Positions 1 to 63,498 are shown, counted from the first letter of the whole stretch. The stretch is 63,498 nt of DNA, filler included, from 9 parts of 9 records of this genome joined end to end with filler, not necessarily neighbours in it; one strand, 5' to 3'. Made by a program: numbers and translations. Notes: generated from the sequence alone by a model not told the origin.

Positions 1-2
1 CC

Positions 3-197
3 GAGAAAAACATTTATGCCGGCTGTTTAAGATTGCGGGATATATTGTGTGGACTGGATGAGGTGCATGGCTTTCAGGAACGTCTGAACAGGGCTATGAT
101 TTTTTACTGCAGAGGTATGATCTGGACAGAACATTCTCAGAAATTGTATGTGGACTATTTGCAGTATGGAAAGAAGAAAAGGTGTCTGAAAAAATGA
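3..197 (+). CDS. C-terminal fragment of a putative lytic transglycosylase (SLT-type lysin), 5' truncated
   Basis: Frame 3 is open from base 3 to TGA 195-197: EKNIYAGCLRLRDILCGL...RLNRAMIFY resembles the SLT 'P..NI..G..YL...ALAAYN' region; the stop overlaps the next ATG (ATGA at 194-197). Confidence 0.45.
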   Translation, partial: EKNIYAGCLRLRDILCGLDEVHGFQERLNRAMIFYCRGMIWTEHSQKLYVDYLQYGKKKRCLKK

Positions 198-673
198 GCG
201 GCAGACAGATAGATATGCGGATAAAACAGGAAGCAGCAAGACTTTTTATAAAAGAGGACAAGTCATTTCAGCAAGTGGCCAATCAATTGGATATTAGCCG
301 GCGTACTGTTTGTCGCTGGGCATATAAAGGTTTTTGGCGATTAAAAAGAATGAAAAGGGGGGATATATTGCAACAAAGTAAAACAATTGTGGAAAAAAAG
401 GTGAGAGAGTTTAGTACCTTTATTGAAGGCACGGATGTTTCTGATGAGCATTTTATTATAAAAATGCGGGATTATACCCGGCTCGTGGAAATGCTGATCA
501 AGTTAGACCGGATGTATTATGCTGAAATTTTGAGAGAGACAATCAGGGTAATGGATCTCTTTGCAGAATATTTATCGGATCAAAAGTTATCTGAACAGCA
601 ATCAAGTAAAATAACGGGGTATGTGGATGGATTTTTTAGCTTTGTGAAAGAAATAAAAATCCGCAAAAAATGA
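194..673 (+). CDS. HTH protein, probable terminase small subunit (DUF1804/Mu gp27-like)
   Basis: N-terminal HTH (EAARLFIKEDKSFQQVANQLDISRRTVCRW..KG.W) then helical region; upstream of terminase large subunit. Confidence 0.6.
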   Translation: MSGRQIDMRIKQEAARLFIKEDKSFQQVANQLDISRRTVCRWAYKGFWRLKRMKRGDILQQSKTIVEKKVREFSTFIEGTDVSDEHFIIKMRDYTRLVEMLIKLDRMYYAEILRETIRVMDLFAEYLSDQKLSEQQSSKITGYVDGFFSFVKEIKIRKK

Positions 674-748
674 CTGTTAAAAATTGCAGAATGTTTACTG
701 ATCCGATATCTCTAAAGGAGATATTCAGTAAGAACAAATGGGGGAAAG

Positions 749-997
749 ATGATACTAACAAAAAATCTTAAATCTGTTATCGGTATTTTACTGCCAAAAC
801 TAGTAAAAATCCTTGCCAGAAAGATGGATGGGTACAAAACACTGACCGGTGCTATTTTGACGACAGGAGGGATGGGGATGCTGTTTTTCCACGGTGGTGA
901 GACAGAAGCGGTTACCATGTTGATCAGCGGGGTTCCTACTCTGCTGGGTGGTATTATACATAAAATAATTAAACGAAAAAACAGGGGGCAAGAATGA
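749..997 (+). CDS. small membrane protein, holin-like
   Basis: 82 aa, 'DGYKT' followed by two hydrophobic segments and a basic C-terminus (HKIIKRKNR); near a putative lysin. Confidence 0.45.
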   Translation: MILTKNLKSVIGILLPKLVKILARKMDGYKTLTGAILTTGGMGMLFFHGGETEAVTMLISGVPTLLGGIIHKIIKRKNRGQE

Positions 998-1347
998 ACA
1001 GAAACATTCAGGAAACCAAAGACGCGGTTATTTTTCTCATTTTGCGGGCAAATGCGGTTGTCAAATCCCGGGAAGATGGAAAAACAGATGCGCGCGATAT
1101 TCTTCATTTTATACCTGCTACCATTAAATTACCTGCAGCTCTGGAAAACATGGATCAAATAAAAGATGAAATTGTGGATATGGATGAAGCTGAAAGAGCA
1201 GAACTGGTTCAGGAAGTGCAAAAGTTGGAATTACGAGGCAAGGTGACTGAGAAAATTGTTAAAGAATCACTTGTCCTGGCGGCAGGTCTGGGTCGTGTCA
1301 TCGGTTTAATATTAAGAGCGAAAAAGGATTCTAACGTACATAATTAA
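994..1347 (+). CDS. phage hypothetical protein
   Basis: 117-aa helical ORF, ATGA-coupled to the previous gene. Confidence 0.6.
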   Translation: MNRNIQETKDAVIFLILRANAVVKSREDGKTDARDILHFIPATIKLPAALENMDQIKDEIVDMDEAERAELVQEVQKLELRGKVTEKIVKESLVLAAGLGRVIGLILRAKKDSNVHN

Positions 1348-1529
1348 GAATCGGCACATTGCTGTATCTGAAGAATGAATAGGCAGTGACTATCCGGACG
1401 GGTAGTTGATCTAAATCGGGGGATGAGTTCTATTTCGAATTGACCAGGGGAATAAAAAGAGTGCAGGTATAACAGGGAATACCGGGACTCATCTCCCACT
1501 ATTAATATGACTAAATGCGGTGAAAAAAT

Positions 1530-3025
1530 ATGAGTGAGATTGCTTTAGGACACTTTGATAAAGAAAAGGAACGGATATTGACTCGTATGAAAAGAGTAAC
1601 CTGTCCGTTTGATTCATTATCGCCTCAGGAGCGCGAGGCCAAGAAGGAACGCTGTCGTGCCAGCGTGCTCGAATTTATGAAAACCTACATGCCCCATTAT
1701 GTTCCCGGGGAATTTTCCAATTATCACAAAAAACTCGAATATTACACTAAAGTGGTAAATGAGCCTGTTTTTATGGCTGGCCCAAAGGAGACGGGTAAAA
1801 GTGTTATTCTCACCATAGGAGATTACACGCGCCGGGCCTGCTATGCGATGAACTGGTTTATGATTATCGGCTCACAAACCGAGGACCAGGCTGCCAACAG
1901 AGCGGCTTTTATAAAGTTCGAATTTGAAGTCAATCCGCGAATAAAACAGGATTTTGGTGATCTCCGGGGAGATTGGTTATGGGAACGCAAAGATTTTGTA
2001 CTGAAAAATGGCATCCGTATCAAATCCCGGGCATTGAAACAGCAAGTGGCTGGCTTGCTACATCGTCAGCATCGGCCGGATGCTTTTCGTGGTGAAGATC
2101 TGGAGGATGAAAGGTCGGCAAAAAATCGGGATCGAACTGAGGATGTAAAAACCTGGATCCTTGATGTTGTTCTTGGCGGTATGGGTTCCTGTTTTAGCCT
2201 GATCTGGGCTGGTAACATTGTATCCAAACATTGTGCCCTGAATCAGTTGATTATGAAAAAGGATGAAAAAGGCCGAAAAAAGTACAAGGGGAAAGTTTAT
2301 AAATTATTACAGGATAATGGCAAAAGTTTATGCCCGGATATCTGGCCCGTGAAACGGATAAAAAACGTAAATACCAGCTGGGCCTGGTGAGATTTAACAA
2401 GGTATACCAGAATGATCCACTCGATCCACAGGCAAAATTTCGGGAAGCGTGGATCAAAGACGTGACACGGGAAGAAGAGGAAAAAATAAAAAAAGATTAT
2501 CTCATCCACGTCTATACGGATCCCATTGTCAAACCAGGTCCGGCTTCCTGCACGTCAGCCACGGTTGTGGCTGGCCTCAATATAACTCGATGGAAAAAAG
2601 GGTACCTTGAAATAGTGGTTTTTGATGCAGCCATAAAAAAGTTGTCAACAAACCAGATGGTGGAGTATCACTATCTGTTCGAGGAAAAGCACAAGCCGGC
2701 AGTTCACTGGTTTGAAAGTGTGGCTTTTTCCGAATGGCTTCATTTTGAATTTATAAACAAGGCAAAAGAGAAAAACAGGCTGCTTAATATAAGGCCTTAC
2801 AGGCAAATCCATATTCACAAGGATATTCGCATAGAAACGATCAGTGGACCCATTGAAAATGGTCAAATCCGTTTCTGCCGACATAATGGTGATGTAAATG
2901 TGCTAATCGACCAGCTTTTACACTATGGTGATCGCGCCGTACCAATGGATGGACCGGATGCGCTGGCAAGTCTGTATGAAATATTGAGGAAAAGCGGCAG
3001 CAAGATGTATGTATTCCCTGGTTAA
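1530..3025 (+). CDS. phage terminase large subunit, split by one frameshift
   Basis: Walker A GPKETGKS, RPD..GEDLED Walker B region, C-terminal RNase H-like nuclease motifs (YTDP, ESVAF, DGPDALA); ORFs 1530-2390 and 2330-3025 join at the A6 run 2360-2365. Confidence 0.85.
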
Positions 3026-3143
3026 TTTGTTGTTTTTTAGAAAATCTTTAGGCTTAAAAGCAGGATGATTTTGTAGTGTAAACCATAATAATATACTCCT
3101 GCTGGTTTAAAACAGTCAGTCACTCAAAGAGAAAGGAATTAAA

Positions 3144-4346
3144 TTGAATCTAAATAAAGTGCGAAAACGATTCAGGGCTATTCGGTCAGCTCTGATAGGA
3201 CCTGTACCATCCATGTATGATGTTTATCCCTGGTCTTCCTGTTCAGGATTGTCAGGATCGCTTCAACCTAAAAAATATCTGGAAGCCTATCGCGGTTGGG
3301 TCTATGGCGCGGTTCGAATTATCAGTTCAACAGCGGCTGCCGGACAGATTCGCTTTTATGTTCCGGATAAGATGGGCAATAAACAGGTTCTGCAAAAAGG
3401 GCATCCGCTGGTGGATCTCTTTGATAAACCCAACATGGCCATGACAAGATGGTATTTGTGTGCTCTCACATTCAGCTGGCTGGAGCTGACAGGTAAAGCG
3501 TACTGGCTTAAAGTGCGTGACAAAATGGGTGTCGTTCGCAGGTTATTACCCCTGCAGCCGGACTGGATCCGGGTCGTTCCTGATAAACGGGACATTATTC
3601 ACGGTTTTTTATATGTTCATGGCGGCAAAAATATTGCCCTGGATAAAAAGGATATGGTTTACCTGCGCTATCCACATCCATCTGTGCTGCATGAAGGTAT
3701 GGGGCCCTTGCAGGCTGCTGCTTATTCCTATGATGCAGATCTGGACATGCACAAATATGACAAGAATTTGTTCGCACATGGGGCCAGCGTAAAATCCGTG
3801 TTAGAGACAGATCAATATTTAAGTGAAGAGGATGCCAACCGGTTGCGGGATGAATGGAAACGACTTTATGGGCGTCCCGAAAACGCCAATGCCGTGGCCA
3901 TTTTACATAATGGAATCAAATATAACAAAGCACAAATGAGCCCCCAGGAACTGGATTTTGAGGCGCTGCGACGTCTGACCCGACAGGAAATCTTTGCTAT
4001 TTTTGGTGTTTCTGAGGGATTATTGGGTATGGTTGAAGATGTAAACAGGACTAACAATATTCAGTTGATGGATTCTTTTATCCGTTTTACCATGCAACCC
4101 AAAGCAGATATGATCCAGGAACAGATTGATAAGGATATAACTGAAGAGGTAGATCCGGCTATTGTTACGGAATTCGAATTACCTAAAGCAATCGATGCCG
4201 TGGAAGAACACAGCAAGATGGAAACACGACTGAAGAATTACACGACCAGTATTAATGAAGAACGGGAAAAATTGGGTATGAAACCTGTCAGTTGGGGTGA
4301 AAAACCATGGTTTAAAAATACTGTTAATCAGGATATACTGAAATAA
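3144..4346 (+). CDS. phage portal protein, HK97 family
   Basis: WVYGAVRII, HPLVDLFDKPN, LTGKAYW, GMGPLQAA, EIFAIFGV and SINEEREKLG motifs. Confidence 0.9.
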   Translation: MNLNKVRKRFRAIRSALIGPVPSMYDVYPWSSCSGLSGSLQPKKYLEAYRGWVYGAVRIISSTAAAGQIRFYVPDKMGNKQVLQKGHPLVDLFDKPNMAMTRWYLCALTFSWLELTGKAYWLKVRDKMGVVRRLLPLQPDWIRVVPDKRDIIHGFLYVHGGKNIALDKKDMVYLRYPHPSVLHEGMGPLQAAAYSYDADLDMHKYDKNLFAHGASVKSVLETDQYLSEEDANRLRDEWKRLYGRPENANAVAILHNGIKYNKAQMSPQELDFEALRRLTRQEIFAIFGVSEGLLGMVEDVNRTNNIQLMDSFIRFTMQPKADMIQEQIDKDITEEVDPAIVTEFELPKAIDAVEEHSKMETRLKNYTTSINEEREKLGMKPVSWGEKPWFKNTVNQDILK

Positions 4347-4358
4347 AGGGGGATCACC

Positions 4359-5314
4359 ATGACAAAAATTATCAAAGATCCGACAAAATTACCATTACCG
4401 CATTTTGGTCGCCGCACCTGTGATGTTGAAATCCGGGACATTAACCGCGAAAAACGCACTATAAAAATTCGGGCGGCAACCAAAAATATCATTCGGGATG
4501 AATGTATCCTGCCACAGGCATTTCAACTGGACCGATATCGTAAAAATCCAGTCATTATGTGGGCGCATGATTATTCTTTACCACCCATTGGCAAGGCATT
4601 GTGGGTGAAGCCGGATAAAGATGGCTTGTTAAAACTCGTTGAATTTGCCAAAACCTCCTTTGCGGATGACATTTTTTATCTTTACGCAGACGGCTTTTTA
4701 AACGCCTGGTCTATTGGCTGGAGATCGCTTGAGTGGATAGAGTCTGATAATGAGTCATATGAAGACATTTTACAAAACTATGATATTCAGGGCCGTCCGC
4801 AGCGGATTATTACCTGCGCGGATCTGTATGAAACATCTGCCGTTCCTTTGCCCGCAGATCCGGATGCGTTGACAACCAAATTAAAAACCGGAGAAATCAA
4901 AAGTCGAACACTCGTAACATCACTTGAAAAATTATTGTGCCAGCCAGGATTAACAGACCCGAATTCCGGGATTGGTGTGCAGAAACAAAAGGGAAAAATC
5001 AGTCTGGAGAAGCAGGAACGTAAAAACGAAGAAAAAACAGGCTGTGTCTATGTGACCGAAGATAAGCAGAATACGGAGAATAACCAGCTGGTTCCGGATG
5101 AATTGAGACGGGTTGTAACGCAGCTTACAGAAAGCATTCGTGCTCTCGTGCCCAAAATAGATGTTATTAAAGAGGCGATTAATATAAAACCCGTTATCGC
5201 GAAAAAAGCCCAGCTCTTCCTCCTGTGGGGATGTCAGCGGATGATATCAAAAGCGTCATCAGGCACGTCGTTCGTGGGGAAATCAGCAGGATGCAAGGCC
5301 GGATAAAAAAGTAA
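4359..5314 (+). CDS. HK97-family prohead protease (C-terminus frameshifted near 5202)
   Basis: YRKNPVIMWAHDY..PPIGK, GFLNAWSIG, LYETSAVPLPADPDA; the alternative frame ends VRGEISRMQGRIKK-TAA at 5314; lies between portal and capsid. Confidence 0.85.
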
Positions 5315-5353
5315 CATCACTGTTTTTTTAAAATATCAGGGAGATAAATCATT

Positions 5354-6493
5354 ATGGAAAAAGTTATAACAGAAGAAGGTACAGAAGCCGTTCAGCTTAC
5401 TTTGGAGGAATTCAAAGAAGCCATGCGGGAAAATGTGCGAACTGTTGTGAGTGAATTGGGATTGGACAAGGTCGATCTGAAACACGAGGTCTATCCGGGG
5501 CAGGACAATCAGGATAGTCTGCAACGTGATGCCAAGGATCGACAGGCAGAATTCTGGCACGCTATTATAGCTGGAGATGCCTATTCTCTCAAAGAGCTTC
5601 AACAGCGTGACAATCTCAGCGAGGGTTCCTCACCAGGTGGCGGATATCTGGTGCCTGAGGAGTTTCAAAGTGACGTTTTACGTCTTATACCCAGGTACGG
5701 TTTGGCCCGACAGCTGTGCCGGGTGTTGCCAATGAACCGTGACAAGAAAAATATTCCCAAAGTGACCACAACCGGCGTCACGGTTTATTGGCCCGGAGAA
5801 TCCAATCAAATCACTGCCTCGCAACCAACCTTTGGCCAGGTGGTACTGGATTCGAAAAAAGCCGGTATTATCGTACCAGCCACAACTGAATTGCTGGACG
5901 ATACGGATCTGCTTTTATCCCTGCTCTCACAACTGGCTGCAGAACAATTTGCCGGTGGAGAGGATCAGCAGCTCTTTCAGGGAACCGGCTCGAATCCGGC
6001 GATAACAGGACTTTTCCTTTCCGATAATGTCACCAAGGTCGTTATGGCTACAGGCAGTACCAGTCTGGCCAATTTAGGCTTTACAGACATTATGGATGTG
6101 GAAAATGCAGTCGATCCCGGATATTTGGAGGGGGCAAAATGGATTATGCACCGGGCAGCATTCAAATATGTGCGCAAGGTCAAGGACGATAGCGGTCAAT
6201 ATATCTGGGATCGTCCCACAAAAGAGATCGATGAATATCCTTATGTCAAATCCGAAAAGTGCCCGAATACCGTGACCACTGCGAACAAGGGGCAGATTGC
6301 CCTGGGTAATTTAAAACGATCTCATGTATTTGGAGATCGTAATCAAATGACCGTAAAATTGTTAACCGAGGCGACTGTCGGAAGCGACAAGCTGGGCGAG
6401 CAGGACATGGTGGCATTCCGGTTTATTGAACGTGTGGATATCCAGGAAGCTCTTCCTACTGCAGTGGTTGTATTATGGACAGCTGCTTCATGA
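5354..6493 (+). CDS. phage major capsid protein, HK97 fold
   Basis: GGYLVPEEF, YWPGES, PTFGQVVL, KVKDDSGQYIW, QDMVAFRFIER motifs; RBS GGGAG. Confidence 0.92.
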   Translation: MEKVITEEGTEAVQLTLEEFKEAMRENVRTVVSELGLDKVDLKHEVYPGQDNQDSLQRDAKDRQAEFWHAIIAGDAYSLKELQQRDNLSEGSSPGGGYLVPEEFQSDVLRLIPRYGLARQLCRVLPMNRDKKNIPKVTTTGVTVYWPGESNQITASQPTFGQVVLDSKKAGIIVPATTELLDDTDLLLSLLSQLAAEQFAGGEDQQLFQGTGSNPAITGLFLSDNVTKVVMATGSTSLANLGFTDIMDVENAVDPGYLEGAKWIMHRAAFKYVRKVKDDSGQYIWDRPTKEIDEYPYVKSEKCPNTVTTANKGQIALGNLKRSHVFGDRNQMTVKLLTEATVGSDKLGEQDMVAFRFIERVDIQEALPTAVVVLWTAAS

Positions 6494-6555
6494 TGTTTTG
6501 TAACGTCTTTTTTAACGAATCAGGTAGACAAAACAGGCCAAAGGGGGTGAAGCAG

Positions 6556-6818
6556 ATGGCAAAAATCAGAGTTCGGATTTTATGCCGACTGGTAGAGGAT
6601 GGTCAGGAATGGCACAAGGGAGACGAGGTGGATATGGAATCAACAAGAGCCTTTTCCTGGGCAGTGCCGTGAAAATAATGGGCGATGACGTGCAGGGGGA
6701 CGATAGGGGATCAGATAAAACAGTGCCGGTCAAGAGTGGAAAGAAGGTTGCAAAGAGAGCGCTGAAATCGGGTCAGAACAGAGCTATTCAAAAGGATTCG
6801 GAGACGCGATTTGGGTAG
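6556..6818 (+). CDS. small capsid-associated hypothetical protein (frameshifted near 6652)
   Basis: RBS GGGGGTG then MAKIRVRILCRLVEDGQEWHKGDEVDM, continuing in the 6582-6818 frame with a Lys-rich tail; typical position after a capsid gene. Confidence 0.5.
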
Positions 6819-6836
6819 GGGGATCTTTACGGGGGC

Positions 6837-6863
6837 GTTGGGGCACGGACGTTGTGCCCCGAC
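6837..6863. repeat. REP-like palindrome
   Basis: GTTGGGGCACGGACGTTGTGCCCCGAC, hairpin resembling GTAGGGGCAC...GTGCCCCTAC-type REP elements. Confidence 0.55.
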
Positions 6864-6898
6864 AGTATAACTGATATTAAAAATAAGGAGTTATTCAC

Positions 6899-7257
6899 GT
6901 GTTGCGTTTGCTGCTAATATATTTTACGAATTTATTTGTTTTTCTGCTGACATGGAACATGGCCAATGCTCAATATTATGTCTGGTGCGACAGTATTTCG
7001 GTGAATGAAACCGCGATTGATTCTGTGTACACAACGCGTTGGGAACAGGTAACCATCAAGTTTGAAGGGTGTCACGGCTGGGTAAATGGGGCGCGCCAGA
7101 TACATCCTCCTGGGCTCTGCGCAAGTGGTGGTATCTGCCGGAAGGGGAGACATTAACATTTGGATTCCGGACACCTTTGAAACGTTTAGCGTTCAAGTCT
7201 GCCAGTGCGAACGGTTTTTTTTACACAGCCGGATACAAGAGGAGAGCGCAGTATTAA
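6899..7257 (+). CDS. secreted hypothetical protein (frameshift near 7084)
   Basis: RBS TAAGGAG; Sec-type signal MLRLLLIYFTNLFVFLLTWNMANA; ORFs 6899-7156 and 7069-7257 join into a Trp-rich protein of about 120 aa. Confidence 0.55.
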
Positions 7258-7270
7258 AAAAAGAAGGGGG

Positions 7271-7302
7271 TGTCATTCCCGAACGCTCCAATCGGGAATC
7301 CA
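7271..7302. repeat. REP-like palindrome at the contig end
   Basis: TGTCATTCCCGAACGCTCCAATCGGGAATCCA, GTCATTCCCG...CGGGAATCCA type hairpin. Confidence 0.6.
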
Positions 7303-7306
7303 GGGG

Positions 7307-7406
7307 NNNNNNNNNNNNNNNNNNNNNNNNNNNNNNNNNNNNNNNNNNNNTTAATTAATTAANNNNNNNNNNNNNNNNNNNNNNNNNNNNNNNNNNNNNN
7401 NNNNNN
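7307..7406. other. artificial contig spacer
   Basis: N44-TTAATTAATTAA-N44 (stops in all six frames). Confidence 0.99.
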
Positions 7407-8531
7407 GGAACATCACCGCATGTATGAGCAGTATCATCCTCTCGGGATTGTCGGCATCGTGACCGCTTTCAACTTCCCGGTGGCGCCGTGGGCGTGGAAC
7501 GCCATGATCGCCGCAATTTGCGGCAATGTTTCGATCTGGAAGCCGGCAACGCAGGTTCCCTTTCCGCTATTGCCACCCAGAAGATTGTCGGCAAGGTTCT
7601 CAAGGAAAATGGTCTGCCCGACGGCATCTTTTCTCTGGTCATCGGGGAGGGCTCCGTTATCGGCGAATCCCTGCTCAACGATCGCCGGATCCCCCTCATC
7701 TCCTTCACCGGGTCAGTGCCGGTCGGCCGTCATGCCGCCGAGGTTGTGGCCAAGCGCTTGGGGAGAACCATTCTTGAGTTGAGCGGCAACAATGCGATTA
7801 TCCTGACGCAGCATGCCGATCTCAAACTGGCCCTTCCAGCCGTTGTATTCAGCGCGGTGGGAACGGCTGGACAACGTTGCACCACGACCCGCCGTCTTAT
7901 TATCCATGAGGCGATTTATGAGAAGGTCAAGCTGGCTTTGACCAAAGCCTATCAGGGGTTGCGTATTGGCGATCCCCTCGACGAAAAAAATCATGTCGGG
8001 CCGCTGATCGGGCTTGAGGCGGTTGCCTGTTTCAACAAGGCTCTTGAAGCTGTCAGGGAGCAGGGCGGTAAACTGATTTTCGGCGGTGAAAACTTTTCCG
8101 GGGAGGGCTACGAGTCGGGATGCTATGTGGTTCCCGCGCTTGCAGAGGCGAAAAATCACTTTCCCATTGTGCAGGCCGAAACCTTTGGCCCGATCCTTTA
8201 CCTGATCAAGTACCAGGGGGCGGTCTCCAACGCCATCGCTCTTCAGAATGACGTCAAGCAGGGGCTTTCCTCCGCCATTTTCACGACCGATATGCGCGAG
8301 GCCGAAGAATTCCTGTCCCAGACTGGTTCCGACTGCGGCCTCGCCAACGTCAATATCGGCACTTCCGGCGCCGAAATCGGGGGGGCTTTTGGCGGTGAGA
8401 AGGAAACCGGCGGCGGCCGGGAGTCAGGCTCCGATGTATGGAAGGCCTATATGCGGCGTCAGACCGTGACCATCAACTACGGGACGGAAATGCCGCTGGC
8501 GCAGGGGATCAAGTTTGATGTTGAATCCTGA
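7407..8531 (+). CDS. pcd: ALDH7-type aldehyde dehydrogenase (piperideine-6-carboxylate/aminoadipate semialdehyde dehydrogenase), 5' truncated, frameshift near 7558
   Basis: [64 protein letters not shown]; adjacent to lat. Confidence 0.88.
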
Positions 8532-8580
8532 TTTGTCGCTTTCGTGGTAAATTCACTCCCAAGTTCGACAGACTTTCAGC

Positions 8581-9952
8581 ATGGAGGTGCCGGTGATTCA
8601 ACCTCATGAGGTCAAAAAAACTCTTTCCCGACATATGTTGACCGAAGGTTTCGACATGATCCTCGATCTGGATAAATCCGAAGGATCCTGGTTCGTTGAT
8701 CAGAGAAACGGGGATCGCTACCTCGATTTTTTCAGCATGTACGCTTCCATGGCTGTGGGCTACAACCACCCTAAGCTGGTGGCGGCCCGCGACCATCTTG
8801 GGCGTCTGGCGATCAACAAACCGTCAAATTCCGATGTCTATACCCAGGCCATGGCGGAATTCGTGGAGACCTTTTCCAGGGTCGGAATTCCGGACTACCT
8901 TCCCCATACCTTCTTTGTCGAAGGGGGAGCTCTGGCCGTGGAAAATGCGTTAAAGACGGCTTTTGACTGGAAAGTCCGGAAAAACGCAACTAACGGCAAC
9001 AAAAGAAATCTTGGTAGCCAGGTTATCCATTTCCGGCAGGCTTTTCACGGCCGCAGTGGCTACACCCTGTCCCTGACCAACACCTTTGATTCCCGCAAAA
9101 TCAAATATTTTCCCAAGTTTGGCTGGCCCCTCATCATCAACCCGAAAATCACCTTTCCTTTCGATCAGCGCAATCTGGACAGGGTGCAGGCGCTGGAGCA
9201 TGAAGCACTTCGGGAAATCGATGAACTCATTGACCGGGAAGGGGACGATATTGCTGCCATCATTATTGAACCGATCCAAGGAGAGGGGGGACAATCATTT
9301 CCGTGCCGAGTTTCTTCAGGAGCTGCGCAGAATCTGTGATGAAAACGATATCCTTTTCATTCTGGATGAGGTCCAGACCGGTGTCGGTCTGACCGGGAGG
9401 TTCTGGGCCCATGAGCATTTCGGGGTACGGCCCGACATCCTTGCTTTCGGCAAGAAGACGCAGGTCTGCGGCATCCTTGCTTCGAGGCGAATCGATGAGG
9501 TGGAAAAGAATGTCTTCAGGGAAAGAAGTCGGATCAGTTCCACCTTCGGCGGCGGTCTTATCGACATGGTTCGCAGCACCCATATCCTGCGCATCATCGA
9601 GGAGGAGAATCTGGTCGAGAATGCTCGTGTCCAGGGAGAGGTCCTGTTGACTGGGATTAAGGAGCTGGCCGGGGAATTCCCCGATCTGGTCTCCAACCCG
9701 CGGGGCCGAGGCCTGATGTGTGCTTTCGACGCGCCGGACAGCGATACCCGCGATCAGATGGTCAAAGCCTTTTTGCGGGCGAAGCTGTTGATGGTCGGCT
9801 GTGGGATCAAGGGCATCCGATTCCGGCCTCACCTGATCGTCACTGCGGATGAAATCAGTGAGGGACTGGGGATAATCCGTGAGGTGCTGAAAAGGGAGAC
9901 TTTGAAACTCTGTAGCTATCGCCGGATCACGATTCCGGGATGCCGCCCATGA
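8581..9952 (+). CDS. lat: L-lysine 6-transaminase (frameshift at G6 9285-9290)
   Basis: YLDFFSMYAS, KPSNSDVY, GALAVENALKTAFDWK, AFHGRSGYTLSLTNT, EPIQGEGGD, DEVQTG, FGKKTQVCG. Confidence 0.92.
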
Positions 9953-11534
9953 CGATTGCCGGAAAACGCTTGCGCTTTGCGAAAAAACTGCAGGAACTCG
10001 AGGTCGGGGATGTTCTCTGGGAGAAAAGCGACCTGCGGAAATTTTCCCGGGACCAGAGTATCTATGAGATCGCACCCCTGACAGTTGTTTTTCCTTCCAG
10101 CCTGGAAGGTCTGCAGAAAGTCATTTCTTTCGCGGCGGCGGAAGAGATTTCCATCACGCCGAGGGGTGGCGCTTCCGGTACCGCCGGGGGTGCGCTTGGC
10201 GAGGGGATCGTCGTGGTCCTGCCGCGAAGCGGATTTTTCGGGACGATCACCGATCTCAGCGAACAAGGTGGTAGTGCCCGGGCTCGGGCCGGAGCAGGAG
10301 TCTGTCACGGCGATTTTCAGAAAGTTCTCAAGGAGCGGGGCTACTTCCTGCCCGCGGATGTCTCCAGCGCTGAAATCAGTCAGATCGGCGGCAACATCGC
10401 CACCAAGGCCAGCGGCCCCCATGCGCTGAGACACGGTTCCATCGACCGATTTCTGGAGGAGGTGGAGTTTTTCACCGACCGGGGCGAACTGGTCAACACC
10501 GCGGACGCAGCCACCATTCCTGCTCGTTTCAAAGAGCCTTTGGCGGATTTGGCACGCCGCATCAGGAACGATGACGCAGCTTGGAATTTTCTGAAAAGAG
10601 AGAAAAGATGAAAATTGCGAGCGGCTACAACCTTTTCGCTTTCATCCGGGAACTTTCTCTGGGGAAGCTGGTGGAACAGCTTATGGCCGGGAGCAACGGA
10701 ACACTCGGATTCCTGACCGGGGCGACGCTGCGGGGCGAGGTCTTTGACCCTCAACGGGCCACCATGCTGATATTCTTCCCTGATTTGCAGGAAGCGGGGC
10801 GGGCTGTTTGTGCCCTCAAGGACAGCGGCGTAGCGGCCATAGAAATCATGAACCGGGAGACGGTTCGCATCCTGATCGCGAAAACCGCTGCAGGAAATGA
10901 GTTTGTGCGGGACGCTCATGCCCTGCTGGTGGAGTTCGTCGGCCGGGAACGGCTGGAGATGATCGAAAAGGTCAGGGCCATACTCAAGGGAGGCCGCTTT
11001 CGGATGCTGGGGGAGCCGGTCGTCGGCCTGAATGACGAGGAAATCGAAAAGCTCTGGAGCATGCGCAAGCAGGTATTGTGGCTGATCCGGAATCCGGCGC
11101 CTCATCTCAGGGCGTTGTCTGTGGTCAATGACGTGGGTGTCCCTCCATCGCACCTGGTAGATTTCCTTGCGGGGGTGGAGGCAATCTTCAAAAAACATAA
11201 CCTTGAAACCATGATTTACGGTCACGCGGGGAGCGGTAACCTCCACCTGCGCCCGCTTTTCGATGTCAAGCGGCCCGGCCTCAAGGGGAGAATTCGGCGT
11301 CTGGCCGATGATGTCTACGAGGAAGTTTTCCGTCACGGTGGGACGGTCTCCGCGGAGCACGGCATCGGCAGGCTGCGGGCAACCTATCTCAGTCGGGAGT
11401 GGGGAGAAAGTCTGTATCATTATATGCAGGAGGTGAAGTCCATTTTTGATCCCTCGGGACTATTCAATCCCGGTGTCATGTTCAGTGACCAGGCTATCAC
11501 GGATCACATGCGGACCGATCTTTCAGACCATTGA
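9949..11534 (+). CDS. FAD-linked 2-hydroxyacid oxidoreductase (VAO/PCMH family; D-2-hydroxyglutarate/D-lactate dehydrogenase-like), frameshift near 10600
   Basis: PRGGASGTAGGALG, IGGNIAT, GSNGTLG, GHAGSGNLH, SAEHGIG, FDPSGLFNPG; ATGA-coupled to lat; no C-terminal Fe-S module. Confidence 0.85.
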
Positions 11535-11563
11535 AGCGAAAGTAAATTCAGGGAGAAACGGTC

Positions 11564-12916
11564 ATGGAAAATGAAAAAGGTTTTTACTGGGAGCGCCATG
11601 CCGAAGTCGAGACAATGTTTCTCAACCTGATCGGCCGTCTTAGCGAAAAAAATACCTGCCTGGGAAACTTTGAAAATAGACTTATCCAGGAGACCAGTTC
11701 GAGGCTGCTTGATTGGGTGGATCACCTCATCGTGAGGGATTCGAAAGAAATCAGGGGAAAACTTGCGAATCTTGGATTCCAACAGCAGGAGGATACAGAG
11801 GCCGAGGCGTTTTCCCATCCGGGAGTTCTGCTGCCGACCATTGTTCTGGCCGATGCTTTTGCGGGGCATGATCCGGGTGTTGCCCTGCGGGTAGAGAGTA
11901 TCGATGCTTTTCTCCAGGCCAATGGTCTGAAGGGCGATATCGAGGGGAGAACCTTCAGCCCGTTTCGGCGGGCTCTGGTTGCCACGGAAAACGAGGTCGC
12001 CTTGTGGGTTGTCGAGCGGCGGGGGACGCTGGGCTACGATCCTATTTTTCCGGAAGATGAATATTTTCAGGACTATATGCAGGGCGTTGCAAGTTGGAGG
12101 ACCCTACCACGGGAGGAAGAGGATGAGGACCGGATTTTCGCGGATATGAGCCGGGTTGCCGGGGATCTTGTGGCCAAATTCGGAGTGGGGCTGGCCGCCC
12201 ACATCGTCTGTCTGTGCGAACGGGAGTACTGGTTGTCCCGCAACCTTGCCGGACGGGTTCAGAAAAAACGCCAGGACGCCTTGGGCGTCGGGTGGGGGAA
12301 TCATGACCACCACACCTTCAGGAGTTCCCGTCGCCATTTTTCAAAACTCATCAACCTCTTTCTGCAACTCGGTTTTCATAAACGGGAGCGTTTTTACGCG
12401 GGCAAGGATGCCGGCTGGGGTGCCCAGGTCATGGAGCATGCCACGGCAGGGCTGGCGCTTTTTCTGGACGTTGACCTGGCGCCCGAGGAGATGGACATTG
12501 ATTTCTCTGTGCAGGAATTGGAGGAGCGCGGGGACCTCGGGACGGTGGGCCTGTGGTGTGCTCTTCATGGTGATTCCATCCTCAAAGCCGGGATGCATCA
12601 TCTGGCGGCACGCTTCGACTTTGAGCGCCTCATTGAGGACGTCGCGAAACATGATGTCCGTTTCATGGCTCCCTTCAGCAACTTCCCCTACCTCAAGCAA
12701 GCTTTCAGTGCTGCGGAAATGTGGAAGGTGGCCCCGGCCAGGGTCCAGAAACTTCTTGATGAAAAGCGCATCAGCGACGAGCAGGCTGGGAAATTTCTGG
12801 ACAGGGGATCGGTCGGCAGTCACCTGGAAAACATCGAGCGGAGAGAAGGCTACAAGGGCTTCAATAAAAAAAACGTTAGCGTTATCATCCGGGAGACCGA
12901 CCCGAGAAAAGCTTGA
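11564..12916 (+). CDS. divergent VOC-fold metalloenzyme, putative HglS/DUF1338-like 2-oxoadipate dioxygenase-decarboxylase
   Basis: Motifs in order HDHHTFRS, GMHHLAA, LKQAFS, GSHLENIERR..GF...NV..II.ET; last gene of the lysine operon. Confidence 0.55.
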   Translation: MENEKGFYWERHAEVETMFLNLIGRLSEKNTCLGNFENRLIQETSSRLLDWVDHLIVRDSKEIRGKLANLGFQQQEDTEAEAFSHPGVLLPTIVLADAFAGHDPGVALRVESIDAFLQANGLKGDIEGRTFSPFRRALVATENEVALWVVERRGTLGYDPIFPEDEYFQDYMQGVASWRTLPREEEDEDRIFADMSRVAGDLVAKFGVGLAAHIVCLCEREYWLSRNLAGRVQKKRQDALGVGWGNHDHHTFRSSRRHFSKLINLFLQLGFHKRERFYAGKDAGWGAQVMEHATAGLALFLDVDLAPEEMDIDFSVQELEERGDLGTVGLWCALHGDSILKAGMHHLAARFDFERLIEDVAKHDVRFMAPFSNFPYLKQAFSAAEMWKVAPARVQKLLDEKRISDEQAGKFLDRGSVGSHLENIERREGYKGFNKKNVSVIIRETDPRKA

Positions 12917-12931
12917 CAGGGGCGGGTCATT

Positions 12932-14236
12932 TTATCCGTTCTGTTCCAGTGTGAAATATCTGTGAATGATATCGTCCAGCTCTTTCTGCAGGGATTCCAT
13001 CTCGCCTCCCCCGTAATCGGCATAAATCTTTGGCGCCAGTTCGACAAAAGTCTGCGTTAGCAGGGGATCAAAGTGGCTTCCGCTCCCCAGTCGGATAATG
13101 GACAGGGTGTTTTCAAGGGTGAAAGGTTCCTTGTAGGGCCGACGGGCCGTAAGCGCGTCAAAAACGTCGACCAAGGCAAAGATTCTCGCTGAAATCGGAA
13201 TGTCTTCCCCCTTCAATCCTTTCAAATAGCCGTTCCCGTCGAATTTCTCATGGTGGCAGCCGACCACTTCCGCAGCATCATCCAGCCAGTTGCAGCGGTT
13301 GACGATGTCGAGGCCGTATTCGACATGGCGCTTCATTTCAGCGAACTCCACCTCATCCAGGCGCCCCGGTTTTAGCAGAATCCGGTCGTGAATGCCTATC
13401 TTCCCCACGTCATGAAGAAATGACCCCTTGATAAGCCCCTGGATAACCTCCCGGTCGAGTCCCAGTTTTTCCGCCAGATGAACCGCATAGAGGGTGACCC
13501 TGAAATTATGGATGTCCGTGTCGCTGTCCCGTTTGGCGATAGCGCTGCCGAGAACCTGAATTGTCTCCATGTTGGCCTGCAAAAGGTCATGGGCCAGGGT
13601 GTTGACCCGGCCGAGGAGGGATGTCAGAAGCGGGTAGAGCAGCGCCGTAGTAGCCAGGATGATGGCCACCGCCAGCAGGATGTTGCGGGCCAGTTTGAAG
13701 CGAAAGTCGCTTATGACTTCCGGTGCCACCGCAAAAGCGCCGATAACCTCCAGAACTGTATTTCCGTCGCTGTCGAGAAGTGGCTGGGTAACAATAACGT
13801 GGGGCATTCCCTCAACCCGGAAAATGTATGTTTTCTGGTTGTGGCGTCCTTTTTCCTCCTTCAGCCGGGTTCTGACAGCTTCCAGCAAGGGGTATGTCGT
13901 CTCAGCGACCTCCGCTACGGGTCGGGAAAAGCTATCGGAGAGGGTGGCCAGTACGAATCTGCCCTGTTGGTGCTTCAACGGGTGTCGGGTGAAGTCATCC
14001 AGCTTTTTTTGCAGCAGATCGGTGTCGAGAGCCTTCCCCTGGTCCAGAAGAGTTACGATTCGGGCATTGAAGCGGGCCACGGAACGCATGGCAATCTCAT
14101 TGACCATCCCGGCAAAGTTGTTCCTGCCAGTGATGTAGGTCATTATTCCCACCAGGGTGGCCATCACCACGGCCACCAGACCCAAGCGCCAGATGAGGGA
14201 TTTGAGCAGAGATTTTTTCGAGATCAACTGCTGCAT
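12932..14236 (-). CDS. membrane-anchored HD-GYP phosphodiesterase
   Basis: Two TM segments flanking a periplasmic domain; HDVGKIG, HHEKFDGNGY, DVFDALTARRPYK. Confidence 0.88.
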   Translation of the reverse strand: MQQLISKKSLLKSLIWRLGLVAVVMATLVGIMTYITGRNNFAGMVNEIAMRSVARFNARIVTLLDQGKALDTDLLQKKLDDFTRHPLKHQQGRFVLATLSDSFSRPVAEVAETTYPLLEAVRTRLKEEKGRHNQKTYIFRVEGMPHVIVTQPLLDSDGNTVLEVIGAFAVAPEVISDFRFKLARNILLAVAIILATTALLYPLLTSLLGRVNTLAHDLLQANMETIQVLGSAIAKRDSDTDIHNFRVTLYAVHLAEKLGLDREVIQGLIKGSFLHDVGKIGIHDRILLKPGRLDEVEFAEMKRHVEYGLDIVNRCNWLDDAAEVVGCHHEKFDGNGYLKGLKGEDIPISARIFALVDVFDALTARRPYKEPFTLENTLSIIRLGSGSHFDPLLTQTFVELAPKIYADYGGGEMESLQKELDDIIHRYFTLEQNG

Positions 14237-14357
14237 TGATTAGCCGTCCTCTCTTATTATTTTGTGACCAATTTTAACAGCTATTTGAATAATTTTGGGT
14301 TTAATGGGCTTTCTTTTTGGAAAATAAAAAGGCCGGATGGAAAGTAATCAACCCGGC

Positions 14358-14391
14358 AAAAAAAGAGGAGGACCGTGCATCACGATCCTCC
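14358..14391 (-). terminator. intrinsic terminator downstream of amtB
   Basis: Minus strand GGAGGATCGTG-ATG-CACGGTCCTCC followed by TCTTTTTTT. Confidence 0.7.
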
Positions 14392-14438
14392 GAGGTAAAG
14401 TTGAAAAAAATTTTTATTGAAGAAAGTAACTAAATTTA

Positions 14439-15569
14439 CTACTGAATCAGGCCATAGCCGTGCTCCCCATGGAGGGATTGATCAAGACCTTCAAGTTCCA
14501 TCTCTCCATCAATTCGGAAGCCCATGGTTTTTTCGATCAGGAAATAGATGATGGCAGTACCGACCGCGGCGATAGCAATGGTTGCCGCCATTCCCATCAG
14601 CTGAACGACAAACTGATCCATGGCGCCCCACCCGGCGCTGTTTTCCGCCGCGCTTTGCATCCAGCTGTCGCGGATGAAAAAGCTCAGGAGCAATACGCCG
14701 AGACCGCTGCCGACGCCGTGGATGCCGAAACAGTCGAGACTGTCGTCATAACCGAGCTTCAGTTTGGCCTGCAGGGCGTAGAAGCAAAGGATGGAGGAGA
14801 GGGCACCGAGGATCATGGCTCCGGAAGGTTGGACGACCCCTGCCGCAGGTGTAATCACGACCAGTCCTGCCAGAATTCCGGATACGAAGCCGAGCGAAGT
14901 CGCTTTTCTGAACTTAACCGCTTCGATGATCATCCACATCAGGCGCCGCTGGCGGCGGAAACTTGAGTCATGGTCAGGGCGCGGGCGGTGTCCAGGCCGC
15001 TCTGGACCGTGGAACCGGCGTTGAAACCGAACCATCCGACCCACAACAGGCCCGCTCCCATCAGGGTCATGACGAGGTTATTTGGGTTCATGGCGGTTTT
15101 CGGATAACCGCGGCGGGCGCCCAGCAGAAGGGCTAACACCAAGGCGCTGATGCCGGCGGAAACGTGAATCACCAGGCCCCCGGCGAGATCAATCACACCC
15201 GCGGCACCGGCATTGAAGAGCCAGCCATCGGCAGCCCATACCCAGTGGCAGAGGGGGCAGTAGATGAACAGAAACCAGAGGGCTATAAAAGCGATATAAC
15301 CTCTGAAATAGACCCGTTCAGCCAGGGCGCCGCTGATCAGGGCCGGGGTGATGATGGCGAATTTTCCCTGGAACATGGCGAGAACATATTCCGGAACACC
15401 GTTGACAATACTATCATCAATGCCTTTGAGGAACAGGTAGTCTCCGTTCCAGCCGACGAAGCCGCCCAGAATGCTGTCTCCGAATGTCAGGGCATAGCCA
15501 CAAACCGCCCACAAAACGCCTATAACCGCCATGGCCACAAAACTGTGCATCATGGTGCCGAGGACATTC
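14439..15569 (-). CDS. amtB: ammonium transporter, 5' truncated, frameshift near 14955
   Basis: FQGKFAIITPALISGA, DLAGGLVIH, LLWVGWFGFNAGS, LAGLVVITPAAG, DDSLDCFGIHG. Confidence 0.95.
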
Positions 15570-15669
15570 NNNNNNNNNNNNNNNNNNNNNNNNNNNNNNN
15601 NNNNNNNNNNNNNTTAATTAATTAANNNNNNNNNNNNNNNNNNNNNNNNNNNNNNNNNNNNNNNNNNNN
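15570..15669. other. artificial contig spacer
   Basis: N44-TTAATTAATTAA-N44. Confidence 0.99.
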
Positions 15670-15881
15670 CCTGGAGAAAAATACAGCATTAAAACATTAA
15701 GACTTTCAACTATTATAAAAGCAAGTATTGCAATCTGTAAAATATTCATATGTGTAGTTTTCCAGTTTCTTAAATATATATTTTTTTACATTTTATCATA
15801 GTGTAAAGTCTGCTACAAAAGAAAATGGAATAATTTATAAATTGTACATACTTTGAATGACAACACCTTTACAAAATTTGA

Positions 15882-15910
15882 TTGACATCACCAAAATGTT
15901 GTGATATCAT
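15882..15910 (+). promoter_or_regulatory. sigma70/sigmaA promoter of rex-hydCBA
   Basis: TTGACA (15882-15887), 17-bp spacer, TATCAT (15905-15910) with extended -10 TG. Confidence 0.75.
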
Positions 15911-15914
15911 TTTA

Positions 15915-15932
15915 TCGATAAAGAATTATCAA
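15915..15932. promoter_or_regulatory. Rex operator
   Basis: TCGATAA-AGAA-TTATCAA, 18-bp near-palindrome matching Rex box TTGWKAA-N4-TTMWCAA, overlapping the predicted +1. Confidence 0.7.
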
Positions 15933-15950
15933 TTAAAAAGAGGTGATTAT

Positions 15951-16574
15951 GTGACTACTATTAAAATACCTGAGCCAACGTTAAGGCGGCTTCCCATGTA
16001 CTATCGGTTTTTAAAAAAGCAAAAAGCCGAAGGCAGGGAATTTATTTCATGCACTCATATTGCTGAGGATTTGGATTTAATTCCGGTACAGGTTAGGAAG
16101 GATTTGCAGAACGCAGGAGCAGTGGGCAAACCTAAGGTAGGATATGAAGTAGATACGTTAATATCTATTATAGAAGGTACATTAGGATATAATAATCTAA
16201 ATGAAGCGTTTTTGGTGGGAATGGGTAATTTAGGTCAGGCGCTGACTGCTCATAAGGAATTTGAAAAATGCGGCATGGAAATAATTGCAGCTTTTGATAC
16301 TTCTCCATTAAAAATAGGCAGACATTACTTTGGAAAAAGGGTATTTCCATTAAATAAATTTAAAAATCTTGTTCAAAGAATGAATATTAAAATAGGAATT
16401 ATAACAACACCGACGAAGAATGCACAAGAAATTGCAGACCTTATGGTTGATGCAGGAATAAAGGGAATTTGGAACTTTGCTCCTGTCCATTTAAATGTGC
16501 CGGATGATGTATATGTACAGAATGAAAATTTGGCATCTTCATTATCAGTGCTTTTAAACAAAATGAGTCAATGA
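15951..16574 (+). CDS. rex: redox-sensing repressor Rex
   Basis: IPEPTLRRLPMY, QVRKDL, G.PKVGY, VGMGNLGQAL, GIWNFAP; GTG start after RBS AGAGGTG. Confidence 0.95.
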   Translation: MTTIKIPEPTLRRLPMYYRFLKKQKAEGREFISCTHIAEDLDLIPVQVRKDLQNAGAVGKPKVGYEVDTLISIIEGTLGYNNLNEAFLVGMGNLGQALTAHKEFEKCGMEIIAAFDTSPLKIGRHYFGKRVFPLNKFKNLVQRMNIKIGIITTPTKNAQEIADLMVDAGIKGIWNFAPVHLNVPDDVYVQNENLASSLSVLLNKMSQ

Positions 16575-16600
16575 TTAAAATTTTTATAAGGATGGTCTAT

Positions 16601-17083
16601 ATGGAAAAGATAAGAAAGTTTGAGCGTGTTTGTGAAATAATTAACAAATTTAGCTATGATCCTGCTAAACTAATACCGATTTTGTCCGCTGTTCAGGATG
16701 AGTACAGATATTTACCTGAGGAGGTAATGACATTTGTTGCAACTAGTTTAAAGGTATCTCCTGCAAAGGTATTTGGCGTCGCTTCATTTTATTCTCATTT
16801 TACTTTAAAGCCCAAAGGGAAGTATGTGGTTAAAGTCTGTGACGGCACAGCTTGTCATGTTAAAAAGTCAATGGATGTGTTTGATGCAATAAAAGAGCAT
16901 CTTAACTTAACAGCTGAAAACATGACTACAAATGACATGATGTTTACAGTTGAAACAGTTTCATGTTTAGGTACTTGCGGGTTAGCACCAGCGATTATGG
17001 TCAACGATAAAATTTACGGGCTGCTTGACCGTGAAAAGGTGGTAAAAGTACTTAAAGATATCAAAGCTGGGGAGGAACAATAA
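16601..17083 (+). CDS. hydC: [FeFe]-hydrogenase gamma subunit (NuoE-like, 2Fe-2S)
   Basis: GVASFYSHF, CDGTACHVK, CLGTCGLAP. Confidence 0.9.
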   Translation: MEKIRKFERVCEIINKFSYDPAKLIPILSAVQDEYRYLPEEVMTFVATSLKVSPAKVFGVASFYSHFTLKPKGKYVVKVCDGTACHVKKSMDVFDAIKEHLNLTAENMTTNDMMFTVETVSCLGTCGLAPAIMVNDKIYGLLDREKVVKVLKDIKAGEEQ

Positions 17084-17084
17084 G

Positions 17085-18974
17085 ATGCGTAATTATATTC
17101 CTATTGAGGAAGCTAAAAAAACATATAAAAAGAATGCTGAAGGTATAGTCAAAAGGGTGATTATCTGTGCAGGCACCGGATGTGTTGCAAACGGCTCACT
17201 TGCGATTAAAGATAAATTTGCTGAGATATTAAACGGCTTAGGACTCAATGCTATAGTAGAACTGAAAAAAGAAGAGGAAGGTATACATGTATCGGGCAGC
17301 GGCTGTCAGGGGTTTTGCCAAATGGGACCATTGGTTACTATTCTTCCTGCAAAAATAATGTACTGCAAAGTTAAGCTTGACGATGTTGAGGAGATAGTTA
17401 ATGAAAGTATAGTAAATGATGGATTAGTAGAAAGACTTGTTTATGAATTGCCTTCAACCGGAGAAAAATATCCTAAACAGGACGATATTCCGTTCTATGC
17501 TAAGCAGCAAAGATTTATATTAAAGCAATGCGGAATGATTGACCCTGAGGATATAAACGAGTTTATAGCACAGGGCGGATATGAGGCTGCTAAAAAAACG
17601 TGCACGGTTTTAGGTCAGGAAGAGATTTGTAAAATCATCCAAGATTCAGGCTTAAAGGGGCGCGGAGGCGGCGGATTTCCAACAGGATTAAAATGGGAGT
17701 TTACCCGCAGAAATCAGTCGGATAAAAAATACGTAATCTGCAACGGAGACGAAGGCGATCCGGGTGCGTTTATGGACAGATCTGTAATGGAGGGAAATCC
17801 GCACAGCGTTATAGAAGGCATGATAGTCTGCGCTATGGTAATCGGTGCTGATGAAGGATATGTATACGTTCGTGCAGAGTATCCTTTGGCTGTTAAAAGG
17901 GTTAAAAACGCTGTTAATGCAGCTGAAAAAGCAGGCATTTTAGGCGATAATATATTTAAAAGCGGTAAAACCTTTAAAATAACTGTTATGGAAGGCGCAG
18001 GTGCATTTGTGTGCGGTGAAGAAACGGCACTGATGTCATCAATCGAAGGCAATCGTGGCATGCCCATGCCAAAGCCGCCATTTCCGGCTGAAAAAGGATT
18101 ATTCGGCAAGCCAACTGTAATAAATAATGTAGAAACATTGGCAAGCATAGGACCTATTATGCAGATGGGAGCTGAAAAATTCAGAGCAATAGGCATGGAA
18201 ACAGCATCAGGTACAAAGACCTTTGCCTTGACTGGACATGTAGTTAACACAGGATTAATAGAAGTGCCCTTCGGGACAACGCTCCGTCATATTATTGCAA
18301 ACATTGCAGGAGGCGTAGTGGATGCGGATGGCAATATCGTAGGAACTGATTTTAAATCAGTGCAAATCGGCGGACCTTCAGGAGGCTGCTTAACTCAGGA
18401 GCATTTAGATCTGCCGTTAGATTATGATTCGCTGAAATCTGTCGGAGCCATGGTTGGCTCCGGCGGACTGGTTGTAATGAACAAAAGCACATGCATGGTT
18501 GAAATCGCAAGATACTTTATGGAGTTTACACAAAGTGAATCCTGTGGTAAATGTGTAGTATGCCGTGAGGGAACAAAGCAAATGCTTAATTTATTAACTG
18601 ATATTACGGAAGGCAGAGGAACTGTTGATACAATTAACTTACTTGAAGAACTGGCGTATGTTGTTCAAAAGGGTTCACTGTGCGCACTTGGCAAAACTGC
18701 TCCGAATCCTGTAATTTCAACATTAAGATATTTCCGTGATGAGTATATGGAACACGTAGTTGACAACAAGTGCAGGGCAGGGGAGTGTATTGCGTTGAAA
18801 AACTACAGGATTGTGGAAGGTAAATGTATCGGCTGTGGACTATGTGTACGGAAATGTCCCGTTAATGCAATTGAAGGCGAAAAGAAACAGGTTCACAAAA
18901 TTGATACTGAAAAATGTATAAAATGCGGCGCATGTATTTGGTCTTGTAAGTTTAAGGCTATTGTAGTAGCGTAA
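17085..18974 (+). CDS. hydB: [FeFe]-hydrogenase beta subunit (NuoF-like, FMN/NADH)
   Basis: GRGGGGFPTG, NGDEGDPGAFMDR, GGPSGG, ESCGKCVVCREG, N-terminal 2Fe-2S and C-terminal 2x4Fe-4S motifs. Confidence 0.92.
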   Translation: MRNYIPIEEAKKTYKKNAEGIVKRVIICAGTGCVANGSLAIKDKFAEILNGLGLNAIVELKKEEEGIHVSGSGCQGFCQMGPLVTILPAKIMYCKVKLDDVEEIVNESIVNDGLVERLVYELPSTGEKYPKQDDIPFYAKQQRFILKQCGMIDPEDINEFIAQGGYEAAKKTCTVLGQEEICKIIQDSGLKGRGGGGFPTGLKWEFTRRNQSDKKYVICNGDEGDPGAFMDRSVMEGNPHSVIEGMIVCAMVIGADEGYVYVRAEYPLAVKRVKNAVNAAEKAGILGDNIFKSGKTFKITVMEGAGAFVCGEETALMSSIEGNRGMPMPKPPFPAEKGLFGKPTVINNVETLASIGPIMQMGAEKFRAIGMETASGTKTFALTGHVVNTGLIEVPFGTTLRHIIANIAGGVVDADGNIVGTDFKSVQIGGPSGGCLTQEHLDLPLDYDSLKSVGAMVGSGGLVVMNKSTCMVEIARYFMEFTQSESCGKCVVCREGTKQMLNLLTDITEGRGTVDTINLLEELAYVVQKGSLCALGKTAPNPVISTLRYFRDEYMEHVVDNKCRAGECIALKNYRIVEGKCIGCGLCVRKCPVNAIEGEKKQVHKIDTEKCIKCGACIWSCKFKAIVVA

Positions 18975-18984
18975 GGAGAAAAAG

Positions 18985-20761
18985 ATGAAAAATAGAAATA
19001 CATTGACTATAGATAATATTGAAATTCCAATTGACGGAGAACGCAATCTCCTTGAGGTAATCAGAAAGGCAAAAATCGACCTCCCTACATTCTGCTATCA
19101 TTCTGAAATGAGTATCTACGGTGCATGCAGGCTGTGTATGGTGGATATTGATGGCAAAGGTTTGCAGCCGTCTTGTTCCACAATGCCTCAGCCCGGTATG
19201 ATGGTTAAAACAAATACAGCAGAAATTTTAAACATGCGAAAAATGATTGTTGAACTATTGTTGGCAAGTCACGTAGGCGACTGTCCCACATGTTCAAAAG
19301 GCGCAGATTGTCAATTGCAGTCTTTGGCACAAAGAATGGGTGTTTCAACAGTTCGTTTTAATAAGAAGAAAGAAGTAAAACCAATCGATACTTCATCACT
19401 TTCAATATTACGTGACCCAAATAAGTGCGTATTATGCGGTGACTGCGTAAGAATGTGCAATGAAATTCAGGAAGTCGGTGCAATACACTTTGCATTTCGC
19501 GGCTCTGAAACACAGGTTGCACCAAGTTTTAATAAAAACTTAGGGGAAGTTGAATGCGTCAACTGCGGACAGTGTGCCAGAGTATGCCCTGTTGGCGCAC
19601 TTGTTCCAAAGAGCAATAAGGATTTAGTATGGAAGGCATTGCAGACAGAAGGCAAGCATGTAGTTGTGCAGGTTGCTCCTGCTGTCCGTGTTGCAATCGG
19701 TGAAGAGTTCGGGTTTGATCCGGGCACAATAAGCACGGGCAAAATGGTAGCTGCACTTAAGCGTATGGGATTTAAAGCGGTGTATGACACGTCATTCACT
19801 GCTGACTTAACCGTTATTGAAGAAGCTAATGAGTTTATCGACAGATACATAAAGGGAGAAAAAATCCCTCAGTTTACATCATGCTGCCCCGGTTGGATAA
19901 AATATGCAGAGCAATATTATTCTGATTATTTGCCTAATATTTCGTCATGCCGTTCGCCGCAGCAAATGTTTGGTTCGCTGTGTAAAAAGCAATTGGTTGA
20001 GCAGGATAAAATTCCGGCTGATGATATAGTAATGGTATCAATTATGCCCTGTACTGCCAAAAAGTACGAGGCCGCAAGAAGTGAGTTTGCAGGCAAATAC
20101 GGCAGAGATGTGGATATTGTAATTACAACACAGGAGCTTGCATTAATGATAAAGGAAATGGGGCTGAATTTCAGTCAGCTGGAACAGGCATCCTTTGATA
20201 TGCCTTATGGCTTTAAAACAGGCGGAGGCATAATATTCGGCAACTCAGGCGGTGTAACAGAGGCGGTTATACGCTATGCAGGTGAAGCATTAAGCGGCAA
20301 AAAGACAGATGAATACGAGGTTAAGTCGGTTCGCGGTGATGAAGGTATACGTGAAACGAGTGTAATTATAGGAGATATTACATTAAACTTTGCTATTGTA
20401 AACGGACTTGGAAATGCTAAAAAAGTAATGGATGATATTAAAGCAGGCGTAGTTGATTATGATTTTGTTGAAGTGATGGCTTGTCCGGGCGGATGCATAA
20501 ACGGCGGCGGACAGCCTGTATCACTGGGTAAAGACGTTAGGAAAAAACGTACAACTGGACTTTATGACAATGATAAAATGCTCCAATTACATAAGTCGCA
20601 GGATAACCCGTTTATCTCAGAAGTGTATGAAAAGCTTCTTAAAGCTCCTAATTCACACGTAGCTCACGAGCTGCTGCATACAACATATCAAAACAGACGC
20701 AGAATAGACGCTGGTGATGTAACCTTAGGTGAAAATCACGGTGAAGATGCGCTGAAAGTTT
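18985..20761 (+). CDS. hydA: [FeFe]-hydrogenase catalytic subunit (group A), 3' truncated
   Basis: H-cluster motifs TSCCPGW, MPCTAKKYE, EVMACPGGCINGGGQP; N-terminal Fe-S clusters. Confidence 0.95.
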
Positions 20762-20861
20762 NNNNNNNNNNNNNNNNNNNNNNNNNNNNNNNNNNNNNNN
20801 NNNNNTTAATTAATTAANNNNNNNNNNNNNNNNNNNNNNNNNNNNNNNNNNNNNNNNNNNN
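20762..20861. other. artificial contig spacer
   Basis: N44-TTAATTAATTAA-N44. Confidence 0.99.
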
Positions 20862-20906
20862 TCCGGTGATTCGGGACCCGGGGTCGATACCGAGAATTCG
20901 GTCCAT
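20862..20906 (-). CDS. ruvC: Holliday junction resolvase RuvC, first 15 codons
   Basis: MDRILGIDPGSRITG directly downstream of yebC. Confidence 0.85.
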
Positions 20907-20916
20907 CAATCGATGC

Positions 20917-21663
20917 TCAGGACAGTTTGTCCATCAGGCTCTCTTCGATATCGAAGTTAGCGTGCACCTTCTGGACATCTTCATGATCCTCAAGGTTCTC
21001 AAGCAGCTTCAACAGGGATACGGCGATTTTTTCCTCGGTGACATCGATCGTATTCTTGGGGATCATCGAGATCGATGCCTCGATGAGCGTGACCCCCTGT
21101 TCCTCAAGCCCATCCCTCACATCATTGAAGTCATCGACACTGGTCAGCACCTGGAACTCATTGTCATCCTCGACAACATCTTCCGCTCCCACCTCGAGCG
21201 CCTTGTCCATCAGGTCCTCTTCGGAGATCCCTTCCTTGTCTACCAGTATCTGGCCCTTTTGATCGAACATCCACGCGACACAGCCGTTCTCCCCGAGGTT
21301 GCCGTTGCTCTTCGCAAAAAAGTGCCTGACGTCCGCCACCGTCCGGTTGCGGTTGTCGGTCATGCACTCGACCAGAACCGCGACGCCACCGGGGCCATAG
21401 CCCTCGTAGAGGATCTCTTCGTAGGCATCGCCGTCGCCGCCGCCAGACCCCTTGGCCACGGCCCGGGCGATATTGTCCTTCGGCATGTTCTCCGCCTTTG
21501 CGGCCGCTATCGCGGATCGCAGGCGCGGATTTCCGTCCGGGTCGCCCCCATGCCTCGCCGCCACAGTGATCTCCTTGATCAGTTTGGAGAAGATCTTGCC
21601 GCGTTTGGCGTCGTTAGCACCTTTCTTGCGCTTGATGGTTGACCATTTAGAATGTCCTGACAT
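20917..21663 (-). CDS. yebC: YebC/PmpR family protein
   Basis: [38 protein letters not shown]. Confidence 0.95.
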
Positions 21664-21721
21664 AGCTAATCCCTGTTTTAGTATCGCCTGCGGGGATGCC
21701 CCGCATGATTGTGTTGTTACG

Positions 21722-22321
21722 CTATCGTTTCCTGTATTCCATGCCGAGTGCAAACACCTCCCGGCTCTCTTTCCGTGAACTCTGCGGCTTGATGACCTTG
21801 ACGAACCCGAACTGATGCTTCATCTCGGCTATAAATTCCGGCATCTCCTCCCCCTGGAAAATCTTGCACAGGAAATGTCCTTTGTCGTGCAGCAGGGATT
21901 GAGCGATCTCCAGGCTCTGCCTGACCAGCCGCATCGAGTGCTGATGGTCCGTCCAGCGGTTGCCGGTGGTACGCGGCGCGATATCCGAGATCACCGATTT
22001 GTACGCGGGCCGGATCGTGCGGACCTGCCCGATCAGCTCCGGATCGGTTATATCGCCGCAGATCCAGTGTATCGGAGAGCCGCCGTCACGGGGTTCCTTA
22101 CTGGTTTCCTGCAGATCGATGCCCACCACGAGCCCACCGGGTCCAACCACGGACGAAGCGTACAACGACCAGCTCCCCGGGTGGCACCCAAGATCGAGCA
22201 CCGCATCGCCACGACGGAACAGACGATATTTCTGCTGGACTTCCTCGAGTTTAAAAACAGACCTGGCCGGATACTTTTCTTTCTTGGCCTTCTTAAAATA
22301 GTAGTCCCGGACTTTACGCAC
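21722..22321 (-). CDS. rlmE: 23S rRNA Um2552 methyltransferase
   Basis: [35 protein letters not shown]. Confidence 0.93.
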
Positions 22322-22406
22322 TCTTTATTCCATTTAGTATTCTTTGGCAAGGCGAATCGGCCCCGTACCACTGCCTGCACCTCTATGTACAGACCAGTTT
22401 GCCGCG

Positions 22407-23855
22407 CTACCGGGCTCGCTTCGCCAGCTCATGTTCAACCCACGCCAGCGCCTCGCTAGCGGTGGTCACGTCCCCCTCCACCGCGGCCTCCTCTACCGCC
22501 TGAAGCAGGTCACCGATCCACGGCCCCGGCTCCAGTCCAAATGTAGCAATCAGGTCGTGCCCGGTCAACAGTTTCGGTCCCCGGATCACAGGCTGCACCG
22601 TGGTCTCGAAGAACGCGCTCAGGTCCCCGAACAGCGACGCAAGCCGGCGCTCGATCCCCGCCGGCTTTTCAGGCCCCTGCCCCGCAAGGCTGTCCGCCAT
22701 CGCGAGCATGAACAACAGAGTCAGGTCGCTCCCGGCACGCTTGCAGATTTTCAACTTTGCCCGGTTGCTCAATTCCTCGCCCTGCACCACTACGTTGAGC
22801 AGATGAAACGGGTGCATGTGCATCCGTACCAGCGCTGCAACCCGTTTCACCCGGCTGTTGCTCCAACGCAGCCGCTGTCCAAGGGAAAAGACAAGGTCCG
22901 CGCCGCATTCATCATGATTGTAAAAAGTGATGCGCCCTCCCCGCTGCTCATCGATTACCCGCGTCGTGGGTTTACCGATGTCGTGGAGCAGGGCTGCCCA
23001 TTTCAGCTCCACCACACCACCGTCTTTCTGAGCCGCCGCGAAATCAACACCGTCGCAATCCGGAAAGAAGCGATGCGGATCGGCGATAACCCGCTCCGCA
23101 CATTCCAGCGCCAACAGGTTATGTTCCATCACGTCGAGGTGGTGGAACGGAGGCTGCAGCACATGATTCCCCTCGGATAACTCAGGGATCATCACCTCCA
23201 GGAGACCAATCGTCCGCATACTCTGAAACGCGGTGGACGCGTGGGCAGTCGCCATGATAGTGTCGAGTTCGCTGCTGACCCGCTCGGCGGCGATACCCGA
23301 CAGCAGCGATGCCTTGCCCTCCATCGCGTCGATCGTTTCCACGGCGATCGTGAAATCGAACTGGGCCGAGAAGCGGTAGGCGCGCACCATTCTCAGCGGG
23401 TCGTCGTCGAAACACCCCGGATTCGCCCGGACCACTGAGTTCGCCAGGTCATCACGTCCGTCAAGCGGATCGATCACCGTAAACAGGCCGCCCGGCAGCA
23501 GGTCCTCGAACAGGACAGCCATCGAGTTGATCGTGAAGTCCCTCAGTGCCAGATCCTCTTCGATCGTCGTCGCACCGTTCCGGTAGCCCGACACATCGAT
23601 ACTGAGTCCCCGGCAGACCAGCCGGGCCGTGTCGTTCTGAGAATCCCCGAGTTCGATAACCGTGCCGGAACCGAGCGTCCGCCGAACTTCATCGAGCAGG
23701 GCCAGTGCGCCGGACTCCACCGCAAAATCGAGATCCTCAATATCCAGCCCCACCATCATGTCGCGTACCGCACCGCCCACCAGATAGAGCGGTTGCCGCC
23801 GCTTCCGGGCGCAATCGAGCAGCGCTTCCAGCACAGGCTTCTGATCGTCCGGCAC
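22407..23855 (-). CDS. CCA tRNA nucleotidyltransferase/poly(A) polymerase family with HD domain
   Basis: YLVGGAVRD..DLDF, RDFTINS, DDPLR, LLHDIGKP. Confidence 0.88.
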   Translation of the reverse strand: MPDDQKPVLEALLDCARKRRQPLYLVGGAVRDMMVGLDIEDLDFAVESGALALLDEVRRTLGSGTVIELGDSQNDTARLVCRGLSIDVSGYRNGATTIEEDLALRDFTINSMAVLFEDLLPGGLFTVIDPLDGRDDLANSVVRANPGCFDDDPLRMVRAYRFSAQFDFTIAVETIDAMEGKASLLSGIAAERVSSELDTIMATAHASTAFQSMRTIGLLEVMIPELSEGNHVLQPPFHHLDVMEHNLLALECAERVIADPHRFFPDCDGVDFAAAQKDGGVVELKWAALLHDIGKPTTRVIDEQRGGRITFYNHDECGADLVFSLGQRLRWSNSRVKRVAALVRMHMHPFHLLNVVVQGEELSNRAKLKICKRAGSDLTLLFMLAMADSLAGQGPEKPAGIERRLASLFGDLSAFFETTVQPVIRGPKLLTGHDLIATFGLEPGPWIGDLLQAVEEAAVEGDVTTASEALAWVEHELAKRAR

Positions 23856-24005
23856 CCGTTGGTACCATGCATTTTTCTGTACTCATCTGCTTTTCTCTCT
23901 CGCCTCCTTGACGGAGTGGAAATAGGGAGTATAAATTCGCACTCAACCTTGTTACTCTAGGGTACCGCAAACAACCTGTTTAGGGAAGGAGGCCGCGGCG
24001 TTAAG

Positions 24006-24027
24006 TAGTTTCGATCCGAAAACGCAG
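24006..24027. repeat. 22-bp intergenic repeat, copy 1
   Basis: TAGTTTCGATCCGAAAACGCAG, 21/22 identical to 28889-28910. Confidence 0.75.
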
Positions 24028-24054
24028 CACCTCTTCTCAGCTCATATACGCCCA

Positions 24055-25032
24055 GTGACCACCTCGAAACACAGCGCCCACACCATTCACCTGGCCCCGC
24101 TCAAGGGGATAACCGATGCGTTGTTCAGGCGGGTCTTCACCAGCCATTTCCCTGGTGTTGACCATGCGATAGCCCCGTTTGTCAACCCCCAGCGGACCCC
24201 CCGCTACCCCGACAAACTTGTCGCCGACCTCCAGCCCGAACACGCATGTCCGCTGCCTGTTACCCCGCAGATACTCAACACTGATGAGGAAGGATTTGTC
24301 GCACTGGGAAACCGCTTATACGAGATGGGGTACCAGGAGGTCAACTGGAACCTGGGCTGCCCGGTGAAAACAGTTGCGGGCAAAGGACGGGGCTCCGGAC
24401 TCCTGCCCTACCCCGATGAGATCCTCGACCTGCTCGACCGGGTCATGGGTAAACTCAAGCCGGCACTGTCGATCAAGATGCGGCTCGGGTATCACAACGA
24501 AGAAGAAGCGCAGGTACTGCTCCCGCAATTCAACGACTATCCGCTCACGTCCATCACCATTCACGCCCGACTTGGAGTACAGCTCTACCGCGGCAGCGTC
24601 AACCTCGACCATTTCGACACCTGCCGAAAGCTCACCGGGCACCGACTGGTCTACAACGGCGACATCGTGAGCGGCGAAACATTTTCCGGATTGACCGACC
24701 GTTTTCCGTCAGTGAACAACTGGATGATCGGCAGGGGATTGCTGATGAACCCGTTTCTGGCGGCTGAAATAAAGGGATACCGATTTTCAGATACAGAAAA
24801 GCTCGAACGGCTCAGGCTGTTCCACGACGAGCTGTATCGCGAACTCAAAGAGAAACTGTCCGGTCCCGGCCACCTGCTGGGCCGCATGAAGCAGATCTGG
24901 ATCTATTTCATACACGCCTTCCCCGGACAGGAGAAACAGGTCAAGAAAGTTGTCAGATCGGCAACGGAGAAGAACTACCTGAATGCGGCCAATACCGTTT
25001 TCACCCATCACTCCGCAGACATGCGCGGATAA
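24055..25032 (+). CDS. tRNA-dihydrouridine synthase family protein
   Basis: LAPLKGITD, NLGCP, SIKMRLG, IHAR, YNGDI, MIGRG. Confidence 0.9.
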   Translation: MTTSKHSAHTIHLAPLKGITDALFRRVFTSHFPGVDHAIAPFVNPQRTPRYPDKLVADLQPEHACPLPVTPQILNTDEEGFVALGNRLYEMGYQEVNWNLGCPVKTVAGKGRGSGLLPYPDEILDLLDRVMGKLKPALSIKMRLGYHNEEEAQVLLPQFNDYPLTSITIHARLGVQLYRGSVNLDHFDTCRKLTGHRLVYNGDIVSGETFSGLTDRFPSVNNWMIGRGLLMNPFLAAEIKGYRFSDTEKLERLRLFHDELYRELKEKLSGPGHLLGRMKQIWIYFIHAFPGQEKQVKKVVRSATEKNYLNAANTVFTHHSADMRG

Positions 25033-25061
25033 TACCTGGAACAGACAGAACGGAAAAGACA

Positions 25062-26282
25062 ATGAGCACATTTGATTTTGACCGGCCCATAGACCGGCTC
25101 TCCAGCGGTTCCGCGAAATGGGACGGCGCCCCTGCCATTTTCGGCACCGACGACATCCTGCCCATGTGGGTCGCCGACATGGACTTCGAAGTCGCCCCGA
25201 TCACCGACGCGATCATCGAACGTGCGGGACATGGGATCTACGGGTACACGTTCGAGGACGACGCCCTCAAGCAGGCCGTCGTCGACCGTCTGCAGGCAAA
25301 GTTTGACTGGCAGGTCGACAAGAGCTGGTTAGTCTTTTCCACCGGGATCGTGCACGCGCTGCACATGATCATCAAGGCCTTCACAACCCCGGGGGACGGC
25401 ATTATTCTCCAGCCACCGGTCTACTACCCGTTCTTCTCGGCGATCGAGAACAACGGCTGTGCTGTTATCGAGAACCCGCTGATCGAGCGAAACGGGGAAT
25501 ACGCCATCGACTTCGACGGCCTGGCACAATGCTTCAGGCCCGACCATTCAGGGCTCAGGCCCAAACCGAGCAGAGTCAGGATGATGGTGTTCTGCAGCCC
25601 GCACAACCCGGTCGGCCGGGTGTGGACCAGTGAAGAGGTTGAGCGTACGGCCCGCACCGTCATCGACAATCAGGGGTTGTTCATCTCTGATGAAATTCAC
25701 TCGGAGCTGCTTTTCAGCAACCAGCGCCATACGGCGACCGCAGCCCTGGGTGATGAAATAGCCGGCAGGACCATTACCTGCTTTGCACCGAGCAAGACAT
25801 TCAATCTCGCCGGCCTGAAAGCGTCAGTTTTGATCATTCCCGACTCCCAACTCCGCAGGGTTTTCCTGGAACGGACCGCCGGGTTTCTCTCTTCCCCCAA
25901 CGTCTACGGCATCGCTGCAATGAAAGCAGCGTTTACTCACGGAGATAAGTGGCTCGAGGAACTGCTGGTTTATCTCGAGGGCAACCGCGACTACCTGGTG
26001 GATTTCTGCAGGACTCGCCTGCCGCAGATCAAGGTCGTCCCGCCGCAGGGTACGTACCTGGCCTGGCTCGACTGCCGGAAACTTGGGCTTTCGGACCGGG
26101 GGCTCAGGAAATTCATGAGGGAACAAGCCCGCGTCGGCCTCGACGACGGATACATCTTCGGCACAGGCGGTTCGGGGTTCCAGCGCATCAACTTCGCCTG
26201 TACCCGGAACAAGCTGAGGCAGGCACTGGAGCAGATCGAAACGGCGCTGCACTCCCTGTCCGACGGGAACCTCTCCCGCTGA
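25062..26282 (+). CDS. MalY/PatB PLP enzyme (cystathionine beta-lyase-like)
   Basis: PMWVADMDF, CSPHNPVGRVW, SDEIH, SKTFNLAG, GTYLAWLD. Confidence 0.92.
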   Translation: MSTFDFDRPIDRLSSGSAKWDGAPAIFGTDDILPMWVADMDFEVAPITDAIIERAGHGIYGYTFEDDALKQAVVDRLQAKFDWQVDKSWLVFSTGIVHALHMIIKAFTTPGDGIILQPPVYYPFFSAIENNGCAVIENPLIERNGEYAIDFDGLAQCFRPDHSGLRPKPSRVRMMVFCSPHNPVGRVWTSEEVERTARTVIDNQGLFISDEIHSELLFSNQRHTATAALGDEIAGRTITCFAPSKTFNLAGLKASVLIIPDSQLRRVFLERTAGFLSSPNVYGIAAMKAAFTHGDKWLEELLVYLEGNRDYLVDFCRTRLPQIKVVPPQGTYLAWLDCRKLGLSDRGLRKFMREQARVGLDDGYIFGTGGSGFQRINFACTRNKLRQALEQIETALHSLSDGNLSR

Positions 26283-26445
26283 CTCCCTGTACACAGGGCG
26301 GCCGCCGGGTCCGTGGCGTCCCAAAAGAGGTTTGAATTCGAAATAGATACAGAGTATTATCCGCCTTGCCGCTACGCAGTGCCTTTGGGCAGCCTGCAGC
26401 AGCTGTCCGGACCGCTTCAGTTGAAATATCACCGTTGACGGAAAG

Positions 26446-28887
26446 ATGGAAAGAAGAACCATTAATACCCAGTTTGACAAGCGTATAGCCCGACTCTTTC
26501 TCATCTCCGCCGCCGTTGCAACCCTGGTCGTCACCGTCTGCCTTTCGACGATTTTCTTCTATACGCAGCTCTCGGCATTCACGTCCTTCGATGACAACCT
26601 CTCTTACACAATTTTCGAAAACAAAAAACAGTTCCTGTTCAACGCCGTAAATCGCACCACCGCCGATATCGAGCAGGAGCGTTCCCGCTGCGCAGCCCTG
26701 TTGCAGGAGAATCTCCGGCAGTCCCGACAGGATGGCGGATCAGCCGATACCGGATACTGTAGCGAAGAGCAGCTCAAAGAACGGTTGAAAGACCGAATCA
26801 GGCAGACACGGCTGATCGACGACGGCTATATCTGGATCAACAAAGTGCTCGACTACCAGGGCGGCGACGGTTATGCCATCCGTCTGGTCCACCCCAACCT
26901 GGAAGAAACGGAGGGTGCGCTGCTCTCGACGGACTTCCAGGACATTGAGGGCAACACCCCGTACCTCACGGAACTCGAAGGCGTCCGTGACCACGGCGAG
27001 ATCTTTTTCCAGTACTGGTTCAAAAAGATGAACCGTGACGAAATTGCTCCTAAACTCACGTACGCAAAACTCTACAAGGAGTATGACTGGATCATCGCCA
27101 GCGGCGTCTACCTTGACGACCTCGACACGACTCTTGCAACCCAGCAGCAGAATATCCGCCAGACCCTGCGCACCCAGATTATGACCGCCGCAGGACTCGG
27201 CCTGATCGCCTGTATCGCCGCACTGCTCATTTCACTGTTTTTCCTGCGCCGCATCAACAATGTGATCGGATCATACAAACGTGGATTCCGGATTCAGGAG
27301 GAGTCCCTGGAGAAGATTAACAGCGAGCTCGAACAACGTGTGGTCGAACGGACCCGAGAGATCGAGGAGTCCAAGGCTCTGCTGCAGACCAGCGAAAAAA
27401 AATTTCACGATCTCTATAACAATGCTCCCGACATGTACGTGTCGGTAGACGCTAAAACGGCACACGTCATCGAGTGCAACAAAACCCTGTGCAGCCGGCT
27501 TGGCCGTACCAGAGAAGAAATCGTCGGAACTCCCATCTTCACGCTCTACTACCCTGACAGCCATGAGGCAGCAGTAGAAACCTTCGCGGAATTCGTCAAG
27601 ACCGGAACGATTCGCAACCGGGAACTGCAGCTGTTGACCTGCGACGGGTCGCCCGTCGACGTCAGCCTTAACGTCACAGCGGAAAAAGACGAGGATGGCA
27701 CAATTCTCTACAGCCGCTCCTCGTGGCGCGATATTACGGAGCTGAAACAGGTCGAAGCCGAGCGCCTGCAGCTGCAGAAGCGCCTGATCCAGGCAGAGAA
27801 GATGGAATCCATCGGCAACCTGGCAGGTGGCATTGCTCACGACTTCAACAACTTATTATCTGCAATTATCGGTTTTACCGAACTGGCGATGGACGAAGTG
27901 GAGCCGGGCAGTGAGGTCGAAGACTCCCTGCAAGAGGTGTATACCGCCGGCGGAAAGGCCCGCGACCTGGTCAAGCAGATCCTCGCATTTGCCCGTCAGT
28001 CCGACGAGGAGCGGGTCCCTGTCCAACTGAGCACCATCGTCAAGGAGGTGCTCAGGTTTATCCGCTCGACGATTCCATCGACGATCGAGATATCACAGGA
28101 TATCGGCAGCTTCGAGATGATAGAGGGGAACCCCACCCAGGTCCACCAGATGCTCGTGCACCTCTGCACCAATGCCTCCCATGCGATGGCTGAATCGGGC
28201 GGTGTGCTCGATGTCCGGCTCAACGAGGTTGCCGTCAACGGCCCCCGCTGCCTCCGGCTCACCGTTGCAGACACCGGAACCGGCATCGACCCGGAAATCA
28301 TCGAGGCCATCTTCGAACCCTACTTCACGACCAAGCCCCCGGGCGAGGGAACCGGCATCGGGCTGGCAATGGTCAAGGGAGTCGTGGAAAGTTATAACGG
28401 CTCTATCGAGATCAAGAGCACACCGGGCGAGGGAACGATCGTTACCATCCACCTGCCGATCACCAGCAACAGGGAACAGGATGATTTCCCCCGGGATACC
28501 GAGCTCCCGGCAGGAAGCGACAACCTGCTGCTGGTCGATGACGAGCCCTCCATCGTCAAGATGACGACACGGCTACTGGAATCTCTCGGATATCGGGTTA
28601 CCGCCTGCACAGACAGCCTGGACGCGTTGGCCCGCTTCCGTGTAAGCCCGCATTCCTATGATCTGGTGATTACCGACATGACGATGCCGAACCTGACCGG
28701 AGAACAACTCTGCGCCGAGTTATTGCAAATCCGCCCCGGTTTACCGATCATTCTCTGTACCGGCTACAGTGACCGTATCTCGCCTGAGGAGGCCGACAGC
28801 ATCGGTATCAGTGCGTTTCTCTACAAACCGGTTATCAAGGCGCAGCTCGCACAGACCGTGCTCGACGCACTCGATACCACCCGTTAG
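26446..28887 (+). CDS. hybrid sensor histidine kinase (Cache-PAS-HisKA-HATPase-REC)
   Basis: TM-Cache-TM, PAS, GGIAHDFNN, DTGTG, FEPYFTTK, GTGIGL, REC VDDE...TDMTMP. Confidence 0.92.
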   Translation: MERRTINTQFDKRIARLFLISAAVATLVVTVCLSTIFFYTQLSAFTSFDDNLSYTIFENKKQFLFNAVNRTTADIEQERSRCAALLQENLRQSRQDGGSADTGYCSEEQLKERLKDRIRQTRLIDDGYIWINKVLDYQGGDGYAIRLVHPNLEETEGALLSTDFQDIEGNTPYLTELEGVRDHGEIFFQYWFKKMNRDEIAPKLTYAKLYKEYDWIIASGVYLDDLDTTLATQQQNIRQTLRTQIMTAAGLGLIACIAALLISLFFLRRINNVIGSYKRGFRIQEESLEKINSELEQRVVERTREIEESKALLQTSEKKFHDLYNNAPDMYVSVDAKTAHVIECNKTLCSRLGRTREEIVGTPIFTLYYPDSHEAAVETFAEFVKTGTIRNRELQLLTCDGSPVDVSLNVTAEKDEDGTILYSRSSWRDITELKQVEAERLQLQKRLIQAEKMESIGNLAGGIAHDFNNLLSAIIGFTELAMDEVEPGSEVEDSLQEVYTAGGKARDLVKQILAFARQSDEERVPVQLSTIVKEVLRFIRSTIPSTIEISQDIGSFEMIEGNPTQVHQMLVHLCTNASHAMAESGGVLDVRLNEVAVNGPRCLRLTVADTGTGIDPEIIEAIFEPYFTTKPPGEGTGIGLAMVKGVVESYNGSIEIKSTPGEGTIVTIHLPITSNREQDDFPRDTELPAGSDNLLLVDDEPSIVKMTTRLLESLGYRVTACTDSLDALARFRVSPHSYDLVITDMTMPNLTGEQLCAELLQIRPGLPIILCTGYSDRISPEEADSIGISAFLYKPVIKAQLAQTVLDALDTTR

Positions 28888-28888
28888 T

Positions 28889-28942
28889 TAGTTTCCATCC
28901 GAAAACGCAGTGTTTTGTTCAAGATCGAGGCGCATACGAGAT
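28889..28942. repeat. 22-bp repeat copy 2, possibly the start of a miniature repeated element at the contig end
   Basis: TAGTTTCCATCCGAAAACGCAG immediately after the kinase stop; the contig ends 32 bp later. Confidence 0.65.
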
Positions 28943-29042
28943 NNNNNNNNNNNNNNNNNNNNNNNNNNNNNNNNNNNNNNNNNNNNTTAATTAATTAANN
29001 NNNNNNNNNNNNNNNNNNNNNNNNNNNNNNNNNNNNNNNNNN
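28943..29042. other. artificial contig spacer
   Basis: N44-TTAATTAATTAA-N44. Confidence 0.99.
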
Positions 29043-32000
29043 AATCTCAACTCATCTTCCAACTGTTGCTGAGATACCGGTCCACGTGTCTGCAGAAAAT
29101 GCAAAAGTAACTTTTGAATTTGTTTCGCTCTGGTAGAACCTGATTTAAAAGTTTCCTCATTTATAGTCGTTTTTAGCACCGTATAAACGTCTTTATCGCT
29201 AGCACTGATCCATCCTGACCTGGGAGCGGTTAAATGGGTAATTCTTTTATCGTGAACAAGTTCCTCCATCCATACGTGCGGATCCGATTTTGATCTTTTG
29301 ACAAGCTCAGTCTCTTCAATTGGACCCAGCCGCTCAATGACTGTAAATAATTCTTCCCGGTTTCTGGCTCTGAATTCATCTGCTTTATACTGCCATCGGG
29401 CTTCCGATTCGTCAACTATTTTTTTGGTAACCAGACCTGGAATTTTTTCCTTCTCAAGCACCTCTGCCAATAGGTCGCTGCTAATCTCGGCAATCTGACC
29501 TGTATATCGGGATCGATCTAATTCATATAAATTATTACTTGTAAACTTGAAAATTAATCCGGATGCCATTGGTGAGGGTGAAGGAGTTTGCACAAAATGC
29601 ATTTCAATTTCCTTGTTGTGCAATCGATCTATTATTCGTCGTAGAGCTGGTAAATCAAATATATCCTGCAAACACTCCCGGTATGTCTCAATAACAATAG
29701 GAAAATCCGGGTACTTTCGGACAATTTGTAAAAGGTCAGCTGAGCGTAACCGCTGTAGCCATAATGGAATACGTTTGCTTCCGAAAGAGCGCGGTAACAG
29801 CAAGGCGCGAGTCGCATTGTATCGAAAATGAACTGAAAACAAGGGTGTATCTGCGATGGTATCGATGAGCAATTTTTCAATTTCTTTTTTCGACAAACGG
29901 AATATTTCTTCAAAAGGTGGGAAATCATTTGTATCTAAAATTCGAAATATGATGCCATCATCATTATAATCGTACTGAACCTGTACATTATAAAACTTTT
30001 CCAGAGCAGCAGCCAGGGCAATAACCCATGCGCCATTGATACGCGCACCAAAAGGTGCATGTACTATGAGCTGCGGCTCCCCGGATACATCCCGAAAAAC
30101 TCGGCTATAATTTTGCGATCATGAGCAATACCTTCTGTATGACCTTTTTGCCGCTTGAAATACGTGTGTACATTGTCCAGAATCGCTGGATCAACCAGGT
30201 CTTTTTCTTCAAACCAGTCTTCACTCTGTCCGGACTTGCCCTTTTCCAACCATTCTCTCCGCACTGCAGCGACTTTCAGCTGTGTCGACATATCTCTGTA
30301 AAGAATATCTCCCTTCCAAAATGGGGCTTTAGGCTTGACAGAATGCGCTGAGCTGACAACGATTCGATCATGGGTTATCTCATGAATCAGCCACTCCTGA
30401 CTTCCCAGATAAAATACCTCACCCACTCTGGATTCAAATACAAATTCTTCCTCCATTTCCCCTAATTTTACGTTACTATCAGCCAGATAGACACCATAAT
30501 AACCACGGTCTGGAATTGTTCCACCATTCATAACAGTGAGAAACCTGGATCCTGCTCTTTCAACAAGCCTGTCATTAATTCGATCCCATGTAAGCCGCGG
30601 TTTCAGGGAAGGTAACGGAGCATCTGCAAAACGTCCAGATAACATCTCTAAAACACGTTCAAAAGCATTTTCAGAAAGGTTGCGATAACAGTAACTCGAC
30701 TTTACCAAACGATAAAAATCAGCTCGACTCCATTGCTGCATGGACACTTCAGCAACAATCTGTTGTGCCAAAACATCTAAACAGTTCTCTGGTATAACAG
30801 TCTCTTCTATATCACCCTGGCGCATAGCACGGGCAATAGCAATAGCATCATCCAGATCCCCGGGATAGAGAGGAATAATCCGTCCCTTGCTGGTGGCATG
30901 AAGTACATGCCCACTTCGTCCCACTCTTTGTAAGGCACTGGTAATACTTTTGGGAGATTCCAGTTGAACGACCAATTCGATGCTTCCAATATCGATTCCC
31001 AACTCCAGGGAAGCCGTTGCCACAACAGCCGGGAGCTCACCCGCCTTGAATTGTGTTTCAATATCATATCGTCTTTCTCGTGACAGACTGCCATGATGTG
31101 CAAATGCGATTTCACTCTCCGGATCTCCAGTTTCCTGCTGATGTAGTTCATTTATTTGTCTGGCAATCTTTTCTGTTTGTGCACGCATATTCACAAAGAC
31201 CAGGGTGCTCTTGTGAGATCGAATGAGTTCATACAGTTTATTATAAACAGCTGGCCACACACTCGCTTCGGGTAATTCACTAAAATCGTTTATCGGCGTG
31301 AGAACTTTTAAATCCATATCCTTTCTCTGACCACAATCAACAATAGCCACAGGCCGGACCTTGAACGAATGAGAGAGAGAATCATAATGTTGGCCGCCCA
31401 GATAATCAGCTATACGCCGGAGAGGCCGTTGTGTTGCGGATAAGCCAATTCTTACCGGTTCTTCCCTACACAAAGCCATTAATCTTTCCAAAGAAAGACT
31501 CAGATGCACACCACGCTTATTATTGCATATAGCATGAATTTCATCAATAATAAGATAGCGGAGATTACGAAATATCTCCCGCCCTTTTACTGACGTCAAC
31601 AAAAGAAACAGGGATTCCGGCGTAGTAATTAATATATGAGGTGGCTTTTTTACCATGGACTGCCTGACATGCGACGGCGTATCCCCTGTACGAACCATGA
31701 CCCGAATATCAGGCGGATTTACATGTATCTTTCTGGCCTCCTGTCGAATTCCTTTAAGAGGTTCCTGCAGATTTTGGTGGATATCATTATTCAGTGCTTT
31801 TAGTGGCGAGATATACAACGTATGCACACCATTCTGGTTCAATCTAAAATTTTTTACGTCACTGTTTAAACCATATCTAAAAAGATCATCAAGACACCAG
31901 AGAAAAGCAGCAAGCGTTTTACCAGATCCGGTTGGCGCAAGAACAAGGGTGTTGTTTTTACCTGCAATACTGGGCCATCCCCTTTTCTGCGGAGGACTGG

Positions 32001-32064
32001 GACTGCCAAACCGGAGCTCAAACCATTGTTTTATAGCAGGATGAAAGCTATATTTTTTAGTCAT
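29043..32064 (-). CDS. lhr: Lhr-family SF2 helicase, frameshift near 30095-30099, 3' truncated
   Basis: APTGSGKT, YISPLKAL, DEIH, SAT, HHGSLS, LELGIDIG, QRVGRSGH, GGTIPDRG; second frame continues HAPFGARING...PLWLQRLRSADLL. Confidence 0.92.
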
Positions 32065-32250
32065 AAACTCTTGTTCACTTATTTTTCAGGGGAAAAATCA
32101 AAACTCTTATTACCATCATTCAACATTATTAAAATTAGATTTATTTTTATAGAATAAAATAAACAATCATTTAACACATCCAATCAATTTTTGCTTTGAT
32201 AAATTAAATAAAACTCCTTAATTTACAAAAATTACCTGGTACTAAAATAT

Positions 32251-33381
32251 ATGAAAAGGAGACACATTTTGAAAATTGCATTTGTAACTGGTGGTGGTGA
32301 TTGTGCTGGTATTAATTCAGCTATTGCGAGATCTATATTACAAGGAGCAACAAAATACAATGATACATTCATAGGTGTACAAAAAGCCTTTGAAGGTCTG
32401 GCAGCAGATAATATTGAAGATTATGTTATTGAACTTGATTCTCATAAAGCAACCGAAATATTTGATTCTCCGAGTACCATTCTTGGCTCTTCCCGTTTTG
32501 CTCCCTTTACAAAAGAAAACAGCTCTTGGGCAGCAGATAAAATATTAGCAAACCTGAAAAAACTCAAAATTGATGCCATCATAGCAACAGGTGGTAATGA
32601 TACAGTCGCTTCAGCACTTGGAGTGCATAAAATAAATTTTCCGATTATTGCCATACCGAAAAGTATTGATAATGATATCAGTAAAACAGATTGGATGCTC
32701 GGTGCACATACGGCGATTGATTTCGCGGCAACGGCCTTTAAAAGCACGTCTGTATCTGCTGAAACACATGCCCGTATATCTGTGAATGAGGTTATGGGTA
32801 GAAAAGCGGGTTGGCTCGCCTTTTTTGCAGGTATGGCAAGCGGCGCTGACATCATTCTTGTACCTGAAAAACCCTTTGAATTGGGTAAGCTAATTCAAAA
32901 AGTTAAAGATTTATATACCCGAAAGGGTTATGCCAATCTCGTCGTCTCAGAGGGCACTAATTTCAGACAGGATGACCCAGAATACCAGAAAGCAATCGGA
33001 GAAAATGTAAAAGACAATATCCTGAAAGCAATGCTTTCTGAGGAACCGGAATTCGATCCACATGGCAACATTAAATTAGGTGGCGCCGGATTAATTATCC
33101 AACGTATTTTAGCCCAGGGATTGGGATTAGGCCTTAGCCGTGTGAGACAATCCAATGTGGGTTTTGCGTTACGTGGTTTATCACCCAATGCTTTTGATAT
33201 TAATCTTGGACAACGATTCGGTCGAAAAGCCATCGAACTGTTACACAATGGCGACTCGGGTCTTATGGTTGGTATAAAAGGCCTGAATATTGTAGAGGTA
33301 CCCATGGCAGATGCACTACCACAATTCACATTGAATTCTATGGATGAAAAAGAACTGAAAGATTTGGGCGTCTTTTTCTAA
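32251..33381 (+). CDS. 6-phosphofructokinase, PPi-type signature
   Basis: TGGGDCAGIN, GGNDT, PKSIDND, EVMGRKAGW. Confidence 0.88.
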   Translation: MKRRHILKIAFVTGGGDCAGINSAIARSILQGATKYNDTFIGVQKAFEGLAADNIEDYVIELDSHKATEIFDSPSTILGSSRFAPFTKENSSWAADKILANLKKLKIDAIIATGGNDTVASALGVHKINFPIIAIPKSIDNDISKTDWMLGAHTAIDFAATAFKSTSVSAETHARISVNEVMGRKAGWLAFFAGMASGADIILVPEKPFELGKLIQKVKDLYTRKGYANLVVSEGTNFRQDDPEYQKAIGENVKDNILKAMLSEEPEFDPHGNIKLGGAGLIIQRILAQGLGLGLSRVRQSNVGFALRGLSPNAFDINLGQRFGRKAIELLHNGDSGLMVGIKGLNIVEVPMADALPQFTLNSMDEKELKDLGVFF

Positions 33382-33413
33382 TATCTAAATATGTAAATTC
33401 TGTTGTATGATTA

Positions 33414-33445
33414 GCTGCGGAAGCAAATATATTGTTTTCCGCAGC
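33414..33445 (+). terminator. hairpin/terminator after pfk
   Basis: GCTGCGGAAGCAA-loop-TTGTTTTCCGCAGC. Confidence 0.55.
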
Positions 33446-33696
33446 ATTCTTTACGTTTTTGTATAATCACATTATCACATTGTATACAAATTTAAAAGGT
33501 CTTATCCGGATTTCATTTCGTTCCAGCTTGATATAAAATTTATAAAAAAAATGACCATATTCTCTATTTGCCTTTGAAATCAGTATCATTTTCAATCCTT
33601 GATCCTTTCATGACCATTGAAACACACTCGGTATCCAATTATGTTAACAAAAACCATCTTTTTTAAAGGCGTCTGATACAACGACTAACTCAAAAT

Positions 33697-34008
33697 AGGA
33701 ATAAGCATATTGTCATCATTGGAAGGTCAAGCACTGATATGATTTTAAAAGTACCCGGAATTCCCAAACCAGGTGAAACTATAATGAGCGGGACTTTTAA
33801 CACAGCACCCGGCGGTAAAGGAGCCAATCAGGCTGTGACATTGTCCGAAAACCATAGCTTGACAGATGCTGTCTGTTTTGCAAATACAGCAGCAGCTCTG
33901 TCCGTAACTCGTTTTGGTGCACAACCATCCATTCCTTTTCGTAGCCAGGTGGATGAATTTATTAAACACATTCAAAAAGGAGTAAACAATGGCAAAACAA
34001 CAAAGTAA
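33697..34008 (+). pseudogene. rbsK: ribokinase remnant with a large in-frame internal deletion
   Basis: N-terminal IVIIG.SSTDMILKV..IPKPGETI...PGGKGANQAV fused directly to C-terminal AVCFANTAAALSVTRFGAQPSIP; AGG in place of the expected ATG at 33697. Confidence 0.8.
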
Positions 34009-34468
34009 ATTGATGCCTGCTGTTTGGGGAGGTCTCTTGATTGGTGTTATTAGTGGTGTCCCCGTCTTAAATTTTATCAATTGTGCATGTTGTGCCGGTG
34101 TTATTGCCGGAGGTATCCTGGCCGTTTATATCTATCGTAATAACATAGACCCAACAGAACCCCTGATCATGGGAGATGGTGCTGTTCTGGGTTTGCTTGC
34201 CGGTGTGTTTGGAGCCGTCATTGGTTCAATTCTGGACGGCCTGTTCGGTGTTATGACATACGATTTCATGCTTAAAGCATCAGAATACATTGATGATCCT
34301 GAGCTAAGAGGAATTCTTGAATCCGTTGATCCCAAAATCATGGGACCCGGTATTTTCATTCTCGGATTTCTTTTCCATTTGGTCATTGATTGTGTCTTTG
34401 GATTATTGGGCGGTTTGTTAGGAGTCGCACTTTTTGGTAAAACAGGTCAAGAAGAGGAAAGTGAGTGA
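33989..34468 (+). CDS. Gly-rich integral membrane protein
   Basis: About four hydrophobic segments, NCACC motif, RBS AAGGAG. Confidence 0.7.
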   Translation: MAKQQSKLMPAVWGGLLIGVISGVPVLNFINCACCAGVIAGGILAVYIYRNNIDPTEPLIMGDGAVLGLLAGVFGAVIGSILDGLFGVMTYDFMLKASEYIDDPELRGILESVDPKIMGPGIFILGFLFHLVIDCVFGLLGGLLGVALFGKTGQEEESE

Positions 34469-34512
34469 ATTTTTTAAGACTTTATCCTTTTATACAATAA
34501 GAGGTTTTTAAT

Positions 34513-35925
34513 ATGAACAAGTACATGTCCAGGAGACATTTTGTTAAAACAGGAGCCTTTTCCCTCGGAGCTCTCTCTATGGGCACACGACTAAATGCAT
34601 CACCTTTACAAACAGAACAGGATAAACCAAACATTTTGTTCATTTTGACTGACGATCAACGCTGGGACGCTATGGGCTGCGCCGGGAATCCGATTATTCA
34701 AACTCCCAACATGGACAAACTTGGCCAAAATGGTATTCGTTTTGAACACGCATTCGTTACCTCTCCAGTCAGTGCTGCGAGTCGAGCAAGCATTTTCAGC
34801 AGTCTTCATGAACGATCTCACGGCTTTACATTTGGGACACCACCTCTGGCAGATCCCTATACCCGTATGAGTTATCCCAGCCTGTTGAAACAGGCTGGTT
34901 ACCAGACAGGATTTGTAGGCAAGTTCGGGATACAAGTTCATCAGGGTGCAAAAAAAGACATGTTTGACTATTTTAAATCCCTGGGCCGTAATCCCTACTT
35001 TAAAGAAAGAGCCGGAAAACAGAAACATTTGACGGATGTGACAGCTGAGTATGCTATTCAATTCATTCGTAATAACAACCGGGACAAACCGTTTTGCCTG
35101 TCCATCAGCTTTAATGCGCCCCATGCGGAAGACAAAGATCCGAACCAATATTATTGGCCGGAATCATGCGATCATCTATATAAAGATGTAAAGATTCCGG
35201 AACCCGTCTTATCAAGCCCATCATTTTTTAAATCGCAACCCAATTTCCTTCAGAATTCACTAAATCGTGTTCGATGGAATTGGCGATTCGATACACCCGA
35301 CAAATACCAATCCATGGTTAAAGGGTATTATCGCATGATAAGCGGTGTAGATCAGGCCATCGGCAGGATAAGAGATGAACTTGAAAAGCAGGGACTTGAT
35401 AAAAAAACCATAATTATATTTATGAGCGACAACGGTTACTTTTTGGGAGAACGGGGCTTTGCCGGGAAATGGTTAATGCATGATTTTTCAATTCGCGTGC
35501 CATTAATCATTTTTGATCCCCGAATATCCAAAACCACTCAACGTATCGTACCTCAACAAATGGTTTCAAATCTGGATATCGCCCCAACAATCCTTGATTT
35601 GGCAGGTGTTCAAATTCCGCATTTCTGGCAGGGGCAAAGCCTTTTACCACTCCTGCAGGATCCTCTGGTTAATTGGCGAACAGAACTATTTTGTGAGCAT
35701 CTCTACAATCATGAACAAATCCCTCAGAGTGAAGCCATTCGGACAGATCGCTGGAAATATATTCGTTATCCCAAACATCTGAATGCGGAAGAGTTGTATG
35801 ATCTCAGGAAAGATCCTTTTGAAGAAACAAATCTGGCTGGTCATCACAGGCATAAACAGAAACTATTAGAATGTCGTCAACTTTGTGATGAAAAGATTCA
35901 GCTGTATTCTGAAAATGTACCATAA
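34513..35925 (+). CDS. Tat-exported sulfatase (Ser-type)
   Basis: SRRHFVK Tat motif, PNILFILTDDQR, SAASRAS active-site region, GFVGK, NAPH, SDNG, GKW. Confidence 0.9.
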   Translation: MNKYMSRRHFVKTGAFSLGALSMGTRLNASPLQTEQDKPNILFILTDDQRWDAMGCAGNPIIQTPNMDKLGQNGIRFEHAFVTSPVSAASRASIFSSLHERSHGFTFGTPPLADPYTRMSYPSLLKQAGYQTGFVGKFGIQVHQGAKKDMFDYFKSLGRNPYFKERAGKQKHLTDVTAEYAIQFIRNNNRDKPFCLSISFNAPHAEDKDPNQYYWPESCDHLYKDVKIPEPVLSSPSFFKSQPNFLQNSLNRVRWNWRFDTPDKYQSMVKGYYRMISGVDQAIGRIRDELEKQGLDKKTIIIFMSDNGYFLGERGFAGKWLMHDFSIRVPLIIFDPRISKTTQRIVPQQMVSNLDIAPTILDLAGVQIPHFWQGQSLLPLLQDPLVNWRTELFCEHLYNHEQIPQSEAIRTDRWKYIRYPKHLNAEELYDLRKDPFEETNLAGHHRHKQKLLECRQLCDEKIQLYSENVP

Positions 35926-36027
35926 CCATAAAAAATGAGCAATGATCCGTCTTTAAATCAAAGACTTTTTGATAATGCTCAGTAATCAATATAAATATTT
36001 TTATTTTTCGTATCACGTTTATGATTA

Positions 36028-36552
36028 ATGATGTCATTAAATACCTCACAAAAAAATGAACCGGTTTCTTCAACGGAATTAGCAAAAACTTGTTTAAAAA
36101 CAAACCATATCAGTGAGCAGATAGCAACACAAGTTATTCTTCCACTACTTAAAAAGGACCCACGAATACAGCAATCAAAGGATGGATTGTGGTTTTTATT
36201 AAAAGGGAATAAGAGAGAGTCAAATAACTTTTCAGATCAACATTTTGCGCTATTAAAATGTTTTCCTTGCCGGGTTTCCAATTGGCGGGAGTGGCATGCT
36301 ATAACGTTGTCAATTCTTAATAAAAATCACATTCAAAAACATTTATGGGAATTCAAACATCCGGACCGTACGAAATCTTCTCACCTCTTAAAGGCGGTCC
36401 AGGAAATCCTTACGACCATCGGTGATAATCCTGTTGTTATGGACGGTTTTGGCAATCAACTTTCGATGTTTCGTAATGCGTCATTTCAGGTAATGTATAC
36501 GGAACTTGAAAATGACATTATTTCCCTAAAACGGATATGTCAATTACTTTTT
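36028..36552 (+). CDS. hypothetical protein, 3' truncated
   Basis: Open frame running to the spacer; no family recognised. Confidence 0.45.
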
Positions 36553-36652
36553 NNNNNNNNNNNNNNNNNNNNNNNNNNNNNNNNNNNNNNNNNNNNTTAA
36601 TTAATTAANNNNNNNNNNNNNNNNNNNNNNNNNNNNNNNNNNNNNNNNNNNN
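36553..36652. other. artificial contig spacer
   Basis: N44-TTAATTAATTAA-N44. Confidence 0.99.
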
Positions 36653-37435
36653 AAAAAAAGCCTATTAGATTATGGTTATAAAAGCATACAAGTTGTTTTA
36701 ATAAATGATACAGTAGGGGTTGCTTATTCGATGATGCAAGAATCAGCTAAATTTTCAAGTTGCATTGGTGTTGTTATGGGTACGGGTGTAAATAGCACAT
36801 ATGCAGAAGATTGCAAAAAAATTAACAAGATCAGCGATGCAAATAGTGACAGTATGTTTATCAATATCGAATCTGGCGATTATATTCCAAGCTTTGTGAG
36901 TGAATTTGACAGAGAATATATTGAAACAACACAAAACCCAAATGCCGCAGTTATGGAGAAAATGGTATCCGGTAGGTATCTTGGGAATTTATTTCATTTT
37001 ATTATAAAAAAAGGTTGCGAATACAAGCTGTTTTCGGAACAATTTGTTCGAAACATTTATAAATACGAAAACATTGATACGCAAGAGATGAGCAAATTTT
37101 ATTCTGATATCAATGCAGATTGTATATATGCTAGAGCATGTGAAACACAAAGGGATATTGAAACATTATACTTTATGTGCAAAAAGCTTATTTGCAGGGC
37201 TGCATATTTGATTGCGGTACAGATCATTGCAATTTCAAAAAAGACAGTAAAAAAGGATGACAAACCGATATGTTGTATTGTTGAGGGTACAACATATTTT
37301 AGATTAAAAGGATTTGGACAAATGGTAAAATCTATCGTAGATAGAAATTCTAAAGAGCTTGATATAAAAATATACAGTGTTAAAAATGCTGCATTAAAAG
37401 GTATTGGAAATATTGGGATTAGCATGATTAAATAA
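36653..37435 (+). CDS. hexokinase family protein, 5' truncated
   Basis: In-frame VLINDTVG, VMGTGVNS.Y, INIESG, EKMVSGRYLG, VEGT. Confidence 0.85.
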   Translation, partial: KKSLLDYGYKSIQVVLINDTVGVAYSMMQESAKFSSCIGVVMGTGVNSTYAEDCKKINKISDANSDSMFINIESGDYIPSFVSEFDREYIETTQNPNAAVMEKMVSGRYLGNLFHFIIKKGCEYKLFSEQFVRNIYKYENIDTQEMSKFYSDINADCIYARACETQRDIETLYFMCKKLICRAAYLIAVQIIAISKKTVKKDDKPICCIVEGTTYFRLKGFGQMVKSIVDRNSKELDIKIYSVKNAALKGIGNIGISMIK

Positions 37436-37441
37436 ATATAG

Positions 37442-38788
37442 ATGGAGAATAAGATGAATACAGTAACGAGATTTGAAAAAGGCGTTTATGCTACTGGGAT
37501 TGCAGGACAGAACATTCTATACAATTTTATGTCTATGTATATTATGTTTTTCTTTACAGACCTTCTTGGTATAACCAGTAAAGTAGCAACTATCATAGTA
37601 GTTATCGCTAGCCTTTGGGATGCAGCAAACGATCCTCTTATGGGGTTGATTACAGATAAGACGAGTACAAAGTTTGGAAAATTCAGACCTTACCTAATTG
37701 GTGGTTCGGTTTTAATCTTTGTTACAACCATTCTATGCTTTACTAATTTTAATGCTTCAACTAGGGCAACGGTAATTATTGCGGCAATAGCATATATACT
37801 ATGGGGCATGAGTTATACGATGAGTGATATCCCAATATGGGCATTATCATCGGTTGCTTCAGATGAATCTAAAGAGAGAAATAGGATGATTGCCATTGGT
37901 AAAGTCGGTGGTACTATTGGCGTTGTTATATGCGTGATATTTTCTGTTAAATTATTAGGGCTATTTGGTGGAGAAAGGAATATAGATGCCTATTTTTACT
38001 CTGCAATCGTTGTTGGTGCAATAGCGGCTATATCTATTTTGTTTACAGGCATATTTGTAAAAGAACGTATAGCACCAGCCAAGAAAAAAATATCTATGAG
38101 AGAAAATATTAAGACGGTAACAGGAAATAAATCTCTTGTTTTTTTACTTGTAAGCTTATTTGTTATGAACTTAATAAACAGCATTAGGCAAGCTTCTCAG
38201 ATGTATTTTACTGTATACACATGGGGGAGTGCCGATTATGTTACAAGTGTAGGTATTTCGTTAGTTATTGGTATGCTGTTAGGTATTATGATATCTCCAA
38301 AATTAATAGATAAATTTGAAAAGAAATCTATACTAATCGTTGCTTGCGTTGCTGGCGCAATTGTAAGCGTTATGCCTTACTTTGCTTTAGATAATATTAT
38401 GTTGGGCTTGATTTTTTTAGGAATAAGCTTTGCGACAGTTGGCATTATGATTATAACGAGCACTTCTATGTTGCTTGATGCAATCGACTATTCAGAATGG
38501 AAACTTGGTTTTAGAGGAGAAGGGATTGTTTTTTCGCTCAATACCTTTGTTACTAAGTTAAGTGGTGCATTTGCAAAATTGATTTTGGGTATTGGATTAA
38601 TCGCCATTAAATACACCGATAATCAACCCATATCAAGATCGACGATATCCTGTTTTAGTGCACTTATGTATATTGTCCCTGCTGTTTGCTGTTTATTAAC
38701 GATTATTCCTTTGCTATTTTATAAAATAGATAATGAGATTATGGAAGAAGTTGAAACGGATATAAAAGCTAAGAGAGGTGAGTTATAA
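37442..38788 (+). CDS. GPH-family (MFS) sugar:cation symporter
   Basis: WDAANDPLMG.ITDKT.TKFGKFRPY, DAIDYSEWKLG.R.EG. Confidence 0.92.
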   Translation: MENKMNTVTRFEKGVYATGIAGQNILYNFMSMYIMFFFTDLLGITSKVATIIVVIASLWDAANDPLMGLITDKTSTKFGKFRPYLIGGSVLIFVTTILCFTNFNASTRATVIIAAIAYILWGMSYTMSDIPIWALSSVASDESKERNRMIAIGKVGGTIGVVICVIFSVKLLGLFGGERNIDAYFYSAIVVGAIAAISILFTGIFVKERIAPAKKKISMRENIKTVTGNKSLVFLLVSLFVMNLINSIRQASQMYFTVYTWGSADYVTSVGISLVIGMLLGIMISPKLIDKFEKKSILIVACVAGAIVSVMPYFALDNIMLGLIFLGISFATVGIMIITSTSMLLDAIDYSEWKLGFRGEGIVFSLNTFVTKLSGAFAKLILGIGLIAIKYTDNQPISRSTISCFSALMYIVPAVCCLLTIIPLLFYKIDNEIMEEVETDIKAKRGEL

Positions 38789-39540
38789 TGGAAATGATAT
38801 TAAACGCCATGCTAAAACCACCCAAATTAAATAAAATAAAAAAAGCGATTTGTATTCAACCGCACCCCGATGATAACGAAGTGGGTATGGGTGGTGTTAT
38901 TGCTGATTTAACATCAAAAGGATGTGAGGTTAGTTATATTACGGTTACAGATGGTTCTTTGGGTTTGCTAGATAATTCTATGACGCACGAGGAACTTGCT
39001 GTAGTGCGCAGAGAAGAAGCGGAGAAATCGGGCAGGTTTTTAGGCGTTGAAAACTATTATTTTTTAGATTATAAAGATGGAACACTTTTTGATATCAACA
39101 AATTGGCAGGCGAAATAGGAGAGATTATTAGAAAAGTTAAACCCGAGTTTATATTCTGCCCTGACCCATGGCTTAACTATGAAGCTCATCAAGACCATGT
39201 AATAACAGGAAAAGCGGCAGCGCAGAGTTTCATATCCACTTGGCTTTTAGAGTACCCGTTAGGAACTAAAACGCTTCCACATAAAGTGAAGGGGATTGGG
39301 TTTTATTATACCAGTAAGCCAAATACGATTGTTGATATAACAAAGACATTCGATTTAAAAATGAAAGCTATGGCTATGCATAAAACGCAGTTCGATAAAA
39401 AAACACTTACTCTATTTGGATTATACTTTAAACAAAAAGCAAAAAAAGCAGCTAAGGACGAAAAATTTAAATTAGGCTGCGAGCTAAAAATATTAGGAGA
39501 AAACCACTTGCATTGTTTCACAGATGCAGAATCTATATAA
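38788..39540 (+). CDS. PIG-L/LmbE family deacetylase
   Basis: QPHPDD, TDGS.G, RREEA, HQDH, H.TQF. Confidence 0.9.
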   Translation: MEMILNAMLKPPKLNKIKKAICIQPHPDDNEVGMGGVIADLTSKGCEVSYITVTDGSLGLLDNSMTHEELAVVRREEAEKSGRFLGVENYYFLDYKDGTLFDINKLAGEIGEIIRKVKPEFIFCPDPWLNYEAHQDHVITGKAAAQSFISTWLLEYPLGTKTLPHKVKGIGFYYTSKPNTIVDITKTFDLKMKAMAMHKTQFDKKTLTLFGLYFKQKAKKAAKDEKFKLGCELKILGENHLHCFTDAESI

Positions 39541-39723
39541 ATATGAAACTTAAATATTTATATAATACAATCTTTTAACTATACAGTTACAATAATAGCT
39601 TATTATAATATATATTAAAGTGCTTTATAGACTTGATATCATGTACCACTATGGAATATAATGGTTTAAATATGTGCGATTAATTCGGATTTTACACGCA
39701 CTATATCTAGATGGGAGACAATC

Positions 39724-42700
39724 ATGCTGAAGAGCATCAGTTTAAATAAGCAAGTTGAAAGAGCAAACATTAGTAAAGATGTCTTTGTTGGTAGAAAACA
39801 AGAGATAGATATAGTGAATAGAGCGTTTGACGAATTGTTAATTGGATCAACAGGTATGGTTACCATTTACGGTGCTGCTGGTATTGGTAAAACATACTTG
39901 GTTGAACATGCTATGAAGAACCTTAGTAAGAACACATTTTTATATGGAAAGAGCACACAGAGTCATGAGGCTGCCTTAGTCTCTATTTCCGATATTATCA
40001 ATCAAACAGTAGATAATATTATGACACTTCCTAAATCTGTTTATGATAATCTAGTATCTGATCTAAAAAGGATAGTCGGCGGAGATTTAGCCATATTAGT
40101 TGCGATCAGTTCTAAATTAGGAAGAGTTATTCCTGCCGGAAAAAACAGATATTGATGATTTAAGCAAACTAAAATACAGAGTGAAAAATGCATTATATAA
40201 GTATATTGACATTATGTCTAAATATTTTTTTCCTCTTGTAATTTATTTTGACGACCTGCAATGGGCAGACATGCTCAGCTTAGAAATTATCAAAACATTC
40301 ATTAGCAAAAAAGATATGCTTAATATATTGTTGATTATCTCCTATAGAGATAATGAAATTACTGAAGATGGAGTGGGAACCGTTGAGATGCTTTCGGAAA
40401 AATCAACGATGATCTCACTGCAAGAATTGTCATTTTCTTCTGTTGCCGAATATATCGATTCATTTTTCAATCACAATATTAATAACAGCGAACGATTAAC
40501 AAAATTAGTCTTTGGTCTAACATCAGGCAGTCCTTTTTTCGTGAACCAAATTATTAAAATTATGATTGATGATAAAATTATTGAGTATTCATCTAAGCGC
40601 AAGATATGGGAAGTGAATATAGACAAAATAAGCGATTACGCTGTGGACGAAAATATCGAATTGATTTTGAAGAATAAAATTATGCAAGAGCATAAGGCTG
40701 ATCGAGACATTTTGGGCATGATTGCGTGCGTGGGTGGTAGGGCACAATATGATGTTTTAAAGTTTATCTGCGAAGGTGACGAAAAAGATTTTTCAGTGCG
40801 TATAAAAAGATTAGTGGATTCTGGTCTTATTATAAGCTATTCACATTCGGATGATAAGCGGTCTTTGCTATTTTCTCATGATATTATATTTAAGCTTATT
40901 TACAGCCAAATTTCATCTGATCAAAAGGAAGCTCAGCATTACAAAATTGCCGAGATGATTATGGATGATTGTAGTTTGGATATGGGGAATAAAGAATCAT
41001 TTATTGCATCGCATCTTTTAAAGGCATCTAAAAAATCTGTTGAGGAAAATGCGGCGAAATGGGTTGATGTTTTATATAATGCAGGGATAGTAGAAAAACA
41101 AAAGGGATCAATTGATGAAGCGTTGGAAATTTTTGTTTTTTGTGAATCTATAACAACGTTTTATAAAGAATTGGATAGAAACTTTATACTAAATTTGCAA
41201 TTAGAACTTGCTGAATGTCTCTGTCTATGTAAAAAATATGAAGAATCAACTGCTATTGTTGAATTGTTGCTGAATGATTATACTGATAAAGAAGAGTTTA
41301 TAAAGATTAAAACAAAGCAACTTTATTTTTATCATTATAAGCGTGCGCACAAAGAAACGATTGAAACAGGAGAAATATTGCTAGAAGCGCTAGGGCTTAA
41401 GATGGGCAAAGCATATTTGCCTATAAACCTATTAAAGGCAACATTTATTTATACAACCAAAAAAATTAAACAGATAAAGACGACGCCAGTTGAAAAAGAT
41501 GAACACATTGCTATGATTATCAATATTCTTGTTATCATGAACTCGAGTGCATCGATTACCAACAGCGATATAAAGGCCTCGGTTGGGCTTTGCGCCGCGC
41601 TTATGGCCGCTAAGGATGGAGAATCGGCTAATGCGATGATGGGATACGCATCTTATGCTTATGTGCTTTTTATTATTTGGCATGACCTTAAAAAGACAGG
41701 CATGTTAGTGGAAGCTACTGCAAAGCTAGCCGAAAATTGTGAGGATAGCACAAGCAAAGCAGTTGTGTATTTTTTACTAGGAGCATTTTTAAACCATTGG
41801 TCGCATCCAATCGAAGAATCGGATTATTACCTTCAGCGAGGTATAGATTTTGGAGAGTTGACAGGGGATTTTCAGTTCCTTGCTTATTGTAATTCTTCCA
41901 GTTTAGATATTAAATCAAATATGGGTAAAAAACTATCGCTTACGCAAGAATATATAAAAAAGAGCAGAGGTTATTTTTCTGATATTGATCAATATGTTGC
42001 AACTTACAAGTTAAACGCGCACGAAGAGCATATTATGTCTTTAAAGTATGGCGCTACTAATTTAAATTTTGATTCGGTTAGTAAGCATTATGATAAACTA
42101 ACTCCACACGAAACGTTTATTGAGGAAGTTTTGGTATTACAAAGGCTTGTATTGTTTGGCGAATATCAAAAAGGGTATGATCTTGTCAGCCTACTTAATG
42201 CAAAAATTAAACGATCAGAGGGGCTGATCTTTAGAATGGATTTTATAACTTACGGAACAATTGTTGCGGCTCATATGCATGATTCGTTGGAAAAAGCGCA
42301 ACAAAAAGCTAACTTAAAGTTAATACTAAGATATTTAAAAGAGTTGAAATTTTATTCTGATGCACAGCATGATAACTTTTATAGTTTTTATAGGATAGCA
42401 TATGGTGAATACATGACGCACGTTAAAAAGTCGTCGGACACTATTGGAATTTATAGTGAGGGGATTGAGACAGCAAAGAAAAAAGGTAATCTTAAAATTC
42501 AGGCTTTAGGCAATTTATTAATTGCAAGGGGTAATAAAAACAACCAAAGCATGGCTATGTTTTTTGCCGATAAATCAGCTAAACTGCACCGAGAATGGGG
42601 TGCGGATTATATTGCGGATAAAATTGAAAAGGACTTTTTGATAGAAAAAAGAGTCATGATATATTCGAAAAATCTAATCCATCAGAAGAGATGATAGATA

Positions 42701-43410
42701 AAAGGATCCCAATTGCTCAGTTTTTTACAAGTGTAAAAGAAACAGACGAAGAAAGCACTGCAATGTTGTTTTTAGAAACAATCGCTAAGGCTGCTTCGCT
42801 TAAGTATTGTGCTATTGTATATGAAAAAGCAGAGGAGTTGTATTTAAAATATGAACTTAAAAGCGATACAGCAAAGCAAAACTATGCTGAATTAGTCAAT
42901 ATTAATCATGTATCTTATGTATCCCAAAGGATATTAAGATTTGTTCAACGAACAGGAAAACTGGTTAATTTTGAACCAACTAGTGAAAGATCAATATTTA
43001 ATAATGACAGTCATATTATTGATAATCCAGATTTGTATATTTCATGCATACCGATTGTGTTTCATGGTGTTTTTATTGGTCAGGTGTATTTAGAAAAGGA
43101 TGGATTACCTATAGAAGAGGACGATATGCAATATATCAATGGGCTGATACCATCGTTGATAATGAGCCAAGCAAAAATAAAGGATATTAAAATAAAGGAT
43201 TTATTTACGCCAAAAAGCACAGACAGTATTTTGACAAAAAGAGAGACCACTATTTTAAAACTAGTTGCACAAGGTCTTTCTAATGAAGATGTAAGTATAA
43301 AACTCAATATAACGCTTGGTACAGTAAAAAGGCACATGAGCAATATTTTCCATAAGCTTGATACCGATAATCGGATTAAAGCGATTGTTGTTGCTAAAGA
43401 AAAAATCTAA
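39724..43410 (+). CDS. large AAA(STAND)-TPR-GAF-LuxR regulator, split by two frameshifts
   Basis: FVGRKQE, GAAGIGKT, FDDLQWAD, GSPFF, F.HD, WGA, GAF-like segment, LTKRE...GLSN...GTVKRHMSNIFHKL; breaks at A6 runs 40140-40145 and 42645-42650. Confidence 0.82.
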
Positions 43411-43433
43411 TATAATTTTATAGTAAATATTTT

Positions 43434-43469
43434 AAGAGAAGATACGTATTTTTGTATCTTCTCTTTTTT
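43434..43469 (+). terminator. intrinsic terminator
   Basis: AAGAGAAGATAC-8nt-GTATCTTCTCTT followed by a T run. Confidence 0.7.
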
Positions 43470-43491
43470 ATAAAAGATACAACTTTAGATA

Positions 43492-43591
43492 NNNNNNNNN
43501 NNNNNNNNNNNNNNNNNNNNNNNNNNNNNNNNNNNTTAATTAATTAANNNNNNNNNNNNNNNNNNNNNNNNNNNNNNNNNNNNNNNNNNNN
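43492..43591. other. artificial contig spacer
   Basis: N44-TTAATTAATTAA-N44. Confidence 0.99.
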
Positions 43592-44956
<1,365 letters not shown>

Positions 44957-44979
44957 TTATCATATACATAAATTATTTA

Positions 44980-45615
44980 TTATTTTGTTACTATTACTTT
45001 CGCGTATCTAAGTACTTTTTCGCCTTTTATATAGCCCTTCTGAGCTACCATCTTTACAATACCTTCCTCTTCACCTTCTTCTTTATCAACCTGCAAAATA
45101 GCTTCGTGATAATTGTGGTCAAAAGGTTTGCCTGTTGCTTCAATTTCCAAAACTTCCATTGAGCCTAATGTATCTACAAAGAGTTTCGAAAGATTAACAA
45201 CGCCTTTTACAAAATCATTCTCTTCCAAGTCTTCTGGCACATTGGCAAGCGCCAAATCAAAATTATCTAGCACTGGTAGAATCTTTGTTATAGCATCATT
45301 ACTTCCGTTTGAAAAACTAGAACTAACTTCCGCATTCTTTCTTTTTCTAAAGTTATCAAACTCTGCTCTTTCTTTTTTAAGATGAATCAAATATTCATCC
45401 TTTTCTTTAGAAAGTTTTTCGTTTTGTTTTTCAAGCTCTTTTATTTTTTCTAATTTCTTAGCAACTTTAGAGCTTTTTTTATCATTACTTTCATCTTTTT
45501 CTTGTGTTTCTTTTTGTTCTTCTTGCGTTTCTTGTTCTGTATCCTCTTGCAAAGTCATCTCGTCTTCTTCAAAAATTATATCTGCAAGCTTTTTTTCGTT
45601 ATCCATTTCAACCAC
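44980..45615 (-). CDS. grpE: nucleotide exchange factor GrpE
   Basis: AEFDNFRKR, LPVLDNF, FDHNYHEA, QKGY...VLR.AKV. Confidence 0.96.
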   Translation of the reverse strand: MVEMDNEKKLADIIFEEDEMTLQEDTEQETQEEQKETQEKDESNDKKSSKVAKKLEKIKELEKQNEKLSKEKDEYLIHLKKERAEFDNFRKRKNAEVSSSFSNGSNDAITKILPVLDNFDLALANVPEDLEENDFVKGVVNLSKLFVDTLGSMEVLEIEATGKPFDHNYHEAILQVDKEEGEEEGIVKMVAQKGYIKGEKVLRYAKVIVTK

Positions 45616-45635
45616 CTTCTATATCATTAAAAAAT

Positions 45636-46676
45636 TTAATCTTTATCACTTTCACAAAAACCATCCAGTATGCCATTAAGGCTCTTTCCTACATGGTCTA
45701 ATATCGTAACAACTCTAGAATAATCCATTCTAGTTGGGCCAATTACTCCAAACGATCCAAGCTTTTTATCTCCGACCTTATATGTTGCAGTAACAACGCT
45801 ACAATCTTTCATTTCATCTTTCTCGTTTTCTTTTCCAATAGATATAGAAAACTCAACGTTTGTCGCTTGATCTAATACATCATATAATACTTCTTTAGTT
45901 TCCAATATTTCTAAAAAGCCTTTGGCCTTATCAATATCTTGATACTCAGGGTAGTTAAATATATTATTTGCACCACCAAGGACAATATCTTTTTTTGTAT
46001 GGCTTATTGCAGTATCATGCAGCGAAGCTAGCAATGATTTAAACAATTTTTCATGCCCTTGCATCTCTTCTTTAAACACTTTTTCAATTATCTCATTTGC
46101 CTCCATAAGCGGCTCATCTTGAAGATTCTCGCTTAGCATATGCGAAAGCATTTCCAAATACTCTTCTTCTATATCTTTCGAAGCTTTTATAACCTTTTGT
46201 TTAACCATTCCAGTGGAGGTTATTATCAAAACCAAAACTTTCGCTTCCGAAAGCTTTACTAGTTGTATTCTTTTTACAACAGCAGTTTTAAGTTGTGGTC
46301 TTAATACTACTGATATATGATTTGTAGCTTTAGAGATAACATCCGCAGTCTTTTCAATCATTTCATTAATCTGCGTCATCTTATTATCAAAAATAATGCT
46401 TATCTCTTTTGCTTCATCTTCATTAAGCCTAGTTATTGGCATAAGCTTATCAACATATAATCTGTATGCAATATCGGAAGGTATTCTGCCAGAAGATGTA
46501 TGAGGCTGCATAAGATATCCAAGCTCTTCAAGGTCAGCCATATCATTACGAATCGTGGCTGGACTTACCTTAATATCCTCTTTTTTAGATAGAGTTCTAG
46601 ACCCAACAGGAATTCCAGTTAAAATATAATCATCTATAATAGCTTTTAGAATCTTTTGTTTTCTTTCGTCTAGCAT
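45636..46676 (-). CDS. hrcA: heat-inducible repressor HrcA
   Basis: PVGSRTL, SPATIRNDMADLE, PHTSSGRIPS, GVIGPTRMDY. Confidence 0.97.
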   Translation of the reverse strand: MLDERKQKILKAIIDDYILTGIPVGSRTLSKKEDIKVSPATIRNDMADLEELGYLMQPHTSSGRIPSDIAYRLYVDKLMPITRLNEDEAKEISIIFDNKMTQINEMIEKTADVISKATNHISVVLRPQLKTAVVKRIQLVKLSEAKVLVLIITSTGMVKQKVIKASKDIEEEYLEMLSHMLSENLQDEPLMEANEIIEKVFKEEMQGHEKLFKSLLASLHDTAISHTKKDIVLGGANNIFNYPEYQDIDKAKGFLEILETKEVLYDVLDQATNVEFSISIGKENEKDEMKDCSVVTATYKVGDKKLGSFGVIGPTRMDYSRVVTILDHVGKSLNGILDGFCESDKD

Positions 46677-46698
46677 ATCCCTCTCCTAATTCTATTTA

Positions 46699-46725
46699 TT
46701 AGCACTCAATCCGCCCGAGTGCTAA
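46699..46725. promoter_or_regulatory. CIRCE operator
   Basis: TTAGCACTC-AATCCGCCC-GAGTGCTAA, perfect consensus upstream of hrcA. Confidence 0.97.
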
Positions 46726-46735
46726 TAACAATAAT

Positions 46736-46764
46736 AAAATAGCATATATATTCCCGCGTGTCAA
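46736..46764 (-). promoter_or_regulatory. sigmaA promoter of the hrcA operon
   Basis: Minus strand TTGACA (46764-46759), 17-bp spacer, TGnTATTTT. Confidence 0.6.
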
Positions 46765-46899
46765 TTAATTTAATGACAGTTTTACCTCTTTTACACTTTG
46801 TTAATATTCTATGCTTTTTAGTTATATTTATCATTGAACTTTCAAACAAATCTATATATTTAAACCATAAAAACTCAAGCACTGTATTAAAATAAACAC

Positions 46900-46932
46900 A
46901 AAAAAAGCCAAGGTAATATATCCTCGGCTTTT
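46900..46932 (-). terminator. terminator after the surface-protein gene
   Basis: AAAAAAAGCCAAGG-loop-CCTCGGCTTTT. Confidence 0.65.
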
Positions 46933-46952
46933 AAAAAGTTATTTACTATTCA

Positions 46953-48551
46953 TTATTTATTTTTTCTATATAGCTTATAACCAACAAATCCTACAAGAGG
47001 TAATACCATAGCTAAAATCCATGCTATGCTTAAATCCGTAGATGTGTCTCCTGTTTTTGGAACATCTGTATTCACAATGATTGTAATAGGTGTCTGTGTA
47101 GGTGTAGGCGTTACAACAACAGTACCTTCAGTAACAAACTCTGCTGTTAATGTTGTACTGTTATAGATAACAAAATCTTCATCAGCTTCAACAAATCCTG
47201 CAAAGTCATAGCCAGAATATGCAACAATGTAACTAGCTATATCAGATATATCAACTACATCTCCAGCATTATATACCTTTTTGCTAATAGATGATTGACC
47301 TTTATTTTCAGCTACAATTGTTAAAACAACATCTCCAGCCTCAAACTCAGGATGTGGCTCAATAAGCATACTGCTTTTTCCTATCCAGTTCGACTTAAAT
47401 GTGATATATCTTGGGTTTTTAGTAGAGCTATTATCTAGCCAAGAATAAAAATCTAAACCGTCATCTGGTCTTGCTGTTAGTGCAAGTGCAGTAGGCTCAC
47501 CATCGGTATAACAAGGAACATAAATCTCTCTTGCTCCACTTTCAAAAGACTGTCCGTCAAAAACTACATCTCCACCGCTGCTTAGATTTTCGATAATGAT
47601 ATCGCCATAGGCAAACATCTCGGGTCTAATTGTAAACCTTAAGTTATCTTCTTCATCGTCTGCAGTAACAGTTTTGCCGTCAAGCTTCCAGCTCAAAGTA
47701 GATCCATCAAAATCCACTTCAAAAACATCATAGTGTCTGCCTGGTGAAAAAGTAATTGGCTGACCTTGGTTTTGACTAGATACCCCGCCGCCAAACACTT
47801 TATTTTTATTGCCTACAGAAATTATTACATCTTCATCTCCCTCTAGCATATAGCCAAAGTGCGCAGTATAGCTTCCTTTTCCGTTATCAACAACAAATTC
47901 TAAAACAGGTCTGACTTTAGGTCTAAAGTTAGCAATAATACTTTTGCTTTCGTCCATAGTAATATTAATTTCGCTGTCTTTCTCATAAATGTCGCCACCA
48001 TATGAGATAAACCTATAAATATCATCATCTGTTTCGTTTAAAGCTTTTAGCTTTACTACTGTTCCTTGGGCCATCTTAAATGTTTTTTGTGTAGTAACCG
48101 TAGTCTTTTTGCCTTCAATCTTAACTTCTACATCTCCACCATTTGTTGGCGAATTTGATACAGTAAGCTTTACAAGATCATCAAAGTCTGGAGTGATTTT
48201 GTTTACACCATTTTTATCGACACTTCTGTTTAGCTCTGTGTTTCCATATCCGTTTATAATGTCACCATCGATATTCCATTGTTTAAGAATTTTTCCGCTA
48301 TCAGCAATAGCAGTAACAGTATAAGTATCCGTTTGGTTATACATATTGTTACTTAAACTAATAGTTTTGCTTTGCCCTGACTTAAGTGTAATGCTTTTGC
48401 CTCCGCATTCAACTTCTATTTTTCCATCATCAAAGCTCCCAGCTTTAAAACTGATATCATTTGATGCTGCAAATGCATTTGTTGAAAACATTGTTAGCAC
48501 AAGTGCTAAAACCAATATGAATGCAAAAGTTTTTTTGAGATTCATTTTCAT
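46953..48551 (-). CDS. sortase-anchored cell-surface protein with InlB B-repeat-like units
   Basis: Signal peptide ending NAFA; beta-rich repeats; PT linker; VPKTG + TM + KLYRKNK sorting signal. Confidence 0.8.
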   Translation of the reverse strand: MKMNLKKTFAFILVLALVLTMFSTNAFAASNDISFKAGSFDDGKIEVECGGKSITLKSGQSKTISLSNNMYNQTDTYTVTAIADSGKILKQWNIDGDIINGYGNTELNRSVDKNGVNKITPDFDDLVKLTVSNSPTNGGDVEVKIEGKKTTVTTQKTFKMAQGTVVKLKALNETDDDIYRFISYGGDIYEKDSEINITMDESKSIIANFRPKVRPVLEFVVDNGKGSYTAHFGYMLEGDEDVIISVGNKNKVFGGGVSSQNQGQPITFSPGRHYDVFEVDFDGSTLSWKLDGKTVTADDEEDNLRFTIRPEMFAYGDIIIENLSSGGDVVFDGQSFESGAREIYVPCYTDGEPTALALTARPDDGLDFYSWLDNSSTKNPRYITFKSNWIGKSSMLIEPHPEFEAGDVVLTIVAENKGQSSISKKVYNAGDVVDISDIASYIVAYSGYDFAGFVEADEDFVIYNSTTLTAEFVTEGTVVVTPTPTQTPITIIVNTDVPKTGDTSTDLSIAWILAMVLPLVGFVGYKLYRKNK

Positions 48552-48773
48552 CTCAATGCCTCCTATTATAATAGATTTATGCGATCAAAATAAAATACTC
48601 TAATCGCACTATTTATGATGCTCAAGTTATAGGTAATTTATGAAAAATATACCTACGTACTTGTTTATTAGCTAATAAAAGTACAATTTCGACATCTACT
48701 TATGTTTATTCAGACAAAAGCAAACATATTCCTATGTTTTTGTTTTTTGATATAAAAAAAGCACCTACATATA

Positions 48774-48802
48774 TGTACTGACCCCAAAAAGTTGGACGGT
48801 AT
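48774..48802. mobile_element. terminal inverted repeat of an IS3-family (IS150-group) element, cut by the contig end
   Basis: TGTACTGACCCCAAAAAGTTGGAC, matching my recollection of IS150-group ends (5'-TG). Confidence 0.7.
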
Positions 48803-48902
48803 NNNNNNNNNNNNNNNNNNNNNNNNNNNNNNNNNNNNNNNNNNNNTTAATTAATTAANNNNNNNNNNNNNNNNNNNNNNNNNNNNNNNNNNNNNNNNNN
48901 NN
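48803..48902. other. artificial contig spacer
   Basis: N44-TTAATTAATTAA-N44. Confidence 0.99.
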
Positions 48903-48936
48903 AAAAATTCAGTCCCCTGGTATTTTGTCTGGGCAC

Positions 48937-49799
48937 TCAAAGAATCGGCATCGCTCCTTTATGGGAGCAGGCCCGCGCTGCAAGCGTGTTCGCCCTGGTG
49001 TTGATGGTGTCCAGATCCTCACCGGCCAGCAGGCTGACAAGGGTCGATGCGGTAAAGGCATCGCCGGCGCCGATTGTATCCACCAGGTTCTCGACAGCAA
49101 TTCCGGGGTGATCCGAGTGCTGTTGTGGCGCCACCAGGAGACTTCCTCCGCCTCCCGCGTCAGGGCGGCGAGTTGCAGGGAAAAGCCGGCGGTTAGCGAG
49201 CCGAGGATCTCGAGAGGGCTGCCAGATATATTCAGGAGATTGGCCACAACGGGTAGTTCGTCGTCGTTGAGCTTGAGCATATCCGCATACTCGAGGGACT
49301 GAAGGATAATCTCTTTTGAGTGAAAATTTTGCCGCAGGTTGATATCGTACACTTTGACGGACTCTGGAGGAACGAGCTCGAGAAATCGGTATATCGCCTT
49401 TTTCGAAACCTCCGATCGCTGGGCCAGGGTCCCGAAACACACTCCGTCAACTCGTGGGGCCAGCTGTAGTGACTTCTCGTTGAGCGTCAGATTGTCCCAG
49501 GCGATATTGTCCGGAAACATATATGTCGCAATTCCGTTTCCATCGATCTCGGCCCGGACATACCCTGTTTCTCTTCCTTTACTAATGGAGACGCATTCGG
49601 TTTTGAGGCCGCGCTCCTCCAGCTCCCAGAGCGCCGACCGGCCCCGCTCATCGTCACCAACGGTTGACACGAGGTATGTGTCGCCCCCGAGACGGCCTGC
49701 ATGACAGGCAAAGTTGGCCGGAGCACCGCCAAGTTCCTCGGAACTGCCAACGATGTCAAAAAGTACCTCCCCCAAGCCGACTACGACAGGTGCTGACAT
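48937..49799 (-). CDS. PfkB-family carbohydrate kinase (fructokinase-like), frameshift near 49150
   Basis: GLGEVLFD, GGAPANFA, FGTLAQR, YDINLRQ; C-terminal DTIGAGDAF in the second frame. Confidence 0.88.
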
Positions 49800-49934
49800 G
49801 GCAATAACCTCACGAATTTATCTCTGCTTACACGAATACCCGGACCGACTTCAGGCCACGATATCTGAGATTAACGCAGTCGCTGATCATTATCATCAAA
49901 GAAAAAGAGAGGGATTATGAGTAACCTTCGTACA

Positions 49935-51593
49935 TCAAGAGTGGTTGATGTTTTTCAATCCGAACGGGATACCAAGTTTTTTCATACGCTTGCGTAGCGT
50001 GCTGGGGTTGACTTGAAGTATTTCCGCTGCTCCTTCAGGGCCGCTTATCTTTCCTCTGCAGTTCTCCAGAACATGGCGGATATGGTTTGATATGATCTCG
50101 TCCAGAGGGATCAGGTGTTTTGTTGGGCTACGCATATCTCCATGTTTCTGATGTTCCAATTCCGTCACCTGCGTTTCTCCCAGAATTTCCTGCATCTGTT
50201 CTCGTATCAGTTTCTTCAGGTATCCGTCCTTTTCCCTTTCATCGACAAACCAGCCTTCATCAGAGGGCAGGTATTGTGACAAGTCGACAGGACCTGTCGG
50301 GTTCAGGGTAAGCCCTCTTTCGGCAAGATTTTTCAACTCTCGAATATTACCTGGCCAGGAGTAGCTCTGGAGCTTTCGGATCGACTGGATGTCGAGGGTA
50401 ACATCCTGGGAGAGCCCAAGTTTTTGAGAAAATTCATGAAGGAAATGATGAGTCAGAAGCGGTATGTCCTCTTTTCTTTCCCGAAGTGGTGGGAGGTTGA
50501 TCGGAAAGACATTGAGCCGGTAGAAGAGATCCTCACGGAAATTATTTTCCCTGAGCATCTGTTCGAGTGGCCGGTTGGTGGCGGCGATGATCCTGACATC
50601 AACCGGTATGGGGCTCGTTCCGCCGACTCGATCAATAACCCCCTCCTGCAGAACCCGCAAGAGTCTCACCTGCGCCTGGGGGGTGAGCTCTCCAACCTCA
50701 TCGAGGAACAGGGTCCCCCCTTCGGCCTGCTCGAATTTGCCGGCCCGGTTGCGTACCGCTCCGGTGAACGCTCCTTTCTGGTAGCCGAACAATTCACTGT
50801 CCAGAAGGGTTTCGGGGATGGCCCCGCAGTTGATTTTCACATACGCTCCGTGCCTGCGTGGGGAAACTTTCTGGATTGCATCCGCTATCATCTCCTTTCC
50901 TGTTCCCGTTTCTCCAAGAATAAGGACTGGTGTTTCCTTGCCTGCCAGCTGCTCAACCATCGCAACGGTTGAACGCAGCCCTCCCTCACGACCGATAATA
51001 ACGGTGTTTTTCAGGAGTTCCACCTCCCCGGCCAGCTGGTTCCTCTGCTGGTCCAGTCGCTGCTGCAGATCCTTGACTCGCTTGTGGTTAAGCATGTTGA
51101 CCATGGCGAGGCTGACGGGAACTCTGGCCAGTTGAAGCTTGCGGATATGTTCCTCGTTGAAACAGTTGCTCTCCGATCCGATCAGGGCGAGGTGTCCCAC
51201 CACGTCTGCCCCCACGGAGAGAATGGCGACAAGATACGCACGGTCCTGTGCGGGGAGATGATCGGCGATGGCGCGATTATGCCTGCCGGCGACCGCATTC
51301 TCCGAACTTTTCGTTGTATGGCTGATCAAATCACAGTGCTCGTGTCTGGTTAAAATCTCTACGGCTTCCTCAGACATTGGAATGAGTGTCGCAAGATCAT
51401 GAAATCCGTTGCCGGTTACCAGGAAATCCAGATGCATCGCGTTGAGCCGCGGAACGAAGCGGTGCAGGGAGATTCCTGCTATCGGGAATTCCTTTGTAAG
51501 GAAGTTGAATGTTGCCTGCAGGGATTCGGACAGTTCAACGCTGCTCGTAATCTTCGTTACCAGGTTCCGATAGAACTCATAATCGCTGTCCAT
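49935..51593 (-). CDS. sigma54-dependent activator (GAF-AAA+-HTH)
   Basis: GETGTGKE, ELFG..KGAFTGA, LFLDEVGE, WPGNIREL, C-terminal HTH. Confidence 0.95.
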   Translation of the reverse strand: MDSDYEFYRNLVTKITSSVELSESLQATFNFLTKEFPIAGISLHRFVPRLNAMHLDFLVTGNGFHDLATLIPMSEEAVEILTRHEHCDLISHTTKSSENAVAGRHNRAIADHLPAQDRAYLVAILSVGADVVGHLALIGSESNCFNEEHIRKLQLARVPVSLAMVNMLNHKRVKDLQQRLDQQRNQLAGEVELLKNTVIIGREGGLRSTVAMVEQLAGKETPVLILGETGTGKEMIADAIQKVSPRRHGAYVKINCGAIPETLLDSELFGYQKGAFTGAVRNRAGKFEQAEGGTLFLDEVGELTPQAQVRLLRVLQEGVIDRVGGTSPIPVDVRIIAATNRPLEQMLRENNFREDLFYRLNVFPINLPPLRERKEDIPLLTHHFLHEFSQKLGLSQDVTLDIQSIRKLQSYSWPGNIRELKNLAERGLTLNPTGPVDLSQYLPSDEGWFVDEREKDGYLKKLIREQMQEILGETQVTELEHQKHGDMRSPTKHLIPLDEIISNHIRHVLENCRGKISGPEGAAEILQVNPSTLRKRMKKLGIPFGLKNINHS

Positions 51594-51639
51594 TGCCAGT
51601 CTCTCCTGTGTTTGTGCCGCACCCTGAATAATTACTCTG

Positions 51640-51674
51640 TGACGAAATATATCCTATAGCACAATATTTTGTCA
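51640..51674. promoter_or_regulatory. candidate upstream activator sequence
   Basis: Inverted repeat TGACGAAATAT-N13-ATATTTTGTCA (10/11 match), 73-107 bp upstream of the -24 element. Confidence 0.5.
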
Positions 51675-51746
51675 AATATGCATAGACGCTCCTTCTGGGA
51701 ATGATGAGGGATGTGTAAGTGTATGATATCTAAGGAAGTAGCTATC

Positions 51747-51762
51747 TGGCACAAGGGTTGCA
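51747..51762 (+). promoter_or_regulatory. sigma54 (-24/-12) promoter of the rdh operon
   Basis: TGGCAC-AAGGG-TTGCA, consensus spacing. Confidence 0.88.
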
Positions 51763-51813
51763 GATTGATGGGACGAACGGCTTTGGCGAAGAAAACGAAC
51801 ATGAGGAGCACCT

Positions 51814-52761
51814 GTGATGGAAACAATCACCATACAAAAGATCTCGGGTTGGACTGAAAAGGGGCTTGCTGAAAAAATCACACGGTTCAGGACCAGGCAC
51901 GATGACTCAGGGCTTGAAACCTTCCTACTCGAGCGGATAGACGACGATGACCCCTGCTGCATCCTGTTTCGTCCGCGGTTCTGGAATGAATACGGCCTCC
52001 TGCAGATCGCGCGGTCTAGAGCAGAAGAGGCTGCCGGGTGCTTTCTTAAAGCACTTACGCTCGATTCCATCAATACCTCTGCGCTCTACAATCTGGGAAC
52101 GCTGAACATGCAGAACGGGGATGCGGCAGGAGCTCTTACATACTTCGAATCAGTTCTTTCTCACCAGCCCGAGCACTTCAACGCCCTGTTCAACACAGGA
52201 CTCTGTTTCCTCCACGATGAGCGAAAGGAAGAGGCGCTGCCTTTTCTTCTGAAAGCGGCGGATTTGAGGCCTGAGCACGGGCATACACGCTATCTGTCTG
52301 GTGAAATTCTTCTGCAACTGGGAAGAGCCGAGGAGGCGCTTTCCCATTTCAGGGCAGCCGGCAGGGATTCCCCCGATCATTTCGAGACCATGATGGGACT
52401 TGCCATATCACTGCTGAAAACCCGTACCTATGAAGAGGCTGCATCAATCTGCGACAGAGCGCTCGTCGTGTTCGGCTCGGCAACGCTTCCGCTGCAGATA
52501 AAAGGCGATGCGATGATCGGCCTGGAGAGATTTGACGAAGCGGTCATGTGCCATATGGACCTGTGCAGTCTCGATCTTGATATCCGGGATTTTGTGGTGA
52601 CCCGGCTTGCACAATTAAACGAGGAAGACCCGGGTGGGTTTACGGCGTATTCGGATGTTGTTCACGCCCAATTCCCATCATTTAAAACAATGCTGCAGAA
52701 GGCTCTCACGCACCAGGCAGGAAAGACGCTCTTTACATTCGACGAGATCAAAAAGGTATAA
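51814..52761 (+). CDS. TPR repeat protein
   Basis: Repeated ALYNLG/ALFNTG/A..F..A...P helical units; RBS GAGGAG. Confidence 0.88.
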   Translation: MMETITIQKISGWTEKGLAEKITRFRTRHDDSGLETFLLERIDDDDPCCILFRPRFWNEYGLLQIARSRAEEAAGCFLKALTLDSINTSALYNLGTLNMQNGDAAGALTYFESVLSHQPEHFNALFNTGLCFLHDERKEEALPFLLKAADLRPEHGHTRYLSGEILLQLGRAEEALSHFRAAGRDSPDHFETMMGLAISLLKTRTYEEAASICDRALVVFGSATLPLQIKGDAMIGLERFDEAVMCHMDLCSLDLDIRDFVVTRLAQLNEEDPGGFTAYSDVVHAQFPSFKTMLQKALTHQAGKTLFTFDEIKKV

Positions 52762-52780
52762 ATACGTTACGGAGGAAACC

Positions 52781-54423
52781 ATGACGGAACAAAAAAATGC
52801 GCTGGATATCGTCAACGATCCTAAGAATTACAAGAAAATTGGCGAAGAAGCGGCGGAAGACGACGCTGGGCAGGGCACATGTGGTGACGTGTCCAGGAGG
52901 AACTTTCTCAAATTTGGTGGTGCCGCGGCGGCTGCGGCAACGCTTGCGGGGGCAGGCGCTGCCGGGTTTAAAATAGGGCGATCCGACGACGCGTACACCG
53001 GCTACGGACGGACCTATCAAGGCGGTGACATGTTTTTCAACCGGGAACCATTCCGTGTAAAAACACCCGCCATGATGGAACCGGTCGCTCCCGTTGAGCG
53101 GGCCGACCGGTATGATTTCATTTTCGACCGTCTGAAAGCGCTCGTTCACCTCATGCAGTCGGGTGAGTGGAACCCGGGTATGGGGCTCGAAAAACTTCCC
53201 GGAAAAATAGGGAATATTACCGAAAGCATCCGGAGAAGTATAAAATCATGATGAATTCCCTGGAATTGCGCGCCAAAAGCCGTGAGGACTGGAACAACGG
53301 TAAACACGAACGATATACTCTCTCGGCCGCCTATACCGAGGCATTTTCCCACGGCGGCATGTATAACCGGTATGGGGCAACGATTCCGGAGGAACCGGAC
53401 GATGCGTACAAGCAGACCGGTAAACCGATCCCTCCGGAGGAGTGGGATTTCCGTCACGTCAAACGTGAAAAACCGATGGAGTTTAAATCACCCGCACACG
53501 CCACTAAACTGATAAAACGGATGGCCCATCTGTTCGGTACGTCCATTGTCGGCATCGGGAAATTCGATCCCCGCTTCATGTTCACCAACAAGATGCGCGG
53601 CATGCCGGACGGCGGCGCCGACTGGGGCGACAAGGTACCGGAGCACTGGAAGTCGATCATCGTCTTCGGCGTGCCGATGTACTGGGATCAGACCTATTCT
53701 GCCATTGGATATTGCACGAGCTACGACGCCTACTTCCGTTCACGGGTTACGGCCGGGCTTCTGGAGCGCTTTGTCAACGAGCTTGGCTACCCGGCACGCG
53801 CCCAGTTTCCGGGCTATCACTACGAGATCATGATGGAGCCGTACCTGCTTACCACCGGTCTGGGGGAATACAGCCGTTCAGGCATGGTCATGGTCCCCGA
53901 GCTCGGCTGCAATGTCCGGCCGGCAGCTGTCATTACCAATATCGACTTCGAATATGATCAGCCCATCAGTGTCAAAATGGCTGAGTTCTGCATGAAATGC
54001 AAGATCTGCGCAGAGACCTGCCCGTCCGGTGCCATCCCCTTCGATGATGAACCGACGACGGTGGTTCGCGGCTTCAAGCGCTGGAAACTCGATGACGAGA
54101 AATGCTACAGCCAGTGGGCTGCCGGACAGACGGTCGATGCACTGGGTTGCCGCGTCTGCATCGGGGTCTGCCCGTATTCCCGGAAGAATACCTGGATCCA
54201 CACACTTTCCAGGGAAATTGAACCGCGCGATCCCACCGGACTTTTCGCAGACGGCCTGCTGGCGATGCAAAAAAACTTCTTCAAGTATCCGAAAGGTCAG
54301 GACTTCCAATCGGATTGGCAGGGCGGAACAGAGGCCACGTATCATAACCCTCCGTGGTATCTCCGTGCCGAAGAGGTTTTCAAGGGTATCGATCAGACCT
54401 GGGAATATCACGGTATGGAATAA
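52781..54423 (+). CDS. rdhA: reductive dehalogenase catalytic subunit (frameshift at 53210-53212)
   Basis: Tat motif SRRNFLK; IKRMAHLFGTSIVGI, ELGYPAR, GLGEYSRSG..MVPELG.NVR; Fe-S motifs CMKCKICAETCP and C..CRVCIGVCP. Confidence 0.9.
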
Positions 54424-54475
54424 TCCCTTATCGCTTGAGAACGAATCGAAAAATATACACGTCAAGGAGAACACT

Positions 54476-54781
54476 ATGTTTCCCGAAGCAACAATACTGA
54501 ATTATCTGTTCTGGATGGCCATGGGGATTATCCAGGTCCTGGTGGTCGCAGGCGCCTATGAATGGCTGAAGCAATATAAGAAGACTGTTTCCTGGTGGCA
54601 GATGGGGTTGATGTACGGCTGTTTTCTCTCCTGCTGCCTTGTTGTCGCTGGAGGGTTCACCCTGACGGGTGAATATGAAACCCACGGAGGTATGTATTTC
54701 ATCGGATTTCTGGGGGTTCCTCACGTGATCGTCATGGCCCTGCTGGTCAAATTGTTCGTATTCAAGAAAGCAAAGGCTTAA
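54476..54781 (+). CDS. rdhB: membrane anchor of the reductive dehalogenase
   Basis: 101 aa, three hydrophobic helices, Trp-rich (VSWWQM), GEYE; RBS AAGGAG; directly after rdhA. Confidence 0.75.
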   Translation: MFPEATILNYLFWMAMGIIQVLVVAGAYEWLKQYKKTVSWWQMGLMYGCFLSCCLVVAGGFTLTGEYETHGGMYFIGFLGVPHVIVMALLVKLFVFKKAKA

Positions 54782-54792
54782 CCGCGGAGGAT

Positions 54793-55965
54793 ATGGCTGT
54801 GTCACGATTCGCCCGGATAGCCCTTACGCTGCTGATCCCTCTCTCCCTGTTTCTGGCCTGGGCGGGAGGGCAGTATCGAACAACGGAAGCGACTATTGAA
54901 CAACTGTCTCATATTAATCATGACATTACCGGTGTAGCCCAGGTCGGCACGAATCTCTACCAGGCGAAAAGCCGGAGCAATCCTGAGCAGACATATTACA
55001 TCGCGCATGCAGATAAGCCCAGCTACGGCGGCCCTTTGCAAGTGGCTGCAGTCGTGGACGGCGCTAAAAAGATTCGCTATACCGCGATCCTCACCAGTTC
55101 GGACACGCGTTCGTACCTTGAAAAAGTTGCAGGTCTCGGAGTCCTGGATGCTTTTGTTGATACGTCGATAGAGCGCGTACCGGAAGTCGATGCGGTGAGT
55201 GGTGCGACGCTTACGTCAACAGCTGTTATAAGGGGGTTCGAACGTGCTGTACAGGAGATAGGGTCGACCGAATTCGGCATGCCGAAAACAATCGAAAAAG
55301 AGCAATCTGCAACACCGGAAACGCTCAAGCTTGCCATGGTCTGCCTCTTCTTTATCGCGGCCTTCACCATAACAACCGGGAAGGTAAAGCAGAAGAGCAG
55401 AGCTCGCGCGCTTCTCCTTGGTGCGTCGGTAGTGATTCTCGGTTTCTGGCTTGGAGCTCAGTTCTCGTTGGCCACGGTTGTTTCCCTGCTCAATGGGTCC
55501 TGGCTGAAAGGTATGGCCACCTACGCTGCGCTGCTCTGCCTGGTGCTGACCCTTCTTGTTTTCCTTGTTACCCGGAAAAACCTTTTCTGCACCTATATCT
55601 GCCCGTTCGGTGCCATCCAGGAAGGGCTCGGGAAAATCACCGGCTGCTCGTCACCGGTACAGGAAAAATGGATGGTCTGGACTGCACGGGCATGGGTGCT
55701 GCTGGTCCTGCTGGCAGCCCTGTACTACAATTCGCCTTCATACGCGATGTACGAACCGTTCGGCAAGGCATTCAACTTTATTGGTTCCGGCATAATCTAC
55801 AGCCTCACCATTCTCGTCATTCTGTCGTCGCTGATGTTCAAGCGGCCGTGGTGCAGGCTCTTTTGTCCGACAACCGTGATGATTTCATACCTGCGTTTTG
55901 CCAGGAAGGCGTGTGTGGAAACACCTGCTCCGCAGAAGGTACAGACGCTCGAGGAGATACAGTAA
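54793..55965 (+). CDS. rdhC: FMN-binding NosR/NirI-like membrane protein
   Basis: SYGGP, flavinylation motif DAVSGATLTS, several TMs, two CxxxCP motifs (CTYICP, CRLFCP). Confidence 0.85.
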   Translation: MAVSRFARIALTLLIPLSLFLAWAGGQYRTTEATIEQLSHINHDITGVAQVGTNLYQAKSRSNPEQTYYIAHADKPSYGGPLQVAAVVDGAKKIRYTAILTSSDTRSYLEKVAGLGVLDAFVDTSIERVPEVDAVSGATLTSTAVIRGFERAVQEIGSTEFGMPKTIEKEQSATPETLKLAMVCLFFIAAFTITTGKVKQKSRARALLLGASVVILGFWLGAQFSLATVVSLLNGSWLKGMATYAALLCLVLTLLVFLVTRKNLFCTYICPFGAIQEGLGKITGCSSPVQEKWMVWTARAWVLLVLLAALYYNSPSYAMYEPFGKAFNFIGSGIIYSLTILVILSSLMFKRPWCRLFCPTTVMISYLRFARKACVETPAPQKVQTLEEIQ

Positions 55966-56189
55966 TGAAAAAATTGTTATCAACTCTTCTCTTTTGCGGT
56001 TTCCTGATTCTCTGCGGATGGGAGGTGGTGCCTAAATTCTATGAATCGGCAACGCGGGAGACCGTGAAACCGCTGTTTGTTGCATCAACGAAAAAACATG
56101 GCCCGGCAGAGAAAAGCGATGCCGTTACAAAACCTCGAGAGATCGATTATCAAAGGCTGACCAGGGATATCAACACGGATGGTGCGTGA
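55965..56189 (+). CDS. small single-TM/exported hypothetical protein
   Basis: TAATG coupling to rdhC, RBS GAGGAG, MKKLLSTLLFCGFLILCGW. Confidence 0.6.
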   Translation: MKKLLSTLLFCGFLILCGWEVVPKFYESATRETVKPLFVASTKKHGPAEKSDAVTKPREIDYQRLTRDINTDGA

Positions 56190-56240
56190 ATTCCCCGGAA
56201 ATATTGATACTGTAGGGAACCTTGAAGTCAGGAGGAGTGC

Positions 56241-57050
56241 GTGAACGTAATTACCATATCAAGATTTTCACAACACTTCGGTGCTGAAGTCGCAGCAGCT
56301 GTTGCCGAACGTTTGAACTATCGATGTATCTCGAAAGAGCTTTTCATCGAAGCGGCCAATCGTTATCAGACGCCTGAAGTCACGCTCATGTCGGCAATCG
56401 ACAAGCCGATTTCGATAATAGACCACCTCATGAACGTCAAAGACAAATACGTTGCCTACATCGGTTCCACACTGCTGAAAAACATGCTTGAAGGCAACGT
56501 GATCTACCAAGGCATGGCCGGGCACCTGTTTGTCGGTGATGTTTTTCATGTCGTCAAAGTGGGAGTTACCGCAGAGAAAAAACATCGGGCAAAAATCCTG
56601 TCAAACGAGCTGGCCGTTGATGAAGGGCAGGCGTTAAAAGAGGTGGAGAAGCGGGACCGCAACAGGCGGCAGTGGGGGCTTAAAATTTTGGGATTTGAAC
56701 CGCAGGATGCCTCCATGCACGACATTATCGTCAATCTCAGCCGTATTTCTCTGGACGACGCGGTCGACATGATTTGCCGGCTGGCCCAATCCCCTGCGTT
56801 TCAGGCAACCCCCGAGTCAATAAAGCATCTGGAAGATCTCTATCTGGCTTCACTGGTGAAAATCGCTCTGATAGATAATTGGCCGGACTGTCGGATAGTT
56901 GCCAGTAGTGGGAGTGTCACGATCAATATTGTAGAAGGACATATACTGGATGAAGAATTTCACGGAGCCGATATCAGGGAAGAGATTTATCTGCTGATAC
57001 GGGATATACAAGGCGTGAAAAACGTCAATGTGAAGATACGTTATTATTAA
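56241..57050 (+). CDS. cytidylate kinase-like family protein with a C-terminal BON-like region
   Basis: VITISR...G.EVA..VAERL.Y, GNVIY.G, D..R..W, HDIIVN. Confidence 0.75.
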   Translation: MNVITISRFSQHFGAEVAAAVAERLNYRCISKELFIEAANRYQTPEVTLMSAIDKPISIIDHLMNVKDKYVAYIGSTLLKNMLEGNVIYQGMAGHLFVGDVFHVVKVGVTAEKKHRAKILSNELAVDEGQALKEVEKRDRNRRQWGLKILGFEPQDASMHDIIVNLSRISLDDAVDMICRLAQSPAFQATPESIKHLEDLYLASLVKIALIDNWPDCRIVASSGSVTINIVEGHILDEEFHGADIREEIYLLIRDIQGVKNVNVKIRYY

Positions 57051-57095
57051 AGGCTACCTAAAGGCACCTTGAACTGCATAAGAGTGGAAATCGTA

Positions 57096-57434
57096 ATGGT
57101 AAGATAATCAGCATCAATCGTACTGCTCGTATCAATGATCGCACTCGGGTCTTCGGGCCTGCTGATGATAGTTCTGAACAGTTATACATTCCAACTGCAG
57201 ATGCATCCCGTTCATGAAATATTTGCTATTTTAATGTGTATATCCGGTTATTTGCATATGTACCTGAATTTCAGGTCCATCAAGAGTTATGTAAAGGATA
57301 AGAAGGTGATCGCCATTGGCTCGGTATTGTCAGCCCTTCTGATTGTTCTCTTCTTCGCCGGCTTTAATAAACCGCTTGATCCTGAGGTCATTCAACAGGT
57401 TGAAATGATATTGTCCCAAATGGAATCAAGATAA
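57096..57434 (+). CDS. small His-containing membrane protein (DUF4405-like) with an in-frame TAA at codon 4
   Basis: ATG GTA AGA TAA TCA... in frame with ORF 57135-57434; SSG, VHE, LH.YLN motifs. Confidence 0.55.
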
Positions 57435-57459
57435 CCACGATCATATATGGAGCTGAACA

Positions 57460-57788
57460 ATGACATTAGAGGACATTCATTCCGTTATTTCGAAGGTTGG
57501 CTGCCTCACGGTTACCACGCTTGACGGCGATACGATGCACAGTCGAATCATCAGTGTTTGCGGAGGCGATGAGGATGGCATTTATTTTCTGACGATGGAC
57601 GTCAAACCGTTCTATCGCCAGCTTAAAAGCAATCCTCAGATTGCCGCCTGCGGTATCTATCCTTCAGGTCGAAAAGAAGGGATCAACAAGGACGGGCAGC
57701 CGTATTGGCCGCCGGGATTTTTCCTGCGAATCAATGGTGAAGCGCGTGAGGTCTCGGCTGAAGAAATAGAGGAGAAGGCCGGGGCAGG
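57460..57788 (+). CDS. pyridoxamine 5'-phosphate oxidase-like flavoprotein, 3' truncated
   Basis: MHSRII, GIYFLT..VKPFYRQLK.NP, LRINGEA. Confidence 0.7.
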
Positions 57789-57888
57789 NNNNNNNNNNNN
57801 NNNNNNNNNNNNNNNNNNNNNNNNNNNNNNNNTTAATTAATTAANNNNNNNNNNNNNNNNNNNNNNNNNNNNNNNNNNNNNNNNNNNN
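57789..57888. other. artificial contig spacer
   Basis: N44-TTAATTAATTAA-N44. Confidence 0.99.
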
Positions 57889-58086
57889 AATATGAACAGA
57901 AGAACAACCAAGGCTTTTTATTTTTTGCAGGTTTTTCTTTACCGTTTCTGCGTCTATATAATTTTTATCCCATGCCGGACTGCATCCATACAAACAATGT
58001 TTGCATTTTGAAGAGCAATAATAATTTGTTACGAGTCCACCGGACCAGAGGGAGCTAATATTTAACGTCGTTACCTGTGAGGGCAT
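57889..58086 (-). CDS. radical SAM protein, 3' truncated
   Basis: TNYYCSSKCKHC (CxxxCxxC). Confidence 0.8.
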
Positions 58087-58125
58087 TCGGATAAAAGATC
58101 CTTTCTCTATAACACATTTTTCGGA

Positions 58126-59401
58126 TTATAAAAGATCTACAATGGAACCAAAATCCGGGTCGAATAATTTTTTATAGAATCGGGTTGCATATCGATCTGT
58201 CATGCCGGCAATATAGTCGCAAAGTAAACGGGCCCGGATGTGTTTGTCTGTTGTTTTGGAACAAATGATATTTCCCACATCTTTGGGTAATAAACATAAT
58301 GAACAATTTTTATTTTCAACATAGTTATTCAACAATGTCACAAACAACCGTTTCAGCATATAATGTCCCTTGTACTCCAACTGGCTGAGTTGTGGTGAAT
58401 TAAAAACAAGGTCCATGGCAATATTTTTGTAAATCGAGCATGCCTTTTTTCGCCGCTGGATCGACAGTGAGTCGATAGAGATAGCGGTTCGTCACATCAT
58501 TCAGAAATGTATCCCGTTTTTCTAATTTACACGATTGTATAAATTGTCCAATCTTCATTCCGAACTGACTTGCAACACTACCACTCCGAATAATATCCAG
58601 AGCGCCGTTAACAACGGCTATTTCCTCGTCGTCTAACTCTGTGTTCTGAGCCCATTTTTCAATTTTTTCAATGGTTATGAATCCGGCTTTGATTCCATCT
58701 ACCATGTCATTCAGAGAATAGCCAGTGTCATCAGCCCAATCCATTATTTGGCACTCAATGCTGCGAAAACCGTTTAAAACTTTGCCCGGTGTCAGCTCAT
58801 GCGGTATTTCTCGTCCTGTAAAAACAAATTCCAGATACGTTTTCTGATCATCATATATATAGTGATTAATCGGATTGTCCCACTGACTAAAGGTGGTCTT
58901 GTATTTAAGAACACTATCAATAAAGGCCCGTGTTGGTTTCATACCTTTGCGTTTATTTTTACTGGAATAAATGGTTTCCGTAAGCATACGTAACGTTTGG
59001 GCATTACCTTCGAATCCACCAAATGGGAGCATCAGAGTATTTAGTATTGTTTCTCCGGCATGACCAAACGGAGGATGTCCCAAATCGTGAGCCAGGCAAG
59101 CCGCTTCCACCAGGTCCGAATCTATATAATAATTTTCTGATAATTCGGGACTCTCTTTGATGAGATAATTACAGATGGATCGACCAATTTGCGCAACTTC
59201 TATGGAATGCGTGAGGCGCGTCCGGTAGAAATCATACTCGCCGGAAAAGAACACCTGGGTTTTTGCCTGCAAGCGTCGAAAAGCAAAACTATGAATAATC
59301 CGGTCCCGATCCTGTTGAAATGGGGTACGATATTCAGATACTCTGTCCTGCAGGCATTCGAAATCAAAGGATTTATAAAACTCATTCGTCATAATGATCA
59401 C
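58126..59401 (-). CDS. dgt: dGTP triphosphohydrolase (frameshift at T6 58445-58450)
   Basis: FQQDRDRIIHS.AFRRLQAKTQV, RTRLTHS.EV, AHDLGHPPFGH.GE, FEGNAQ, DYIAGMTD. Confidence 0.92.
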
Positions 59402-59612
59402 GTTTAATGTTAATAGAATCTGTTATTGTTTATAAAGATTAATTCTTTGTTCAAAAAGTAAAGGATTGCAGATTAAATCACAACAGGTTTATTTGCTGCA
59501 GCCACCATATCCGGATACTTTTAAAAAGCTGAGCAATGATTCTTCATGATAACATCTCCTGCAAGGTCCTGTTGCTGTTTATCGATCTTTCATTCGGTAA
59601 TGACATTTAAAA

Positions 59613-62291
59613 TTAGTCTAAATAAACAATTTCTCCGCTAAATTCGAAACGACCTGTCACCATATCTGTCGTATGCGCATCTGCCCTGCCCGTAAATCCG
59701 GGTTGTTTTCCTCCAACAACTATTTCAAACAAACCGGGTTCAATAATACGACTGAAATTGTTGTTAATAAGAGAGTATTGCCTGGGTGTGAGCGTAAAAC
59801 GGACTGTCTTTTTTTCTCCCGGTTTGAGATAGATCCTTTGCACTCCCTGCAATGAGCGGATCGGCACTGGTACGGAGGCATTTACATCTGTCACGTACAA
59901 CTGGACGACTTCATCTCCGGACAGGCTTCCACTGTTTTCCACATCCACCGAGATGGGTATGTCCTGCTCATATTCCACGCTTTGAGGCAAAGTGAGATTC
60001 GAATAGTGAAATTGAGTGTAGCTCAAACCAAATCCGAATGGATAAAGTGGTTTACCTTCAAAATAGCGGTATGTTCGGCCCTTCATGTTATAATCTTCAA
60101 AAGGTGGTAATTGATCGATAGATTGGTAAAAAGTGACGGGAAGGCGCCCACCCGGATTATAATCGCCAAACAGCACATCCGCAATCGCTTGTCCTGCGGC
60201 CTGTCCCGGATACCAGGCTTCGACAATGGCCGGGATATTTTCGCTGGCCCAATTGATGGCCACAGCACTGCCATTCATAAGAACCAGAACAACAGGCTTA
60301 CCCACACGCTGAATTTTTTTCAAGAGATCCTCTTGCGCAGCCGGCATTTTCAGGTTAAGCCTGTCGCCACCCTTGAATCCATCCACTTTGACTTTCATTT
60401 CCTCGCCTTCCAGTCGTGGCGAGAGCCCCATAACCATAATGACCGTATCCGCCTGTTTGGCTATTTCAATGGCCTCTTTTTCGTAGTTTTGACCCGGTAC
60501 TGCCCAGAGAAGTTTCATTCGAGCATTTCCTGCCCGTTCATAAAATTCAACCTTTATTCTGTATGACCGACCGGCTTCCAATTCAATCGCTTCATATGTT
60601 TTAATCGCCTGGTCTGGACTATTATATTTCACAAAGAGTGAGTCATCGACAAACAGCCTGAATCCATTCAATCCTTCTGCTCCCAGGTGATAAATGCCTG
60701 AAACTGCTGGAACCAGCTCACCAGTCCATCGCACAGCAAAATTATCACTGTCAAAACCATCTGCCGGAGCCTTTTCCCACCAATTGAAATTTATCTGATC
60801 ATCTGTTCGTGTTAAAGCAGGGTCTCCCTCAAAATTCCGATTTTTAAAATATTCTGCTTTTAATCCATTAGTTCTGCTTCCGTTTTTCGTAGTAAACAAG
60901 GCTGTGGTTGGAACAACCTCAAATACGGGTAAATTTTCTGCCCATTCTGTTCCCAAAGCATAAAGCACATTCGTATTCTTTGATACTTTATCCTGAATAC
61001 CTTGTAATGGCGTAATCGGGTTCGAAGGAGTGCCATTATAATTTCCAAGTAACACCTCAACGTCGTTTGCATTGGGTCCGATGACCGCGATCGTGGAGAG
61101 ATCTTTTCGTAGCGGCAGGATATTGTTGTCATTTTTTAACAAAACCATGGATTGATGGGCTGCTTCCAACGCGAATTTTTGATGTCCTTTACTATCCACG
61201 ACACTATAAGGAATGTGAGCAAATGGCACGCGTTTCTCAGGATCAAACATGCCCAGTTTAAACCGCGCCCGGAATAATCTCTTCAGGGATACATCAATCT
61301 CTTCTTCTGTGATAAGACTTTGTTCAACTGCAATTGATAAATTTTTGTACTCGCTTCCACAATTCAAATCTGTGCCGGATTTTACGCTCAGAGCAGCAGC
61401 TTCCGGTGATGTTTTGACGATTTTATGATGTGCAAAGATATCCCGGATGGCCCCGCAATCAGAAACCACATAACCTTCAAATCCCCACTGGTCTCTTAAA
61501 ATATCCTTTAGCAAGGGACTGCTACCGCAGCAGGCTTTTCCCATGTATCTGTTATAAGCACACATGACAGACTGAACATTGGCGTTTATAACCGTCTCGC
61601 GAAAGTGAGGCAGATAGGTTTCCAGTAAATCGCGCATATCTGTTATGGAATCAAATTCATGCCGTCCTTCTTCCGGACCGCTGTGTACGGCATAGTGCTT
61701 GGCTGTGGCTACCAGTTTTAAATACTGAGGATCATCTCCCTGTAATCCTTTTATGAATTCAACAGCCATTTTTCCGGTCAGAAAGGGATCTTCACCATAT
61801 GTTTCCATGCCTCGTCCCCAACGTGGATCCCGAAAGATATTGATATTTGGTGTCCAGAATGTCAGCCCCTGATAAATACCTCTTTTGCCTTTTTTTAAAT
61901 AGGCATGATGTTTTGCTCTGGCTTCATCGGATATAACAGTGGCAACCTGGTGCATAAGATCCGAATTCCAGGTGGCGGCCAATCCAATGGCCTGGGGAAA
62001 AACCGTCGCAAGCCCGGCGCGGCCAACACCGTGAAGGCATTCATTCCACCAGTTATATTCCGGAATATCCAGCCGTTCTATGGCAGGAGCATCATTCACC
62101 ATCTGCGACATTTTTTCTTCAAGCGTCATTCGGGATATTAAATCATCTACCCGTTCTTCAACGGATAAATCTGGATCTTTAAAAGCCTCCTCATAACTGT
62201 CTTTGCCGTTGTTAAAACAGGATAAAAATAGAGACACACCCAGAAAAAGGATCAGGCATAAAAACAGGTTGTGTGAAAAATGATAAATCAT
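59613..62291 (-). CDS. GH3 beta-glucosidase/xylosidase with a PA14 insert, lipoprotein
   Basis: Lipobox LFLSC; WNECLHG, RDPRWGRGMETYGEDP, KHYA, VSDCGA, PA14-like region, C-terminal Fn3-like. Confidence 0.93.
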   Translation of the reverse strand: MIYHFSHNLFLCLILFLGVSLFLSCFNNGKDSYEEAFKDPDLSVEERVDDLISRMTLEEKMSQMVNDAPAIERLDIPEYNWWNECLHGVGRAGLATVFPQAIGLAATWNSDLMHQVATVISDEARAKHHAYLKKGKRGIYQGLTFWTPNINIFRDPRWGRGMETYGEDPFLTGKMAVEFIKGLQGDDPQYLKLVATAKHYAVHSGPEEGRHEFDSITDMRDLLETYLPHFRETVINANVQSVMCAYNRYMGKACCGSSPLLKDILRDQWGFEGYVVSDCGAIRDIFAHHKIVKTSPEAAALSVKSGTDLNCGSEYKNLSIAVEQSLITEEEIDVSLKRLFRARFKLGMFDPEKRVPFAHIPYSVVDSKGHQKFALEAAHQSMVLLKNDNNILPLRKDLSTIAVIGPNANDVEVLLGNYNGTPSNPITPLQGIQDKVSKNTNVLYALGTEWAENLPVFEVVPTTALFTTKNGSRTNGLKAEYFKNRNFEGDPALTRTDDQINFNWWEKAPADGFDSDNFAVRWTGELVPAVSGIYHLGAEGLNGFRLFVDDSLFVKYNSPDQAIKTYEAIELEAGRSYRIKVEFYERAGNARMKLLWAVPGQNYEKEAIEIAKQADTVIMVMGLSPRLEGEEMKVKVDGFKGGDRLNLKMPAAQEDLLKKIQRVGKPVVLVLMNGSAVAINWASENIPAIVEAWYPGQAAGQAIADVLFGDYNPGGRLPVTFYQSIDQLPPFEDYNMKGRTYRYFEGKPLYPFGFGLSYTQFHYSNLTLPQSVEYEQDIPISVDVENSGSLSGDEVVQLYVTDVNASVPVPIRSLQGVQRIYLKPGEKKTVRFTLTPRQYSLINNNFSRIIEPGLFEIVVGGKQPGFTGRADAHTTDMVTGRFEFSGEIVYLD

Positions 62292-62521
62292 TCTTTTCTC
62301 CCGGAAATGTATAAATGGCTAAATTTTTTGGATGAATTTAGATATTAAAAGGTTGTATTGCAACAAATTAATAAAATACATACAAAAGGAACAATTCAAA
62401 CGCTGAAACCCGGATATAACTGTCAATTAGACTGTAATTGCATATATTATTTAACTGCAATCAGTTGTTAATAAACATAGTAAAAAAATACTCTAAGTGT
62501 TAATATAATAATAAGTTGACG

Positions 62522-62555
62522 TCCCCCTTGTCAAAGGGGGATACAGGGGGTTGTC
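62522..62555. repeat. short GC-rich palindromic repeat (REP-like) or terminator
   Basis: TCCCCCTT-GTCA-AAGGGGGA followed by TACAGGGGGTTGTC. Confidence 0.5.
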
Positions 62556-62620
62556 AGCTCCACACTCAATACCCCTTCGATCAAAATATGAAAATGTGTC
62601 GTCCTTGTGCGAACAAAATG

Positions 62621-63498
62621 TTACATTCTTTTATTGACATAAAATGTCGTTCGATCCCTGTTTCCAGCCTCATCTACAACCTCTAATTCATGCCATCCCT
62701 TTGTTAACTCGGCTGCCTTTGTATGCTTGTCTACTGTAGAACCCAGATAATGATCGTCCAGATACCAGTATAATGTCCTGTTCATATCTCTGTGGGCCAC
62801 ATGCATGGTTAATTTTTGCCAGTCACCGGAAAAATCTCTGGGTATCCAAAGAAAAGCATGGTGCTGTGGATATAATATTTGTAGCGGAGAAGTGTTCGAT
62901 TGCGATGGACAGCCGGGTTTATGTTCCGGCATAACACTGACCAGGTGTCCTCTTTCACGCAATAATTGCACGATATCTGGCGGATACTCTAATAGTCGTT
63001 TTTTATAATGCCCCTGTTGCCAGCAAAGTGAACAAACCTGATATTTCCCGTTTTCATCGACATAAATATGATGGTGGTAGGGGCATATCCTGAGCGGTTT
63101 CATAGCCCGGGGACATTCAGCAGTTTCTCTCTTTTCACAATCAGGTCCGGCCAGGAATCCTGTTTCAGTACATATGTCCACTGTTGATAACTCTATCTCC
63201 GGTTTTGTGAACCAACTGTTCTCAGGATTTTTGGGCAAAGAATTAAAGATATCAAACAAAAGAGGTCCGGCACAGCTGGCGCCACCAAGATTGGCGTTTC
63301 CTTCTCCGGTGAAATTGCCCACCCAGACGGCAATGGTCCACTCCGGACTAGTGCCGACAGCCCATGCATCCCGATGACCGTAACTGGTTCCGGTTTTCCA
63401 CGCCAGAGGCCATTGGTTTTGATACTGTTGCCAGTAGTATTCCGCTCCCGGGCGCTTTAATTCCTGCAACATCTCCAAAGTGAGATAACAGGCTCCGG
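62621..63498 (-). CDS. pbpC: penicillin-binding protein 1C, C-terminal part
   Basis: AWKTGTSYG.RDAWAVG, VWVGNF.G, C-terminal YWYLD..YLG...GWH.L.VVDE.G. Confidence 0.9.
   Translation of the reverse strand, partial: GACYLTLEMLQELKRPGAEYYWQQYQNQWPLAWKTGTSYGHRDAWAVGTSPEWTIAVWVGNFTGEGNANLGGASCAGPLLFDIFNSLPKNPENSWFTKPEIELSTVDICTETGFLAGPDCEKRETAECPRAMKPLRICPYHHHIYVDENGKYQVCSLCWQQGHYKKRLLEYPPDIVQLLRERGHLVSVMPEHKPGCPSQSNTSPLQILYPQHHAFLWIPRDFSGDWQKLTMHVAHRDMNRTLYWYLDDHYLGSTVDKHTKAAELTKGWHELEVVDEAGNRDRTTFYVNKRM

Follow-up and report, generated by a model that had tools for sequence, protein, structure and literature searches.

Lysine degradation through 2-aminoadipate follows a known route encoded by lat, amaB (pcd), lysN, hglS and ydiJ, and the chemistry of its HglS step requires O2. 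Both HglS and the P. putida lysine pathway have been described (Thompson 2020, PMC7286885). In that paper, an HHE triad and Arg74 are presented as the conserved residues that govern catalysis and specificity in HglS: Arg74 binds the distal carboxylate of 2-oxoadipate, and the R74A substitution abolishes activity.

The locus compared here with these systems lies in a window of 63,498 nucleotides, the whole stretch of DNA that was analysed, which consists of nine contigs (GC 0.33 to 0.575) joined by N44-TTAATTAATTAA-N44 linkers. One such artificial joiner (7307..7406, no strand) precedes an 8.2-kb contig (7407 to 15569) that carries four co-oriented, closely spaced genes on the + strand (7408-12916): pcd, lat, a FAD-linked dehydrogenase gene and an ORF coding for a 450-aa protein, called X450 below. 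This arrangement, already described in the initial annotation, was recovered by ORF calls and family matches. What had been missed is that position 7407 is an artificial contig edge where pcd is cut, because the window is made of joined contigs, and that, in the window text as written, a frameshift breaks each of pcd, lat and the dehydrogenase gene into two pieces.

Comparison of the window contig with Logan contigs from public sequencing runs (X1, X3 and X4 among them) revealed five sites with extra bases: +C after 7557, +GG after 9284, +G after 9893, +A after 10593 and +G after 14941. Every base missing from the window text falls in a homopolymer run. None of the missing bases is absent from the Logan re-assembly of the probable source run; those of lat were seen in X1, and GG also in X3 and X4. 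Two sites, GG after 9284 and G after 14941, were confirmed in contigs from a different study. The last site belongs to an ammonium transporter gene of the same contig, which displays the same type of error. With the bases added, pcd, lat, the dehydrogenase gene and the transporter gene each form a single ORF. Since Logan contigs carry the missing bases in homopolymer runs, the frameshifts are assembly errors and not signs of pseudogenes, and the pcd-lat-FAD dehydrogenase-X450 cassette is intact according to the sequencing runs. Near-identical DNA was found in runs labelled as marine sediment metagenomes.

The first gene (pcd/amaB, 7408..8531, +) encodes L-piperidine-6-carboxylate (2-aminoadipate semialdehyde) dehydrogenase. 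NF050084 was the best family for both frames (81.6 and 498 bits, profile positions 111-475 of 475); its cut-off of 730 bits applies to a full-length match, and pcd was truncated and frameshifted when scored. Once the missing C after 7557 is restored from the X1 contig, a single 374-aa frame is obtained, devoid of about 110 N-terminal residues. The second gene, lat (8581..9915, +), encodes L-lysine 6-transaminase, 445 aa long after restoration of GG after 9284 and G after 9893. It appears in the window text as 8581-9339 plus 9086-9952, and these two frameshifted halves scored, before correction, 377 and 336 bits with TIGR03251 (profile positions 1-233 and 230-433; curated cut-off 520.8 bits). 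The ATGA overlap claimed between lat and the dehydrogenase gene (9949-9952) proved to be an artefact, confined to the end of lat that is read out of frame; the two genes are in fact separated by 24 nt.

The third gene (9940..11534, +; A after 10593 restored) encodes a FAD-linked D-2-hydroxyacid dehydrogenase of 531 aa from the GlcD / D-LDH / D2HGDH family, with PF01565 and PF02913 domains (FAD_binding_4 and FAD-oxidase_C). Its substrate is not assignable by sequence, as the orthologue in L001 matches PDB chains of glycolate oxidase, D-LDH and human D2HGDH alike (E 1e-32 to 1e-41). Against the YdiJ model NF049975 it reached 84 + 130 bits, far under the cut-off of 1350, and it has the FAD domains only, without the Fe-S / CCG half. 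We propose that this enzyme is a D-2-hydroxyglutarate dehydrogenase.

The fourth gene, encoding X450 (11564..12916, +), is an intact ORF identical in sequence to the X1 Logan contig and preceded by a GGGAG ribosome-binding site 9-13 nt 5' of the start. It is a real gene, because more than 4832 homologues exist, most of them full length at about 450 aa. The initial annotation had called it unrecognised, and the family is indeed large and unannotated: X450 gave no match to Pfam, NCBIfam or PDB sequence models even at E 10, and a PDB sequence and profile search found no DUF1338 chain. Among 57 family members, PF07063 (DUF1338 / HGLS) matched none at E 1, and the Glyoxalase families PF00903 and PF13669 matched two and one, respectively, at E 0.02-0.05. 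Alignment by hhalign of a 213-member family profile with shallow DUF1338 profiles of 10-11 sequences (10 Acidobacteriota DUF1338 proteins, with and without YdcJ) was not significant (P 0.006-0.04, probability 1-6%), despite the collinearity of the motifs in these alignments.

Similarity was visible in the fold. The AlphaFold (AF2) model of X450 (pLDDT 94.8, pTM 0.93) was compared by VIA with 48,161 PDB representatives, and the top three matches were all DUF1338 structures: 6w1k (Z 16.6), 3iuz (16.4) and 3lho (15.8), with rmsd values of 3.0-3.8 over 193-214 residues. The first is rice HglS/FLO7 with 2-oxoadipate, for which 214 residues were aligned with residues 202-450 of the model. HMS (12.7) and YdcJ (12.0) followed. 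This ranking was reproduced in a second structural comparison, where P. putida HglS (6w1g/6w1h) scored Z 12.3-12.6. Overall, HPPD and HMS structures reached Z 9-13.5, and methylmalonyl-CoA epimerase and glyoxalase I 7-9. The modelled C-terminal domain comprises seven strands, as does the central domain of HglS in its description (Thompson 2020, PMC7286885). The VOC fold that had been anticipated is thus found, with DUF1338/HglS as the nearest solved structures, while significant profile-profile similarity is not.

The motifs HDHHTFRS, GMHHLAA, YLKQAFS and GSHLENIERR..GF..NV..IIRETD, picked out beforehand, are all present in the X450 translation in the order claimed. They align in order with the D-H-x-x-x-R, N-H-x-T, Q-T-A and E-x-x-x-R...F..SNA..IF..T motifs of DUF1338, derived from E. 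coli YdcJ and 10 Acidobacteriota DUF1338 proteins. Firstly, D248-H249-H250-T251-F252-R253 (codons 12305..12322, +), on strand beta-1 (247-253), would provide the first metal ligand, H249, and the substrate-binding arginine, R253, whose His+4 spacing is common to YdcJ and the 10 other proteins. Secondly, H345-H346 (12596..12601, +) would provide the second metal histidine, H346, which opens strand beta-5 (346-350). Thirdly, E422-N-I-E-R426 (12827..12841, +), on the last strand (beta-7, 420-426), would contribute the metal glutamate E422, followed at Glu+4 by the conserved R426. Conservation counts over 213 full-length members are 206 for H249, 204 for R253, 200 for H345, 201 for H346, 197 for E422 and 206 for R426. 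The predicted His/His/Glu set with an Arg after the first His is therefore retained at 92-97%, collinear with the DUF1338 motifs, and we propose from this conservation that the C-terminal module keeps a putative metal triad (H249, H346, E422) and a carboxylate-binding Arg (R253). Other near-invariant residues are specific to the family and lie outside the DUF1338 motifs: R256 (212/213), E219 (210/213), D304 (211/213) and H335 (205/213).

An extra N-terminal domain of about 220 aa had also been foreseen, and the model delimits about 200 aa. Its nature had not been foreseen: residues 1-205 (11564..12178, +), when folded alone (pLDDT 82.3), matched 3lho (Z 11.2), 3iuz (11.0) and 6w1k (10.2) in VIA, the following match being at 7.4 and HMS at 6.4. 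D53 (204/213), H54 (177/213), H85 (178/213) and E151 (200/213) are conserved at 83-96% in this domain, in which the Arg at His+4 is not conserved. We take it to be a second DUF1338-like module, probably a degenerate one. According to these models, the X450 family is built of two DUF1338/HglS-like VOC modules.

Same-strand orthologues of pcd, lat and/or the dehydrogenase gene adjoin X450 at 17 of 80 loci (all three at five, lat and the FAD gene at five, the FAD gene only at four, pcd and lat at two, pcd only at one). Further copies of the four-gene cassette occur within a single clade of Desulfobacterota and Nitrospirota, with intact orthologous cassettes in other genomes and flanks that are unrelated between loci. 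The lysine-linked loci form a single clade (18 tree rows, SH-aLRT 99), so the linkage counts as approximately one evolutionary event; the neighbourhood survey called for at the outset thus found the association to be recurrent, within this clade. A 2-aminoadipate aminotransferase was not found in the cassette at any locus examined. PF07063 was detected in none of 10 X450-carrying genomes and in none of 301 genomes from the phylum of Desulfogranum. Cytochrome bd oxidase is encoded in all five cassette-carrying genomes, and a COX1-family gene in four of them.

The DUF1338 fold, the conserved residues and the recurrent lysine linkage support the reading of the initial annotation, in a protein family that PF07063 does not match, and we estimate at roughly 60% the probability that X450 is a divergent HglS-type 2-oxoadipate dioxygenase (decarboxylating). 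The substrate, product, metal and O2 use that we infer for X450, together with the role of the dehydrogenase, would give the following pathway. LAT would convert lysine into 2-aminoadipate semialdehyde / P6C, which Pcd would oxidize to 2-aminoadipate; an aminotransferase encoded outside the cassette would then form 2-oxoadipate. With Fe(II) and O2, X450 would decarboxylate and hydroxylate 2-oxoadipate into D-2-hydroxyglutarate, as HglS does, and the FAD dehydrogenase would produce 2-oxoglutarate, feeding back into both transaminations. X450 most likely supplies the missing 2-oxoadipate-to-2-hydroxyglutarate step in sediment bacteria without canonical HglS.

The wider distribution of the family leaves some room for a general enzyme with the same fold and O2-dependent 2-oxoacid dioxygenase chemistry, which would act on another 2-oxoacid and deliver another D-2-hydroxyacid to neighbouring dehydrogenases, the lysine cassette being one recruitment of it. 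At 63 of the 80 loci, none of pcd, lat and the dehydrogenase gene is beside X450, and none of 10 genomes lacking an adjacent lat has a LAT above the curated cut-off. Dehydrogenases of three different kinds, all for D-2-hydroxyacids, are instead the common denominator across phyla. At 15 further loci, a distant FAD-linked dehydrogenase (25-31% identical to that of the window) is encoded within 10 kb of X450; the L022 protein, the one scanned, is a FAD/Fe-S protein that resembles YdiJ, with Fe-S and CCG domains and a length of about 946 aa, and it scores 558 bits with NF049975, under the 1350 cut-off. This dehydrogenase is the sole FAD-oxidase_C match in four of five such genomes, the fifth having an additional broken copy. 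Three loci from Calditrichota share a conserved gene after X450; in L069, the one scanned, it encodes a NAD-dependent D-2-hydroxyacid dehydrogenase. At 30 loci, mostly from Chlamydiota, X450 lies downstream of same-strand ADP-heptose genes (hldD, hldE-like kinase). The near-invariant R256, E219, D304 and H335, absent from the DUF1338 motifs, would also suit a different substrate. Against this, the His+4 Arg kept in 204 of 213 members is tied to 2-oxoadipate specificity in the HglS study, which also reports HglS activity for E. coli YdcJ, itself encoded outside a lysine operon (Thompson 2020, PMC7286885), and X450 stands here beside lat and pcd in a cassette from which 2-oxoadipate is expected as the next intermediate downstream. 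We thus regard a different 2-oxoacid substrate as possible, with a low probability.

The tandem architecture allows a more doubtful proposal, in which the enzyme would catalyse a different reaction, either O2-independent on a 2-oxo- or 2-hydroxy-dicarboxylate, or two-site, the N-terminal module contributing another metal site (D53/H54, H85, E151), with a product passed to D-2-hydroxyacid dehydrogenases, mainly in low-oxygen bacteria and environmental Chlamydiota. If true, this would add a new branch to the lysine / 2-oxoacid metabolism of anaerobes.

We judge a VOC-type reaction independent of O2 to be improbable; X450 would then be an isomerase, epimerase or lyase for an acid derived from lysine, and its HglS-like residues would bind metal and carboxylate without oxygen activation. 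By record title, many of the hosts belong to Desulfuromonadales, Geobacteraceae, Anaerolineae, Brocadiales and Calditrichota, which we take to be groups of anaerobes, and near-identical DNA comes from marine sediment runs; canonical HglS was found in none of the 301 genomes of Desulfogranum's phylum, and the VOC superfamily has non-oxygenases, such as the above-mentioned methylmalonyl-CoA epimerase and glyoxalase I (Z 7-9). However, the O2-dependent decarboxylating dioxygenases HglS, HMS and HPPD stand clearly closest in structure, and their His/His/Glu and Arg set matches the conserved residues of X450. Moreover, the cassette-carrying genomes encode terminal oxidases, and the hosts also include Bryobacteraceae and Parachlamydiaceae, presumably aerobes or living inside aerobic hosts.

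There is very little to recommend an enzyme of the HPPD/HMS type with an aromatic 2-oxoacid as substrate, as implied by the JGI name "4-hydroxyphenylpyruvate dioxygenase-like putative hemolysin" given to 3 of the 120 homologues listed. Foldseek does rank HPPD and HMS first (E about 5e-10), and the two-barrel architecture is that of HPPD, but VIA gives Z 16-17 for DUF1338 versus 9-13.5 for HPPD/HMS, and the N-terminal domain alone Z 10-11 for DUF1338 versus 6.4 for HMS. The motif set is that of DUF1338, Glyoxalase-type Pfam matches are confined to two and one of the 57 members, and no aromatic-catabolic neighbours were seen at the loci examined. Finally, a decaying operon with three pseudogenes out of four and X450 as a relic, suggested by the frameshifts in pcd, lat and the dehydrogenase gene, is refuted by the homopolymer bases present in Logan contigs, by the same error in the ammonium transporter gene and by the intact orthologous cassettes, and has a negligible probability.

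Compared with known systems, X450 is closest to HglS / YdcJ / FLO7 (PF07063 'HGLS'), its nearest solved structures, with which it shares a seven-stranded VOC domain, the order His...Arg(+4), His, Glu...Arg(+4), and a gene position beside a FAD-linked 2-hydroxyacid dehydrogenase and lysine genes. It differs from them by the lack of detectable sequence similarity (identity 10-18% in structural alignments), a second DUF1338-like domain placed in tandem at the N-terminal end, the family-specific R256, E219, D304 and H335, and its occurrence in phyla where PF07063 was not found. Like HPPD / HMS, it would join an N-terminal module that seems to have lost the substrate Arg to a C-terminal catalytic VOC module; unlike them, this N-terminal module resembles DUF1338 and not the HPPD N-domain, an Arg occupies His+4, a DUF1338 feature, and an aromatic-pathway context is absent at the loci examined. 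In contrast to the lat-amaB-lysN-hglS-ydiJ route, the cassette has no aminoadipate aminotransferase gene, its GlcD-like dehydrogenase is short (about 530 aa, versus about 1000 aa for YdiJ), and the hglS step would be filled, as we propose, by an unrecognised family. The predicted intermediates are the same, and lat, pcd and the D-2-hydroxyacid dehydrogenase gene are united in one cassette.

The 63,498-base window consists of nine contigs, with GC contents ranging from 0.33 to 0.575, joined by eight N44-TTAATTAATTAA-N44 linkers (7307-7406, 15570-15669, 20762-20861, 28943-29042, 36553-36652, 43492-43591, 48803-48902 and 57789-57888). Gene order across the linkers is therefore meaningless, and the record has the appearance of a draft bin in which organisms may be mixed. 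The genes of interest lie on the plus strand of the second contig (7407-15569; 8,163 bases, GC 0.55). They are pcd, encoding an aldehyde dehydrogenase whose best NCBIfam family is L-piperidine-6-carboxylate dehydrogenase; lat, encoding L-lysine 6-transaminase; a FAD_binding_4/FAD-oxidase_C dehydrogenase gene; and a 450-aa ORF, here called X450 (11564-12916), preceded by a GGGAG ribosome-binding site 9-13 nt 5' of its ATG. The contig edge truncates pcd, so that its match begins only at profile position 111. The genes and motifs described in the initial annotation are real, whereas position 7407, given there as the start of the operon, is an artificial edge created by joining the contigs. Convergent with X450 lies a gene for a 434-aa HD-GYP/HD_5 domain protein (12932-14236, minus strand), with a hydrophobic segment at its N-terminus. 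This protein is a probable signalling protein of the c-di-GMP phosphodiesterase type and shows no conserved adjacency to X450 in other loci; an ammonium transporter gene follows (14439-15568, minus strand). Promoter-like sites (4 found, 4.0 expected) and terminator-like sites (7 found, 9.1 expected) occurred at chance level.

X450 is a real and widespread protein whose family is unrecognised by Pfam, by NCBIfam and by the NCBI names among the homologues listed, all of which read "hypothetical protein". The sequence had no match in Pfam-A, NCBIfam or PDB chains, even at E 10. Of 8000 candidates scored, at least 4832 were homologues at E ≤ 1e-3. Most of the 120 listed homologues are about 450 aa long with full-length coverage. 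The listed names read "hypothetical", apart from 3 of the 120 that are labelled "HPPD-like putative hemolysin". Clustering at 50% identity left at least 669 representatives with E ≤ 1e-3, 195 of them at or below 1e-30, and a closer 15-sequence family alignment used as query retrieved at least 556 confirmed genomic stretches carrying the family. A profile of 57 members returned nothing meaningful from the PDB; none of the 57 matched PF07063, the DUF1338 family of hydroxyglutarate synthase (HglS), and only three gave faint Glyoxalase matches. In the ESM Atlas, matches were confined to unnamed clusters of the family itself, and literature searches on hydroxyglutarate synthase/DUF1338, lysine catabolism and VOC proteins yielded no paper describing it. 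Starting from the DUF1338 side, the homologues retrieved with YdcJ were all near-identical proteins of E. coli and Shigella, tblastn of plasmids found only long-form YdcJ-like genes (40-62% identity), and hhalign of the X450-family alignment with YdcJ as a single sequence yielded no match. The proposal that X450 is a divergent HglS-type enzyme is nevertheless supported by its fold, a candidate metal triad, a specificity arginine, the cassette formed with pcd, lat and the dehydrogenase, and the failure to find canonical HglS in carrier genomes. These lines support an enzyme that is related to HglS but highly divergent and internally duplicated, and we put the probability that in this cassette it converts 2-oxoadipate to D-2-hydroxyglutarate at roughly 60%.

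Gene neighbourhoods were analysed at the best 80 of the at least 556 loci by tblastn with the window's genes, with orthologues accepted from 40% identity upwards for the dehydrogenase and from 50% for pcd and lat, and by clustering of neighbouring ORFs. A survey of lysine-gene linkage had been suggested in the initial annotation. At 17 loci, several of them short contigs ending just upstream, X450 adjoins an orthologue of one or more of these three genes on the same strand. The other 63 carry none of the three by these thresholds. The linked loci comprise five with all three genes, five with lat and the dehydrogenase, four with the dehydrogenase only, two with pcd and lat and one with pcd only. 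The cassette flanks vary by locus (histidine kinase, FtsH, subtilase, Trk transporter, inositol monophosphatase), and no second aminotransferase was present in the cassette of any locus examined. In a tree from a quick IQ-TREE search, with SH-aLRT as the sole support measure, covering 80 rows (the window and 79 loci, the truncated copy of L045 being left out), cassette-linked X450 proteins grouped in one clade of 18 rows with a support of 99. Sixteen of these rows are cassette-linked, the other two being L002, a short contig, and L011. Thermodesulfobacteriota and Nitrospirota are intermingled in this clade, and the window protein is sister to that of a Desulfuromonadales MAG (73% identity). 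Cassette linkage also occurs in other phyla, at L045 itself (Acidobacteriota) and at L057 (Aminicenantes), placed outside the clade by the tree. None of ten X450 genomes without an adjacent lat had a LAT match exceeding the curated cut-off, which counts against a general lysine role of the family.

Other contexts were apparent among the same loci. At 30 of the 80, mostly from Chlamydiota, genes for ADP-heptose 6-epimerase and heptose-7-phosphate kinase precede X450 on the same strand (loci L014-L067, Chlamydiota and one Verrucomicrobiota, for example L022:2764-6505); this three-gene run often comes after ribosomal protein L25, peptidyl-tRNA hydrolase, L9 and GHMP kinase. A FAD-linked dehydrogenase only distantly related to the window's (25-31% identical) lies within 10 kb of X450 at 15 loci, on the opposite strand at 13 of them. 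At L022, the one of these loci that was scanned, a YdiJ-like FAD/Fe-S dehydrogenase of 946 aa is followed by astB and astD (L022:7703-13558, minus strand), with a similar arrangement at L027, L037 and L049; genes of this type lie 1-2.5 kb downstream of X450. The two ast genes encode N-succinylarginine dihydrolase and succinylglutamate-semialdehyde dehydrogenase of the arginine succinyltransferase pathway, here in environmental Chlamydiota and Verrucomicrobiota. The distant dehydrogenase is the only FAD-oxidase_C match in four of five genomes tested (2.3-4.0 Mb), the fifth having an additional, broken copy; cassette genomes have 3-6 such matches. One conserved gene follows X450 at three loci of Calditrichota; at L069, the only one scanned, it encodes a NAD-dependent D-2-hydroxyacid dehydrogenase. 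Three unrelated kinds of D-2-hydroxyacid dehydrogenase are thus found near X450 in different phyla, and this trio constitutes the strongest context evidence that the product is a D-2-hydroxyacid. Such a product would also suit an enzyme acting on another 2-oxoacid, a reading with which the loci lacking lysine genes can be reconciled; with X450 adjoining lysine genes in the cassette, we consider it unlikely there and retain 2-oxoadipate as the preferred substrate.

Genome-level searches were made in genomes of relatives. No PF07063 protein was detected in any of ten X450-carrying genomes or in 301 genomes from the phylum to which Desulfogranum belongs, and 9 of 251 Acidobacteriota had one, the E. 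coli control being positive in each search. X450 is itself sporadic, occurring in 2 of the 301 genomes of the Desulfogranum phylum. These distributions fit a scenario in which X450 has replaced HglS in cassette-bearing genomes. HglS chemistry uses up O2 (PMC7286885). DNA near-identical to the window contig was found in runs labelled marine sediment. Many of the hosts named in the titles of X450 records belong to groups of anaerobes, and the main biological tension lies between O2-consuming chemistry and such hosts. All five cassette genomes encode a cytochrome bd oxidase and four of the five a COX1-family gene, a family that also includes NO reductases. These genes ease the tension but do not remove it. 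An O2-independent VOC chemistry for X450 would suit such hosts; given the HglS-like candidate site described below, we regard it as improbable and continue with an HglS-type, O2-consuming reaction.

An AlphaFold2 model of X450, obtained from a 57-sequence alignment, reached a pLDDT of 94.8 and a pTM of 0.93. Foldseek placed 4-hydroxyphenylpyruvate dioxygenase (HPPD) and hydroxymandelate synthase (HMS) at the top, with E about 5e-10. An exhaustive VIA-align search of 48,161 chains gave a different order, with DUF1338 proteins first: rice hydroxyglutarate synthase with 2-oxoadipate (6w1k, Z 16.6; 214 residues aligned at an rmsd of 3.5, model residues 202-450) and the DUF1338 structures 3iuz (Z 16.4) and 3lho (Z 15.8), then HMS (2r5v, Z 12.7), YdcJ (2rjb, Z 12.0) and generic VOC proteins (Z under 10). 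The order was unchanged in a re-run on Foldseek's top 1000 chains, in which P. putida HglS (6w1g, 6w1h) scored Z 12.3-12.6. The structural comparison with HglS and HPPD proposed in the initial annotation thus has DUF1338/HglS chains at the top by VIA-align, above HMS. An HPPD/HMS-type enzyme with an aromatic substrate, which the Foldseek order would favour, accordingly appears very improbable. The C-terminal domain of the model also has seven strands, a number described by Thompson et al. (2020, PMC7286885) as peculiar to HglS.

The N-terminal domain was modelled separately. Residues 1-205, folded alone with 20 sequences (pLDDT 82.3), matched 3lho (Z 11.2), 3iuz (11.0) and 6w1k (10.2) best among the 48,161 chains; the next match after DUF1338 scored Z 7.4, and HMS 6.4. 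Since this domain too is closest to DUF1338, X450 is a tandem of two DUF1338-like modules. D53 (204 of 213 members), H54 (177), H85 (178) and E151 (200) are conserved in the N-terminal module (83-96%; codons 11720-11725 for D53-H54, 11816-11818 and 12014-12016), and may form a second metal site or be a relic of the duplication. The arginine at His+4 is not kept there (R58 in 41 of 213). In hhalign, the two halves are collinear at D53-H54 and D248-H249, at a non-significant P of 0.006 (probability 6%).

HglS is defined by a His-His-Glu metal triad together with Arg74 (Thompson 2020, PMC7286885). In that study, 86% of PF07063 proteins have the triad, Arg74 is kept in over 99% of the triad-bearing bacterial proteins, its R74A substitution abolished activity and its counterpart in FLO7 is Arg64 (PMC7286885). 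A reference alignment of E. coli YdcJ and ten Acidobacteriota proteins found with PF07063 displays, in order, D-H-G-A-V-R-T, N-H-A-T, R-Q-T-A-F, Y-E-F-I-T-R and F-D-S-S-N-A-Q-A-I-F-K-M-T. The X450 motifs, all of those first quoted being present in the translation, run in the same order, as claimed in the initial annotation: D248-H249-H-T-F-R253-S, H345-H346-L-A, K-Q-A-F-S, L-E422-N-I-E-R426 and G-F-N-K-K-N-V-S-V-I-I-R-E-T. Among 213 full-length members, H249 is kept in 206, R253 in 204, H345 in 200, H346 in 201, E422 in 197 and R426 in 206. In the model, these residues are located on strands 247-253, 346-350 and 420-426, the first strand of each beta-alpha-beta-beta-beta module plus the last strand, and it is at these strand positions that the ligands of VOC dioxygenases sit. 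H249, H346 (or H345) and E422 are thus a candidate metal triad, and R253 a candidate specificity arginine. When the C-terminal half of the family was compared with the DUF1338 profile by hhalign, all motifs were collinear at a non-significant score (P 0.02, probability 2%), so that the proposed homology is based on the structural match and motif order, not on sequence statistics.

In the window text, pcd, lat and the dehydrogenase gene are each spread over two reading frames, and the ammonium transporter gene is likewise split, at the G-run after 14941; the initial annotation had missed these frameshifts. Public runs were searched for the contig, with no RNA run among the matches listed, and Logan contigs from four runs (X1-X4) were aligned on it. 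A 15,371-nt contig from X1, the probable source run, spans 7407-14724 with zero base substitutions. X1 shows five insertions relative to the window text, all at homopolymer runs: C following 7557, GG following 9284, G following 9893, A following 10593 and G following 14941. The GG after 9284 is also found in X3 and X4 and the G after 14941 in X2 and X3, runs X2-X4 belonging to another study and labelled marine sediment metagenome. With these bases added, pcd (7408-8531) is in one frame, lat (8581-9915) encodes 445 aa and the dehydrogenase gene (9940-11534) 531 aa, all on the plus strand. The apparent pseudogenes are therefore errors of the deposited assembly; the transporter split is of the same type, and more such homopolymer errors probably exist elsewhere in the record. 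A decaying operon with pseudogenes is ruled out by the missing bases. The ATGA overlap reported between lat and the dehydrogenase gene (9949-9952) belonged to the wrongly shifted lat tail, and the true gap is 24 nt. X450 itself showed zero differences from the re-assembled contig. The X1 contig reaches 8,048 nt past the contig edge, upstream of 7407, and this extension should contain the missing 5' end of pcd and the region upstream. In two MAG loci, lat is a 407-aa ORF whose N-terminal half was matched over only 134 aa (L001:7195-8415), and the FAD dehydrogenase is a 273-aa ORF of shortened or split appearance (L003:8147-9539), which suggests that these assemblies carry frameshift errors too.

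HglS, described in 2019-2020, was presented as the step that had been missing to connect 2-oxoadipate with central metabolism (PMC7286885). If X450 is an HglS isoenzyme, lysine degradation by the 2-aminoadipate route, which now seems broken in Desulfuromonadales, Desulfobulbaceae and Nitrospirota, would be predicted complete, and would include an O2-requiring catabolic step in organisms commonly regarded as anaerobes. To our knowledge, pathway reconstruction tools call the HglS step only via PF07063-type models. The family matters for pathway annotation and also for the evolution of VOC dioxygenases: as an HglS isoenzyme, its duplicated DUF1338 architecture would connect the single-module DUF1338 proteins with the two-barrel enzymes HPPD and HMS.
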